DNA of 62,518 nucleotides, the filler included, from Globobulimina sp. (Eukaryota): the NCBI GenBank assembly GCA_003354225.1. It is 22 parts of 22 records of this genome, joined end to end, with 100 filler letters (N's around TTAATTAATTAA, not from the genome) between each part and the next. Parts side by side here need not be neighbours in the genome. Positions count along the whole stretch, not along the records: positions 22,778 to 25,524 come from PIVH01005091.1; 21 more parts are not named here. The stretch is one strand, 5' to 3'. The translations under genes were made by a program, and so were the position numbers. The notes under the pieces were generated by a model. It was not told the origin of the DNA and searched no databases. It saw only the letters and a list, made by a program, of their open reading frames with translations. Positions 1 to 62,518 of the stretch are shown here, one piece after another (position 1 is the stretch's first letter; the number at the start of each line of letters is the position of its first letter).

Positions 1-207
1 CAAGGGTGAGAAAACAACGACGGATGTACAGGAAACATTAGAAAGTATTCAAAAATATAGTAATTTGGCAGAGCAGAACATGGCAGTAAAGCGTTGCAAA
101 AATTAATGATGAAATTCGGTCAACAACGTAATTATTCGGCACAAGAAGTTATGTTTCATAACTTGGGAATATCATTACCGTATAATGGGTTTCAATTGTA
201 CATGTAA
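1..207 (+). mobile_element. Degenerate Helitron/Helentron Rep-domain C-terminal fragment (frameshifted)
   Basis: Manual translation gives KGEKTTTDVQETLESIQ..., then in a shifted frame ALQKLMMKFGQQRNYSAQEVMFHNLGISLP. This matches the Helitron Rep pattern (Y.SK.E ... R..SAQE...L.G..L). Too short for the ORF track. Confidence 0.55.
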
Positions 208-421
208 TTTTCTTTTTTCAGTAGCAGTAAAATTTCGCATGCACTTATTTGCATACATGTTCATTTCGATGCTAAAGAAATATTTGAAAATTAGATGTAA
301 ACGAAATGAACCCATCCTACGGTAGTGGAACATTTTTTTTTCAAGCAACGAGCAAAACTATGCGCTCAATTTTAATTTAAATACACCACGCGGCTTTCTC
401 AAGAAATTTTGTCAAACAATT

Positions 422-464
422 TGTATACACCGAACATAAAAACACAAACATTTCGGTATATACA
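422..464. repeat. Hairpin with 13-bp arms (1 mismatch), downstream of the RLE ORF
   Basis: TGTATACACCGAA (422-434) and TTCGGTATATACA (452-464). The mismatch would be a G-U pair in the minus-strand RNA. Confidence 0.7.
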
Positions 465-617
465 GAACACAAAACAACAAACTATAAAAACGCTACAAAA
501 CAAAACAAGCGCTATAATATTCAAATAATAAAACGAAAAAAAGAAAAAATGTAAATATTTAATCAAAATATAATACACATAAACTTTAATAATTGATATT
601 ATATATTTATAATTAAT

Positions 618-1738
618 TTATTGTATTGTAAAGTGGTTCTTTAATGATTTGATCATATTTTTCTTAATAAATAATGAAAATTTCGCATAAAAGTTATTTT
701 TTTCAATCATAATATCGTGATTTAATCGCGTCGCTTTATAATTTAATGCTGAATTACATATTTGCTTTACTTTTTTGCTGATTCCTCCAAACCTATCAAA
801 TGCCAATGGTATAAATTTAAAACCATTTAATAAGTCCGCTTCAAATCGATTTTCGTATAATGCTAACTTCTTTTTTTCACCGATTTTCCAGCCATAAAAT
901 GTGTAATATTATTATTCTCCGTGTTTCTCTTATTTTCGTCACTGAATATATCACTTATAATGACGTCCAATATCAATTTACTGTGTTTATCTTTTGCATA
1001 TTCCACAGTATTATAGACCCAAATGTCGGGTTTTTCTTTTCCGTTTCCTTTCTTTCTCGATTTAATTTCATACAAAACATTGCTAAATTCGTCGTCAAAT
1101 AACTTATATAAATAATACGCAATCGCGTCATGCCTAAAATGATGTGCTTTAGGCCCAAATCTACATTTATTCATATGTTCGATCACATTTTCGTTATGTA
1201 TATGTTCATGACATTGATTACAAATTATTTTCTTATTCTTCTCAATCAATGGAAGTCCGTATAATATTCGTATCAATAAATTAAAATCATTATTATTTAT
1301 ATGCATCTCATTCAACCAATCAATCCCAATAATATTATTTAAGAAAGACATTGTTTTATTTGATCGCCTGCCTAACATCGTAATTTTTTGTTTAATGCCC
1401 GCATTATTAAAGATATCGTGATATAATTTACTCTCAATACCATACGTAATACAGTTCATTTTTAATGTGTTATTTGTGTCATATATCATATTATTTTCAT
1501 ATTCTTTCTCTTCATCGACGTCCATTTTTTCTTCGTTGTCGCTCCTTTTTAAGTGTGCCTCTTTTAACATATTTTCAAATAATTTAATATTACATTCAAT
1601 TGTTTCGTGTTCATATTCATATGCAATGATATTTAAATTGTCCAATTCATGGAAAACTTCATCAATTCCAATGTTATATTTTTTTGTCGTATGAGCGTTA
1701 TTCCAATAGATCGCATTTTGTATATTATCTCTGTTAGT
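618..1738 (-). mobile_element. 5'-truncated, frameshifted non-LTR retrotransposon C-terminus (CCHC knuckle + restriction-like endonuclease, CRE/R2-like)
   Basis: CNQC...EHMNKC knuckle, then RHDAI, KPDIWV and LILDVII. After a 1-nt frameshift near 880: GEKKKLALY...FKFIPLAFDRFGG (ORF 618-806). No RT domain is present upstream. Confidence 0.75.
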
Positions 1739-1949
1739 TCAGAAAAAGAAAAATCCGAAAAAAAAAGGGAATATTTGAATTTTCGAGAGGACCAAATTAT
1801 GAAACAACAGATATGAACCAATATCCGAGTATTGATGAAAATAGTTTACGTTATGATTGGATTAAACATTCTGCGAAATATTCACCAAGCCGTTAATGAT
1901 ATCATTGTTGAAATATGGCAATAATCATTGTACATTTTTTAAATGTTGA

Positions 1950-2009
1950 AAAATCATTAAAAAAATCATTACAGTTTATTTATTTATTAATGATTTTTTT
2001 AATGATTTT
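1950..2009. repeat. Perfect 22-bp inverted repeat with a 16-nt loop
   Basis: AAAATCATTAAAAAAATCATTA (1950-1971) is the exact reverse complement of 1988-2009. Confidence 0.85.
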
Positions 2010-2748
2010 GTCAAAAATTGGGTATTTGAGGCATTTTTGATGATGAAAAAATTTGCATTTTTTCGATGGGCCGGGGAGACATATTTGACTTAGGTACTTT
2101 TTGGCGTTTGCACAAATATGCAAAACACACAAAAAAATATATAAAACCTCTGTCTTTGATACAAATACAGGTTAAAACATGATTTTTTTTGTTTGTGCGA
2201 TTTTTCTTTGGTTTTTGGTGTTTTTTTTGGTAGAATTTAATATTGTACCAATGAATAATAAAATAACTCACGAAGTGAGGCCAGGGTATGCAACATAAGC
2301 ACCTCCTGCATTGCAATACTCCCGTCACTAATAAATACACAGACAAAAAACAAAAAAGTGAACTCAGCCATTAAAGACATGAAGAGTTGATGAATTGAGA
2401 AAGTTTTACTGATAAAAACAGCAAAAATATTCCCAATCAAATTAATTATGTTTACCAATGTATCCTATAACAATAATAATATGTGTATATATATCGTCAA
2501 AGTTAAAACAGAGACCAAACATCATGTCTCTCTTTACTTGACAAAAGCTGCTGCAAAATAAAATTGGTTTAAACTGGTTCGCATAGCTTTGTTTATTCAA
2601 TAACATACTGTAATAGTTTGAATTAGAAAAATCATTGTTTTTTCACTGAAAAACATACTTTTCATCGAAAATACACAGTTTGCATTGAAATGGCACTGAT
2701 TTTACACACTTTTCATATTCTGTGAATTTCATTGAAAAACATGCATTG

Positions 2749-2848
2749 NNNNNNNNNNNNNNNNNNNNNNNNNNNNNNNNNNNNNNNNNNNNTTAATTAA
2801 TTAANNNNNNNNNNNNNNNNNNNNNNNNNNNNNNNNNNNNNNNNNNNN
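2749..2848. other. Artificial contig linker (44 N + TTAATTAATTAA + 44 N); first of 21 copies
   Basis: Identical 100-nt spacers start at 2749, 5596, 8443, 11290, 14137, 16984, 19831, 22678, 25525, 28371, 31217, 34063, 36909, 39755, 42601, 45447, 48293, 51139, 53985, 56830 and 59675. TTAATTAATTAA gives stops in all six frames. Segment lengths fall steadily from 2748 to 2744 nt. Confidence 0.98.
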
Positions 2849-3682
2849 GTGTGGCATAGAAATATGATCTTCTGTGGAATATTTTTTTATGGCAGCACAT
2901 TTTGCCCGAAAATCTCCGGTTGTGAGAATTGAAATCAGTCTATTCGCATTTTCGATACCCTGGTCTTTCGTTTGGTCCAAATCAGACAAACGCTGAAATA
3001 CGTAATTTATGCGCGAGTTTACTGCGCTTACTTCATCGCGCAACTTTGCAATATGATGCAAGGAATGTTGGATGTTTTTAACGTGTAAAGTTTCCAAAAG
3101 AGTCAATTTTTTGTATACTTTATCGATGCGTTTTACGTTGGTCTTATCGATGCTGTCCATATTTAGCCAGATTCCTTTTGTGTGTTTTTGAGTATTATAG
3201 AAACGGATTTATTTAACATAATTTGTGTATATGTTACCTTGTAATGTATTGGAGATGGAGCTCCATACTTTTTTCTGTCGATCTTGAATCTCTGTGGTCG
3301 ATAATTTGTGGATAGATTCGGATTTTATTGGCGGAGGAAGTGGTGGTTGGCATTCTGTTTCTGGCTGTTTTATATTGTGTTGTTGCTGTTGCCTTTGTTG
3401 GTGAATGTAAAGTTGTTGTAAATATTCTTGTTGTTCGGGTGCAATTTCGTCTGTTTCTGGCGGAACTACATATTATAAACAAACAAATTCAATGAAAAAT
3501 CCAGAAATTTCGTAGGAAAACGCACAAGATTCTATAAGTTCAGGGTCTAATTCTTCGGAATCATCTAATAATTGATTTGCGAGTTTAGATGTAGATAATA
3601 ATTGAATACATTGATGCTGGACGCAATTAACATTGATTATATTCAATGATTTGGTGCGGATTTGGTTTATAACTCGGAACAT
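2849..3682 (-). CDS. Spliced hypothetical protein, 3'-partial, possibly with a mitochondrial targeting peptide
   Basis: Removing GT-AG introns 3466-3525 and 3175-3237 gives one frame: MFRVINQIRTKS...ELIESF/PPETDEIAPEQQ...TLQG/IWLNMDSIDK. It runs into the linker. Confidence 0.7.
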
Positions 3683-3788
3683 ATTCACTTGTGAAATATG
3701 CAACTGAAACTCAAGTTTTTTTTTTAAAATCTTCCATTGTCATCGTAGTCTGACGTTTATTTGCAAATACTTATTTAATCGCAACATC

Positions 3789-4331
3789 ATGTCTAAAAAA
3801 TGGAGATTTGGCGAGCATGGCTCTCGGGATAAGCACTTTTCTATTCATGAACATAATTTGCATGGATCATTTGATGATAAATGTAAACCGCCGGGCTTTG
3901 TACGCGGAGATATTGATGGCTCAGGAAGTGGCTCATCAGGTCGTGGCAAGGATGATCGTAAAGCAATATTAATGAAACAAGCCTGGGCCAAAGCAAAATC
4001 GCCAGGAAAACAGATTTTGATGAGCGGTTTAATGATGTGGCTCTCTGGCAGCACCATGTCAATATTTACATTGATGATGATGACCATGGTAATGATCAAT
4101 CCAATCACGGCATTATTTGGTGTACAATCTGCATTTGCAAGATATGAATCGAAAGAAAATTCAAAAGCATTATGGTTACCAAAACTTGCATATATTTTCC
4201 TTAATTTACTTTGTGTTGGTATTGGGGTTTGGAAATTAAATGTGTTGGGATTATTACCCACCGGAGAACATATACCACCTACGGTTAAGGCGCCAGAGTA
4301 TATGGAATATTCCATTGGATTTATGACATAA
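3789..4331 (+). CDS. EMC4: ER membrane protein complex subunit 4 (TMEM85/DUF1077)
   Basis: PPGF...KQAWAKAKSPGKQILMSGLMMWLSGSTMSIFTLMM...WKLNVLGLLPT are the EMC4 hallmark motifs. Confidence 0.92.
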   Translation: MSKKWRFGEHGSRDKHFSIHEHNLHGSFDDKCKPPGFVRGDIDGSGSGSSGRGKDDRKAILMKQAWAKAKSPGKQILMSGLMMWLSGSTMSIFTLMMMTMVMINPITALFGVQSAFARYESKENSKALWLPKLAYIFLNLLCVGIGVWKLNVLGLLPTGEHIPPTVKAPEYMEYSIGFMT

Positions 4332-4429
4332 TTCTCTAGTGGATATAACTTGATTTGTGCAAGGATGTGTTTAAATGATGAATAAACTTCGTCTTTTTCC
4401 TAAAACTTCAGGTTGTTGACGGCTGTTAA

Positions 4430-5443
4430 ATGAGTCACACTCAACCATTATTAGAGCAAGAAGAGGTAAAATTGCAACATATAAATGAGCAATCCACCAC
4501 AATGGTGACTGCGCATCAGCCATCAATAAATGCTCCAAACTTAACAACGAAATATATAGTAGAAACGCAACAAAATAAATCATTTGCAATGGGTTCACAA
4601 ACACACATTAATGTATTGAATCAATTATTAGGTCGGGATTTTTGCAAAATTCTATTTTGTATGTCTTTGTTTTTATCAATCGGCGTTTTATTTTATTTGT
4701 TAACATCGATCTTTTATTTTCTAACTGTTTTTGGTGTCATTGGATTAATTATTGGCATATTAATCGAATCAAAAAATAAAAAAACAAAAAACATATTCAA
4801 ACCAATTGGAACCTATAAACAAGTGACAACCGCAGATTTAGATAATTTATGGAATAAATATAACGAAAACGAAATGAAAGAGAAATATGTATTATATTAC
4901 AAAACCGATTTCTATGACTTCAAGATTTCGAAATTAATATACAAACAAAATGGATCAAATCGCGTTTATATCGAAAGAAATAATCGAAATACAGTAGTTG
5001 TAGAAAAAAGACATTTTAAAGATTGGATCAATTATTTGGGATTTGAATGTGGCGGAGGTTTTGGTATTTTTTTGGCCTGGCTCGTATTTTACGTATTGTT
5101 ATGTGTTCGAGTCGCATCTTCTTTTTTTATTGGGGAAGCGAGCATATTTAATGGAAATAGGTTTGAATGGCAGCAATATGCCACGAATTTTAATTATATG
5201 TTTGCTCAAAAATATTTGTTTATGTGCTTTATTATGTCGATAGTATTTGGTTTTGGTTTTGCTTTATTTGAGTTAACACTCAGAAAATGGAATTATATCA
5301 CTTGCGAATGCAACACAGTCACGGTTTCATATTTTATACCTTTGCATAGAATCAATGGATTAATTTGTCAGAGTGTTGGCCACCAAGCCATTACACAGCC
5401 GTTCATTTTTAAACAACCGGTTCAAAAACACGGTCACAATTAG
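4430..5443 (+). CDS. Hypothetical multi-pass membrane protein (337 aa)
   Basis: Long ATG-started ORF with about four hydrophobic segments; no family recognised. Confidence 0.65.
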   Translation: MSHTQPLLEQEEVKLQHINEQSTTMVTAHQPSINAPNLTTKYIVETQQNKSFAMGSQTHINVLNQLLGRDFCKILFCMSLFLSIGVLFYLLTSIFYFLTVFGVIGLIIGILIESKNKKTKNIFKPIGTYKQVTTADLDNLWNKYNENEMKEKYVLYYKTDFYDFKISKLIYKQNGSNRVYIERNNRNTVVVEKRHFKDWINYLGFECGGGFGIFLAWLVFYVLLCVRVASSFFIGEASIFNGNRFEWQQYATNFNYMFAQKYLFMCFIMSIVFGFGFALFELTLRKWNYITCECNTVTVSYFIPLHRINGLICQSVGHQAITQPFIFKQPVQKHGHN

Positions 5444-5695
5444 TAAAATGACATGAAAATGTAAGTAGGTGGTCCGGTAGAGTGTTTTTTCACGATTTCA
5501 AACATGTTCATGATTTTTGAAAAAAATATTGTTTTCCCTCCCTTACCGGCCCTTTACTGTCAATAATTGGCCTAAATCACCAAAAAAGTGGACGTNNNNN
5601 NNNNNNNNNNNNNNNNNNNNNNNNNNNNNNNNNNNNNNNTTAATTAATTAANNNNNNNNNNNNNNNNNNNNNNNNNNNNNNNNNNNNNNNNNNNN

Positions 5696-6456
5696 ACGAA
5701 GGTGGTGCAGAACAAAGGGCTTTCGACGTATCCGGGAGCGCAGGCGATTCGATCACTGCCCGATTTGCCGTACACCCAATTGGCATTCTTGGTGATTCTA
5801 TAGTACCATCTGTATGAGGGATCGTCTTGGTTTACCCAATAGGTTCGATTGGAATTACACACACTGGGGTCCTGTGTGCAGGTCTCTGTGGGCGAGACGG
5901 AGCGCATGAAACCATTCAATATGTACTTGTTGACGGTCATTATGTTGTTATTTGTGGTTTCTATGGTCATTTCGAAATTATCCATGCACATATTAGTGTT
6001 GCATTGGCCGCTGGTAATGCCAACAGGGAGAATGGGGAATTGCACGCTGTTATAACCCCAGAACCATCGGTATTTCGTACAATCCAGGATGTCATCTTCG
6101 AAACAGGTCAATTTAATTTTGTCATCGTCGATGGTGACGGTGTTTGGTGAGGCGTTTGAGGTTAGCACCCAGCCGACATTTGTGATTTTAAATATGTAAT
6201 TTGCGACAGATTCTTTATAATTTGTGTGTTTATAGATTGCTGAATCAAAGTCTACAGATAATGCAGATTGTGTGTCGCTGACAGTTATTGCAGTAAAGGT
6301 GCCCATTAAAGTTGTAAAGGTGTCATCTTGCGTGGCGGCGAATGGTTCTACGACATCGCCATATAAATTGTCGCCAATGAAACAGATTTTGGAAGGTTGC
6401 GATTGAGATTGAGTTAATATGAATACTAGTAACAACAGTTGTAGTGTCGCTGTCAT
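5696..6456 (-). CDS. Secreted Cys/Trp-containing protein, 3'-partial
   Basis: Signal peptide MTATLQLLLLVFILTQSQS and two similar Cys/Trp modules; the ORF runs into the linker. Confidence 0.65.
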
Positions 6457-6859
6457 GATCGCTTAAAAAAAAACACTCTCTCGGTCTCAGAAATGTGAAA
6501 AACCTGTCAGAATCGGGAAAGAAAATAGGTAACATTTAAAGTTGTTTCCATTAATTTAATTATATAACGCACGCACATGTTCAATTCAACAGTTTTTAAC
6601 TCAACACAAAATATTACATAATTAATTAATGCTAATCACACCATTGATTGGAAAAAGAATTGCAAACACAACAAAACAAAAATAAAGCTAAGCAATTATC
6701 ATTGATGTAAACATAAATGGAATCTTTCATTCATAATATATGCATACTATATACCTAAAAAATATAATTGCAAAAGATATCCATTTCCTTTTTTTACATC
6801 AATTCGATCTCAAAAAATGTCAAAGCATGCAACGAATGCAAAAATGTCAAACAAAAGAA

Positions 6860-7830
6860 TTAAACATTGTTATTGTGTGATGTTGATGGCGGTGACATAT
6901 TATAATCAATATAACGATTATATGTTTGTTCAATGCTGTTGCTGCTCGCAATTGATACGGTTTCCGGTGGAGAGGAAATATGTTCATCGACATCTAAATC
7001 TAAATATATTTGTGTTACTGATCCGTTATCATACTGATCCGTACCAATATGTTTTGTTTTTGATACAATTTCCAATTCATCCTCTTCCATCTCATGTGAA
7101 TGAATGGTATTATTCATAGTATTTGCATCTGATGAATTTATTAATAACAGTATTTAAAGCAAGCAAGCAAAAAGAAAGAAATACGCATACAAATAGCAGT
7201 GGGATCGATGGTAGCATTGCTTATTGTTCTTGTTCGTTTTGATTGTGGACTAAATAAATATGCTGGATTAACGCTTATAGATCGAGTGTTATTTGGAATG
7301 GTTGGGAAATAATTCTGTGTTGATCCATAATCAATGTATACTCCCTTTGCTTTTGTCAATGATTCTTCCTTCGAATTCGAATTCATTTCGTGATATAAAG
7401 CGTTTTCATGCTGCAATATGTTAACTTGTTGCTGTAAATTCAAAGTGATTTGTTTTAATGATTTTATTTCGTTGTGTAATGGCCTTAGAATATCTTGAAA
7501 CTGCTGTAATATGTCATTAATAGCCATGTTATTTTTGTTATTTTTGTTATTTTGGTTGTTATGAATCTCATTTTTATGTTCAAATTTACTCTCTGTAATT
7601 GATTCAAAACGGCGAGTTATCCTTTTTTTGACTTTACCTTTTTTGCCTTTGCTGTTATCGTTATTTAAATCGAGTTTAGCAAAATGTGGATGATATTCCT
7701 TACGATCTGCTGTGTGGCTTCTTTTTCGTGTCAATGATCTTTTATTTGTTTTTAATACGGATGATTCCCGACGAATATGATAACTTCTTCCGGTTGATGT
7801 GGATTGAGGGGAATTTTGTGGTGATGTCAT
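6860..7830 (-). CDS. Spliced low-complexity/coiled-coil hypothetical protein
   Basis: ORFs 7141-7836 and 6860-7117 join in frame (DPTAIY/ANTMNN) through GT-AG intron 7129-7190. Confidence 0.7.
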
Positions 7831-8585
7831 TATCAAATAAGTTCCAACTGGTTCGTCTGTGACTGAATGAAGAAATTGAAATTTAGAAAGGTTTGATTTT
7901 TTTAACTTTTCAGAAACGCTTATTTTTATATCATGGCAAACTTAGGTACATTGTTAAACCACGCATTATAGAATGTCGCCGGGCATTGTTGTTGAGTGGA
8001 CAGTATAATTTCGTTTATAGGCGTTGTTAGAAAGTCAGAGTTTAGGTAAGGTAAGATTTTAGTTTAAACAATAAAAACATTTTAAAAACTTTACAACAAA
8101 CAATGGGCTCGTCTATAGATCATTACATTAGATTATATTTGGAAATTATTTCTAAAATTTCATTTTTTATTAGAAAATTTGTCTGATTATTTTTCTAACT
8201 CAGAAAAGTATTTTCTGACTGTTTTCTGATGTTTTCTAGTACAAAATTAGAAAAACGAAACTGTAGCCACACTTGTGAAGTTTTTCAAATGCGCAGAACT
8301 TCAAATTTCTCTTTTTGTTGACAGAAAAATAGCCAATCGCCAAACAACGCCAGAAACCAGTCCTCCTATCATATATGAACTCATTCCACAAGTTATCGCG
8401 CTACTTGACAAGGCCAAAGAGAAGATGTATACAATGATCTATNNNNNNNNNNNNNNNNNNNNNNNNNNNNNNNNNNNNNNNNNNNNTTAATTAATTAANN
8501 NNNNNNNNNNNNNNNNNNNNNNNNNNNNNNNNNNNNNNNNNNCAAACCGGCAGCGCCAAATATAAAACAGAGAAGCTCTGATCCA

Positions 8586-11183
8586 ATGTACGCTAAACCA
8601 TCAAATCGAATATATGGGTTTAATGAAGCTGCGGATTACTTAACACAATCACCACAACAACAACAACAACAACAACTAACAATGTCTAATAATAATAACA
8701 ATACTAATCTTAATGCAGCATTTTCAATGCCTATGATCCGTAATCAGTGCAGTCCCGATCCTCCGCCACCTATGAATGGATACTACAATAATAATGCGAA
8801 TCAAACGCATAATCATAATGTTAATGGATACTATAATACTCAGAATGTGAATGGGAGTATGAGTATAAGCAATGGCTTGGACGATAATATTAGTTTAAGT
8901 AGTTTGGGCAGCCAACCTCAGCCAAATAGTAGCAACAACTGCAACAACTGTAACAACATTGCCATGCATCAATTAATGAGCACACAATCAGTGCCCCAAC
9001 AAAATTATGCAATGAATAATGAGTACATACAACAATATCCGCAACAGATACAGCAACAATTCCAATATGCAATGAGTGCCACCAATGTGAATGGTGGGGG
9101 CGGACATATACGTAACCAGTCACCCAGCACATACCAACAATTTACATCACAAATCAATGCACAAAATGCATTACCCCAAAATGTTAACGCCGGCATGGTT
9201 CAGAGACAAAGAGGACTCTCTTCGCACTCACAACATAGCAATGGCAGCAATATAGCACAAATCGGGAATGTAAGCAATATCAACGGCACATCCATACAAC
9301 GTTCGTCCTCCCAACAATCAAACGCCTCTACAAAATCGACCAGTGCCACGCCGAAATTACCGCCGGTTCCTGAACCCAAAACAGTGCATGCGGGCGCCTC
9401 CATTGATACTGTTCAACAAACCATAACCTACACTTACAACAATAATAATATTACAAACACAAACAATCCGAACCAACCCACAACAGTTTATCGCAGTATA
9501 TCCCCGCCCAAATCAACAACGCCGCCCACACCGCCACCCGTCATTGGCATACAGGGCCATAATGAGCAACCAATGCAACATCAGCAACATGCACAGCATA
9601 GGCAGCCACTGCATAACATAAACAATAATAATAACATCAACAATATCAGTAATAACACAATACCGCACCTGCCCAGCTATACCAATCCAAAGAGTCGATC
9701 GCCATCTCCCGCGCCGCAATTAATGCACAATAACTCAGATACCTCTCATAAAAGCAACAAAAGCAATAAAAGTGACAAAACAAAGGAAGTCAAAGAGAAA
9801 GCCAAGGAGAAAAGTGGCGGATTGATCGCATTGGACTCTCTGAACAAGAAAAGTTCCGCCACGGAGATATTCCGCGTGACCCTGAAATTGACGGTGGACG
9901 AATTGATTCAGGAATTTGTAAAAAGAAACAAACCGTACAATAAGTCTGATGGCAAGAATGGTTTGGCGAGGAAATTAGTGAACATTTTGAAGGAGGAAGT
10001 GAAGGAAATGAAGGAGACCAAAGAAGGTACCACCTCACCCGTTGTGATACAACAAACTAATCTGGAAATACCACATAAAAAAGAGCAGACACCGGATAGT
10101 GTATTTAGTATGAAATCCGCCAGTGTGGAATCGATGATATCCATTGATACGGCGGAGAAATTGAACAAAAAAAGGGATTCTGGGCGAGAATCTGCGCTCA
10201 GATTGACCAACTACGACAGCGGCAATTCCAATGAGAATGACCTGTATGATTATAATAAGTACACCAATAAGGGAGATATGCACAATCGTACGGGTACCAC
10301 TGTGGTGCATCCGTCCTATGCCACTTTACCGACTGTGGTGAACCGGCAATTATCCAATGACAAGAAAAGGACATTGGCGGTCACGCATCAAATGAGTAAC
10401 GGGCATGCACTCAATGGACATGTATCGAATTACAGCAGTGATAGCAACATGAGCAACATGTCGCGAATGACTATGGGCAGCTCCTTCTTGACGTACAATT
10501 CGAGTGCATTGGGATATGGCTATGACGATCGCGACGGTGTAGCATTACAGACTGAACCAAAGGAGGCATTGCCGAGTGTCAATGCGTTGAAGTTACCCTT
10601 TGAGATCGAAGAGTTGTTATTGCCGTCGGCCAGTAATGATATTGTGTTTGATGGCGATGTATTGAATCAAATTAGTATCAAACAGCTGGAACTGCACAAT
10701 GAATATATCGATTTTGTCAAACGTAAATACGAATTGTTACAGTTGCGGTTCGCGACCTTGGAGGCGGAATATAAGGATGACGACAGTAAGAATAATAAGA
10801 ATGGGCAGTTTATAGAGATCAAAATCATGGAAGAGAATGGTATCAAGGATAAGATCAACAAGAAACGGAATGAGTTGCAGGAGAAGTTTGGGGAATGGCT
10901 GTCGGATCGGGAGCAAATAGCTCAGTTAAAATCGCGAATTGAAAAGAAAAGATCGACCTCAACCTCGGCGGACAAATTACCTGCTTTTGATGCACAATTA
11001 GAATTTGAAAACGATGCGCAATTTAAATCTTTAATGGCATCACAGTTATCAGAGCACGATAAGCGTGAATGTAAAATTAAAATCCAAAGTTATAGGAAAG
11101 AAATGATGGACAATTATAAGAAATTCTATGTACAAACTTTGCAAATTTATAAAGATAAACAACTGAAAATGCAACAAATGTAG
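8586..11183 (+). CDS. Q/N/P-rich disordered protein with a possible SAP/HeH motif and C-terminal coiled coil (may be 5'-partial)
   Basis: 865-aa ORF. LTVDELIQEFVKRNKPYNKSDGKNGLARKL resembles a SAP helix-extension-helix. Confidence 0.7.
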   Translation: MYAKPSNRIYGFNEAADYLTQSPQQQQQQQLTMSNNNNNTNLNAAFSMPMIRNQCSPDPPPPMNGYYNNNANQTHNHNVNGYYNTQNVNGSMSISNGLDDNISLSSLGSQPQPNSSNNCNNCNNIAMHQLMSTQSVPQQNYAMNNEYIQQYPQQIQQQFQYAMSATNVNGGGGHIRNQSPSTYQQFTSQINAQNALPQNVNAGMVQRQRGLSSHSQHSNGSNIAQIGNVSNINGTSIQRSSSQQSNASTKSTSATPKLPPVPEPKTVHAGASIDTVQQTITYTYNNNNITNTNNPNQPTTVYRSISPPKSTTPPTPPPVIGIQGHNEQPMQHQQHAQHRQPLHNINNNNNINNISNNTIPHLPSYTNPKSRSPSPAPQLMHNNSDTSHKSNKSNKSDKTKEVKEKAKEKSGGLIALDSLNKKSSATEIFRVTLKLTVDELIQEFVKRNKPYNKSDGKNGLARKLVNILKEEVKEMKETKEGTTSPVVIQQTNLEIPHKKEQTPDSVFSMKSASVESMISIDTAEKLNKKRDSGRESALRLTNYDSGNSNENDLYDYNKYTNKGDMHNRTGTTVVHPSYATLPTVVNRQLSNDKKRTLAVTHQMSNGHALNGHVSNYSSDSNMSNMSRMTMGSSFLTYNSSALGYGYDDRDGVALQTEPKEALPSVNALKLPFEIEELLLPSASNDIVFDGDVLNQISIKQLELHNEYIDFVKRKYELLQLRFATLEAEYKDDDSKNNKNGQFIEIKIMEENGIKDKINKKRNELQEKFGEWLSDREQIAQLKSRIEKKRSTSTSADKLPAFDAQLEFENDAQFKSLMASQLSEHDKRECKIKIQSYRKEMMDNYKKFYVQTLQIYKDKQLKMQQM

Positions 11184-11389
11184 TCTTTGATATATCTTTC
11201 TGATATCTTTCTATCTTTTTCTTTTTTCTCTCCTCATATAAGTGTGTCGTTTGTCGATCACTCCAAATGTAATAATGCAACATTTTAATNNNNNNNNNNN
11301 NNNNNNNNNNNNNNNNNNNNNNNNNNNNNNNNNTTAATTAATTAANNNNNNNNNNNNNNNNNNNNNNNNNNNNNNNNNNNNNNNNNNNN

Positions 11390-12549
11390 ATCATATCCAA
11401 CTGTTTCTGTTTCCATTCAATCCAAGAATATAATCTTTCACTTGACCAATACGCTCCAGTCGACATTAATACTCCTTTCTTACACAAATCAAAAGCAGTC
11501 ATCACAAATCCTGTGGTATCCGTTAAATTTACCAAAACATGTTCTGGATGGCCTCTGTGATGAATTGCTTTCAAACAAGTCTCCAAAAGTGTGGCATTCA
11601 AAACCTCCTCGCTCCAGACTTTAACCAAATGCTCCCAATTTGCATAATATTTGCTGTCATCCACAGTGTTCGCTCCATAAAATATCAAGCATTTAACCCC
11701 ATGCTCGATAGAGTCAGTTACAAACGATTCCAATTTATTTTCAAAATGAAGGTTTGCCTGCAATGTCTGGTCCGGCATTTTATGCAATCTTTCGACGGTG
11801 AAAGGATTCATTAAATGCAGACAAAACAACAAATCAAAATTCGATATTATAATATCAATGGGAACCGGCAATCCATTGATTATATGTGGTGCTGGATAAT
11901 AGCCACATTGTTGGACCTTACCGCCGAAAAACGTGAGATTATAATCAACGAAGTGTCTATAGATGAGTGGGTCGCGCTGTTTGCTGATTGATTTGTTTAT
12001 AGTTTGATAGTAAATATTATCACTGAATGGTCGAAGTTTCAATGCAAAATCCGCTCTGATTAATGTCAAATTGAAATCAAAACTCAATCTGTTTTTATAC
12101 TGCCGATACTTGTTTGGTTTTAACGAGCTAGTTTTGTCTGAATTGTACTCTGTGAATATCCATAATAAGTAAATATATAAATTTTCTACCGTGGAATCAC
12201 CGGCAATCCATATATTTTGGCCACTAAATGTCGCTATCATAAGCTTAACGGTTAAATGCGGAAATGTAAAATTTCTAAATCGTTTTTCGATAATTAGCTT
12301 ATGTTTAACATGTGAATAATCACTCTGTGACAGTTGCGTTATGTAAGAATTGATTATTGATTGCATTTCGGTTAAAGATAATGTAACGTGGTGTTTGATG
12401 ATTGGTGGGATTGATACTGGTGTAATGTAATTAATTTCTGTTGCCAAATTATTAGTAGTTGCAATATTCGCGTTTATCAGGTTGGTAACAATACTTATAA
12501 TACAAGCAACAACAATAAACAACAATATCAGATTAGAATTGTTCAACAT
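11390..12549 (-). CDS. Type II membrane SGNH/GDS(L)-like esterase or acyltransferase (PC-esterase-like), 3'-partial
   Basis: N-terminal signal anchor and an IWIAGDST block-I motif. Confidence 0.55.
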
Positions 12550-12698
12550 TATTTTTGATTCAACTTTTTAAACTCCTAAAAAACAGCTCGCTGAAAAACT
12601 AACACTTCATAACTCGAAAATCTGAAGAACAGCTGTCAACATTATTCACCAAGTACTGCAACGTTGCCTCTGTTTGACGTCCTCTCATCGTAACTGCT

Positions 12699-13984
12699 AT
12701 GGCTGCATTACTTTCTCGCTATTGTCGTACGGCTAAACGGCTCGTACCTCACAAACATTATTTAAACACATTCGGCGTCCAATAACGCATGACGCCATCT
12801 GTGACATCTCAGACACCGACATCGCATCTCGTGAGTGGTACATCATTGACAGCACAATCCGCGAAGGCTTACAATTTTGCAACGCATTTTTCGACAGCAC
12901 AGAAAAAAGGGAGATCGCGTCTCGAATCAGCGACTTTGGCATCGAGTACATCGAGTTGTTGAATCCGTGCGTATCGCAGCAGTCCTTTGACGACATCCGA
13001 GCCATCGTCGACATGAAACTGAACAGCAAGATATTGACGCACGTCCGCTGTAACCTGGACGACGTGGCGCGCGCCCTCGAGACCGGCGTGGATGGCATCG
13101 ACATTGTGATCGGCACCTCCTCCTATTTGCGGCAGTTCAGCCACGGCAAATCCATCGCGGAGATCAAGAAGATGGCCAAAGAGGTGATCCAATTCATACA
13201 GAGCCGCGACGAGAACATGGAGATTCGTTTCAGCACAGAAGACTCATTCCGCTCTTCGGCCGAGGACTTGATGGATATTTATTCCTTTGTGTCGGAGTTA
13301 GATATCAGTCGCGTCGGCATCGCCGATACAGTGGGGATCGCCACGCCGGACAACGTGTTCTCGCTGACCAGCGCGGTGCGGGCCGCCATCAACAAATCGA
13401 AGTGCGAGGTCGAGATCCATTTGCATAACGACACCGGCTGCGCCATAGGCAACGCATACATGGCCATCAAAGCGGGCGCAAAGTATGTGGACTGTTGCGT
13501 GCTGGGCATCGGCGAAAGAAATGGCATTGTTCCGCTGGGCGGCTTCTTGTCGCGAATGTATGCCATCAATAAGCAATATGTGAGCGGCAAATATAAGTTG
13601 AAGGAGCTCAAGAATTTGGAGAATTATATCTGTAATCATTGCGACATTCAGATCCCGTTTAATAATTATATCACCGGCTATGCTGCCTTCACGCACAAAG
13701 CGGGCATCCACGCCAAGGCGGTGCTGAACAATCCGGAGTGTTACGAGTGTCTGGACCCCACCGACTTTGGCCTCAAGAGATACATCCACATTGCTCACGA
13801 GCTGACGGGTTGGAACGCCATAAAAGACCGCTGCGATCAGCTCAACTTGGAATTGCAGGACGCGGACATCAAGGAATTGACAGAGTACATCAAACAGTTT
13901 GCGTCGCTCAAAAAATGCAACTTGTCGGATGTCGACAATATTTTAATTAATCACAAGCAATATTTGCAAGCGAAAATCAAATGA
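12699..13984 (+). CDS. LYS20: Homocitrate synthase, fungal Lys20/Lys4 type; frameshift in the N-terminal leader
   Basis: IIDSTIREGLQFCNAFF (upstream of the tracked ORF start), KILTHVRC, EDSFRS, RVGIADTVG, HLHNDTG, LGIGERNG, AFTHKAGIHAKAVL, LTGWNAIK. The ATG at 12699 (MAALLSRYCRTAK) is out of frame with the catalytic ORF; the shift lies between about 12735 and 12783. Confidence 0.92.
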
Positions 13985-14236
13985 AATAAAATAAAATAAA
14001 ATAAAATGATTTGATTTGATCTGATTTTACTTTATTTTCATTATTTTGTTATTATATTATTATTATTACTATCTACAAATATGTCATATACAAAACAAGC
14101 AAACAAACCCAAAACTGCATTTTTTAGGCACCGAAANNNNNNNNNNNNNNNNNNNNNNNNNNNNNNNNNNNNNNNNNNNNTTAATTAATTAANNNNNNNN
14201 NNNNNNNNNNNNNNNNNNNNNNNNNNNNNNNNNNNN

Positions 14237-15510
14237 AAACTGCTTCTGATTTAGATTCCAAATATAGAGAGAAATGGATTGCATTTTTTTTAGGTTTTAC
14301 ATTAATTTTAGTGATTTTGCCACTGATTGGCATGGTTTGTCGATGGAAATATTGTTTCAAAATCAATTGGTGTTGTTCCATGTGGCTAGGTACATTGATT
14401 ATGTTTGTCACAAGTTTTTCAACGTTAATTATTGTGATTTGGGGTGATTTCTGTGTTCGGTTAGATCACTTTGATGAATATGAGAAAGACTCACAATTAG
14501 CACAACAGTTAGATATAAATGAGGAGCAAATGCTTTTAGTCAATGCCTGTATGACTGGACAATCAATCATTGAGTTATATGATTTAGGCACATTTAATTG
14601 GGACGAGTTGCGAACGCAAACTAAGATTCAGTTAACTGGGAAAACGCAAGAAACACTTTATTTCCTTCAATTAGCCAGATTTCGAACAGAATTACAAGCA
14701 TTAGATACGACTGAATTTACTCTATTTGTGGATGCATTTATTGATGAAGCAAATAAATTAGGTCCAATAGGTTGTGGCTGTGGTGATGACAATATATTAT
14801 TCACAAGAAATAACTTATTATATCCCATCAATAATTGTACACTGAATAGAAAGTATGAGTGGAGTCAAGAATGTATGGAGAGATATATCAATGCATCGTA
14901 TGCAGTTCAAGCTGAGTATGAATTATTAAATAAAACTGAAATATCGATAAATAAATTAAAACAAGATGCAAATCAAATATTTGAAATATATGATACAGAA
15001 ATATATCCGTTAGGATTGCAATTAGTGAATGATTTGCGGAACGTGTCGTGTCTGGTTGACCCATTATTTGATGCCATTGACGAAGTTGTTTATAATTTTA
15101 GTAATTGTGGGTTTATCGGGCAGTTTTATGGCGAAATTAAAGAGAATGGCTGTGTTGTATTATTCAATCAAACCTATTACATTGCGAGAGCTTTGTCTTT
15201 GATTGCATTCATGAGTATAATTATTGTATTCTTTTCGTTTTGTATGGATTATATTTATGGACCACCTGCTACGCACACAGAGAAACAAAAAAAATATGAT
15301 GAAATTACTATGGAGAATGAGGATAATAATGATTATGGAAATGCTGGTGCTGCCACTATTGAATTGATAGGTGATGGAGGAGGCGGTGGTAATAATAATG
15401 GAATTCAAGTTGTTGATACTGATGATGATGACCAACAAGAACAAGAACAAGAAAATACAAAAGAAAACACGGATATCGGCACAGGAGAGAGGCAGAACCA
15501 AAACAAGTAA
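14237..15510 (+). CDS. Tweety/prominin-like multi-pass membrane protein, 5'-partial
   Basis: TM pair, then a DFCV motif, a large Cys-containing extracellular loop (CGFIGQFY...C), a last TM segment and an acidic tail. Confidence 0.5.
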
Positions 15511-15735
15511 CAGCTATAATTAATCTCATAAGTTTTCATATGCTTTCAGCTGTATTAGCAACACAAACAATGAGAAACAACTTAGCTTAAATAATTTTTT
15601 TGTCCAATGAATAAATATGACAATTTAAAGGATCGATCAACTGCAAAAGTCGAACTCCGATTCACCGGAATTCAGATAAAGTTTTGGTTGCAGTGAAAGG
15701 TTTTTTCATCGACTTCTAACTTAGAAAAGAAGGCA

Positions 15736-16602
15736 ATGGATGACGCTTTAACAAATATTCCTGCAGCATCTGTGCAATTGATACATACGTGTCACAAGAT
15801 TTTCTTCATCTATTTTGAAATAGATACACTATCAACCTTATTTTTACTATATCCTTATTTACATGAATGTATTCGAAACTTTGTAATTAAAAATATTAAA
15901 ACAATTTATTTTGATGGCTTATTAAGAAAAGGTTGTGAAAATTGGAAATTTGGTTGTTATGATTGGAGCTCGTTGTCAACGGAAATGATACAGAAACAGT
16001 ATTTAATTGGCGATAAATATGATATGTATTACAAAAGATGGAAAAATAAGTTTAACAATAAAATAAAACATGATGATGCTGCACCATCTAAGAATAACAA
16101 TAGATATCGCTGCCAAGGTTATGAGTTACGTCTATATAAAGCTAATGATGCTAATGAATTATATGAGTTACTCGAGAATAGCATTGGTCGCAAGGAAGAT
16201 AATATATTTTATCCATTTATTGAGAGAATAAATGTTTTATTACAAGAAAAAGTATATTTACATTTATTTGATCCAAATAATATTGAAATATTTTTAACTT
16301 TGTACTATGATTATGCAAATATCCGTGGATTGAAAATATCCAATCACTTATTAAATACATGTAATTTATGGGTTGTAAGGAAAAGTGACTTACATTTTGT
16401 GTTGTATGGCCGCTGTGATATTTCAAATCGTGGAACCAACCGCAGAGTAAACAGTTGTTACCATGATAACTTTGATTTTGTTGGTGGACGAAATCTTGCT
16501 AAAAATTACCCATTGTATAATTCAAACAGTTATTTTCAACAATTACAATATGAGCCAAATAATGATAATGCAGAGCATATTAGCAATGACAATGATGTCT
16601 GA
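15736..16602 (+). CDS. Hypothetical protein (288 aa)
   Basis: Complete ATG-to-stop ORF; no family recognised. Confidence 0.6.
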   Translation: MDDALTNIPAASVQLIHTCHKIFFIYFEIDTLSTLFLLYPYLHECIRNFVIKNIKTIYFDGLLRKGCENWKFGCYDWSSLSTEMIQKQYLIGDKYDMYYKRWKNKFNNKIKHDDAAPSKNNNRYRCQGYELRLYKANDANELYELLENSIGRKEDNIFYPFIERINVLLQEKVYLHLFDPNNIEIFLTLYYDYANIRGLKISNHLLNTCNLWVVRKSDLHFVLYGRCDISNRGTNRRVNSCYHDNFDFVGGRNLAKNYPLYNSNSYFQQLQYEPNNDNAEHISNDNDV

Positions 16603-16815
16603 TTACCATCGAATATAAAAATAAATAAATTCTAAAATTTCTTTTTCTCATTGTTGTTGTTATCATTATCTTAAATCAATAACGATCACATATATGGTTA
16701 GAGATCGTTTCTGTGCAATTTGTTAAAAAAAAAAACGCTTTTACGATCCTATTAGTATACAAAAACTTGACAATAGTTTGATACATGGTTTGTGAAAAAA
16801 ATTAAAACAACACGC

Positions 16816-16983
16816 ATGGTTTGTGACTCAGATATCAAAATAACAGTCATATCCACTGTTATTTGTGGCATATTGTTGATAATAACAATGATTATTATTG
16901 CTAGTTTCTTCATGTCATATGCATCCATCATTGATTCCAATTGGAAGACAACAGCTAAACCAGTAAAATATGCTGTAATGATA
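16816..16983 (+). CDS. Membrane protein N-terminus, 3'-partial
   Basis: MVCDSDIKITVISTVICGILLII... hydrophobic segment running into the linker. Confidence 0.4.
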
Positions 16984-17385
16984 NNNNNNNNNNNNNNNNN
17001 NNNNNNNNNNNNNNNNNNNNNNNNNNNTTAATTAATTAANNNNNNNNNNNNNNNNNNNNNNNNNNNNNNNNNNNNNNNNNNNNATTCCTTCTCTAACTCT
17101 TGATTTGTGAATGGAATATCTTTTAACAATTCATCTTCATCATTATTATAATTAACATTTAACGCATCATCCAATTCATTCAATTTTCGTTTTCTGTTTT
17201 GAATATTTTATAATTTTTGTTTTGTGATTATAATTTTGTATAAGCAAACACGTACTTTTGTTTTGGTTCATTGGTTTCAACATCAGATTCATCAGAACCA
17301 TAAATCCATGGTGCCACTGTGTCAACTTCTTTTCTCTTCATACTTTTCTTAAAAACTTTAACTCAAAAAGTGAGAAAAACTTGGC

Positions 17386-18324
17386 ATGGATAAGTTTCCA
17401 ATATCCACACAACAAGATTTAGTGTTGACAGAAAGTGTCGATTGGTCAAATAATGCAAAACAAATAATTGAAAACGATGAAAAAGATTTTGAAACAAACG
17501 ATTTGTTAATCAATAAGTCATTGAACGAATCATTGTTTTGTGGTATGAATATTAATGCGAATAAGAATGATAATATTAATGATAAAAATCATTTGGCCAT
17601 GTCGTGGGGGAATTATTTTGCAAAAAAATCACCGCCAATGGGTGATTTATGTGGGAGTCATGGCCCAGGAATTGAAGCTCGGCCACAATTTGATCGCAAT
17701 AATGATAATTATAACAAACCGACGCTGTCGGAAAAAGCAGAAACAAATAAGGACAATGAAGCGGAAATAAAAGAGGAAGAAATTATTAATAATAATGCGC
17801 ATTTATTGGAGGAAGAGCTGGAGAATGAAGATATGGTAATAATTAATGAAGGTTTATTGGATAAATCGTCGGAAAATATAAATTTTAATGAATTTAATGC
17901 TCATTATTTATCCAACCGGGACTCAAACGATACACTAAAAAGCAGTCAAAGTACAGATTCGCAAAAATTAAATAAATTGATACAAATTCCAAAACTTAAA
18001 TATATTCAAAGGTTTTATCAATTTGCAATAAAAAAAAATGAATTTCAATCAAATAATGATCAAAACATTGAACAACAAATTGAATTAATTATATTGCAAT
18101 ATCTTAAATCATATACAAACGATACCGAAAGAAAAGCTTATTTATCAGCTATTACATATAAAGCGGACAACAGTACATGTACAGTGTTAATATTATTTGA
18201 GAATGAAACTGCTCAAAGCAACGTCAACAATGATGAATGGATAAATAATTTTTTGTCGTTTCCAGCTATTTCCAAAATAATGGACGAGTCAAAACAACCT
18301 TTTTTTACTCAAATAAGTGCATGA
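17386..18324 (+). CDS. Hypothetical N/E-rich protein (312 aa)
   Basis: Complete ORF in AT-rich DNA; no family recognised. Confidence 0.6.
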   Translation: MDKFPISTQQDLVLTESVDWSNNAKQIIENDEKDFETNDLLINKSLNESLFCGMNINANKNDNINDKNHLAMSWGNYFAKKSPPMGDLCGSHGPGIEARPQFDRNNDNYNKPTLSEKAETNKDNEAEIKEEEIINNNAHLLEEELENEDMVIINEGLLDKSSENINFNEFNAHYLSNRDSNDTLKSSQSTDSQKLNKLIQIPKLKYIQRFYQFAIKKNEFQSNNDQNIEQQIELIILQYLKSYTNDTERKAYLSAITYKADNSTCTVLILFENETAQSNVNNDEWINNFLSFPAISKIMDESKQPFFTQISA

Positions 18325-18668
18325 CATTATTTATACATTTATATTTAAGAAATATTGAGCGAAAATTAGTCAATTACAAATTGTGCCAATTGAGGGTTAT
18401 AGTTTGTATACTACGCATATGCAAGATACCTCAATTCAGAGTGTGTTGTTAATGCATTTCATAATCGATCGCGATGAGTTATAGTGATTTGTTTGATTAT
18501 GAGATGGATTTCCTACTCAATTATTGAACATTCACTACTCATAATTGTGGAATAGATATCATTTAAACGAATACTTTATCTCTTGTTGCTTTTCTATAAT
18601 AGTCTGAGCTAAGCATAAATCAATCGACCAACGCATTACTTTCTGGTCATTTGTGATTATATTTAAAC

Positions 18669-19235
18669 ATGTTTAGAATTCCTGGAATTGTGTCTTTAAT
18701 ACAAAAACGGAAAGAAGTATTATCAGAAGAAGATGTTGTTACAATTGGCTGTCAAATATGGAAAAATAAAGATAATCCGGCATTATTAAAATGTGTTTGC
18801 ACTCAACAAGATCCACAATATATTTTTGATCCATATGATCCTGATTTACCTTTACATCTTAAACGAAGATATAAGAAAAGCACAGAGATTCAACATGATG
18901 ATTATTTGAATAATGAAAACTCGGATCTTGTTGATTTAGAAAGTGGTGTTTCTGCAAACATACCAATGCAACCAAAACATTTTCACGCAGAAATTGATGA
19001 ACATTCTTTCTGGGCTGATTTAGCAAACACTGTATTTGGAACAGGTAAAGTTGAAATGGACAATAAACAAAATTATAATCAACGAAGAATGCCAGAAATT
19101 AAAGTGCAATATAACCGAAATAGACACATTGAAAGCAATCATCATCAGCATCCTCAGCATCACCATCAGCATCACCATCATCCACAAACATTTAATCGGT
19201 ACAGTGCTCAATTAAATTCTATCAATATTATATGA
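18669..19235 (+). CDS. Hypothetical protein or terminal exon with a His/Gln-rich tail
   Basis: 188-aa ORF ending ...HHQHPQHHHQHHHHPQ. Confidence 0.5.
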   Translation: MFRIPGIVSLIQKRKEVLSEEDVVTIGCQIWKNKDNPALLKCVCTQQDPQYIFDPYDPDLPLHLKRRYKKSTEIQHDDYLNNENSDLVDLESGVSANIPMQPKHFHAEIDEHSFWADLANTVFGTGKVEMDNKQNYNQRRMPEIKVQYNRNRHIESNHHQHPQHHHQHHHHPQTFNRYSAQLNSINII

Positions 19236-19930
19236 TGCATATTGCTCTTGTCTTTTGTTATTTAATCTTTGTATGATAGTGGCAGTTGTAATTGTAGTAT
19301 ATGGCAGTTGTAATTTTATTTGCTCGATCGCTTCCATGTGAAGTTGTTGATATTTGAAGTGACTCATTTATCCATATGTCTCCATTACTTCCATAACAGA
19401 GTAGAGTGGAGTAGAAAGTAAATGAAAAGTTTTTTGAAATGTTTGAAGTGACAAGTCCGTCAACTCGTTATATACAAAATTAGTCGCAATGGAGATGTTA
19501 ATCTTGAATGTCAACCCCAAATATATTTGTGTAATGTTCAACTAATGCAAATATTGTACCCATTATGATATCATATACAAAAAAAACAGTAAATGGAATA
19601 ACAATTCGCATCAACCATTCCCACCGATAAAGCTTCCAATAATTATTATAATCTTTTGGTTCAAATGGATTTACTTTCTCTTCCAATAAGTTTGACATAT
19701 TATTTTTAGTGTTTTGTATTGAGATTTTGCGTTCTAACGTATATTTAATGCGTTGCTTAATCTTCCATTGACACATTGCACGCCAGATATATGACACACA
19801 CATTAAAGTGATTATAAATCCTGGGCTTATNNNNNNNNNNNNNNNNNNNNNNNNNNNNNNNNNNNNNNNNNNNNTTAATTAATTAANNNNNNNNNNNNNN
19901 NNNNNNNNNNNNNNNNNNNNNNNNNNNNNN

Positions 19931-22677
19931 TTTGTGACTAAAATCTGATCCAAATCCAAATAAACCAAGTGTACATTTCGTCACATATCGATCATTTTGA
20001 TCTTCTTCTTCTTCTGCTTCCTCATCAATGTCTGCTTTCTCATCATTTTCATACTTTGTTAATTGCTTCATTTCCGTTAATTCAATATATTGCTGCATTT
20101 TAGTCTCATTTATTTGTTGTTTGTCAGTGTATGCTGATTCATTCCCATCTCCATAAATATAGCATTCCTCTTCTTTAACATCCACACATTGTACCTTAGC
20201 TTCGTTTCTTTGCTGTTTGGTATGATAAATATTACAATGTATCGAATCGAAGATTGCTTTGTAATATCCATCAGAATGTTGTTGTTTTTTCAAATGTTCA
20301 TTATACTCCGCAATCTGTGCAGGTACTGCAGCAAAGGTGTCATTCTTTTTGTTTTTTTTGTTTCTAGACAGTATGTTACATTTTGATTTTATGCAATGAT
20401 CAATATTGCGAGTAAAATATGAATATGATTGGTAATTATTGCAATCAATGTGAGTTTCAAACACATGCCTCCAATTTGTAACAATTTCAGAGTATGATGT
20501 GTTATATAATTTGTTTTGTTGTAATACGACGTATTTATCACATTCGATTAAAAGTTGAAGATACAATGATTTGGTTGATCCAATCGATATATTTGGATTC
20601 ATATCAAATACCATTGATATTAGTCGTTCCTCTGATAGATGGCATATATCATTTACATTGAACTTTGTATTTTTACTAAATATGTCAGATAATAATTGTC
20701 TGTCTCGTTTGTTATAATCATTTGTATTTTTAATTGCGTTTGGAATAATTAGTGAAATAATGTCTTTCTCAGTTAATTTTAATAACATATCACCATAATT
20801 TATATAATTGCTTTGAGAATAAGCGGTGACAAAATGTAGTATCTCTTGTGCTGCTTTACATTGACTGATATCATTCGCATTGCCACATAAAATATCTTTT
20901 GCATTCTTATTAATATTATCATTACGCACTGCTTTATTCCTTAATGTATTGACAATTGATTTTTCTTTATTTATTCCACAAACTAAACATTGTCGCATCA
21001 ATTTCCCCGAAGGTTTTAAAAACTTATTAAACACTTTACAAATCTTATTGGTATAATTGCAATTATTACATGGCCATTCGCGTAAAAATAATCTGCTGAA
21101 AACCATTGCCCATATTTCATACAATCTGGATATCACATTGTAATTTAATATTTTATCTTTATTGAAATTACCCACTCTCTCAACCACTAAATAATAAAAT
21201 AAATTGGCAATCTTTTCAGTTTCCATATCAATCAAATGATTATGTACCAATTTAAGAGCCAATGTCGAATAATTTATGCTAAATTTTTCATTTAAAGTCA
21301 TTAAATTATATAAGTCCGTGGTGTCCATATTATATTTTAAATGCCTTTCTATTGCATTTGCTAAACATTTCACAATCTCTTCATTTTGTGGCACATGATA
21401 TTTTTTAATATTATTATAAATTTGAATGGCATCTTCCTCGTTTATTGCAGATGTTTCTTGCAATGTTTTTATAAATTTATCGTTATTCAAATTCTCAATA
21501 ATCCATAAACCATCAATCGAGTTTTTCTCCTCATCAACAAAGTTATGTTCTGCACTCTCAACGGGGACATTACAAATAAATGCAGCCAACAGATGAGAGT
21601 CCATATCAAATAATTGTGACTTTGGTAATATTAATATTTTATTACATACATGTTCCAACATTTTATTTTCTACACATTCACCAATAACATTATTTAAATA
21701 TATCTTAATATCTAACTGTTTTTTGCTTTCTTCCAATAACATTCCATCGATATTCTTCTCTTTGATAATTTGCATAATTTCCAAACAATGTGCAATATAT
21801 TTTGCATCGCTCAGCATCCAGCCACATATAATATTTTTAATCTGTCCATCTGACATATCACGTAATGCCGTTAATGTGTTCATAAAATTCCTTTTATAAT
21901 CACTTGCTTTCTGTTTCATGATTTGTTCAAATTTATCAATTTGTTGCTGATGAATGTCCTTCATTTTATATTGCCCGTTAATGTCAATGGTCGGGATTTT
22001 AATTGATTCCATATTATTACAATTATAAAATGTAGCAATACGTTTAGCAAATTTCACACTGTTTAAATGTTCATGAATATAAATCTCCATTTTTGTGGCA
22101 GTATCATCATCTTCCAATGAATTATTAATTGAGTCAACTGATATATTTACAATAATTTTATTCTGTTCAATGGCAACACCAACCACTCCAACTAAATATT
22201 GTTCTGTGTTTATAAATCGATTAATTTCTTCATCCAAAACTCGTTCAATGTTTTGCTGTTGATACATTTGGAGCGGATCAATTTGATTATCATCAAAATT
22301 AAAGCTAATTGTCATCATTTTATATTTTGCAGCCACACCATGCACATAAATATTTGGTAATAAATGTTTAGAATAACAAAATGCTGCCATTTGTTTGACA
22401 AACATTTTATCCTTTAATTGTTCATTAAAATAAAATTCCATTCTTCTCAATGACATTTTTCTCTGATCCTCCACTGATTTGTCATCATTCCATTCCACAC
22501 AGATATCTGCATTCAAATTATTTGTTTTCGTATTGATATCCAATACTTCAACGTTATATTTTTCTGCATCAACCACCAAATTAATTAATTCACTCAATTT
22601 TTGCTCATAATTTGTATTTTTTGATTTTTGAAAGATCTCAATTTGATGTTCTTCATCGAAAACAGCTTGCATAGTCA
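19931..22677 (-). CDS. Large hypothetical protein, partial at both ends, with an internal duplication and a RanBP2-like Zn ribbon
   Basis: Open across the whole contig. Contains WPCNNCNYTN...CLVCG and the motif CIKSKCNILSRN...FDSIHCNIYH. Duplicated blocks: MEFYFNEQLKDKMFVKQMAAF and MEIYIHEHLNSVKFAKRIATF. Confidence 0.75.
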
Positions 22678-23034
22678 NNNNNNNNNNNNNNNNNNNNNNN
22701 NNNNNNNNNNNNNNNNNNNNNTTAATTAATTAANNNNNNNNNNNNNNNNNNNNNNNNNNNNNNNNNNNNNNNNNNNNCCTCCATCATTGTGATGTGTATT
22801 GGTTACATGTGAATTCACCAAATATTGGAAATGGTCAGCATGGATGTTAGGTCCTGTTGGACGTTCTTGTGGTCGATTCCATTGATTCATTGCGATTTAT
22901 TGATTAATTTTAAATTTTAATGTAATTACACTAATGAGAATAAAGGACGGGATGATGGAAACAAAGGATACACAGAGTTTTTTTCTAAAACGTAATTTAA
23001 ATAACATTTCCTTTACATCTTCGGACTACAAAAA

Positions 23035-25524
23035 ATGGCAGCAGAAGCAAAAAAAAATAAACTGAAATGGAGTATTGATGTTTATAATCGATTGTTATGG
23101 GATGACACATTGGTTTTAGATAAATCCCTGATAGAAATAATCCATCATGTATGCAAATGCACCAATACCCTTCAATTAATTTACAAAACTGATTTATTCC
23201 AAATTTATGCAGGACAGATATGAAAAACTAAAATCTATAAAATTTACAAAGTGGATATCTATCGATGAAGGAGGGGATATCCCATTTCATAGAATTGCAC
23301 AGTTCAAATATAACAATCTTATTTTATGGGATAGAAAGCAAAGAATTGATAATCTCAACGCAAATTCAGGACGAACTACTTTGGATTTTCGTTTTATTCA
23401 ACAATCAATTTATCACAACACGGATAGCAACAAACAAACACAAAATAATATTATTAGTAATGATATAAACCGGTATCAAGATCCTATGCACATAGATACT
23501 TCAGAATATGTCGCCGATTCTCAGTTTCTAAGTTTATTGGAAATGGAACCAAAAAACGTGTCATCACTGTACAAGACATTAAACACAATGATAGATAATG
23601 CCTTTCTCAGTAAAAGACCAAATAACATTGAAAGATTAGCAAGAAATTTGAGCATTAAATATTTATCATATATTGATTCAATGAAGCCACACAAATATTA
23701 TTTATTTGGTTCAGCAAAAATAGGATTAGATTCACATAAATCCGACTTAGATATAAAAATTGAGCCATCCAAACACCACAAAATATCAACACGCGATGAC
23801 TGCCTTCAGTTATTAAACCAAATAAAATCTGAATTTTTGCAGCAACAATCACTACAATACAGTTTGCAGCAAAATATCAGCAATGCTCTGGACACAACTT
23901 TTATTAATATTACATTGGATGACTTTCAAAATGATGAAATTGCAGAGTTGCAAAGCAAAATCACTGCGGAAAATAACACGATCCATAGAATTATTGTTGA
24001 AAGCTCACGTATTTCGATCGGAGATGGTGTGATACCACGTTGTATGGTTGAATATATTGTGAAAGTCATAGCGTCTAAATCCATTCTCATAAAAAAGTTT
24101 AAAATATTGATGGATATTACGGTCAGTATTGATATAAGCGGCAATGAAGAAGTTAGAGATAAACATTTAGGAAATTGGGTGGATAAATTTTGTGTTTCCA
24201 ATGAAGATAAAAGGATTCATAAATTTTTATTTGCCGTGAAATTATGGGCACAACATTTTAAAGTCAATGTAAGCACTTCATCAACAATAAATGGCTATGG
24301 CTGGATCCATATTGCTTTGTTTTTATTGACTTCCAATTATAAACAAAAACAAATATATGAGAACGAGCATGTTAATGAAAGAAAAGATTATGAATCAATG
24401 TATTCAGATATTTGTATACCGCACGAGATAAGCTGTGGTAAATTATTTATTTCATTTATCTCAATGCTTCATTTATGGATATGTTTTGATGAAAAAACCG
24501 AAGAGAATCCAGCAAAGATTGTGCGCGATGGAATGAATGTGATCACAGGAGAATGGATTAACAATTTTAAACACTATGCTTTATTTGTATTGGATCCATT
24601 TTATCAAAGTGAGAATTTAGCAAACAACTTAACAAAATGTGTGCGAAATAGAAGAGGAATACCATTGCTAATTAAAGCTATTAAATCTAGCATCCAACAG
24701 CTACAGTTTGCTGCGCATGAATCTGTAAAATGTAATTACCATTCCATTGGGAAACATATTCAATTCTTTGATGATGCTGAAAAACGAACAATTATCGTTG
24801 ATGACAGTGATGAAACAAAAGAAGAAGAAGAGGAAGAGGAAGATATTGAGGATGGTTTTGTGAAATATTATTCATGGAAACAACTTTGTAATTTTCAATT
24901 AAATTTACCACAAAGAAAATGGATGCAACACAACAACTGTAATAAGAGGAAAACAAATGATTCAGATTCAGTTATTACAATTTGTGAATTTAACTGTTTA
25001 GCACAGGATCTTACCTCTGGAGAAAAGGCGCATTATCAATTTAAAACGGATGAAAAATATTTGCGATGGAACTACAGATCAAAGCGAATATTGTATGAAA
25101 TATTGCAGTATAAATGTGATATTATATGTCTTTGTGAAGTGGACGCGAAACACTTTGAGAATTTTTATTATCCGAACCTAACAAAATCGGTATTTAAATA
25201 TGACGGATTGTTTTTGAATAAGAATAAGCCGGATACTTATAAAGGAAATAAGAGATCGCGAGGTAGAGTGCCAAAAGACGGCGTGGCGATATTTTGGAAC
25301 AGTTTAAAGTTTGCATGCTATGACAAATATGAATGTGTTTTGGGGAAAGAAAATAAAAGTTACCATATTGCATTGGGCGTGAAATTAAAATATAAAATTG
25401 GCGATAAAGTATCTGCCGCGTTTGATGTTTGGTGCACACATTTAAAAGCGGGGAGAAATAATAAAGCAGAAAATTGGAGATTGGCACAGGTGAATTCTTT
25501 ATTATATTCTATGCGAAAGTATTC
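23035..25524 (+). CDS. MJ1316 domain + Cid1/PAP-type nucleotidyltransferase + nocturnin/CCR4-like EEP phosphatase fusion, 3'-partial
   Basis: Exon 23035-23148, intron 23149-23212, then exon 2. MJ1316: DVYNRLLWD...DRY...DIPFHRI...LWDRKQRID. NTase: LFGSAKIGLDSHKSDLDI, VKLWAQ, INGYGW, VLDPFYQSENLA. EEP: FNCLAQDL, LRWNYR, DIICLCEVD, DGVAIFW, THLKAG...RLAQ. Confidence 0.85.
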
Positions 25525-25864
25525 NNNNNNNNNNNNNNNNNNNNNNNNNNNNNNNNNNNNNNNNNNNNTTAATTAATTAANNNNNNNNNNNNNNNNNNNN
25601 NNNNNNNNNNNNNNNNNNNNNNNNTTGATTTCCCGCCGGGCTACATCGATTTTGTCGGCGATCTTCTGAAGCCTCGCCTGGTAAGGCGACCGTACGGAAG
25701 AAGGAAAATAGGTCGTATTGTTGACCAGTTCCATTGTCTGCTCGTAAAGCTTCAACTGCTGCTGTGCTTCAGCCGTTTTCTGTTCGGCAGCCAGGCGTCG
25801 CGTTTGGGAAGCAAAACCATCGGCAATCTCGGGAAACAATCCACCCAGATCGATCCCACTCTAA

Positions 25865-27165
<1,301 letters not shown>

Positions 27166-27369
27166 TTGTTTTTGTAAATGTGTGTTTGAAGTAAATTGTT
27201 TAATTTTGCATTGAAATTGTTATTGAATTGAATTAAATTAAATACAGTCATTGTTTCATGTCGATACTTGATAGCAAATATGCTGATTAATAGGCATTCT
27301 AAGCAAGAAACAAGGAACATTCGATTATTTCGATATACAGTAAATACACATTTTATTTATTAAAAATAT

Positions 27370-28359
27370 TTAATAATTCGTTTTGCGGGTCTGTTTTAAC
27401 AAATGTTTGCCGACATACATTGGATTCCTGTCCACTTTGGATTTATTAATTTTATTATTGTCGGTATCCGCCGCATCCACGATTGCATTACAAATCTTAT
27501 TTAGCAACTCGAGCGACAATAAATCATCAAACTCCGCAAACCAATTCGATGGTAATTGCAATAAACACTTTTCATCCTCAAACAATTCAAACGGTAACGA
27601 ATTATTCCGCCGATCCAATGTTTCAAAGCTAAAATCATGTCCATTTTTTACATTTTTTATGTCCTTTCCTTGCGTAGCATTCTTTTGTTGATTATTCCAC
27701 GCATTGCTCACATATCGCACCGCTAATTCAACGCAGGCGACACTTATATGTTCAGTTGCATTCATAACAATATTCACTAATTTTAACGAGTCGTACACAA
27801 AAAACCATGCAATCTTGAAATAAAACTGTAAAATCTCGGCTTGTTTTTGCTTCCCTTTCGAAAGCAAATACTTTTTATGATATTTCCAATGATTTAAAAT
27901 GAGGGGAAAATAATCAAATGGTTGTTGGACATCAAAATCAAATTCCAAGGTTTGCAATAATAGCAATTCTTTATTGATTATTTTGGAGCATTCTTCCTGT
28001 GACAATACTTTTGTTTTGCTGTTTAATCGCGGATTGGGCGCTTTTTTATAGAATTTGAAATAAAACGAGGTCTCCACCACTTCGATTAATCGCTTTCGAT
28101 CTTCTTCGCATTTGGACGCAAAATACAAACAGGCGGTGGCCACGTCATATTTGTCATGGACTTTTAATGAGCGGCGAAAATAAAAAATGTGAAAATAAAT
28201 GCATGCGCTGCAAAGTGTGGTGTATTTTAATTTTAATTGGTGACCGCAGCGCAAGATAAACGAGACGGCGCGTGCTCGGCATCGGAACTCCTCTTCTTGC
28301 GACACTTTGTGATTTCGTGAAGGTGTGTTTTCTAAATCTTCTAAAGTAAAGTATTTCAT
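27370..28359 (-). CDS. Transcriptional cyclin (cyclin T/K/L class)
   Basis: Cyclin box: RARAVSFILRCGHQLKL...ACIYFHIFY...VATACLYFASKCEE...ELLLLQTLEFDFDVQQP. Confidence 0.85.
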   Translation of the reverse strand: MKYFTLEDLENTPSRNHKVSQEEEFRCRARAVSFILRCGHQLKLKYTTLCSACIYFHIFYFRRSLKVHDKYDVATACLYFASKCEEDRKRLIEVVETSFYFKFYKKAPNPRLNSKTKVLSQEECSKIINKELLLLQTLEFDFDVQQPFDYFPLILNHWKYHKKYLLSKGKQKQAEILQFYFKIAWFFVYDSLKLVNIVMNATEHISVACVELAVRYVSNAWNNQQKNATQGKDIKNVKNGHDFSFETLDRRNNSLPFELFEDEKCLLQLPSNWFAEFDDLLSLELLNKICNAIVDAADTDNNKINKSKVDRNPMYVGKHLLKQTRKTNY

Positions 28360-28470
28360 TCCGACGGTATNNNNNNNNNNNNNNNNNNNNNNNNNNNNNN
28401 NNNNNNNNNNNNNNTTAATTAATTAANNNNNNNNNNNNNNNNNNNNNNNNNNNNNNNNNNNNNNNNNNNN

Positions 28471-30391
28471 ATTATTCAAAAAAATCGGAAAATATTGCAC
28501 TTCAATTTAATTTCTGCTACAAAATATTAGCAATAATTCTTGTTTTTGCTGCATTCTTCTTATTAATTACTGGTATTACAGAGGGTAAAAAAGGTGTAGA
28601 CACTGCGGGAACCTTTACATTCGCATTGGTTATGATTGCAATGGTAATCGCAAATGCCATTGGTATGTAACTACACATCAAACTCAACAAAACAGAGATA
28701 AAAATATATGCGCATTTGTTTCAGGAATGGCAGATTATAAATATTCGTGTTGGAATAAATGCTTTTCCAAAGTATTCAATTTCAGTCCAAATAAATGCTG
28801 TAAGATTGCCTATTATATTGCAGTTGGAATAGTTATTATTATTTTATTATTTGTAACATATTCACCAAATGATGTTGGCCAAACTGTGGAAAATGTATTA
28901 TTGATTGCATTCTGTTTAAGTTTGTTATTGTCGATATTTAATACTTTATCATTAATGATGGCATTTAGTATATTTTTTTCTTTATTTTGTTGTTTAATTT
29001 GGGTTGCTGCGAAAAAGAATGTTGACCAGGAACACGGAACTAAATTTTTATTGTACTCGTTTCCGATAATATTCATAATTTGCATTTATTTCGGTATTAT
29101 ATGTTGTCGTAAACCAAAAGTATATCTTCGCGAACACGTCGGTTATAATGTATTATGCGGTTTGTTGAGCATTTTAAATCGTGCAAGTAATGTGGTTGTA
29201 TTTTTTATTTGGCTCTCAAGCAAAAAGGCAGCATTTACTGCAGTATTCCAATTATTTTTAATTATATTTACTGCCGTTATATCGACCGTATTTGTTCAAT
29301 ATAACCCAGCAAATAACGGTAACAAAGCTGTAGTATTAGAGGATGATGAAAATGACAGTGAAAAGATGAAAAAGTATTTTTGTTTAGGCAAATTTTTTAC
29401 ATTTTTAGGTTGGGGACGTCTATGGTTCGAAGCAGTGACTTGGGATAGAAATGTAAACCGAGATAATATTATTAATGGTTATCACGCCATTAAAATATAT
29501 GAATTAATATTTGAATGTTTCCCCTCATTGGCACTACAAATTATTGTTTGTATTGCAATATTTGTGCATGAAACGGTTATCGTATCAATTATTATTTGTA
29601 TATGCTACGTTACAGTAATTTTACTTGGCATAGTTTATGACGAATTATATCCACAGCCCATGGAAGCAAAAGATAAAATTGTTGTTGTCAGAGTAATTTC
29701 TGCCTCCTGCGATCCAGCAGTAACCATTCAAGCACCGAGAGCTGGCCATGGGACAGATACAGATGGCGCAGTTGGGACAATTGGTGGTGGCGGCACAGAG
29801 TATGGCAGTGTGCAGCGAGAGTTGGATGTGGGAATTGATGGAAATATGTATAAAGTTGATGCGAATTCGAGATTAAAAAATTGTTGTTCAACATTTGGAT
29901 TTATGGTATTTATATGGAGTGATTTTCTTATTCGAATAATACCGTTATGGGCATTAACGAGACACGGTGCGGTTGTCATTGTTTATGTGATTATATTATT
30001 CATATTTGATATGGTTTTATATTGGAGAATGGTTGCAAAAGGAAAAGGACTTCGGTTGAATAAGTGTGTGGATATTTTATTGTTTGGATGGACTGGGATC
30101 ATAAGTTGTAGTTATTATTTATTGGCAACAATGGATATTAAATATGTTTCGAGTGTTGCGGATAAGAAGGGTTTATTGATTGAACTTTGGTTGCGGATCA
30201 TATTAAATGTGGTTGTTGCATTGATTGGAAATAACTATGTTTCAGAAGTGTTAGCTCTAATATTTATTTGCAGTTTATTAAGTAATTTAATATCTGGCTA
30301 TAAATTGTTATTTGGATTTTGTTGTCAACGTAAAAATGGTGTGGTGCAACAAGAACAGCAGCAGCAAGTCCAGCAACATCAAGATGTATAA
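28471..30391 (+). CDS. XK-related-like multi-pass membrane protein, 5'-partial and spliced
   Basis: An upstream exon (...VIANAIG) joins through intron 28663-28724. Many TM segments; ELIFECFPSLALQI resembles the XK-family E..P...LQ motif. Confidence 0.55.
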
Positions 30392-31063
30392 ACATGAATA
30401 TAAGTACATATTAGCTTTAGTTTAAGTATTAATGTTACAGTACCTTTTAGTTTATATTAGATTAATGGTTTTTATCATTGTTTTGTTCAATTTACCAACA
30501 AACTTTTTACATTCACTGTTCATAATGCCTAAATTTACCAACAAACACTACCCATATTGTTCAATCTTATCCATAAATATATTTATTCTTTTATAAAAAA
30601 AATATGTGAAAACTTCAATAAAAATATAACAATTATGCGATTCTGCGAAAAATCGTTGCAGCTGCAAAACTAAATTTTTTGAAAACTAAATTGTGATAAA
30701 TTTAGAGAAAGGTTCCTTTTTACATTTGAAAGCAACGTAATATGGATATCAAACATTGAAATGACGTAAATTCAAATTTAAAATAGTGTCATTTACAAAA
30801 GTTAAATTTGACTAAAATTTGTCAAGTTTTCGCAAAAAATCGTTAATTTTAGCTTAATTTTGACCATTAAAATGGCGTTAACTCAAACTCAATACCTCGT
30901 CGCCAAAGTTGACTTTAATCCCGAGCAGGTGAGCCAGTAAGTGTTGTCTGTGCCAAGTATCAGCTCTGAAAAATGTTTTGTCTTGGAGTTATTAAGCACT
31001 GAAGAAAAAAAAACCTCGGTACTTTCAAACTGTAATAATTATTTAGTTTCAAACTATGACAAT

Positions 31064-31215
31064 TAAAATAGTTTCAAACTGAATAATAATTCAGTTTCCG
31101 TCGCAATTTACGCGCCTTTTACAAAAGGACCGGGGGCTTCGCCCCCCGGTACCTTTTGTAAAAGGCGAATATTCAGATTCAAACTGAATTATTTATTCAG
31201 TTTGAAACTATTTTA
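31064..31215. repeat. Nested/branched palindrome (MITE-like or hairpin element) at the contig end
   Basis: Outer arms 31064-31097 and 31181-31215 (1 indel). Inner arms CGCCTTTTACAAAAGG 31113-31128 and 31152-31167. GC-rich apex CCGGGGGC-TTC-GCCCCCCGG. Confidence 0.9.
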
Positions 31216-31549
31216 TNNNNNNNNNNNNNNNNNNNNNNNNNNNNNNNNNNNNNNNNNNNNTTAATTAATTAANNNNNNNNNNNNNNNNNNNNNNNNNNNN
31301 NNNNNNNNNNNNNNNNATAAAAATAAAAAACTGAAAGTAAGTACTAACTCAAAAACTTCAAAATTGAATGGCTGTTATCTTTGCCAAAAAATAAGCAGGC
31401 AAATTCCTAATGCTAATTCCATCCATGTATGTTAGTGAAGTACTTTATGTAAAAATATAAAGAAGTTTAAAGGAACTTTTTTTCTTTTTTTTTCTTTTCC
31501 AAATAAATCCAACTAGTTCCATATTAAGTAAACAAAACCCATGGGAAGC

Positions 31550-32436
31550 TCAAAAAATTCGCTTTTCCCAAGGGGATAAATAATTTATATCCATTGGTGA
31601 TTGTACGTGAAACACTGATTTGATATTCAACAATTTTATTTGTTGTAATTCAAATAAACGAGTACCAGAATGAATAAATATTTTAATTCTCCGATTCATT
31701 CCATCTGCTTTTTGACTTTCATTAACAACATATTTGGCATTTTTTAAAAATAATCCATGCAGTTTATATGGTAAACATTTCAAAGCATAAACATATTTTT
31801 TGTGCAAATGTGAAGATGGATCAATTTGAGGGTTAAATACTATCGAAATAATATTACAGTCGCTGCGATCTATAATATATTTTGTTAGCATCAACGCGCC
31901 AGTCCCACCCATACAATTTCCAATAAAAATTATGTTTCTATAACACCGATCGCCAATAATTCGTAGCAAATTGCATGCAATTTCACGCCATCCGTTAAAT
32001 TCTCCATTACTGTCATAAGTGTACCATGACATTCCAGTGCAATCAATGAGGAATAACATATCAAACGCGTCAGTTTTATCATTTAATTTGAGTGATTTTA
32101 AGGCAGCTCAAATCTGGAAAATCCACCAACTCGGATAGCAGCACCAGAAAAACATACAATTAAAGAAGGTTGCCGAGGAGTATAGGTTTTGATTATATTC
32201 AGAGTTTGTTGCAAATTATAACCAGTGCTGGACTCATATGGATACCATACATATCTGTTTTCCTCTAATTTTATTAACGGTTCTCTCACTATGAAGGCTA
32301 GTTTGGCTACAATACCAATGGGAAACAGTGAATTTGTTTCATTCATTGTTGAAGAGATACATTTTATGTAGATTTTCAACAATGGAAATATCATTAATAA
32401 AAATGCAAATGCTGCAATTACAATCCAATGTATCAT
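31550..32436 (-). CDS. Membrane-anchored alpha/beta-hydrolase-like protein with an internal frameshift
   Basis: N-terminal TM segment and LIVCFSG...RFE, a frame break near 32100, then LKSLK...DMLFLID...WY...IIFIGNCMGGTGAL (nucleophile elbow carrying Cys). Confidence 0.6.
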
Positions 32437-32530
32437 CGCCAGTGTGATCTGTTGTCATTTAATAGATTGATTCCATATTGATGCGATGCTGAGTATTGAG
32501 TGACTAAACAGTTTTTTATGTAGCTGAATA

Positions 32531-34062
32531 ATGAGCATTACATTATCAGCACGTTGCAAGCAAATCTATGTCATAGGAAAACAGAATAATGACGCAAATG
32601 ATGAAAGTCATGAAACACACTTTTCGAAATACAACTATTATGCACAACATCCAGCTTACAAATTAATTTCAGAAATAGGATGGGATAAATTCTATTACAA
32701 TCTAATTGAATCAGTCAACTCACACAAAAAAATACGAATTATCCAAGATAAAGAATGTGAAAATCAATATGAATTATTTAATTATGTCGGATCTTTTAAA
32801 GATTGGAATGAATATAATATACTTTGCAGAGGAATGATTTTAGATTTATCAACCAAACAAATTGTCGCTGTTTCTTTTCCCAAATTTTTTAATTTTATAG
32901 AACATGATGAAAATATTCAACAATATATTTGTGACAAATTCAACTCAAATATTGATCATAAAGAAAAAGAAGAAGAGCACAAAGAGCAGAAAATGAGCGG
33001 TGATAACAATTACATTTTTGAGAAAATGGATGGTTCATTGGGTATTTGTTTCTATTGTCAATATGCCAAAAGATGGAGAGTTATAACCCGAGGCTCATTT
33101 ATTTCCTCTCAATCAAAATGGGCAAATAATTATATTTTAGATAAAAAACTGCAATTCTTTGAGAAGGGACATACGTATTTATTTGAAATCATCTATAAAG
33201 AAAATAAAATCGGCGTTGATTATGGAAAGTATGAAGGCTTAGTATTATTAGCTGCGTATAATGACAATGGGTATGAATATCAGTATAAATATTTACAATC
33301 CATTGCGGAGAAAATGGACTTTAAAATTGCGGAATGTTTCAACAATGATTATAAAAACATTGAGGACTTATTGGCAGCGCAGAAATTGATCGATAACAAT
33401 CGAGAAGGATTCGTATTATGTTTGTCGAATGGATTTAGAATTAAATTCAAAGGCGAAGAATATTTAAATATGATTAAACATAAAAAATATTTTGGTAGCA
33501 GTGCCATTGGAAAACATATTAAAACTCAGATTATTGAAAATGGAATGTTTATTAAAGAGGATATTTTAAAAAAATATGACGAAGAGTTTCATGTTGAGAT
33601 AGAAAACGTTTTTAATAAAATTTATGAACATTTTATAAAGTCGACACGAGAATGTGTTGAAGATTTGTTACTAACAAATAATTTGTCTAAGAATCAATTG
33701 TTAAAATATGAGAAGGAATTAAATAATTCGGGAAAATTTATTGTAAGAGCCAGAAAAATATGTGATGCGAATTTATGGAAATTATTTTTGGTTAAAAAAT
33801 CCAATAAGAAAGCATTGGGAAAAGCTGTTAATAAAATTAGTAATGAGTTGGCAGCCAAGAAAGCAAAATTCCGAATTGATATTGGTTGCAAATGTGACGG
33901 CCCCACTGGGCGTAAAACACTACTCAATATGCCTGCATTCATTGTATCACTGATTCATCAATTCACCGCAACTAAACAAAATAAAATAAAATTTGGTTTA
34001 TCAGCAAATTGTGCGTTTGTATTACGCGTTTTTAAGTATCAAATAAATTTAGAAGCGAAACA
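32531..34062 (+). CDS. T4 Rnl1-family ATP-dependent RNA ligase, 3'-partial
   Basis: LFNY, CRGMILD, FPKFFN, motif I EKMDGSLG, TRGSFIS, motif III YLFEII, LVLLAAY, motif IV REGFVL, motif V RIKFKGEEY. Confidence 0.9.
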
Positions 34063-34162
34063 NNNNNNNNNNNNNNNNNNNNNNNNNNNNNNNNNNNNNN
34101 NNNNNNTTAATTAATTAANNNNNNNNNNNNNNNNNNNNNNNNNNNNNNNNNNNNNNNNNNNN

Positions 34163-35174
34163 GGCTTTGAAACCGTCTCTGAAAATGGCGCCAAAAAGCG
34201 GCGATCCAAACGTTTACGCGATGTGCGAACCCGCAAAGAAGAAGACACAAACACTGAAACTGAATCTGAATCCGAATCCCATTCTGATCACAATCCACCA
34301 AAATCAAACAAAAAACGCAAACGTAAACCCACCGACGATGAGAAATCACCGCCAAAGTTAAACTTCCCCAAAACATATTTATTCAAATCGCATGCATAAA
34401 ATTCCCAGGAAAAAGCCGAAAAAAACATTATCCAAAAAAGCAAATAGCCAAAATGTGGTAAAAAACCCGTCATTTACACGCAAAGCCGACTCATTAAAAA
34501 AAATCGGCATCGCTTACACCAAATCATCACCAAAAAGAAGCACAAAAACAGCCAAATTGCATTATAAATCGCAGCGAAAATACCAAGATAAGCTGTATAA
34601 ATGGCATGGAAACGGTAAGTATAAATTGGCGGAGATATTAGGTCACAAATTAGAGCGTGATATGGAAGTTGTTTTAGCAGATTGTGAGGAGGATCGTATG
34701 TGGTATGCGAGTATCAATTATGCGCCGATTCAAGCTATGATGGAGGAGGACGCCAATGAGATTGGCGAGGATTTGAAGGAGAAGGAGAGCGATATGGAGG
34801 CGGAGGAGGCGGCGCATGACGAAGATGACGATGTGAGTGTACAGTCTGTGCAGATGGTGGGTGTTGGCAGCGGTGATGGTGCGGAGAGGCCGCAGTTGTG
34901 TTTTGGCAAATTACTGTTTGAGTGCAAGTGGGAGGACTGGGGGGAGAGTAGTTGGGAGTGTTGGGACAGGATCAGTGGGACGAAGGTGTTTGGACAGTAT
35001 GTGGAGGCAAAGGGTGGCGAGGGATTGGTGGCAGGCAATGAGTTGTTGAGTACGATTCATTTGCATGGCGAGGAGGAGTTGCATGGCTTGGTGATGAATA
35101 TTGCGTTGTTTGGCAATCCTACGACGAGGAAGGCGTTGAAAATGATGGTGAGTAAGGAATTAAGTGTTTGGTAG
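34163..35174 (+). CDS. Basic nuclear protein with a split chromo-like domain, 5'-partial, frameshift near 34370
   Basis: The K/R-rich upstream frame from 34163 needs a +1 shift at CCCCAAAA to join ORF 34392-35174. YKLAEILGHK...[acidic insert]...LLFECKWEDWGESSWECWDRI. Confidence 0.55.
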
Positions 35175-35254
35175 TTAGTGTCGGACGTTTGGTTGGATTG
35201 TTTTTTTGTATTTCGTTTTTTATTTTTTTTATGCACAAACTGCAGAATATGTTA

Positions 35255-36908
35255 TTAATTGCTAGCAAATGACACACAAACTTTGACACACATTTTTGTG
35301 CCATTTAGCATCTTTCCTTTCGCAATGACCATTGGTAATATCTCCTTCATTCCATGCGGTAAACCACGAAAACATTTTAACTTTCTCACTGCTTTCGTTT
35401 TGTCAATCAAATACTTATTGTTATTGTCATCATTCTCTATATCCAATAAAGGCAAAAAATATTCAAAATATCCATTTGCAATGTCAATTAAATTGATTTT
35501 GTGTTTATTATTGTATAAATTTGTAATATTATTTTGAATAAATGTTATCCTCCAAACACCAAATTTATATTCTTTATCAAATATTAATTTTAATTCAGTT
35601 CCATGTGTAACATAATAATTATATTTTATTATTTTACCTGATAAAATTGGCGCAAATTGAGGCACAAAAATAAATAATATTTTATTTTCTTTCTGTAAAA
35701 AACATTTATATTCTCTTCGTAACTGTAACCACCATCCAATTCCAATGCATTTACTGTCATTATCATCGCAAATCTTTCTTAATTTTGTCATTAATTCCCT
35801 TTTTATTCCTTTTTCATGAATACGGGGCAAACCAAGAATATCTTCACAAATATATTTTAATGTCTCTTTCCAAAATAAAATGGAATTATGCTCATATCCG
35901 TTGCAATCGAGCCATGCAGCACATTGTGAATATTTTATTTTATTCCAACATGTTTCAAATATATTTTTCTTTGCCATTTGTTGAAATTGAATAGATTCGA
36001 CACTTAATCTCGATAAATTATCGGCAAATCCATTCCCAAATATATCTGACAATAATGGTAATAATTCATTTCTCATTCTACCACGCGATGACCATTTCGG
36101 TGTACTATCCTGACAACGATTATATATTTTATATGTAGACAAATGTAAAAATATACGTACCTTAAAATAGGGCACACCGAATTTGTGCGCAAAGTGAAAT
36201 ATTTCTGTTTTTTTATGAAACAATAAAGGCCGCCATATCAACACTTCATTTATTACGGACTGTGAATCCATTCCAGATATATTCAATAATGAACATCCTT
36301 TCATCATATTTGATATCACATTTTCTTGTATATCACCTTGGTGGTGGCCAAATATTATACCACTGTCACTGTCACATTTAAATTCATTCAATACATTCTT
36401 GTAAGTATTAAAGCGAATATCTCGCGAAAGCCGTTCATATTCATCGCGTTTAGTAACACCGCGTTTAATTTCACGTATTTCGCGTTTTCGAAAAACAATT
36501 CCATTTTTCTCACACCATTTTGCTAAAAATAATGCTTCTTTATGTGCTTCCAAACGATTTCCATAATCAATATGTATTGCTACAATACGAAAAGATATTT
36601 TTTTATCAAATAATTTTAAGAAATATAATATTTTTGTAATAACCATTGAATCCACACCGCCTGATAATGATACAAATATATATCTTAATTTATAAATACT
36701 TCTTTGTTCCAAATAGTGTTTTATTGTTTTATACAACTTATTATTCACAATATTATTATCATTTATGTCCTCTTCATTATTGGCTCGTTTTTTCCATTTT
36801 CGAGTCGTACTTTTTTTTACAACTTTTTCTGCAACATTTTCCTGCTTATTTTCGTAATCAAATCTATTAAATTCCAAACTATCATCAAAATTACAGTTGT
36901 CGTTTATT
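35255..36908 (-). CDS. tilS: TilS/MesJ-like PP-loop ATPase (tRNA(Ile)-lysidine synthase family), 5'-partial
   Basis: VSLSGGVDSMV, HIDYGNR, RDIRF, FGHHQGDIQEN, IWRPLL. Removing the in-frame 51-nt GT-AG intron 36110-36160 restores VPYFK/DSTPKWSSRGRMRN. Confidence 0.85.
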
Positions 36909-37181
36909 NNNNNNNNNNNNNNNNNNNNNNNNNNNNNNNNNNNNNNNNNNNNTTAATTAATTAANNNNNNNNNNNNNNNNNNNNNNNNNNNNNNNNNNNN
37001 NNNNNNNNAATTTGTTATCATTGAAGGTTCGCTTCTGACTGAACTTGTGCTGGTTTCTGTTGCCGATCGCTCCGTATACAATCCTTTTCGTTATACAGAA
37101 CTACCTATCCAGTTACCTAGCCCCATATAACCAGCTCACTGTAAACCCGAGTGCACAGCGATGTCCCATCAAGACAATAAG

Positions 37182-38540
37182 CTACAGCACATCAGCCCTG
37201 TCAGTATATCCCAATACACTGCGACCAAGTGCTGATAACGCGATATCTACTCTGTTATCATGCCATTGATGACATCGTTTAGTCAAGTGGGCCATGATTG
37301 CAGATAGAACAGAGCCAATATTGAATTGTGAATTATAATTTGTTACAGTGTCCATTTTATTAGATTCGGATTTTAATGAAATCATAAAATTACTAAAATT
37401 TGTTTCATTATCATTTACAAATTGTTGATATGGATCGACTTTGTTTAATAAATCGGTGATTGAATTTGCAGCTTGATCCAACGAAAATAAATTATCTAAA
37501 TTTGAAGTAACTACCGGAAGGTTTGGAATTGTAGTCTGTGTATTTTGTAATAAGTTGTTTTTATTTGGATTTGTATCATTTAATACTTTATCAATCGACG
37601 CTTGAAGATTATGATTTGGATGATTTAAATTTTGGACATTTGAGCCAATTGGAGGTGGTAGATTCATGGAGGAATTATTATCATTAAAATGTACATGTTT
37701 AGCAGTATCATTTTGAGTTTGTTCCTCATTTTCAGATTTTCTATGATTTGAATTAATTGGTATCGGACTTAAAGTGGATGATAACTGCGAAGGTAGGGAC
37801 GTTTGGAGACCTTTGTACAATGTTAAACAGTCATTATTTACTGTAGCAGCTTCATCTGGTAAACTGGACGGATTTTCATTGATTGATTTAGTTGATAAGG
37901 AATCTAAGTAAAGTATACAATTAAATTGACGTAATACGGAATAGCCAGAGAATTGAGGAGAATCTTTAAATTCTTTGAATTTATCAGGTTTAAATTCAGA
38001 GCATGATAAATATATTAAATCTGAGAGATTTCGGACTTTTGGGGGAGAGTCTACATCGGCTCTGATAAAGCAATTTCTTAGGAATAATTTAAGCGAATCT
38101 AAAATGGAGCGAGACGATGTATTTGTAAACCAAATAAAATTGTTAGTAATTTGAGCAAAATAAATCATTATTAATAATTCACATTTATTAAAATATAAAT
38201 CACGATTGGTATTGACCGATGATTTTAAAATTGCTTTACCGAAGCTTATTTTCCAATTTTTCTTGGAAATATGCTTAATATCATCTTTATTTAATAAATT
38301 CAAGAAATTGTGAAGAATTATGCTGTAATAAGGGGTATCTGCTAATATTAATTGAGGGGGATTTGAGGGATTCGTATCTAAATTAATATGTTTATTATTT
38401 TTATTATTTTTTGTTTCTTGTTCTATGCTATGTGTTTTGTTATGATTACTGTTATCATTTTTGTTTTTGTTATGTTTATTATTTGATTGATAACCATTTT
38501 GAAATAGGTTGCTTTTCTTGGTTTTGTTAGTTTTATCCAT
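37182..38540 (-). CDS. N/K-rich ORF, candidate Gag-like ORF1 of a tyrosine-recombinase retroelement; the C-terminus may be chimeric
   Basis: 452-aa intronless ORF about 660 nt downstream of the YR gene on the same strand. Base composition shifts near 37320. Confidence 0.4.
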   Translation of the reverse strand: MDKTNKTKKSNLFQNGYQSNNKHNKNKNDNSNHNKTHSIEQETKNNKNNKHINLDTNPSNPPQLILADTPYYSIILHNFLNLLNKDDIKHISKKNWKISFGKAILKSSVNTNRDLYFNKCELLIMIYFAQITNNFIWFTNTSSRSILDSLKLFLRNCFIRADVDSPPKVRNLSDLIYLSCSEFKPDKFKEFKDSPQFSGYSVLRQFNCILYLDSLSTKSINENPSSLPDEAATVNNDCLTLYKGLQTSLPSQLSSTLSPIPINSNHRKSENEEQTQNDTAKHVHFNDNNSSMNLPPPIGSNVQNLNHPNHNLQASIDKVLNDTNPNKNNLLQNTQTTIPNLPVVTSNLDNLFSLDQAANSITDLLNKVDPYQQFVNDNETNFSNFMISLKSESNKMDTVTNYNSQFNIGSVLSAIMAHLTKRCHQWHDNRVDIALSALGRSVLGYTDRADVL

Positions 38541-38861
38541 TATTTGAATAACAAATAAGGACTACTTGCTAAGTTGTTTGTGTTTTAGTGTTTGGTTTTA
38601 GTTTCTTATAGGTTTTAGATTTTTTGCAGAGTTATCACGTAAGTGAAGAGGAAGCAAAAAGTTGTAGTAAAGTTTTTGTAAATACTTCAAAAAGACACAC
38701 GCATTTTGAACAAACGCACACAACACCAAACTTAAAATAATTAGATCAAAATAAATGTTAATATAATATATTTCAAGTTGATGTTAGAAAAGTGACCACT
38801 TGATTTATATTACGAACAAACGGGAGAAATAAATTAAAATTAAATTTAACAATATTTAATA

Positions 38862-38890
38862 AATTGATTGGTGGAATAAACCAATCAATT
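38862..38890. repeat. Perfect 11-bp hairpin in the YR/ORF1 intergenic region
   Basis: AATTGATTGGT-GGAATAA-ACCAATCAATT. Confidence 0.7.
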
Positions 38891-39202
38891 ATAATTAATT
38901 TATGATACAATACAACATAAATTATAATAAAACCCCGTTACCCGTAGGACCAAATTTTTACTTTTTAAAACCTGTGGCCGTTTAAAGGAATTTAAAAAAG
39001 AACGCAGAGGGGATAAAAATTTGTGAGAGGGAAACAAAAACCAAACACAAAAACTTAAACACACTCAATTCAATGACAAACTCCTAAGTGGCATCACAAG
39101 CCGATTATATATTGTCACACTAATTAAATTAACAAACACATTGGAAATTAATCACTATGTGGAGTTAAATTGCATTATGAAAGGCGAATTTATATAGAAA
39201 CG

Positions 39203-39754
39203 TTACCAGTTTTTATAATCAACACTATTCGCCCAAGGATCAAATATTTCAACAACATTGTTATTATGTTTTATTACGTAGTTATTTTTATAATTATAAC
39301 CATGAACTAATTCTTTTATGAACGTTGCTAACTGAATTTCTGTATAACACATATAACGGTAGGATACATGCGGTAAATTCGCAGGTTTCCAACCAACATA
39401 TTTTAGTATTTTAGGATGTGGTATTTGGTTATTATTGGCAAGGGACGAACCACCAATTCTGAAGGCATAGGAAGTATACCTTTCAGGTTCTGATAAATTG
39501 CAAATTATTGTGATTTCTTTAGCAATGTCACATAAATCTGTAGTTAATGCTTTTTTATTATTTTTAAATCTAAATATATTTATATCTTTATTAATTATAA
39601 AATATTTGTTTTCAATTGAATATTTATAGGTTCTTTCTAAATATATACTTAGTAATAAATAGGGATTTATGTAATTGCACGGACAGTGTTTTCGTGTGTT
39701 TCCAATGTATTTTCTTCCACATCGTGAATCTCCAATAATCACTTTTTTTACTAC
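39203..39754 (-). mobile_element. Tyrosine recombinase C-terminal half (DIRS/Ngaro-type), 5'-partial
   Basis: IIGDSRC...CPC...NPY, then RYTSYAFRIGGSS...ILKYVGWK...VSYRY. This matches the HSxRIG...GxW...Y box, with His replaced by Tyr. Confidence 0.8.
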
Positions 39755-39854
39755 NNNNNNNNNNNNNNNNNNNNNNNNNNNNNNNNNNNNNNNNNNNNTT
39801 AATTAATTAANNNNNNNNNNNNNNNNNNNNNNNNNNNNNNNNNNNNNNNNNNNN

Positions 39855-42245
39855 AGAATTACTTGAAATCAAACAAAATGAATCTCGCGATTGTAATTGG
39901 TTATTAATATCAACATCAATATCGTCGTATTTTTCTGATAGCGAACCATATGAATGAACAATGGCTGCATTGGCTGTATGACCTGTAGCCATATTAAGAT
40001 CTGAAGCATACGAATGAATAACAGCTGAATGTGAATCAAAATTATTTTCGCCAGTGGAAAATCGTCCAAATGAAATAATATTTGTTTTTTTGGCTGTTGG
40101 ACTCTTTCGAAATCGAGAACAAGCATCGAAACTGTGCGAGGTTAATAATTTTAATTTTGGGCCAGCAACATCATCACTTATCTTATTCTCACATGCATCA
40201 AATACACGCATTCTATTCTCGTATATACATTCTTTTTCATCCGGATCCATTAGTAAAGTACCAACGTCCTCCAATGATATCGCATATTGTTTTTTTTTTG
40301 ATTTATATTTGCGCATTTTATTTCTGCTTAGATTCTCGGTATTGGCTCTTCTTTGGCCCGCCTTTTGTTTCTCTCGTTTGAGCGCACGAATCTTTTTCTT
40401 GAGTTGTTCAAACAGTTTCAAATTACACCGACTGTGCTCTAATTGTTGAATAAACATAGAAATATATTGAAATATCTTTTGTATAGTTATTCTTTCTGAA
40501 TTTGCGTCCGTTTCAAACGCGAAATATTTGATTAACTGTGCTTCGCATTTATGAAATGAATCAATTTTTAACTTTAAATTTTCCATATTTTCAGACATAG
40601 TTTCCTGAAAATTAACCATTTTCGGGAAAAACATATCATGCTGATTTGCCATTTGACAATGTTCCTCTTTATATCTAATAATCATTGCATTTAAATCTCT
40701 GCTTTCCTGCATCAATAATCCATAATGCTTATCAATGCGTTCTCCATTAACTGTAACACAAAATATTCCAATTACAATTTACAAATTTATTTTGACACTC
40801 AACTTAATGCAGCTTCATGAACAACTTTAAATCGTTCAATAATATGCAATAAATTTGGATATTTCTTCTGCAAAAATGAGCATAAATACATTTGAAATGT
40901 CATACTATTATCACATACTCGAACATCTTCTAACTATATATATATATACGTAAAAAAAAGAAAATATACTTTCTAAATTTCAGAAACATAACAAACAAAA
41001 TACCAAAATTAAATCCGATATCATAAATCCATAGACATTGCCATAATTCATATGGTTACCAAACGCCAATATTATTTTCAATATTTCTCGCAACTCTTTA
41101 CTCAAAAAAATAATAAGTTTTGCTGTTTCCATAGTTGTTATATGTTCTGTTAACTTAATGACTCTGGCTCCAAATTGTAATTTGAATATCCAGTTTGCAA
41201 CACGCTGCCTTAACTCAATAATATCACATAATGAATAAAAGAAACGTTCAGTAATACCAAACAATTCAACATTATGTATTTCACTCATTCTCTCTGCCAT
41301 TAATTGTTCGCATGGCGTCGGTATAATACATATCCATGTTGTAACTTGTTTTAAATCCAATATCTCCTCATCCAAACTTAATATTGCATTCCGTAATTCT
41401 AGATTTGTCATATTATAATTAAACAATCTCAACCCATTTTTGACCTGCAAACTTCTTTTTGTTTCTATAAACCTAACCGACATTCTTTCATTTTGTTTAC
41501 TTTCCGCAGACGAAGGCGAAGAAGAAGACGAAGTGACACCGGTTTGTAATATACTTTTATTGAATATGATGACGTTTTTTTTGGATTTAAATTTGGATTC
41601 AATTTTTTTAGGCAGATAATCAGCCCATTCATGATTCATCTCATTCCATATTGATCCGTCAAATTTTTGTAATTTAATGGAATTCCAATGAATATTTTTC
41701 ATTTTATGCGCTGGTTTGGATATTTTTAATTTTGATGGTAATCCGAATTGTGACTGTTTCAGATCACTGCAAAATATATCAATATCTGACTGAGATAGGC
41801 CGTCTAATTTCATTTGACTTAAAATTGATTTAATTGGGGTTTTTAATTTCTTCATTCGATCATATTTACTAAATTTGGTGGTGTTGGTATTTAATTGAAA
41901 CTGATTGATTAAACTTTCACCAATTTTGTCTCTGCGCATTTGTAACACAATAATATCTGCGCTAACACCAATTTGTAACATTTGTTTATATTTCGTAAAT
42001 GATGCATCTTTTTGTGTGTTTTTGCTAGAATTATTATAAAAATGTATACATTTTAAATTCTCTCAACTGTGATTACGATGGGATGGAGTTGATAAAGTAT
42101 TTTTTGTCTCTGAATTATTTCTTTTGTTCTTTGGTGTTGTTTGTTCACACTTTTGTTCCGCTAATTGTTGTTTATTCGACGCCAATTGTTTTCTCAATAT
42201 TGTTACTTGCTTTTTCAATGAAACATTCTCTTGTTGAAGTTGTGT
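39855..42245 (-). CDS. Formin (FH2 domain) with CCDC53/DUF2360-like KYxxMLxxG repeats and no visible FH1; spliced, partial
   Basis: KPAHKMKNIHWNSI, LRNAILSLDEEIL, ERFFY, ILAFGNHMN..GNVYGF. GT-AG introns 42008-42067, 40934-41003 and 40751-40803 join the ORFs in frame. Confidence 0.85.
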
Positions 42246-42600
42246 GAGTTGCTCAGACAGTTCGGCCACTTTCTGAGACAGATCAATGGCTGATTGTACG
42301 GCATTAGGCGATCTCGAGGAGGGTTCCTGCAAGTTTGCCGGTGCGGTAGTGACTGGTCTGTTGACCGCTGCTGGGGGCACTGTACATCCTGTCAGCCAGA
42401 CAAGCAACACCCCGGTCAGCACTAGGAGCCTGTCGGAGAATCCGACCTGGCTTCGAGCGGCTTGTTTTTCGACTGGACTGCGTCCGGCTGCATCGACGAT
42501 ATACACCGATATCGCCTGCTTCACCGTCCTTGCCAGTCCAAAAACCGCTCGCTCTCGGGCCGACGGCGAGATTCTCCGACACACTCCTGGTGTTTTGATG
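42245..42600 (-). other. GC-rich bacterial-looking lipoprotein N-terminal fragment, probable chimeric join
   Basis: Abrupt rise in GC. LLVLTGVLLVWLTGC is a lipobox, fused in frame to the AT-rich formin exon. Confidence 0.6.
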
Positions 42601-42700
42601 NNNNNNNNNNNNNNNNNNNNNNNNNNNNNNNNNNNNNNNNNNNNTTAATTAATTAANNNNNNNNNNNNNNNNNNNNNNNNNNNNNNNNNNNNNNNNNNNN

Positions 42701-43038
42701 ATAAAATATAATTGTTTTTGTGTGGCCGATAAAATATTCTAATTCATTGTAAAAATAAATTTGAATGGAATATTGGTGGCAAATTGTTGGCGAAATTTAG
42801 AAATAATAATTCCTCATTTTATAGCAGTAAAAATATTGATAATCATTGGATATTGACGCTATTTGCAAATGGCACCAACTTATTATTACATTTGCAACTA
42901 TTGAAATTACCAAAATATTGCGGTGTCATCAAAGCGTACATTATATTACATAGTAATTATGGTGACATCACAAATAAAATTATTCAAGTGATGGATTATA
43001 TAAAAATGAGGTTGACAGAACACATTGGAATAAATTAG
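42701..43038 (+). CDS. MATH/TRAF-like C-terminal fragment, 5'-partial
   Basis: KFEWNI...FYSSK...WILTLFANG...LQLLKLP resembles the MATH repeats at 54764-56829. Confidence 0.4.
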
Positions 43039-43178
43039 CAATCATTGATAATGATTATGACAAATGATAACGACTCAGTTTTGTACAAAAAATAGAAAAT
43101 ACCCAATTGCAAGCAAACAATGAACACATTACAAAGGTTAATATTTTAATTAATGGCGAGAGGTATTTGTAAAAGCAA

Positions 43179-45194
43179 CTATTTGAGTGTAACCTGTAAA
43201 TACTTTGTCCGGTTATATCTTAATAGAAGAAATGCAATGATATGAAATGCAGCTAAAGTCGCGAATAAATAAGCAATGCATTGCCATAATGTATATTGAT
43301 CGAATGACAACATTTTAATAACGTGTTGGCCGTCGCGTATACACTGTCCACCATCCACATCGATATCATGACACGTAAACTGAGCATCTTTAAATTCATT
43401 GATTACGAAAGCACCATACATCCACCGTAAATATGATATATTTGAGAGCCATTCCATCCAAACAGTTATATTTTCAGTGTTAATAAAAAAGCCACCAAAT
43501 AACATCATTAATACGTTGACAACCGCTGCCATGGCAGATGCTGACTCAATATTTGGCGCAAAAGAAGCAATGAGAAATGCCAAACCAATGGCAGTCAGAG
43601 TGCCAGCAACCATAATCAAACAAAACATAAAAAATGCAAATGGCTCCTCATTTAAACCAACAATCCAATATAAAATAGCTGAAAATATCAGCGGTGGAAT
43701 AATATCCAAATGCAACGAACTGAATACTTTAACCAAATAATATGAACTTATATTGTATGATTTTGCTTCTCTTTCTCTGTCAACAATGGCTTTTTCTACC
43801 ATAATCTCAGTTGTTTTTATAAAAATAGTGTTGAATGCCTGATTGATGCAGATAAAAAATAATATTCCGCTTCTGCTCTGTATAGATTTCTGACCATAAT
43901 CCATTCCGCTGTATAAAAATGATAAAAATAAGGCAAAAAATAATGTCATAAATGTTGATAAGATCAATGCAAAGGAATCTCGTGATGTTTGTCTTTGGTT
44001 TCTTGCAGCCAATACTCTCATTTGTGTACAACATCCGGATCCAACTGTTCCTCCGTTGGCAGACAGAAACTTGTCATTATAATTTGCAACGGGAATACAA
44101 TTATTTTCCCGCTGTTTTGATTTGCTTTGAGCTTCAATTAATAATCCAATGCGTTGTTTTGATTTTTTTCCTTCTGTCAAGGTCCTGCTATCCACATTCA
44201 CAACATCCAAAAAATGGTCAGCTGGATTAAATAAATCAGGACATGGAAATCCTAAATTAGTAAAATAGTCAACTGCAGTTTTTCCGGCTTCACCATCATA
44301 AACGGCCTGTCCTTCGGATAATATTATCAGATGGTCGAACAATGCAAATATTGAGGACCGTGGTTGATGAATGGATAAGATGACTGTGGTTCCGCTCAAA
44401 CATAACCCTTTTAAGGTTTGTATTACATTTAATGCCTGGAAACTATCCAAACCCGAAGTCGGTTCATCTAAAAATAATAATGATGGATCCTGCATTAACT
44501 CCACACCAATATTTGTTCGTTTTCGTTCGCCGCCAGATACGCCTTTTATTCTCCCATTGCCAATATGAGTATGCTCACATTTATTCAATCCCAATTCTGA
44601 TATGATAGCAGTGACTCTTTTATTTTTCTCCGCCAATGTTACCTGTTTTGGTAAGCGAAGCTGTGCTGCAGTCAATAATGTCTCGCGTACTGTTTGTAAA
44701 CTGAATAAAACTTCATTCTGTTGCACAAATGCTGATATTTTGGCGAATTTTGAGCCCAAACTGTTACGATTTATACTGTTTACTTTAATTTCTCCTTCGA
44801 GTTTGCTGCCCTTTTTGGACACTACGCGGTTGGCCAACACATTTAATAATGTTGTTTTTCCACTGCCGGATGGACCCATAATTGCTATCAACTCGCCTGG
44901 TTTGGCAATGCCACTCATTCCATGTAATATTTGTTTTTGCATTTTTTGTCCACAACAACCGACAGATTGGTCTTTGATTGAGATGGAATAATTTATATTT
45001 TCCCATTCCAAGGTTACTGGGGCTCGCTTCTGATTTAATGACAATGCTGATGCCTTCACTCTGTCTGCAATATCCATGCGACTCACTTGTAAATGCTGTT
45101 TATTTTTGATTGGTTTATAATTTTTTTCATGTGTATTATAATTAACTTTGGTTTCGTCTAAAATTACATGATGGTTCAATTGTAACTCTGTCAT
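43179..45194 (-). CDS. ABCG (White-type) half transporter
   Basis: Walker A GPSGSGKTT, signature VSGGERKR, Walker B LFLDEPTSGLDS, SIHQP, CPDLFNPADHFLD, and a C-terminal 6-TM domain. Confidence 0.97.
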   Translation of the reverse strand: MTELQLNHHVILDETKVNYNTHEKNYKPIKNKQHLQVSRMDIADRVKASALSLNQKRAPVTLEWENINYSISIKDQSVGCCGQKMQKQILHGMSGIAKPGELIAIMGPSGSGKTTLLNVLANRVVSKKGSKLEGEIKVNSINRNSLGSKFAKISAFVQQNEVLFSLQTVRETLLTAAQLRLPKQVTLAEKNKRVTAIISELGLNKCEHTHIGNGRIKGVSGGERKRTNIGVELMQDPSLLFLDEPTSGLDSFQALNVIQTLKGLCLSGTTVILSIHQPRSSIFALFDHLIILSEGQAVYDGEAGKTAVDYFTNLGFPCPDLFNPADHFLDVVNVDSRTLTEGKKSKQRIGLLIEAQSKSKQRENNCIPVANYNDKFLSANGGTVGSGCCTQMRVLAARNQRQTSRDSFALILSTFMTLFFALFLSFLYSGMDYGQKSIQSRSGILFFICINQAFNTIFIKTTEIMVEKAIVDREREAKSYNISSYYLVKVFSSLHLDIIPPLIFSAILYWIVGLNEEPFAFFMFCLIMVAGTLTAIGLAFLIASFAPNIESASAMAAVVNVLMMLFGGFFINTENITVWMEWLSNISYLRWMYGAFVINEFKDAQFTCHDIDVDGGQCIRDGQHVIKMLSFDQYTLWQCIAYLFATLAAFHIIAFLLLRYNRTKYLQVTLK

Positions 45195-45940
45195 ATTTTA
45201 TTGAAATTGGTTGTATTGCAATGCTGTAACGATTCTCTGTCAGTTTAGTTAGAAAGATGCGATGTTTTGTTGGTTTAAAATTAGATAATTATAGCTAAAT
45301 TTGTACAGCAAATTTAGAAAAGCAGCAAATTTGCGAATTATGTAAGATTATGAAATGAACCTTTCCATAAATAGTCGTTCCTTTCCTGGCCTTTTGTGTA
45401 TACCATAATTTCAAATAACATGCAAAGAGATGATGCAAAATTCAAGNNNNNNNNNNNNNNNNNNNNNNNNNNNNNNNNNNNNNNNNNNNNTTAATTAATT
45501 AANNNNNNNNNNNNNNNNNNNNNNNNNNNNNNNNNNNNNNNNNNNNCCTCAAATAAGTCAAATAGTAATTAATTGTACTGAATATTCATCAAATAGTAAT
45601 AAACATAAATATTCCCCATCAATATTGATAACAGATGAAATTTTATTGGATATTTATAAGGTTTTATCATATTGGCCATTAAAAAGAGGTATTCGTATTG
45701 TTTCACCATTAAATAGTTTGTCATCATTAAGATTATTAATCAAGAAATACAATGATAAATTTTTAAAATGTGGATATAAATTACAAATTGGAAAAGGGAA
45801 TCATGTTCAACTTGGAAGTTGTGATACATTTAAGATAGTAAAAGAATGATTTTTGTTATTTATGTAAAATATATTTCCAATTCAATTTAATTTTATCATT
45901 TATGTGTAATACAATGTTGCAGTTGCAAGTCTTACAAAAA

Positions 45941-47054
45941 TTATTTCTCGTCATTTTCTATTTTAATCACAGTTCTTGAAACTTGAGCAGTTGATTTTAA
46001 TTCCATTTCTTCTTCATTTTCATTCCGTTGATCTATATTTGCTTTTCCCTTTGAAACCTGTTTGGATGCAGTATGGCTTTTATTTTGTGCATTGTGCATG
46101 GCATGCAACGCATCCTCCGGTTTAAAATATTTTAAAAACAACAACGATAAACCGGTAAATAAGAAAATCGCAATCATTGCGCCATACGCTTCCACCATGG
46201 TATCTCCATCATAGTTTTCATTTTCTTGCGGCATTCTGAATAAACTAAGAATCAGCGACGGAACAATCATCACAAAAATCAATCCCTTAATGCACCAAAA
46301 TTTGCCATGGATTTTATGTCCATCAAGCAACGTCGCGGAGGATTTTAATAAAGCAAATAAGCCATAAAAAGCAAGCGCCGCAGATATAAATTTCAACACT
46401 TTGATTGTGAGCAAAACAGCATGCTGTCCTTCGTAAGTACGCAACAAGAGATAAAATGTCAATATTGGTGCAAAAAACGCATACTGTAAAATCAAATTAT
46501 GCAATAACCGAAAATCCGTTTTTTTCATAATTTTGGGGTTGCAGCATGCTCTAAAACAGCAACCAAATGGTTTTTGGAGCATCATTGAAGGCAGACATTG
46601 CATTTCGGAGATTACCTAAATACATAACTAATAATCTCGAGAAAGAGTATAATACGATTCCTTCATAAGTTTTGATCATGAAATCAATCTAAATTGCAAA
46701 TATAAACATTATTTGATGTAATATATACAGTGAATCAATTGTAATATATATTGTGTTAACTGTATATGCAGAAATTGGTGATAATAATATCAGATATTTG
46801 GAGAATGATGCAATGATTGGAAATACCACAATTAGTAAGCATGCTGTATAGGAAAATGGAACTAAAGTCCGATCGTTTTCATCTCTGATCTTTACTGCAT
46901 GTTTATGGAATTGTCTTGCTCGAGGAAATAATATTAAACATGTGATAACCACAAAGACAGCACCAAATGACCAAAACCAAGTGTATATCTTAGGTCTATC
47001 GGAATTCGTTAAATGTTCGAGTAATGTTGGTGGCAGCAGATAACAGGGAGACAT
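45941..47054 (-). CDS. OST-alpha/TMEM184 (Solute_trans_a) family membrane protein, spliced, one frame break
   Basis: Intron 46689-46760 leads to IDFMIKTYEGIVLYSFSRLLVMYLG. After a frame break near 46570: PFGCCF...ILQY...HGKFWCIKGLIF. Confidence 0.75.
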
Positions 47055-47112
47055 TAGCAAAACAGGTTTTTGGTGAGGTAGTAAGTTGACTGTTTTTCAA
47101 ATTATACCAAGC

Positions 47113-48292
47113 ATGCTCCTATTTACCTTCATATCCTGTCTGCACATTGCGGCTGGATCCATTCAGAAAGAAGCCACATTAAATGTCCATGTTACATCAT
47201 CAAATGGAGCATATGTTTCATATGACGCCAGACAAACAGTGGCAAATAACAATGGTTTTAATATTAATGTCCAATCACAAAGTGCTTATGATTTAAAATT
47301 ATCATTGGCTGATTCGTGGGGCTTTACTCAATCCGATAATTCGACCGTTACCTTAATAATTGAGGGTTACACTCCATTTCCTGACCTAGATACTGACTGT
47401 CTGATTGTATTCAGTGTTGATGATTGGCAGTATTTCAGTTTTTTTTTACATTTAGATTCACGTACTATTAAAAGCAGGATATATTCATCCATTTTATCGG
47501 AAAAAAATACACAAAATGTAAGTGAATGGATATCAGATAATACCGCATACACTCAAAGATGGGACAGAATATCAAATAACAATCAATGGATTGTCACTGA
47601 CCAATGGCAACAACAATCATTATGGCCCTTAAAATTTGTGATTACAAATAATCCGCTTCAGAAACAATCAATTTTTGAATTTTATCATAATACAACCAAT
47701 TCATTAGCAGTTAGATACACATTTTATTCGTCATTTATTAGTCACAAAAATATGGATTTTTATATAATGGGTGATTCCATCAACGAACGATTTGTAGTTT
47801 CTTCATTTTCAATATTATTAACCAACCAATCAACAAATGATAATTTGTATGCAGCACAAATGAATAATACAAACGCATCGTTTCCAGAAACTAATCAAAC
47901 GTATACAATGACAGATGAATTTGTATCGTCATTTCCGACAAATTATGTGCTGATTCACACCGAAATAGAGAGCACAAACATTGATTTATTATTCATTACA
48001 ATTATATCAATCTTGCTGGTAACCCTTTTTTTGTTTTGTTTGTTTGTTTGCGCAAAGAAACAACGATGGGAAATAAAAGCATTTGATGATGGCGTGTTGC
48101 ATGCAACTAATTATATGGTGAATGATCTGCCACTTTCACGAACTGTGACCAGTACAAATAATAATAATAATAAAGTCAAACAATCAGATACTTCAAATTT
48201 AAGTTTTATGTACGATTCTGGCACAAAATGTGAATTTGCAGCTGAAATGGTACAAATCAACCACGCCACATTGGATGATGCGGATGGTTCAG
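47113..48292 (+). CDS. Type I single-pass membrane protein, 3'-partial
   Basis: Signal peptide MLLFTFISCLHIAAG, beta-rich ectodomain, TM segment LLFITIISILLVTLFLFCLFVC. Confidence 0.7.
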
Positions 48293-48507
48293 NNNNNNNN
48301 NNNNNNNNNNNNNNNNNNNNNNNNNNNNNNNNNNNNTTAATTAATTAANNNNNNNNNNNNNNNNNNNNNNNNNNNNNNNNNNNNNNNNNNNNTTTTTTTA
48401 ACTGATTTTAATGACATTTGACATATTTTATCTAATCTGTAATTAATATTGTGTTTGGACGAAAAGGGGAAATAATTACATAAATAAATAGAAAACACTT
48501 GTTATAA

Positions 48508-50271
48508 TTATAATAATTGAATTTCATAAGCCACCAAACAACATATTGGAAGAAATAGTGTCCATTCCGCTATATTTATATACAAATTGTTTACATCCAA
48601 CACCACCGCGGCACCAACAATTAGCAATGCACTCGAAATTACGTTGGACAAATTTGAAAATGCAGTGGACTCTAAATACAAAAACAATGGCGACATTATG
48701 CTCGAAAATATGAAACTAAATGTTACCATCAACAGTCCGCTCAATTTAGCTGTTGTATAATTATCCAAATCTGAATAATAATTAGAATATCCGATATAAA
48801 ATAGCAGCGACGACAACGACACCAGAAAATGAAAGGCCTCCATTCGGATTCGAGTGTGGCCAAACAGCAATTTTGTAACACCGCCAATATCCACACTCAA
48901 TATACACAACGGCAACATTATGGAAATCAGCTCCGTGGCAACATATTGCATATGACAGTAATGGCTCTTCCCATCGCCCTCCGATATCGATGCCGCATCC
49001 AAATGTTTGCAATAATCGGATGTCCCAAACACCACACAAAGACATTGCAAGACGCCACACAAAACATACAATGCCGCACCGCCACACCGATACACTTTGT
49101 CTCCCTTTGCATTGCCGCGCTTCTTTGGGATAACAAACCATTCCATAAATATCACAGCCGCCGACGTTGCGATCAGAACTCCCAAACTCACACAGTACCA
49201 TCCATACGTTCCTTTCTTTAAATGCAGCGCAAAATCCCTCGGCCGCTCTGCCTGCAATGCCCGGAACGATTTGCTCTCGAAATCCACCCAGAAATTGAAA
49301 AAATTAATAAAATGCCCCACGCCATACAGCAACAACAAAGTGTTGAACAGCAATAAGCGCTGCTTCTTGTCGTCCAACTTAAATGAGAACTTTTTGAACA
49401 CCAAATAACTAAACGGGTCCTCGTGGTCCTGCTCCTCACCGTCACTGTCCTCAAAATCGTGCATATCCTCGTTGCCGCCATATATAATATGATCGCCCGC
49501 AGCGCCGCAGTTGATATTGCCTTTGGCGCCGACCTGCTTCCTCTCGGTGGCCGCGGTGTAGACTTTCTTTGGTCGCTTGTAAACAGACGGCGTGGCGATG
49601 TCTGCTCCGTACTCAGTGGGCGGCGCAGTGATAAATCTCTCGCGCATAGACGACTGGGCGCCGATCACATTGATATTGAACGAGTCCAACCGCTGCAAGT
49701 CGTAACTCATACAGATGGACAGCACCACAATGACGAACCAGGTCTGGTGCGCCGAATAAGCGCCATCGAAAGCAATCACATGCGGACCATAGGCAGCCAT
49801 GGGCGAACAGAGCAGCAGCACAGAAACGGCAATCTCGACGTATTTCTTCAGCACACCTTCGTGGTAAAAGCCCTCGCAAATATAAATAATGGCAGTGGCC
49901 GCACAGATTAACCAAAACGAGGTCTGTGCAAAAGCGATGTAAGAGGACAGATAAAAGGTGTTTTGGCCGAAATTGTAGGTCTGGAACTCCATAATGTAGA
50001 GGAAGGAGGAGAGGAAGATGAAGAGCGTGCAGCATAGGACGCGTTTATTGGGGTTTCGCAGGAAATTATCCACGAGGTCCACACACAAAATGGCAGGCAA
50101 TACGATGGAGAACAGCGTCGATGATAAGATGGTCAGGTTACAGCCGCTCGGCTTATCCCTGCCGGAACACGCATCGCTGCACATTTCCCACGTGATGGCC
50201 AAATGGAATACGAACGACAGGAAATAGATGAGGCCGATCGAGAGGTTCACGCCATCCACAAATGAGGCCAT
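48508..50271 (-). CDS. Polytopic membrane protein (587 aa; two TM bundles around a central hydrophilic loop)
   Basis: Complete ORF with about 12 hydrophobic segments; family not recognised. Confidence 0.7.
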   Translation of the reverse strand: MASFVDGVNLSIGLIYFLSFVFHLAITWEMCSDACSGRDKPSGCNLTILSSTLFSIVLPAILCVDLVDNFLRNPNKRVLCCTLFIFLSSFLYIMEFQTYNFGQNTFYLSSYIAFAQTSFWLICAATAIIYICEGFYHEGVLKKYVEIAVSVLLLCSPMAAYGPHVIAFDGAYSAHQTWFVIVVLSICMSYDLQRLDSFNINVIGAQSSMRERFITAPPTEYGADIATPSVYKRPKKVYTAATERKQVGAKGNINCGAAGDHIIYGGNEDMHDFEDSDGEEQDHEDPFSYLVFKKFSFKLDDKKQRLLLFNTLLLLYGVGHFINFFNFWVDFESKSFRALQAERPRDFALHLKKGTYGWYCVSLGVLIATSAAVIFMEWFVIPKKRGNAKGDKVYRCGGAALYVLCGVLQCLCVVFGTSDYCKHLDAASISEGDGKSHYCHMQYVATELISIMLPLCILSVDIGGVTKLLFGHTRIRMEAFHFLVSLSSLLFYIGYSNYYSDLDNYTTAKLSGLLMVTFSFIFSSIMSPLFLYLESTAFSNLSNVISSALLIVGAAVVLDVNNLYINIAEWTLFLPICCLVAYEIQLL

Positions 50272-50567
50272 TTAAATCCTTCACTTTGAATTGGAATTGG
50301 AATTAAATAAAATGTCTCAGGATTTGAACCTGAATCTCCTGGATCCGCCATCCAGGGCTCTTCTTGAGCTAAACGACACTGATAAGCTGTTTCCTTTTCT
50401 TTTTATTTCAATACCAAATGATTTCCAGCAAAAGGTTTGCGGCGTATTCACATTAAAATTTGCTCCGTATTTCAGACAACAAATAATGAGTGACATCATT
50501 AACGGTGTGATACTGTCATAAAAGGATTAAAAAAAAAACTACACAAAACTACAACTCAAGTGAAGTG

Positions 50568-51138
50568 ATGGAGGTTTTAATTGTTTCTGGCTACATACGA
50601 AAAGTTCAAAAAACAATCAAACCCAAAATAATCCCAATATCCATTATTCAAATTTGTTATAATTATTATTACAATTATTTTAAAAGAATGGTAGACACAT
50701 TCGAAATTGCGCATAACGCGATTACAATCTCAAACAATGGGAAAACTGTTACAAGCAAAGGTAGTGATAGTTATCGTTATTGCAATGCATTTGGAAGTAT
50801 AGGAATTGAGGCAGGCGGCAAAAATAAATATAAATGGAAGTTGACATGTAAGCAAAGGATGGATCACATGTTCATTGGTATTCAATCAAACAGGAATGTT
50901 GATGCTAAGTGGACGGAGATAGATTATGGATATGATGGACGTGATGGTAAGAAATGCCATTTAGGAAAAGATGAAGAATATGGAATTAAATGGGGTGCCG
51001 GTGATGTAATTGAAATGAGAGTAGATTTTGAAAAACAAGAAATGGGATATTCAGTAAATGGGAGTGATCAAGGAATTGCTTTTAGGAATATACAGTTGGA
51101 AAAAACATATTATTTGGTTGTTAAAATGGCTACATATC
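50568..51138 (+). CDS. B30.2/SPRY-domain protein with an N-terminal GYIR...IP..II..C..Y motif, 3'-partial
   Basis: ITISNNGKTVT, YKWKL, MFIGI, YGIKWGAGDVIEMRVDFEKQEMGYSVNGSDQGIAF. Confidence 0.85.
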
Positions 51139-52099
51139 NNNNNNNNNNNNNNNNNNNNNNNNNNNNNNNNNNNNNNNNNNNNTTAATTAATTAANNNNNN
51201 NNNNNNNNNNNNNNNNNNNNNNNNNNNNNNNNNNNNNNCTTTCATTTCGTTAAATATATTACGGTTATTTCAAAGGATTACGTATGGAATATCTGCATCT
51301 TCGTCGATTATGATTAAACATCAATTGTTTACAGCAAATGGCTCCGCTGCCAGACGCATATGGAATGTCTCTATTTTATTGAATATTATATCTGTTTCTA
51401 TCTTAACTGCAGTAATGTTGTCATTTACGCAGTCATTTGCCTCAATGTATACATCGCATGAAAATATTGTGGGGAAAGTAAAAAAAAGCTTACCGTTTAC
51501 ATGTTTATTCTTCGTATGTAACAAATATTTTATATTTGTGAGCTTGAATTGAAAAATTAAAGTCAAATGTTTGTTGACGTACTAGTTTTTTGACAGTTTG
51601 TTGCGGAGTTTTATCTGTGGAATGCACGGAATTGGCAGAGAATCAATGACATGGAATATATATTTAATATGTTATTATTGTTTTGGATTTCCTTTAGGAA
51701 TAATATATGGCTTCAAAGGTCTTGTAAGGTATTGTCGGAATTAAGTAACAATAAAATGCAAAAATGCTTTCAGCAAAAGATAACCTAATATTTAGAAACA
51801 GAAACAGAAAAATTATAATGTTCATATGCACCGAATTAGCTCACAATGCTCGTGTTGAATATATACGTGATGCAAATTAAAAACGCTCATGAATATTTCA
51901 AGGTAATTCGGTGCATTTATGCATAACATTATAATTTCTAAAAGCATGTACTGCACGTTTCTGTTTCTGAATATTGTATGCAAGGAAAACATAAATTATA
52001 TTATGTACAATTCGCATGTTATTAACGTGTTACATAAATATTTAATTCCGGCTCTACTGCAATTATTAACTAATTATAAGTATAAACGATCCGCGTTTT

Positions 52100-52687
52100 C
52101 GCGATATTAATGGTTTATGGTTTGGTGCATCATTTGGAATATTCATTAGTTTGGGTCTATTGATATTAATTCGAATACGAATTGATTGGCAATCTGAAAT
52201 AAATCGCTCCCAACAATTATTCAACAAAATGGATATTCGAATCCAACAATTTCGAAATAGAATGCTTGCAAAATATGGAAGATATTCCAATTATGGTTTA
52301 AATCCTCGATTAATGGATGATGATTTTCGAAATAATGACTCGCCGTCATCATCATCGGCAGGAAGAGGCAATAGATATTCCTCAGGCCATTATAATTGGA
52401 GTACCTCTGAAAATATAATACGCGAAGATGACTCATATATTTATAATATCAGTTATAAAAACACTACGCCTAAAACGAGTGATAACATCGACGAATCTGT
52501 CGGTGATGGAATTGATAATGACAAATATCTAAATATCCAAGGAATGCCTGCACGGCCAATACCTATTGATTTAGTTAACGATTTCCGTATTCCTCCATCT
52601 GCGTCGTCTATGGCCAGATCTATGCCGCAATCGGTTGGACCACCATCGCGAGATCCAAATGCTAAGCACGGCCCAATTGTCATGTAA
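52100..52687 (+). CDS. Probable terminal exon of a membrane protein (TM segment followed by a disordered tail)
   Basis: INGLWFGASFGIFISLGLLILIRIRIDWQSE... followed by an S/D/P-rich tail; the start is not identified. Confidence 0.4.
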   Translation, partial: RDINGLWFGASFGIFISLGLLILIRIRIDWQSEINRSQQLFNKMDIRIQQFRNRMLAKYGRYSNYGLNPRLMDDDFRNNDSPSSSSAGRGNRYSSGHYNWSTSENIIREDDSYIYNISYKNTTPKTSDNIDESVGDGIDNDKYLNIQGMPARPIPIDLVNDFRIPPSASSMARSMPQSVGPPSRDPNAKHGPIVM

Positions 52688-53016
52688 TCATATATCGTGT
52701 GTATAACATTTCACTTTGTTTTTTTGTTTGGTTGCTTGCTTCTTAGAATTATAGTAATTATCAAATGGTAAATTATTTTATATGTTTCCGTGTTTTTTCA
52801 AAATCGGAGATTTAAATTAATGTCACTATAAATAACTTCACTAAAAAAAAAAGATTTTGCGTCATCAAATCCAAATACAATCCCTTCCGCACTGATCTTT
52901 GACATTTTAGCAGAAGAAGATGCAACACACACACTCCAAAATTGCGCCGATTGTTACAAGAATCGCAGAAGATAGACCTCCCGGCTTAGGCACACTAATT
53001 AGACAGTGTCCCTTTA

Positions 53017-53739
53017 GTGGCTTACCAGAACGATAATTCTCCAAAATATCCAGAAATTTCTGAATCAAAATCTGTGAGAAAAACACGTATAAAATGTAAC
53101 AACGAAGCTAACGATGGTTCCACTAAATGTATTTGTGGCGCTGTCATTAATCGCACATGGAATGAGATCCAACGCCATCGGTTAATTTGCAATGAAAGCT
53201 TTGTTTGTTGCCGTAAATGCTGTGCTATTTATGGCTCACAAACAGAATATTCTTATCATCACAGTATGATTACAAAAACAGTGCAAAATGCTTATTATTG
53301 TGAGTATGATGGCTGTGCTAAATCATTTTGTTCGTTTGGTGCATTAAATCGACATAAAAGGTTAGTTCATATAAAAAAATATAAATGTCGGGATACTGGA
53401 TGTGGACAGAAATTATTTGCAACAAAATGGCATTTATTGAGACATGAGAAAATACATAAAATAGTAGGCAAATATGACAGGTTGCAATGCAAATATTGTG
53501 ATAAGGATTTTAGTGATCAATGTTCATTGCGGAAACATATCAAATTGAAACATGAATTATGTGCTAAGCAATATGTCTGTAGACGATGTAAGAAAAGATA
53601 TTGCACGAAAAATGGATTAAAGCAACATATTGAAAGTCATTTGCTGAGAGAGGATAGGAAATTATATCAATGTAATAAATGTGATGCATCGTTCATTGCT
53701 AAATCAAATCAAAAAAAACATATTAAAAAATATCATTAA
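53017..53739 (+). CDS. C2H2 zinc-finger protein (5-6 fingers)
   Basis: CEYDGCAKSF...LNRHKRLVH, CRDTGC...HEKIH, CKYC...HIKLKH, CRRC...HIESH, CNKC...HIKKYH. The start codon is uncertain. Confidence 0.9.
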   Translation: MAYQNDNSPKYPEISESKSVRKTRIKCNNEANDGSTKCICGAVINRTWNEIQRHRLICNESFVCCRKCCAIYGSQTEYSYHHSMITKTVQNAYYCEYDGCAKSFCSFGALNRHKRLVHIKKYKCRDTGCGQKLFATKWHLLRHEKIHKIVGKYDRLQCKYCDKDFSDQCSLRKHIKLKHELCAKQYVCRRCKKRYCTKNGLKQHIESHLLREDRKLYQCNKCDASFIAKSNQKKHIKKYH

Positions 53740-54084
53740 TTTCTTGTTTGAGGGTGCTTGTTTTTTTTAACTTCACTTCTATTTGGCACGTCCATAAATC
53801 GTGATTATTTTTTATTGTATACCGATTAATCTATTTTGTGAGAAAGAATTTCGTTGCAAAATGTGGCTCTCTATACCTAGGATATGGAACCACCTATTTT
53901 GTGTTTTTAACTTATTATTTAAGATAACAATACACCATTGTGCTTCTATATAAACACTGTTTTTTGCACAATATTTTGTTTATGNNNNNNNNNNNNNNNN
54001 NNNNNNNNNNNNNNNNNNNNNNNNNNNNTTAATTAATTAANNNNNNNNNNNNNNNNNNNNNNNNNNNNNNNNNNNNNNNNNNNN

Positions 54085-54562
54085 CCTCATCTTTCCTCTC
54101 ACCACTTAGATGCTAATCAAGTAAATTTTATACAAAATGGTGTGTATATATACAAAACGAACGTTCTGCACATTGTCCCCACGTTGCCCGCAATATTCGA
54201 CCATAAAAAAAATCATTTATTACATACAGAACAGAGCAACCACTCAACAACAAAAACTTCGTAAAAGAACAACAAAACACGAAAGAAAACAAAGTGATGT
54301 ACAGGCAAGTCATAAATTATTAGCAGTGTTTAATAAAGAAAGAAAGAGAAAACAAACCATTATTAAATATCATAGAAAACGCAAAATATCAAAACATTAT
54401 TCTCCCAACAAATCCAAAAGCCTATCCAGATTCAGCAGATTGGAAAGGAAATATGGAAAAAGAATTGTCAAAAAAGTGTATCGAAAGAGAAAAATGTATA
54501 ATAAACAGGCAATATGTAAAATTTGTGGACAATATAAAAAATATTGCTATCATCAAAATTAA
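54085..54562 (+). CDS. Very basic ORF ending in a CxxC...C.H knuckle; possibly a partial gene or element remnant
   Basis: K/R-rich 141-aa ORF ending AICKICGQYKKYCYHQN. Confidence 0.35.
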
Positions 54563-54802
54563 GATTCCTTTGGTTTATGTTTTGTTGATTGGTTATCTGT
54601 AAGTATTATATTTGACATGTATATTTATATCGGACTATGTCTGACGACCAATTGTTTCTGTATAACTCAATTCGTCTGTTTGCATATACGTATACAATGC
54701 GTTTGTTTGATTATCAGAAGAATATTGTCAAAACTTTGAGCAACTAAAACCTTTTTTTCTACTTTGAAACATCGATCAAATCTCACACGTGAGAGTTCTA
54801 AA

Positions 54803-56829
54803 ATGAAAAAAATAATCTCAACCTATACTGCTGATAACAATCCACTAACACCTCATCACAAACAATTGATGGTTCAGTTGACAAATAATACGTCATTTAC
54901 ATGGAAAATACCTTTGTTTAGCGGCAAAGACGTAAATCTCTTATGCTGTGGTTATACGCGGCAATATTCGACGCTAAAAATACCAACAGATATCATTCAA
55001 TTATGTCTAAATTATTTCAATGATTCATTAGACATTACACAAATAAAAGACGCCAAAAATGAAGAATCGTTCAAAAGTTGTATTTTCAGTATCAACGGCC
55101 GCTTCAAATTTGAAATGGAAATCTGTCCAAACGGTGACAGCGCATCAGATATTGGTCAATTTGTAGTCTTTTTAAATTTAGCATCTATTCCCTCACAGAT
55201 AAGTAAAATATATCTATCATACATACTGCAACTATGCGAATTAAACATTTTCAATGAAGAATCATCATTGACATATTCTCGTCAACTCTCAGCTTATCGG
55301 TCAGAAATATTACCACTGTCTGGAATACAAAATCTAGATTCTTTAACCTTAAAAATTGACATTAAACAACTTGGAATATATATTGGTAAACACATCAACA
55401 CAGTCAACCATATCTATGTTGATAATAAGTTGTATTTACCCATTGGGCGCTATGTATGGCATATAACTCAACGATCGGATTTTGAAATCATTAACAAATT
55501 ACAGATTGGTGATACTTATTGTTCTGATCTGTTTGAGATCGAATCTTTTAAATGGATGATGGAAATGTATCAGCGAAATGAGTTTGCGATTGCCATCGCT
55601 GTCCATTTGGTTGGCTGTTCACCAAATATCAGTACCATTTGTCTCAAATATAATATCGAGTTTATTGAGTTGGATATTTATCAAAACGGTTGTATGGAAA
55701 TCAAAGAGATTGGCAATGCATTCACTTTCTGGCCATCCAAATTGGCAAATTTAAACCTGCAACGTGAACAAAATCGGATCAAATGTTGCAAACACATAAC
55801 AATAAAATTACAGCTGACGATACTTGATGTTTTTGATAAGGACGGGTCGCAGATAAATAATTATAAGCAGTTGCATGATAATTGCACACTTATAACGAGA
55901 AAAAGCAGATTTGTGTGGAACGCGAAAGATAGAAACATAAAATATGCAGAAATCGGAGAGAAATTTATTAGCGAATGCTTTGAGGTCGTTGATAGTATTT
56001 GGTGTCTGAGCTTTTACCCAAAGGGTTATGACAAGAAAAATGATATTTACAATGATTATGCTGCTTTGATGCTGAATTTAATATCATTGCATCCGCTCAT
56101 ACATTGTATATCTGTTTGTTTTGAGCTAATATTCCATCAATATAACATTACTCGGAAACAGACTCGACAGCTTTACAGAAATGGTGAATGGGGCTGGCAA
56201 AAGAATGGAATCTATTTAAAGCATTTGAATGAATTCACATTTGAGTGTATCATTCATGTCATTGATGTGTATGATAAACATGGCCGACCAATCAGTGATA
56301 GCTACGAGTATTTGGATTTGGTGGAAGGGATACAATTGCCGGCAATTCGATATGTTTGGCATCTTTTTGATGCAGAATTACATTATGTAAAAACACAAGT
56401 TTTTATGAGTGATTTGTTTGTAATGTACGGATTAAAATGGTTTTTACAATTTATTCCATTTGAAACTGAAACGTCAACAACAGGTTTGTTTGTAAATGAG
56501 CTGTTTGAATATGATATTGTTTTGAATATGATTCTGTTGTACATGCAATTTGTATATGTGCTGATGTATATGTCTATATTTTTTGACTATGTTGTAATTA
56601 TTCTGATTGTAGGTTACTTTTTGTTGTGATTGATATACTGTATTTGTATACAGCTGGTGAAGATATATCGATATTGCGGGTGTCATTAGCATGCAAACCA
56701 CCAAATGTATCATCCATTACGTTAGGATTCACGTTGCAATTAAAAGAAATAGATATTAAATTTTCACATTTTATGGAATTATCTGATAATAAATTATCGA
56801 TTGATATGGAATTAAAACGTTCAGATATT
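54803..56829 (+). CDS. Tandem MATH/TRAF-domain protein (about 4 repeats), 3'-partial
   Basis: Repeats of YVWHI...SDLFEI..FKW.MEMY, FEMEICPNG and WCLSFYPKG. A probable intron at 56483-56653 joins AGEDISILRVSL. Confidence 0.75.
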
Positions 56830-56929
56830 NNNNNNNNNNNNNNNNNNNNNNNNNNNNNNNNNNNNNNNNNNNNTTAATTAATTAANNNNNNNNNNNNNNN
56901 NNNNNNNNNNNNNNNNNNNNNNNNNNNNN

Positions 56930-57048
56930 AAAGGATGAAGCACATCCGCATTGGTGTTATGTGTGTGATGGCTGCTGTCATTGTTGCACTGCATGTTGGG
57001 GTGAATCTGATGTGTTTACAAAGTTGATGGCTTATCATAACACGAAGT
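56930..57048 (+). repeat. 119-nt exact direct repeat of the contig end (59556-59674)
   Basis: AAAGGATGAAGCACATCCGCATTGG...CATAACACGAAGT appears identically at both ends of the contig. Confidence 0.95.
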
Positions 57049-57378
57049 GTGGAGGTAATGAAGACGATACTGTCAGTGCAGTAAAAGAATTTGTAATTTT
57101 GTAATATTTAAATTTTATTGATTTAGTTGTAGGAAGTTTGAAATTTGTGTGATTGGGTCTTCAAGAAAAGAAATTTTCACCTCGCGCCTTTAAAAGAAAT
57201 CTACAATGAATGAAGCTATCGCGTTTTTGTACAATGAATCTTTTATATATATACCAGAGTGAACACCAATTTCAAAACCTCTTCTGTCGTCTTCATCAGC
57301 TAATCATGTCGTCTCAACCTTGTCAAAATCGTCATCGATTCGTGCTAATACATACTCAGTCAGTCTATCACTCGTATT

Positions 57379-58016
57379 TTAGAAGCAATCACGATTTAAT
57401 ACCAAAATATCTTTATAACATTTTATTGATTTTCGTGTTTTATCAACTTTATTAATTAATTCTTCATTTTCTAATTCAGCAACATTATGAACCGAATCAG
57501 ATGCAATAATATTATCATTATCATCAGATGAATGATCATGACACGAATCTGAATCTGAATCTGATATCCCATCATTTCCAAATGTTAATTTCATAAATTC
57601 CGAGGTGTTAAATGGTCCATCATTTGATATCGATTCCAATCTACAATGAGATAATAATGGCTTTAAAATGGAAACACGGCGAAAATGATGACTATATTTT
57701 TTTAATTCATTATTATCTGTTTGTGTAAAATAATAAAATGTACCAATCATAAAATTACAGTCAGAGACAATATGAGGAACACAAATAATCGATGTATCCA
57801 TTAAATGTTCATTTAGATACTCAATCCATTGGAATTGAAAAGAAATGTTAACAGGTTTCGAATTCCCAAAATCAATCATATCGATATCGTTTGAAGTTAA
57901 TTTAATACGGTTTGCATCAATTTTTTTAATTATATTTTCGTTTAATAGTTGAGCTGTGTCAAATGTATAAAATAATCACAGCTGAATCATGCTGTCTCGT
58001 GCAATATTTGCGCATA
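57379..58016 (-). pseudogene. Frameshifted fragment resembling an inositol polyphosphate kinase C-terminus
   Basis: HDSAVIILY, a frame break, then IDMIDFGN...SDCNFMIG. This loosely follows the IPK SSLL..Y / MIDF / D.GY..G motifs. Confidence 0.3.
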
Positions 58017-58200
58017 TTCGGAGTTCGGCAATTAATTCAAAATAAAAATCTCATTTGTCAAGTCTTTTGCGCGCAATCAAATCCAAAATTAAAAGTGACT
58101 ATTCTAAGTCGTCCATTCATCGTTATTGAATCGATTAATCCGTTGATTCACACGTGCTACATTCAAAAGTGCAATCCAAAAAAAAATTATTTTACCACAG

Positions 58201-59674
58201 ATGATTTCCATTTTATCAATGTTATTATGGACAACATCATTAGCAACAAAACAACCTGGGCCGCCAGTTGTCCAAATGCTGGATGTACAATCTTCTCAAA
58301 GTTCTCGCGATCGGAGATTGGTCAATCCATCACTGGGAAGCAATCCAACAGCATCAGTCAGCAATTCGTTACAAGTATCATTATTGGATAATGAGGACTC
58401 TCCCAAAGGTGCTCAATTATCCTCACAAGAACGTGGTGCTGGGGCTGTTGATGCTGAAGCAGTGCAAGACATTGCAAAGGCAGAAGATACCGGGGATAAA
58501 ACCACTGAAGTCCAAGGTGAGGGAGCGTCGCTTGCATTGAAAGCATGCTATTATGGGTCAGGAATGTGTCTGTGGGGATTTATGTGTAATGAGAAACATG
58601 ATTGTGTGCCGTGTTGCCCAATCTGGAGGTGCTGGTACAATGATTTTGAAGCGGGTACGCTTGAGGATCATGGGTGTGGAGCGAGGGAATGTGTGTACAA
58701 AAGTTGTGTTGTTTGCCCCGAGAAAAGTTTAGGATGCTGTGGTAAGACTACGTTCTGCTGTACCAAAAAAGTGTGTCGTTTGACCTGCAAAACAGCCAAA
58801 TGTTGTTGCAGAAAGGGGTGTCCATTGCTCGGCAAAGGATGCAAATGTTGTGCCAAAAACACGTGGTGTTGTGCCAAAAAATCGTGTCGCTGTTTCTGGT
58901 GTTGTCTCAGGAAAACGTGTCGATGTGCCTGCCAAACATGCAAATGCTGTTGCCAACTCTGTGGTGAGTGCTGTGGTGAGTGCTGTGAGTGCTGTGAGGA
59001 TTGCGATGAAGGTGATGATGGCGGCGACGATGAGGGCTGCTGTGGTGAAGATGATGGAGATGATGGTGGGGATGATGAAGATGGAGGTTGTTGTTTTTGC
59101 TGTGGTGATGAAGATGATGGTGGAGATGATGGGGACGACGGAGGTTGTTGTGGTGGAGATGATGGTGATGATGGTGGGGATGATGATGGCTGCTGTGGTG
59201 ATGATGGTGGAGATGATGGTGGGGATGATGATGGTGGGGATGATGATGGTGAAGATGAAGGCTGTTGCTGTTGTGGAGAGGATGATGGTGGAGATGATGG
59301 CGGAGATGATTATGAAGATGAACCTGAAGACGAAGCTGAGCCTGGAGATGTTGAAGATGTTGAAGACGAACCTGCGGAGGAACCTGCAGGTGAAGAAGGC
59401 GAAGAAGCTGCAGAAGTGGAAGAAGGTGAAGAAGGTGAAGAAGGTGAAGAAAAGCCAAAGCCAAAACCCAAACAGAAAGCTGTGGCTCGTCCCATCGCTG
59501 GTGTTATTGCTCCTGAAAGACGCAAAATTCCGAGGGCTGTCCGCATAAGGAAGAGAAAGGATGAAGCACATCCGCATTGGTGTTATGTGTGTGATGGCTG
59601 CTGTCATTGTTGCACTGCATGTTGGGGTGAATCTGATGTGTTTACAAAGTTGATGGCTTATCATAACACGAAGT
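58201..59674 (+). CDS. Secreted Cys-rich, Asp/Gly-rich acidic protein; the ORF finishes through the terminal repeat at 57104
   Basis: Signal peptide MISILSMLLWTTSLA, a basic CC-rich block, GDDGGDDDG/CC repeats, an E-rich stretch, then HWCYVCDGCCHCC. Via the repeat it continues ...HNTKCGGNEDDTVSAVKEFVIL-stop. Confidence 0.85.
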
Positions 59675-59774
59675 NNNNNNNNNNNNNNNNNNNNNNNNNN
59701 NNNNNNNNNNNNNNNNNNTTAATTAATTAANNNNNNNNNNNNNNNNNNNNNNNNNNNNNNNNNNNNNNNNNNNN

Positions 59775-62386
59775 CTGTCCTTTTTTTATTTTCTCTCCAA
59801 TCTCATCCATAACATTTGGATAACTGCGCAATATTTCACCTCGTTGTCTGGCGTCCCGTGATGTTAATAAATCTGCCAATCTCTCCTTCAACGCACCTTT
59901 TGCTTTTGTGTCTGTCTCACACTCTTTAATCCATGAACTTATTTGATTTGCATCGGTTACTGCATTAAAACCATATGGTTTGCCAATAATTGAAGGATTA
60001 AATTGCAACAATCCATCTCGATATTGCAAGGGTACATTGTTCTTATTATCATCATCATTGTCCTCTTTCCTGTCATAATCAATTGCAACGTTAACCACTC
60101 GATCTTTCATTTGTATGCTAGTTAAACTTAACAAACTTAATAAAATATGTTGATAACAGGACGATTGCGTACAATCTTCAATCCATTGTCTCGTAGTTTT
60201 ACCATCACCAAATCTTTGATTATTTGTAAATTGATGCTCAATCTCTGCCAAATCAATCTGCGATCTCGATAATAATATTCGTTGCAATGCGTCATGGTCA
60301 ATGCCAGCAAATGTTTTTGAATTTTTTAAAATCTCACTCAATTTCTCTGCAAACAATGTATGCACTGAATGGGAAACACAAAGAATAGTTAACGCCGCTT
60401 TACGCGCAGCGGATTTATTTGGATTTGCTTTTTTTAATCGATATATTAATGAGATTTGTGTTTGTGTCTCAAATATATTGCATAGAATATTTAAATGGCT
60501 CCAACTTCGATTGACGACTAAATCACATAATATATTCCACGCAGTGTCATCGTTATTATTCTTATTTTTTGCATCATTTAAATATTCTTTTATTCGTTTG
60601 ACATCATTAGCTGCCCATTTCTTATCCACTGCATCGACAGACATTTCATTTCGTTTTATTAACTCAATCAAAGTGTTGCACATTAACACAAATGTCTGGT
60701 CTTTATTATTAAACGCATTCTCAATATCGACGCATAAATCAGTCTCATATAATTGACTATATTTTTCTTTTAATAGTTTAATTTCTTGATTAGTTTTGGT
60801 AAATAATATTTCAATCACATCATCTTCATTCTTTTTATTGATTGCTTTATTAATCCATTCTGCTGCGCATTCACTTAATGGCCGCAACATTAAATCTAAT
60901 AATTTCAACACATTTTTATTCTTTGAATATAATGCAAATTTATCACGTAATGTGACCCCAACTAACAATTCTTTATTGATTTCTGACCGTTGGGTGTCAT
61001 TACATTTTATTAACACATTGACTGATTTCAAAATTCTCTCTTTTGGATTATTTGTTAAAGTATCGATGGCTGTATTCAGTTTCTTGCAATATTCTTCAAT
61101 TGAAAATATATTTGAATCTATACCGATTATCGTTGGTGAGGTTGCTACAAATTGTAATTGGTCAAATCCATTGCTATTAATATTAACATTATCATCCTCT
61201 TTTTCATCCTCATCATCCTTCTCATCCTTTGCATCATCATCGACCTCACCCTCGACACCAACAACATCCATTATCATTATAAGAGACATAAAATCGTTGA
61301 GAAACATTTTCTTTGTGATTAGTGGTTGAGAATTAGTTTTTAATTCAAATATTTGACTCTCATTTAAAATATTTACACATTCTTTCTGTTGTAAGCTATA
61401 TTTCTGCGCATTGTCAATTACAATAAATTCATCAATATATCTGAGTTTAATTAATTGTATAAATTGCTTAAAAATTGTATTTAAACTGGAGGAAGATAAC
61501 AATATTTGATCATTACCGTCAATATCTATTTTATTCCATATTTTCAATAAATTGGTCTCATCGTTTTTATAGTCACCTAAATGTTTTTGAAAATATTCTA
61601 AAGGTAATTCAAATGCTTGCAATTGTATTATTGGTGTTACATCTCGCAATTGTGTTAATTGTTGAATTTCATCTTTTAACCGCATAATTTGCAATGATTT
61701 TGCTTCTAATAATTCCTGTAAGCCATCCGCTCTTCGTCTGTCATCCTGTAAACTCTCATTCTCTTCTTTTAATCTTTTTAATTTGTCCTCAAAGCCCGCA
61801 ATTTCTACCTTCCAACTGTCCTTTTCCTCGATAAGTGCACTTATTCTCTCGTCTTTTTCTTTCAATTCTTCAACAAAAGCATTATTTTTCTCTGCCTCAT
61901 TTGTTTCACTTTCTCTATAATATTATATATTGTTTGTGTTTGTGTGTTTTTGTGGGAATAATTATATTATGTATCAAACCGATATTTTTTGTCGTGATCT
62001 TCACGTTGAAGTGTATATTGTTGTAATTTATCCTGTAATTTAGTCATTTTTTCTTGTAATTGTGCATAATTAGCATCAATATGATTTGTGTGAGTTTGTT
62101 TTTCTTTTAATAATTGTTGAAGTTGTGCTTTTTCATAGTTTTTTTCATTAATTTCTGTTTGATATTGAGTTAATTGTGAATTCAATGATTTTATTTCTTT
62201 TGATAATTGTTGACATGTTTCGTGTTCTTTTGTTAGTTCTTCTTGTAAACGTGTAATTAGTTTCTTTTGTTCGGATAAAGCGGATTCGTCCAGTTTCGAA
62301 TCATCACCGACATCACGACTTCGCTTATTCAAGAAAGTCGTGCTGTCAGTTTCAGCGTTGCAAAAAGAGATAAAATTGAAAGCCAT
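59775..62386 (-). CDS. Large annexin-repeat protein with an N-terminal coiled coil and EF-hand-like motif; spliced, 3'-partial
   Basis: Intron 61915-61979 joins ORFs 61967-62386 and 59727-61865 (KKYR/ESETNE). EF-hand-like IWNKIDIDGNDQI. Annexin repeats VIEILFTKTNQEIKLLKEKYSQLYETDL and GIDHDALQRILLSRSQIDLAEIEHQF. Confidence 0.8.
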
Positions 62387-62518
62387 GGTTTGTCAAACAA
62401 TACCAACAAAAACTTGAGCATAAAGCATGGGAAAAAAGCAAGCAAATGACTCTAAAAAAGAACAAGACGAAGAAGAAGAAAACCAAAATGTAAACATTGT
62501 TAATTTAAATGGTGACAC

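What the first reader, a model, noticed from the sequence alone, without database searches (positions are those of the whole stretch)
23035..25524. Candidate one-protein RNA end-repair machine: MJ1316 + terminal nucleotidyltransferase + nocturnin-like phosphatase
Seen: splicing out a 64-nt intron, which the ORF track misses, creates an N-terminal MJ1316 domain (IPFHRI/WDR), followed by an intact Cid1/PAP-type NTase (FGS...DLD) and an EEP domain (FNCLAQ, LCEVD, THLKA). Established: MJ1316 is predicted to recognise 2',3'-cyclic-phosphate RNA ends. Angel-class EEPs remove cyclic phosphates, nocturnin removes the 2'-phosphate of NADP(H), and Cid1-class enzymes tail 3'-OH ends. Inference: one polypeptide senses a cleaved RNA end, heals it to 3'-OH and tails it. 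MJ1316/EEP/PAP fusions are known in other eukaryotes, but I do not recognise this domain order with a nocturnin-type EEP.
Basis: partly seen in the sequence, partly recalled or inferred. Interest (0 to 1): 0.85.

Follow-up and report, generated by a model that had tools for sequence, protein, structure and literature searches.

The report
Three-domain RNA-end heal-and-tail enzyme gene
A real, spliced eukaryotic gene joins a domain predicted to read damaged RNA ends, a Cid1-type tail-adding enzyme and a nocturnin-like phosphatase in one protein, a rare rebuild of a known kind of RNA-end repair fusion from different parts.

Summary
The window is 22 unrelated ~2.75-kb contigs joined by linkers. 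The gene lies alone on contig 22778-25524 and is cut off by the contig end.

- **Intron:** the 64-nt GT..AG intron (23149-23212) is skipped in contigs of 2 of 4 public runs, and a third run carries exon-1 letters in front of 23213.
- **MJ1316 domain:** splicing makes one complete domain, scoring 100 bits against 74 for exon 2 alone.
- **Nucleotidyltransferase:** the middle domain has the Cid1/GLD-2/TUT7 fold (Foldseek E 1e-9) and keeps GS, DxD and a third Asp.
- **EEP domain:** it is closest to nocturnin (family profile 1.3e-28, against Ccr4 6e-19 and ANGEL2 6e-15). Its GDxN, DY and SDH motifs lie beyond the contig end but are present in a 935-aa orthologue (58% identical).
- **Not a chimera:** contigs of three runs bridge the domain junctions.
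- **Rarity:** 30 hits in 1.84 billion representatives, of which 4 share this nucleotidyltransferase.
- **Relation to the known fusions:** the widespread MJ1316-EEP-2H-PAP proteins use a TDP2-like EEP and a canonical PAP in another order. This is an independent assembly.

A sense, dephosphorylate and tail role at RNA 3' ends is the best reading, but it is inferred, not shown.

The parts
23035..23148 (+). Exon 1 (38 codons): start codon and N-terminal half of the MJ1316 domain
   Evidence: Translation. It scores 18.6 bits on its own against an independent MJ1316 HMM. It is 67.5% identical to residues 3-42 of P0007, and the tblastn piece ends at 23148. There is a stop codon in frame just upstream of the ATG.
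23149..23212 (+). 64-nt GT..AG intron
   Evidence: The joint 23148->23213 is seen in contigs of X4 and X6, and X8 and X4 carry exon-1 letters in front of 23213. X1 holds the unspliced form.
23213..25524 (+). Exon 2, open to the contig end (770 codons, no stop reached)
   Evidence: A single tblastn piece to P0003 covers 23237-25525. An X4 contig covers 23213-25281 without a gap.
23213..23362 (+). C-terminal half of the MJ1316 domain (GGDIPFHRI, LWDRKQR)
   Evidence: Pfam PF04457 profile positions 31-75 of 75, E 2.4e-4. The custom HMM covers 2-82 across the splice.
23510..24772 (+). Cid1/GLD-2/TUT-type terminal nucleotidyltransferase (catalytic plus central domain) with a low-complexity insert
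   Evidence: AlphaFold2 model with pLDDT 75.4 and pTM 0.78. Foldseek finds GLD-2, TUT7, CutA, Cid1 and mtPAP at E 1e-9 to 1e-7. Pfam MTPAP-like_central scores E 2.9e-4, below its cut-off.
23696..23761 (+). NTase motifs hG[GS] (YYLFGS) and DxD (SDLDIKI)
   Evidence: Conserved in P0003, P0004 and P0034.
24104..24133 (+). Strand carrying the presumed third catalytic Asp (LMDITV)
   Evidence: MD[IV] is kept in 6 of the 6 family rows that cover it. It lies on strand 206-219 of the model.
24800..24853 (+). Acidic linker between the NTase and the EEP
   Evidence: Bridged by contigs of X1, X4 and X6.
24971..25524 (+). N-terminal ~60% of a CCR4/nocturnin-type EEP domain (FNCLAQ, CLCEVD, DGVAIFW, THLKAGR); the remainder lies beyond the contig end
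   Evidence: Pfam PF03372 scores 24.7 bits against a cut-off of 24.5. PDB hits. The family profile scores 1.3e-28 against nocturnin. Orthologues P0003 and P0006 carry GDxN, DYI and SDH.

Best explanation
This is an expressed, intron-containing eukaryotic gene for a protein of roughly 970 aa. About 160 aa are missing here because the contig ends. The protein joins three modules.

- An N-terminal MJ1316 domain, predicted in the literature to recognise RNA ends carrying a 2',3'-cyclic phosphate.
- A Cid1-family terminal nucleotidyltransferase.
- A C-terminal Mg-dependent EEP phosphoesterase of the CCR4 family, nearest to nocturnin.

The most likely mechanism is as follows. MJ1316 docks the enzyme on RNA 3' ends left by metal-independent RNases. 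The EEP removes the blocking terminal phosphate (2',3'-cyclic, 2'-P or 3'-P) to leave a 3'-OH. The nucleotidyltransferase then adds an untemplated A or U tail, which either stabilises the fragment or marks it for decay.

Shown here: gene structure, splicing, domain identities, conserved catalytic motifs, rarity of the family, and independence from the MJ1316-EEP-2H-PAP fusions. Inferred: the substrate, the order of the reactions and the nucleotide added.
For: - **Spliced form and bridged junctions.** Both are shown.
- **Complete MJ1316 only after splicing.** The close relative P0007 scores 50.9 bits on Pfam MJ1316.
- **NTase fold and triad.**. The nearest outside relatives, P0013 and P0026, carry MTPAP-like_central plus PAP_assoc.
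- **EEP nearest nocturnin, with catalytic N, E and H.** The rest of the active site is present in orthologues.
- **All three modules are conserved together.** The window protein and P0003 are 60-76% identical within the domains and 43% in the second linker. P0004 (40% identical) and P0006 keep the NTase-EEP order.
- **The nearest relatives of this EEP carry RNA-binding fingers.** P0039 to P0041 are 47-49% identical and carry two N-terminal CCCH zinc fingers, which points to an RNA substrate for this sub-clade.
- **The same three activities recur elsewhere.** The widespread MJ1316-EEP-2H-PAP proteins combine them.
- **There is a two-protein precedent.** ANGEL2, a CCR4-family EEP, removes 3' phosphates so that MTPAP, a Cid1-family enzyme, can polyadenylate (PMC9525292: abstract and passages read).
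Against: - No assay was done and no substrate is known.
- Purified nocturnin, the nearest characterised EEP, lacks deadenylase activity and acts on the 2'-phosphate of NADP(H), not on RNA (PMC6542800: abstract and passages).
- NOCT knock-out mice showed no change in mitochondrial 3'-phosphate status (PMC9525292, passage).
- ANGEL2, the proven cyclic phosphatase, is the most distant of the five kinds of CCR4-family protein matched (nocturnin, Ccr4, PDE12, CNOT6/6L, ANGEL2).
- The window's own EEP is truncated, so its full active site is not seen.
- The NTase is below every Pfam cut-off and has no PAP_assoc hit.
- The cyclic-phosphate binding of MJ1316 is itself a prediction. I saw it only as a Pfam title and as one sentence in PMC6514570.
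Confidence: 0.6

Rival explanations
1. Tail-remodelling enzyme. The EEP acts as a 3'->5' exonuclease (deadenylase or end trimmer, as in Ccr4, CNOT6L, PDE12 or trypanosome LCCR4). It removes the damaged or existing 3' nucleotides, and the Cid1-type domain re-adds nucleotides. MJ1316 only targets the enzyme to RNA ends.
For: - The window's EEP fragment scores best against yeast Ccr4 (4.5e-8).
- Foldseek scores for CNOT6L and PDE12 are within a factor of about 10 of nocturnin.
- An LRR-less CCR4 homologue trims tRNA CCA ends in T. brucei (PMC7897491, passage).
Against: - With full-length sequence, nocturnin leads by 32 bits over Ccr4, and nocturnin lacks deadenylase activity (PMC6542800).
- An RNA end with a cyclic phosphate is not a usual exonuclease substrate.
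Confidence: 0.2
2. Nucleotide or cofactor enzyme rather than an RNA enzyme. The nocturnin-like domain dephosphorylates NADP(H) or another 2'-phosphorylated or cyclic nucleotide. MJ1316 binds a small cyclic-phosphate ligand, and the NTase domain is regulatory or makes a nucleotide signal.
For: - Nocturnin and plant CCR4C are NADP(H) 2'-phosphatases (PMC6542800, passages; PMC12557515, search-listing abstract).
- THLKA is identical to nocturnin in the alignments.
Against: - All top structural matches of the NTase are RNA-tailing enzymes, and no OAS/cGAS-type entry is among the rows shown.
- The closest EEP relatives carry CCCH RNA-binding fingers.
- The Arg that stacks on adenine in NOCT (R290; PMC6542800) is offset by one residue here (AGR against AR, alignment).
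- The same three-module logic recurs in the fusions that I recall being described as RNA-repair proteins; here I saw only their domain sets and automatic names.
Confidence: 0.12
3. Artefact: a mis-assembled chimera, an unspliced pseudo-exon or a decaying pseudogene.
For: - The contig is only 2.7 kb and the gene is truncated.
- Decayed copies exist in the family: P0008 lacks the third-Asp strand and P0033 is frameshifted.
- The kinds of the runs showing the joint are not on record.
Against: - Contigs from three independent studies bridge the domain junctions, and three show the exon-exon join.
- The 770-codon frame is open.
- Three relatives (P0003, P0004, P0006) share the architecture and catalytic motifs.
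Confidence: 0.03

Closest known systems
MJ1316-EEP-2H-PAP_central fusion proteins ('poly(A) polymerase family protein'; clusters in Actinomycetota, Ascomycota and Rotifera)
   Same: An N-terminal MJ1316 domain sits with an EEP phosphoesterase and a polymerase-beta-fold RNA nucleotidyltransferase in one chain, giving the same presumed logic of end recognition, end healing and tailing.
   Different: - The order is MJ1316-EEP-2H-PAP, whereas here it is MJ1316-NTase-EEP with no 2H domain.
- Their EEP is nearest TDP2 and their NTase nearest canonical PAP. Here they are nearest nocturnin and Cid1/GLD-2.
- BLAST cross-hits between the two sets have E >= 0.002.
- A tree splits the two EEP sets with 100/99 support.
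ANGEL2 -> MTPAP step of non-canonical mitochondrial RNA processing (PMC9525292)
   Same: A CCR4-family EEP removes a 3'-terminal phosphate so that a Cid1-family polymerase can add a tail. These are the same two enzyme classes in the same order of action as proposed here.
   Different: - That system uses two separate proteins in metazoan mitochondria with no MJ1316 domain; here there is one chain.
- The EEP here is nearer nocturnin (1.3e-28) than ANGEL2 (6.1e-15).
- No obvious presequence is seen here: the MJ1316 domain starts at about residue 7.
Nocturnin (NOCT / Curled / plant CCR4C)
   Same: It is the best solved match by sequence. It is 30-32% identical over the aligned part of the P0003 model, and the N, E, THLKA, GDxN and SDH motifs align.
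   Different: - Nocturnin is a stand-alone enzyme acting on NADP(H) (PMC6542800). Here the domain is fused to two RNA-end modules.
- Orthology was not tested, because no named nocturnin sequences were in the tree.
- The Arg corresponding to R290 is shifted by one position.
Cid1-family terminal nucleotidyltransferases (GLD-2/TENT2, TUT7, CutA, Cid1, mtPAP, URT1)
   Same: The fold (Foldseek E 1e-9 to 1e-7, target-normalised TM up to 0.65) and the GS / DxD / third-Asp motifs match.
   Different: - Identity is only 12-16%.
- It is below the Pfam cut-offs and has no PAP_assoc hit.
- There are about 120 residues between DxD and the third Asp, including a low-complexity insert.
Uncharacterised 2xCCCH-zinc-finger + EEP proteins (P0039, P0040, P0041)
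   Same: They carry the closest EEP domains found: 47-49% identical to P0003 over 98% of the domain.
   Different: They have no MJ1316 domain and no nucleotidyltransferase. Two N-terminal CCCH fingers stand in their place.

Membership tests
MJ1316 domain (Pfam PF04457) | Full-length match to the domain profile | tested here: met
   The spliced product, joined by coordinates inside a script, scores 100.1 bits as one stretch over positions 2-82 of an 89-position HMM built from 18 independent MJ1316 domains. The colinear relative P0007 scores 50.9 bits on Pfam PF04457, above the cut-off of 26.3.
MJ1316 domain (Pfam PF04457) | Pfam gathering score reached by the window's own protein | tested here: inconclusive
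   Exon 2 alone scores 22.2 bits against a cut-off of 26.3 and covers only profile positions 31-75. Exon 1 alone gives no hit. The joined protein could not be given to the Pfam tool.
MJ1316 domain (Pfam PF04457) | Conserved GGDIPxHR and WDRxxR motifs | tested here: met
   Both are present at 23270-23296 and 23324-23344. These are the invariant or near-invariant columns of alignment A4.
MJ1316 domain (Pfam PF04457) | Binding of RNA 2',3'-cyclic phosphate ends | not testable with these tools
   This is a prediction in the literature (Pfam title; one sentence in PMC6514570). No solved structure matches the domain profile at E <= 1.
Cid1-family non-canonical poly(A)/poly(U) polymerases | hG[GS], DxD and a third catalytic carboxylate | tested here: met
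   YYLFGS, SDLDIKI and LMDITV are present. They are conserved in every family row that covers them except the decayed P0008.
Cid1-family non-canonical poly(A)/poly(U) polymerases | Two-lobed catalytic plus central-domain fold | tested here: met
   The model has pLDDT 75.4. Foldseek gives 138 PDB matches at E <= 0.001, and every row shown is a Cid1-family terminal nucleotidyltransferase: GLD-2, TUT7, CutA, Cid1, mtPAP, URT1, TUT1 and the editosome TUTase MEAT1.
Cid1-family non-canonical poly(A)/poly(U) polymerases | Pfam MTPAP-like_central and PAP_assoc above the cut-off | tested here: not met
   MTPAP-like_central scores 21.4 bits against a cut-off of 27, and PAP_assoc is not detected. This is a divergent member by sequence.
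CCR4/nocturnin/Angel/PDE12 clade of EEP phosphoesterases | EEP domain match and best hits within this clade | tested here: met
   PF03372 scores 24.7 bits against a cut-off of 24.5. All 11 PDB sequences matched at E <= 1 are CCR4-family proteins.
CCR4/nocturnin/Angel/PDE12 clade of EEP phosphoesterases | Complete catalytic set (N, E, H, D..N, D, D-H) | tested here: inconclusive
   N (FNCLAQ), E (CLCEVD) and H (THLKA) are present. The remaining residues lie beyond the contig end. They are present in orthologues P0003 and P0006.
Nocturnin subfamily | Closer to nocturnin than to other CCR4-family members | tested here: met
   The family profile scores nocturnin 102.8 bits, Ccr4 70.8, PDE12 70.2, CNOT6L 63.9 and ANGEL2 57.6. 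P0003 alone scores 61.3 against 27.1. Against this, the window's truncated domain alone scores Ccr4 35.6 and nocturnin 31.7. No phylogeny with named nocturnins was made.
Nocturnin subfamily | NADP(H) pocket with adenine between R290 and R367 (PMC6542800) | tested here: inconclusive
   In the alignment the family has AGR where NOCT has AR, so the Arg is shifted by one residue. The R367 equivalent could not be placed.
MJ1316-EEP-2H-PAP repair fusions | 2H (LigT / 2_5_RNA_ligase2) domain | tested here: not met
   No 2H hit at E <= 1 in the window protein or at E <= 0.01 in P0003, P0004 or P0006.
MJ1316-EEP-2H-PAP repair fusions | Orthologous EEP and PAP_central domains in the order MJ1316-EEP-2H-PAP | tested here: not met
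   The order differs. P0019's EEP is nearest TDP2 and its NTase nearest PAP gamma. Cross-BLAST gives E >= 0.002. The EEP tree splits the two sets with 100/99 support.

The most novel reading that the evidence does not exclude
A nocturnin-clade EEP works here on RNA 3' termini, removing a 2'-phosphate or 2',3'-cyclic phosphate, and is coupled in cis to a Cid1-type tailing enzyme and an MJ1316 end reader. That would make it a convergent, 2H-less re-invention of the MJ1316-EEP-2H-PAP machine. It would also be a natural fusion arguing that the nocturnin branch of the CCR4 family has, or once had, RNA-end phosphatase activity in addition to NADP(H) dephosphorylation.
Probability: 0.35. Interest if true: 0.7.

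Novelty: new variant of a known kind. Interest (0 to 1): 0.55.

Why it matters
- **A Rosetta-stone fusion.** It links three modules whose cooperation is otherwise known only from separate proteins (ANGEL2 then MTPAP) or from a differently built fusion (MJ1316-EEP-2H-PAP). Two independent assemblies of end reader, phosphoesterase and tailing polymerase strengthen the case that heal-then-tail is a selected pathway for RNA ends that carry a terminal phosphate.
- **It bears on the nocturnin substrate question.** It places a nocturnin-like domain in an unmistakably RNA-directed context, which is relevant to the unsettled question of whether nocturnin-type enzymes ever act on RNA.
- **It offers a compact experimental handle.** The MJ1316 domain has no solved structure that matches its profile and, as far as I recall, no published assay. 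This protein could be used to test it.

Tried and rejected
- **Whole-genome search for the missing C-terminus or for paralogues.** No genome is held. tblastn of P0003 against the other 21 contigs of the window found nothing beyond this gene.
- **RNA evidence.** No listed holder is on record as RNA. The kinds of X4, X6 and X8 are guesses, so expression level, strand and transcript ends cannot be stated.
- **Census of MJ1316 architectures.** A profile search of longer proteins gave only 3 proteins among 8000 scored candidates, too few to count architectures.
- **JGI metagenome contigs.** 255 pattern matches, none confirmed.
- **Burroughs & Aravind 2016** (NAR 44:8525, PMC5062991), the paper I recall as defining MJ1316 fusions, is not held. 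It or its supplements may already list this architecture, and I could not check.
  - Literature searches for 'MJ1316' (2 papers) and 'DUF504' (1 paper) turned up no title or listing pointing to a description of this architecture.
  - Of these three papers I read only passages of PMC6514570.
- **Whole-protein model of P0003.** pLDDT 63.3 and pTM 0.51. The domain cores are usable, but the inter-domain geometry is not reliable and was not interpreted.
- **Low-depth joints in X1.** 23388->23481 and 23501->23954, depth 2.3, side 21. I treated these as assembly noise, not splicing.
- **OAS/cGAS-like signalling reading of the NTase.** Dropped, because none of the Foldseek rows shown is of that kind.
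Full report
**What the window is**

The 62.5-kb window is not one locus. It is 22 pieces of 2744-2748 bases joined by N44-TTAATTAATTAA-N44 linkers, with G+C from 0.28 to 0.43. The finding lies alone on the piece 22778-25524. The flanking ORFs are not neighbours, and the gene ends because the contig ends, not at a stop codon. No whole genome is held.

**Gene structure**

- The first ATG after an in-frame stop is at 23035.
- Exon 1 (23035-23148) gives 38 residues.
- A 64-nt GT..AG intron follows (23149-23212).
- Exon 2 is open for 770 codons to 25524.

I laid contigs of four public runs on the contig.

- A joint 23148->23213 ('skips 64, GT..AG') appears in 2 of the 4 runs (X4, depth 41; X6, depth 20).
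- X8 has a 34-letter loose end in front of 23213; the 30 letters printed match the end of exon 1 with a few differences.
- A 2077-nt X4 contig starts at 23213 with 8 loose letters that match the end of exon 1.
- X1 holds the unspliced form: a contig from 23174, inside the intron, runs on to 23799.
- The runs showing the join come from three studies. Their kinds are not on record, so the join is either mRNA or an intron-less allele, and either way the frame is real.
- The same call shows single contigs across the MJ1316-NTase junction (X1 23174-23799; X4 23213-25281; X6 23213-23826).
- Single contigs also cross the NTase-EEP junction (X1 24591-25524; X4; X6 23951-25483), so the gene is not a chimera.
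- X1 and X8 contigs run 486 and 130 letters past 25524, so the gene continues there, but the letters are not given.

**MJ1316 domain**

- Pfam on exon 2 alone finds only the second half of PF04457 (profile 31-75 of 75, 22.2 bits, below the cut-off of 26.3). Exon 1 alone finds nothing.
- The joined protein could not be sent to that tool. I therefore built an HMM from 18 MJ1316 domains of unrelated proteins and scored the pieces in a script.
  - Spliced product: 100.1 bits, one stretch over profile 2-82.
  - Exon 2: 74.0 bits.
  - Exon 1: 18.6 bits.
  - The training proteins were found through exon 2, so only the exon-1 score is an independent test.
- P0007, a 106-aa relative, is colinear with exon 1 plus exon 2. 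Its tblastn pieces stop at 23148 and restart at 23222. It scores 50.9 bits on Pfam MJ1316.
- P0009 matches the HMM in two pieces separated by about 32 extra residues at the same profile position. This looks like the same intron read through in a relative.

**Nucleotidyltransferase**

- Pfam gives only sub-threshold hits: MTPAP-like_central 2.9e-4, Polbeta 3e-4.
- An AlphaFold2 model of residues 86-520 of exon 2, made with 8 homologues, has pLDDT 75.4 and pTM 0.78.
- Foldseek against the PDB gives 138 matches at E <= 0.001. Every row shown is a Cid1-family enzyme: GLD-2 at 1e-9, TUT7, CutA, Cid1, mtPAP, URT1, TUT1 and the editosome TUTase MEAT1.
- The motifs YYLFGS, SDLDIKI and LMDITV lie on the expected strands. 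They are kept in every family member that covers them except the decayed P0008.
- The nearest sequence relatives outside the family, P0013 and P0026, carry MTPAP-like_central plus PAP_assoc.

**EEP domain**

- PF03372 is just above its cut-off (24.7 against 24.5 bits) because only about 60% of the domain is on the contig.
- The fragment hits only CCR4-family structures: Ccr4 4.5e-8, nocturnin 6.8e-7, CNOT6 and CNOT6L about 1e-6, ANGEL2 2.9e-5, PDE12 0.05.
- The full-length orthologue P0003 puts nocturnin far ahead (5.4e-16, next Ccr4 at 1.2e-5, ANGEL2 not listed).
- A four-sequence family profile does the same: nocturnin 1.3e-28, Ccr4 6.3e-19, PDE12 9.8e-19, CNOT6L 8e-17, ANGEL2 6.1e-15.
- Foldseek on a P0003 model (pLDDT 63.3) ranks nocturnin first (1.2e-11, 30-32% identity), but CNOT6L, PDE12 and ANGEL2 follow within two orders of magnitude.
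- The reading is therefore CCR4 family, nearest nocturnin. Orthology is untested.
- The window shows the catalytic N, E and H. P0003 and P0006 show the rest: GDLN/GDFN, DYI, SDH.

**The family**

- In 1.84 billion representative proteins, the N-terminal 520 residues find 30 proteins at E <= 0.001.
  - 6 match the NTase: P0004, P0005, P0006 and P0008 of this family, and the stand-alone Cid1-like P0013 and P0026.
  - 24 match only the MJ1316 part.
- The word-indexed search adds P0003 (935 aa, 58% identical, 99% coverage).
- P0003, P0004 and P0006 keep the NTase-EEP order. P0003 and P0004 start inside the MJ1316 domain, as expected from a gene caller that cannot splice.
- None was found in JGI metagenome contigs.

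**Comparison with the known fusions**

- Of the 9 long (>= 700 aa) MJ1316-only hits, all 9 carry MJ1316 plus Exo_endo_phos. 8 carry a 2H domain, 8 carry PAP_central and 7 carry all four, in the order MJ1316-EEP-2H-PAP.
- The protein Atlas lists such clusters from Actinomycetota, Ascomycota and Rotifera as the nearest neighbours of P0003.
- Their parts are different. P0019 is nearest TDP2 and canonical PAP gamma, with no CCR4-family hit at E <= 0.01.
- BLAST between the two sets of EEP and NTase domains gives nothing better than E 0.002.
- A maximum-likelihood tree separates the two EEP sets with 100/99 support.
  - It used 18 EEP rows that I chose.
  - Left out were near-duplicates P0034 and P0047, fragments P0038 and P0045, P0049, and seven further MJ1316-EEP proteins (P0010, P0015, P0017, P0022, P0024, P0025, P0036).
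  - The tool warns of long branches.
- The window's protein is therefore an independent assembly of the same kinds of module, without a 2H domain.

**Pointers to the substrate**

- The closest relatives of this EEP (P0039-P0041, 47-49% identical over 98% of the domain) carry two N-terminal CCCH zinc fingers.
- In metazoan mitochondria, ANGEL2 removes 3' phosphates so that MTPAP can polyadenylate (PMC9525292, abstract and passages). This is the same pair of enzyme classes acting in the order proposed here.
- Against the RNA reading, purified nocturnin lacks deadenylase activity and dephosphorylates NADP(H) (PMC6542800, abstract and passages).
- The 2',3'-cyclic phosphatase activity of ANGEL1/2 I saw only as a sentence and citation in PMC7897491 and in PDB titles.

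**Verdict**

- The mechanism is plausible at about 0.6 but is inferred: read the end, remove the phosphate, add a tail.
- The main comparative paper on MJ1316 fusions (Burroughs & Aravind 2016) is not held and may already list this architecture.
Another (e1-644880) describes nocturnin-type EEP and NTase genes side by side in Naegleria.
- I rate this a new variant of a known kind, of moderate interest.

Noticed in passing
window 1-62518: The window is a chain of 22 separate contigs of 2744-2748 bases, sorted by length and joined by N44-TTAATTAATTAA-N44 linkers. G+C ranges from 0.28 to 0.43. Adjacent 'genes' are not physical neighbours.
   Followed up: yes
window 22780-22890 (-): A divergently oriented ORF starts about 145 bases upstream of the gene's ATG and runs off the contig's 5' end. 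It has no Pfam hit. An X4 contig covers 22778-22969, and X4 depth drops to about 2 in the bin 22962-23053, which spans the end of the intergenic stretch and the first bases of the gene.
   Followed up: partly
window 23388-23954: X1 shows two low-depth joints (23388->23481 and 23501->23954, depth 2.3, 21 letters on the shorter side) that no other run shows. They are probably assembly noise.
   Followed up: no
P0008, P0033 (relatives, not in the window): These look like decayed copies of the family. P0008 has DxE in place of DxD, lacks the third-Asp strand and has a degenerate STINGYGW motif. P0033 goes out of frame after the MJ1316 HxI motif.
   Followed up: partly
P0009 (relative): Its MJ1316 domain is interrupted by about 32 extra residues at the same profile position as the window's intron. 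This is probably a conserved intron position read through by a gene caller.
   Followed up: partly
P0039, P0040, P0041 (relatives): An uncharacterised family pairs two CCCH zinc fingers with the same nocturnin-like EEP sub-clade.
   Followed up: partly
P0011, P0035, P0037 (MJ1316 relatives): Other MJ1316 fusions were seen. P0011 carries MJ1316 + NUDIX by my own Pfam scan, and P0035 carries the same pair by the Pfam labels precomputed in the search output. P0037 carries MJ1316 + AKAP7-type 2H + AAA_33 kinase + HAD 'Swiss Army Knife'.
   Followed up: no
window 25874-26143 (+), a different contig: An exon encodes the start of a CFIm25/NUDT21-type NUDIX_2 domain (PF13869, 78.4 bits) on a contig with higher G+C of 0.425.
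   Followed up: partly
window 19931-22675 (-), a different contig: A 915-codon open frame fills a whole contig and has no Pfam family above its cut-off.
   Followed up: partly

Follow-up and report, generated by a model that had tools for sequence, protein, structure and literature searches.

One contig in the draft genome of Globobulimina sp. (GenBank assembly GCA_003354225.1) raises the question of whether an RNA ligase resembling that of phage T4 is a resident gene of this protist and, if so, which kind of enzyme it encodes and what that enzyme may do. The window analysed here, a stretch of 62,518 nucleotides including filler, consists of about 22 contigs of about 2746 bp each, linked through N44-TTAATTAATTAA-N44 spacers, and the contig of interest (PIVH01005094.1) occupies positions 31317–34062. 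The original prediction was that it carries a laterally acquired T4 Rnl1 RNA ligase gene, intronless and of host-like AT content, with an unrecognised C-terminal extension of about 200 amino acids and a hydrolase-like gene lying head-to-head with it. Clearly eukaryotic genes lie elsewhere in the window, on contigs other than this one (cyclin, formin FH2, annexin, MATH, ABCG transporter, CFIm25, homocitrate synthase, EMC4, SPRY, C2H2 zinc fingers and OSTalpha); on the ligase contig itself, neither tRNA genes nor Rfam matches were found. From four public sequencing runs (X1–X4, the kind of contig not being stated), assembled contigs were aligned to the ligase contig. Three of these runs share one sample, possibly the source of the assembly, with X2 and X4 representing one sample, and X3 belongs to a second study.

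The ligase reading frame starts at position 32531 and stays open to the end of the contig at 34062, which corresponds to 510 amino acids; its parts and those of the surrounding contig are collected in Table 1. The catalytic motifs are intact, as had been claimed, with KMDGS at residues 165–169, FEII at 218–221, EGFV at 292–295 and KFK at 305–307. Residues 1–440 are collinear with transcript-derived homologues, so that no intron is needed and the intronless structure holds for this part. The host-like AT content is borne out by a GC content of 0.28, a GC3 of 0.255 and a codon usage that correlates at r = 0.92 with that of the pooled other ORFs of the window, and the head-to-head layout is as described, a minus-strand ORF diverging from the ligase across a gap of 94 nt (32437–32530). 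The bacterial members of the family begin near an HPA motif and lack the leader of about 36 residues, which is partly structured in the AlphaFold2 model (block pLDDT means of 90, 80 and 69 over residues 1–30). The Lys/Glu-rich insert is confined in the alignment to the closest foraminiferal clade, and an in-frame 6-nt insertion is present within it in other runs, after position 32950.

Table 1. Features of the ligase contig, in window coordinates
Feature	Position	Strand	Basis
High-copy dispersed repeat at the left contig end	31317–31592	.	Read-run word depth and junctions
Neighbour gene with N-terminal hydrophobic helix, split into 32098–32436 and 31550–32059	31550–32436	-	Homologues, run contigs
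Divergent intergenic spacer, 94 nt, start codon to start codon	32437–32530	.	ORF coordinates
RNA ligase coding sequence, supported part (residues 1–440)	32531–33849	+	ORF, collinear foraminiferal homologues, AlphaFold2 model
N-terminal extension of about 36 residues	32531–32638	+	Found only in the foraminiferal clade (alignment)
Adenylyltransferase domain: Rnl1-like N sub-domain and nucleotidyltransferase core (residues 37–311)	32639–33463	+	
Lys/Glu-rich low-complexity insert (about residues 133–160), directly before motif I	32927–33010	+	Alignment, pLDDT 68–70
Motif I KMDGS, with K165 as predicted AMP-accepting lysine	33023–33037	+	Pairs with T4 Rnl1 KEDGS (profile alignment)
All-helical C-terminal domain, subfamily-specific (residues 312–440)	33464–33849	+	
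Doubtful 3' tail of 71 codons, running into the contig end	33850–34062	+	Without homologue, pLDDT <50, depth 0 over 33893–34062

Profile searches place the protein with the T4-type RNA ligases. Pfam PF09511 (RNA_lig_T4_1) is matched over residues 99–311 with 53.1 bits, against a gathering cut-off of 28.3, and the same profile also matches 66 of 70 relatives; PHROG 562, described as 'RNA ligase and tail fiber protein attachment catalyst', is matched over residues 54–401 (E = 4e-37), and none of the NCBIfam families matches. A direct phmmer search of the PDB sequences gave no match at E ≤ 1; a profile of 13 family members retrieved three T4 Rnl1 entries with E-values of 2e-21 to 4e-20, followed by the tRNA ligase domain (Trl1) of Candida glabrata at E = 0.04. 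The AlphaFold2 model, computed from an alignment of 70 sequences, has a mean pLDDT of 83 and a pTM of 0.79, with 10-residue block means above 85 for most of residues 31–410, of 68–70 at residues 141–160 and of 57–66 at residues 411–440. Its top Foldseek match is T4 Rnl1 (E = 1e-13), in a structural alignment that begins at chain residue 0.

In the profile alignment R100, K118 and F120 (F119 in one count) are paired with R54, K75 and F77 of T4 Rnl1; K165, G168, R187 and E219 with K99, G102, K119 and E159; and E292, G293, K305 and K307 with E227, G228, K240 and K242. The residues paired in this way are invariant or nearly so across 70 relatives, and K165, D167 and G168 of motif I, the KxDG motif of covalent lysine nucleotidyltransferases, are invariant in 70 sequences. 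Among their T4 counterparts, those other than Arg54 and Lys75 are presumably essential too. For Arg54 and Lys75, the available part of a study of T4 Rnl1 describes both an essential role and contact with the γ-phosphate of ATP (PMC6379707). We conclude that the contig encodes a predicted ATP-dependent RNA ligase of the Rnl1 type whose catalytic motifs are intact, and the conservation of the active site suggests standard ligase chemistry, which would very probably proceed through a K165-AMP intermediate. As to the identity with T4 Rnl1 originally proposed, the Rnl1 type stands, and T4 Rnl1 (gp63; PDB 2C5U, 5TT6, 9DO4) is both the best profile match and the best structural match, but the protein is not T4 Rnl1 proper, with an identity of about 20% and no direct phmmer match. 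The two have in common the two-part adenylyltransferase domain, the residues of motifs I, III, IV and V, the Arg/Lys/Phe set of the N sub-domain, the stand-alone organisation and a helical C-terminal domain; the foraminiferal ligase differs in its 36-residue leader, in its Lys/Glu insert and in being a gene of a eukaryotic host. Judged by alignment, it is a member of a large, uncharacterised subfamily of bacterial and phage proteins of about 390 amino acids.

The C-terminal extension that had been described as unrecognised proves to be of two kinds. Residues 312–440 show conservation in every member of the subfamily, the bacterial proteins of about 390 amino acids among them, and are therefore a family domain and not an add-on; only the last 71 codons are unique to the window sequence, and these are doubtful. 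The Pfam model of the T4 Rnl1 C-terminal domain, PF20819 (T4_Rnl1_C), matches none of 70 members at E ≤ 0.01, the domain has no structural match, and T4 Rnl1 was not retrieved with a model of the domain only. A T4-type C-terminal domain is a feature that tells ligase clades apart; Rnl5 (NgrRnl/DraRnl) is marked by an N-terminal OB-like module and Rnl2 by a C-terminal domain of its own. In T4 Rnl1, according to the accessible portion of the published account, the C-terminal domain sets specificity (PMC6379707). As the corresponding domain here is without structural match, the substrate specificity of the subfamily could differ from that of T4 Rnl1.

Several observations converge on position 33849 as the point where the contig becomes doubtful. 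From 33850 on, the translated residues have no counterpart in any homologue of the alignment, pLDDT falls below 50 for residues 444–510, and positions 33893–34062 are covered by none of the contigs of the four runs. One contig each of X2 and X4 departs from the window sequence exactly at 33849, and the 30 letters that follow in these contigs, read by hand and in frame, encode a Trp-Arg-Ile-Phe motif that resembles the C-terminus of the homologues, the close relatives carrying this motif just ahead of their Lys-rich ends. The tail itself has no stop in the ligase frame, against 8 and 4 in the remaining two frames, and may be either a misassembled piece of another coding region or a divergent allele. 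Full-length relatives have only 460–505 amino acids and end about 15 residues past residue 440, close to where the contig turns doubtful, and consequently there is no evidence for the fused kinase or phosphatase (PNK/phosphatase) that the original prediction had suggested looking for beyond the contig end.

The adjoining gene belongs to a tiny family: of 1.84 billion representatives searched, 22 match it at E ≤ 0.001; its best relative is a protein of 309 amino acids with 49% identity, and another is ETO28593.1 of Reticulomyxa filosa. These homologues run uninterrupted across the break between the two neighbour ORFs. Runs X2, X3 and X4 have 7 extra nucleotides after position 32102, which X1, like the window, lacks; examined by hand, this insertion unites both ORFs in one frame, with a linker resembling that of the relatives. 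Either this haplotype thus has a broken neighbour gene, or an assembly of low depth has miscalled it. Its designation as hydrolase-like goes back to one sub-threshold Pfam match (UPF0227, E = 0.09) and to a Gly-x-Cys-x-Gly stretch in the protein, and this enzymatic label is left in doubt. At its left end the contig runs into a repeat of about 275 nt, with a summed word depth of 800–1600 in X1 against about 6 elsewhere on the contig (100–300 times the rest of the contig in summed depth) and with many differing junctions at 31576–31584 in all four runs; a second copy was not found in the other contigs of the window. In run X3, from the second study, neighbour and spacer are present together with parts of the ligase, at a difference of about 1%.

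The nearest relatives of the ligase are transcriptome proteins from Bolivina argentea (52% identity) and Rosalina sp. (51%; MMETSP, in the cluster of P0003), followed at 39% each by Nonionella stella and a second Bolivina argentea paralogue. The three best relatives have 50–52% identity at 88–89% coverage and the next three 39%, and all of them stand apart; other database relatives reach at most about 40%, over shorter spans, in a search that returned 4529 relatives at E ≤ 0.001 among 8000 candidates scored. When metagenomes were scanned with a profile built from the foraminiferal clade, 280 relatives were obtained, and among the 80 kept none exceeded 42% identity and neither further members of the clade nor longer contigs for it were found. 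Because the close relatives are in other foraminifera, we conclude that this is an old resident nuclear gene of a foraminifer-like protist, neither a recent import nor a contaminant.

The wider family is dominated by bacteria and phages, which makes a lateral origin plausible. A scan of prokaryotes in which each species was represented by a single genome yielded 96 relatives, among them proteins of cyanobacteria, Planctomycetota, Alphaproteobacteria, Bacillaceae, Melainabacteria and Patescibacteria; 320 relatives were found in IMG/VR viral contigs (≤39% identity) and 201 in records of cultured phages, mostly those of Streptomyces, Bacillus and Arthrobacter (≤32% identity). A maximum-likelihood tree was obtained in a quick IQ-TREE search from 117 of 221 rows, rows at least 60% identical to a kept row being dropped and the window protein being shortened to 455 residues. 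In this tree it clusters with three relatives (SH-aLRT 96), and the seven foraminifer-type rows as a whole, joined by a metagenomic protein with long poly-Asn tracts, group (SH-aLRT 99) in a clade that contains paralogues and sits in a polytomy. A diatom-type clade, composed of Cylindrotheca, a Nitzschia-labelled MMETSP entry and one more relative (SH-aLRT 100), is placed by the free tree amid bacterial and viral rows. Two independent eukaryotic acquisitions, as the separate positions of foraminifera and diatoms in the free tree would imply, were considered and dropped after an AU test, which did not reject the foraminiferal and diatom-type rows as one clade, a group defined only after the tree was known (p = 0.54); the constrained tree was in fact 3.7 lnL units better than the quick free tree. 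Given this outcome, the number of transfers cannot be stated. The lateral acquisition originally proposed is therefore upheld as regards the bacterial and phage-dominated family, but it was not recent, since the gene falls in a clade of relatives from Bolivina (two paralogues), Rosalina and Nonionella. From these relationships, an ancient bacterial or phage/viral origin, before the split of the sampled foraminifera and with duplication after it, appears plausible. Both the foraminiferal and the diatom copies might descend from a single ancient transfer into a shared SAR ancestor and might perform a conserved RNA-joining task in these protists, with a specificity possibly unlike that of T4 Rnl1, a possibility that we regard as doubtful.

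Several other explanations have to be weighed against a resident and functional gene. Contamination, with bacterial or phage DNA co-assembled with that of the protist, would agree with the overwhelmingly bacterial and phage membership of the family, with the very fragmented assembly (contigs of about 2.7 kb) and with the quite different codon usage of a few window contigs. It is, however, largely refuted by the 50–52% identity to foraminiferal transcriptome proteins, where no bacterial or viral sequence exceeds about 40%, by a codon usage that correlates at r = 0.92 with the eukaryotic genes of the window, by the Reticulomyxa homologue of the adjoining gene and by the contig-end repeat at 100–300 times the summed depth. 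Codon usage within the window served here as an approximation to binning against the host, and the corresponding correlations with the pooled other ORFs are 0.93 for the annexin gene, 0.92 for MATH, 0.89 for the formin and 0.89 for ABCG; the ABCG gene, which lies on a different contig, is most similar to a protein of Nonionella, with 60% identity. Codon usage, the Reticulomyxa-type neighbour, the repeat, the ABCG gene and the run from the second study together make bacterial or phage contamination very unlikely, and the reservation attached to the original prediction, that the contig might bin with a contaminating bacterium or virus, is contradicted by the foraminiferal relatives, the host codon usage and the neighbour's homologue in Reticulomyxa. 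An insertion of giant-virus or other viral DNA, that is, an undomesticated endogenous viral element, with the foraminiferal transcripts likewise viral or inserted, would account for the mostly Nucleocytoviricota composition of one of the nearest language-model clusters, for the many relatives on viral contigs of 100–460 kb and for the short divergent spacer of 94 nt and the lack of an intron. We consider it decidedly unlikely, as identity to viral contigs stays at or below 39% and none of these contigs clusters with the foraminiferal clade, which covers no fewer than three named genera and includes paralogues, and as the neighbour is a foraminifer-type gene instead of a viral hallmark and the codon usage is host-like.

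If the gene is accepted as a resident one, the functional allele may be a different one from the window copy, given the broken neighbour and the aberrant 3' end of the latter. An allele that is decaying or has lost its function, an incipient pseudogene, would fit with the frameshifted neighbour in this haplotype, with the loss of the family's C-terminal motif at 33849, where the ORF continues without a stop, and with the other haplotype having an intact neighbour (X2, X3 and X4) and a normal ligase end (X2 and X4). We regard this as unlikely, because 440 codons are open and keep all invariant residues of the family, because both oddities could be errors of an assembly of low depth (about 6x), and because the 7-nt gap shared by X1, possibly source data of the assembly, is hence not independent evidence. 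A further alternative concerns function and not origin: that the ligase is the tRNA-splicing ligase of the organism, with a Trl1-like function. The full-length relatives end at about 460 amino acids without kinase or phosphodiesterase domains, the profile gives E = 0.04 for Trl1 against 1e-21 for T4 Rnl1, the segment after motif V (KFKG) contains no RxxR or arginine pair, and the family is patchy among eukaryotes, all of which renders such a function highly improbable. An RxxR beside motif V is the proposed 2'-phosphate site in Trl1, as set out in the available part of the source (PMC6379707). Compared with the ligase domain of fungal Trl1 (Rnl6; PDB 6N0T, 6N67, 8RBJ), moreover, the foraminiferal ligase has a different C-terminal domain, and its full-length relatives are without kinase and CPD.

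With a Trl1-like function set aside, the genomic surroundings of the bacterial relatives bear on the role of a stand-alone Rnl1-type ligase. Of 38 bacterial loci, 33 were examined for the two ORFs closest to the ligase on either side, 119 altogether, five loci without a located ligase ORF being left out. These neighbours are mostly unrelated to one another. In one locus (L053) RlaP lies upstream and a Pnkp-type kinase-phosphatase downstream of the ligase, in another (L071) RlaP adjoins it, in a third (L055) an AAA_33/KTI12-type kinase does so, and in a fourth (L076) the adjoining gene encodes an EEP-family protein; the repair-type neighbours of L053, L071 and L055 amount to 3 of 33 loci, none of them in the sub-clade nearest the foraminifera. 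RlaP owes its name to an association with RNA-repair ligases, according to the accessible text of its description (10.64898/2025.12.29.696909). Distant bacterial members of the ligase subfamily, adjoining RlaP and a Pnkp-type kinase-phosphatase, thus resemble bacterial RlaP/Pnkp RNA-repair clusters, whereas the foraminiferal gene is without such a neighbour. Gene order in eukaryotes has no operon logic. Genes for tRNA occur within 6 kb of the ligase in 3 of 38 bacterial loci, with an array of 11 tRNAs in one case; a paper on cyanobacterial tRNA arrays (PMC8421152) was considered and set aside, as it is about RtcB and not the Rnl1-type subfamily. By analogy with these loci, an RNA-repair role can reasonably be proposed for the subfamily, and such a role is weakly suggested for the foraminiferal clade. 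It had also been proposed that the ligase could functionally complement an MJ1316-EEP enzyme. The candidate ORF for the latter (23207–25524, on another contig) scores 22.9 bits with MJ1316 (cut-off 26.3), 24.7 bits with EEP (cut-off 24.5) and about 21 bits with a polymerase-beta-type nucleotidyltransferase, all of these domain matches being marginal, and no link between this ORF and the ligase was found, the two lying on separate contigs.

Taken together, the evidence makes it probable that the locus is a nuclear gene of a foraminifer-like protist for a stand-alone ATP-dependent RNA ligase of bacterial or viral ancestry, predicted to seal RNA with 5'-phosphate and 3'-hydroxyl ends. The protein would consist of three parts, a clade-specific leader of about 36 amino acids, an Rnl1-type adenylyltransferase domain and a helical C-terminal domain of about 130 amino acids, the last apparently common to the large bacterial and phage subfamily and not recognisably to T4 Rnl1. 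In the proposed reaction, K165 would attack ATP to form ligase-AMP, the AMP would be handed to the 5'-phosphate of an RNA, and attack by the 3'-OH of the RNA would seal the break. Acquisition of the gene from a bacterium or a virus would most likely have taken place in an ancestor of the foraminifera sampled, or possibly, at an earlier time, in an ancestor common to them and the diatoms, and the gene would since have been inherited vertically and duplicated. Its likely role would be the sealing of breaks with 5'-phosphate and 3'-hydroxyl ends, that is, RNA or tRNA repair.

Stand-alone ligases of this family are not new in protists; the foraminiferal member is. Naegleria gruberi has seven Rnl1-family paralogues, as reported in the available part of the work of Unciuleac & Shuman 2015 (PMC4408790), and on that account offers a precedent for multi-copy stand-alone Rnl1-family ligases in a free-living protist. 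Among the matches listed in a literature search on foraminiferal RNA ligases, judged by title and abstract, and on lateral transfer of Rnl1, which covered articles without their supplements, none describes the foraminiferal clade. Foraminifera would thereby join the few eukaryotes known to retain RNA ligases of the stand-alone Rnl1 type, and the retention and duplication of the gene in this group argue for a real cellular role in RNA end joining. The foraminiferal ligase leaves current views of RNA repair unchanged. The subfamily to which it belongs is very large, has a C-terminal domain without match and has never been studied biochemically, and one of its members would make a sensible choice for enzymology or as a reagent.

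The ligase locus was compared with assembled contigs from four public runs (X1–X4, of which X3 belongs to a second study). At 32950, within the Lys/Glu-rich insert of the ligase, other runs have 6 additional nucleotides that keep the reading frame. The version shared by the window and X1 differs from that of X2, X3 and X4 by SNPs at about 1% overall, a level of difference that suggests two haplotypes or strains. At 32102, within the divergent minus-strand gene next to the ligase (31550-32436), the window contig is 7 nt shorter than X2, X3 and X4, and as a result of this gap the gene is split into two ORFs in the window contig. The 3' end of this gene is overlapped by a repeat at the left contig end, over which summed depth in X1 is 800–1600, against about 6 over the remaining contig. 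Numerous distinct junction sequences were seen at 31576-31584 in all four runs; no second copy of the repeat was found within the window.

Features of the window outside the ligase gene
Feature	Position	Strand	Basis
Dispersed repeat, high-copy	31317-31592		Run depth and junction variety
High-GC3 ORF	12956-13984		GC3 0.73
High-GC3 ORF	25804-27165		GC3 0.54
High-GC3 ORF	48508-50271		GC3 0.59
772-aa ORF, reaching past the contig end	23207-25524	+	Marginal domain matches

The codon usage of the three high-GC3 ORFs, which in the order of the table are homocitrate synthase, CFIm25 and an ORF without assigned identity, correlates poorly with that of the remaining window (r = 0.34-0.48), and their GC3 is far above that of the rest. 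These deviations could reflect expression-linked bias or the presence of another organism's DNA in the assembly. The 772-aa ORF, named the "MJ1316-EEP enzyme" in the original prediction, has marginal matches to MJ1316 (22.9 bits), a polymerase-beta-type nucleotidyltransferase (~21 bits) and EEP (24.7 bits), and its product is possibly an RNA-end-processing protein.

In one member of the ligase subfamily, the 543-aa metagenomic protein P0086, an intein splicing domain (PF14890) lies within the ligase. In a Planctomycetota MAG (locus L057, 4960-7656), an array of 11 tRNA genes flanks the ligase gene on both sides; the region is possibly prophage, or else a tRNA island. Two alignments of the subfamily, A1 and A2, reveal a consensus Arg-x-His-Arg directly after motif V (residues ~312-318 of the window's ligase) that is kept in bacterial and viral members and is absent from the foraminiferal clade. 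In the bacterial and viral proteins it resembles the RxxR of Trl1, for which a role in 2'-phosphate use is proposed (PMC6379707).
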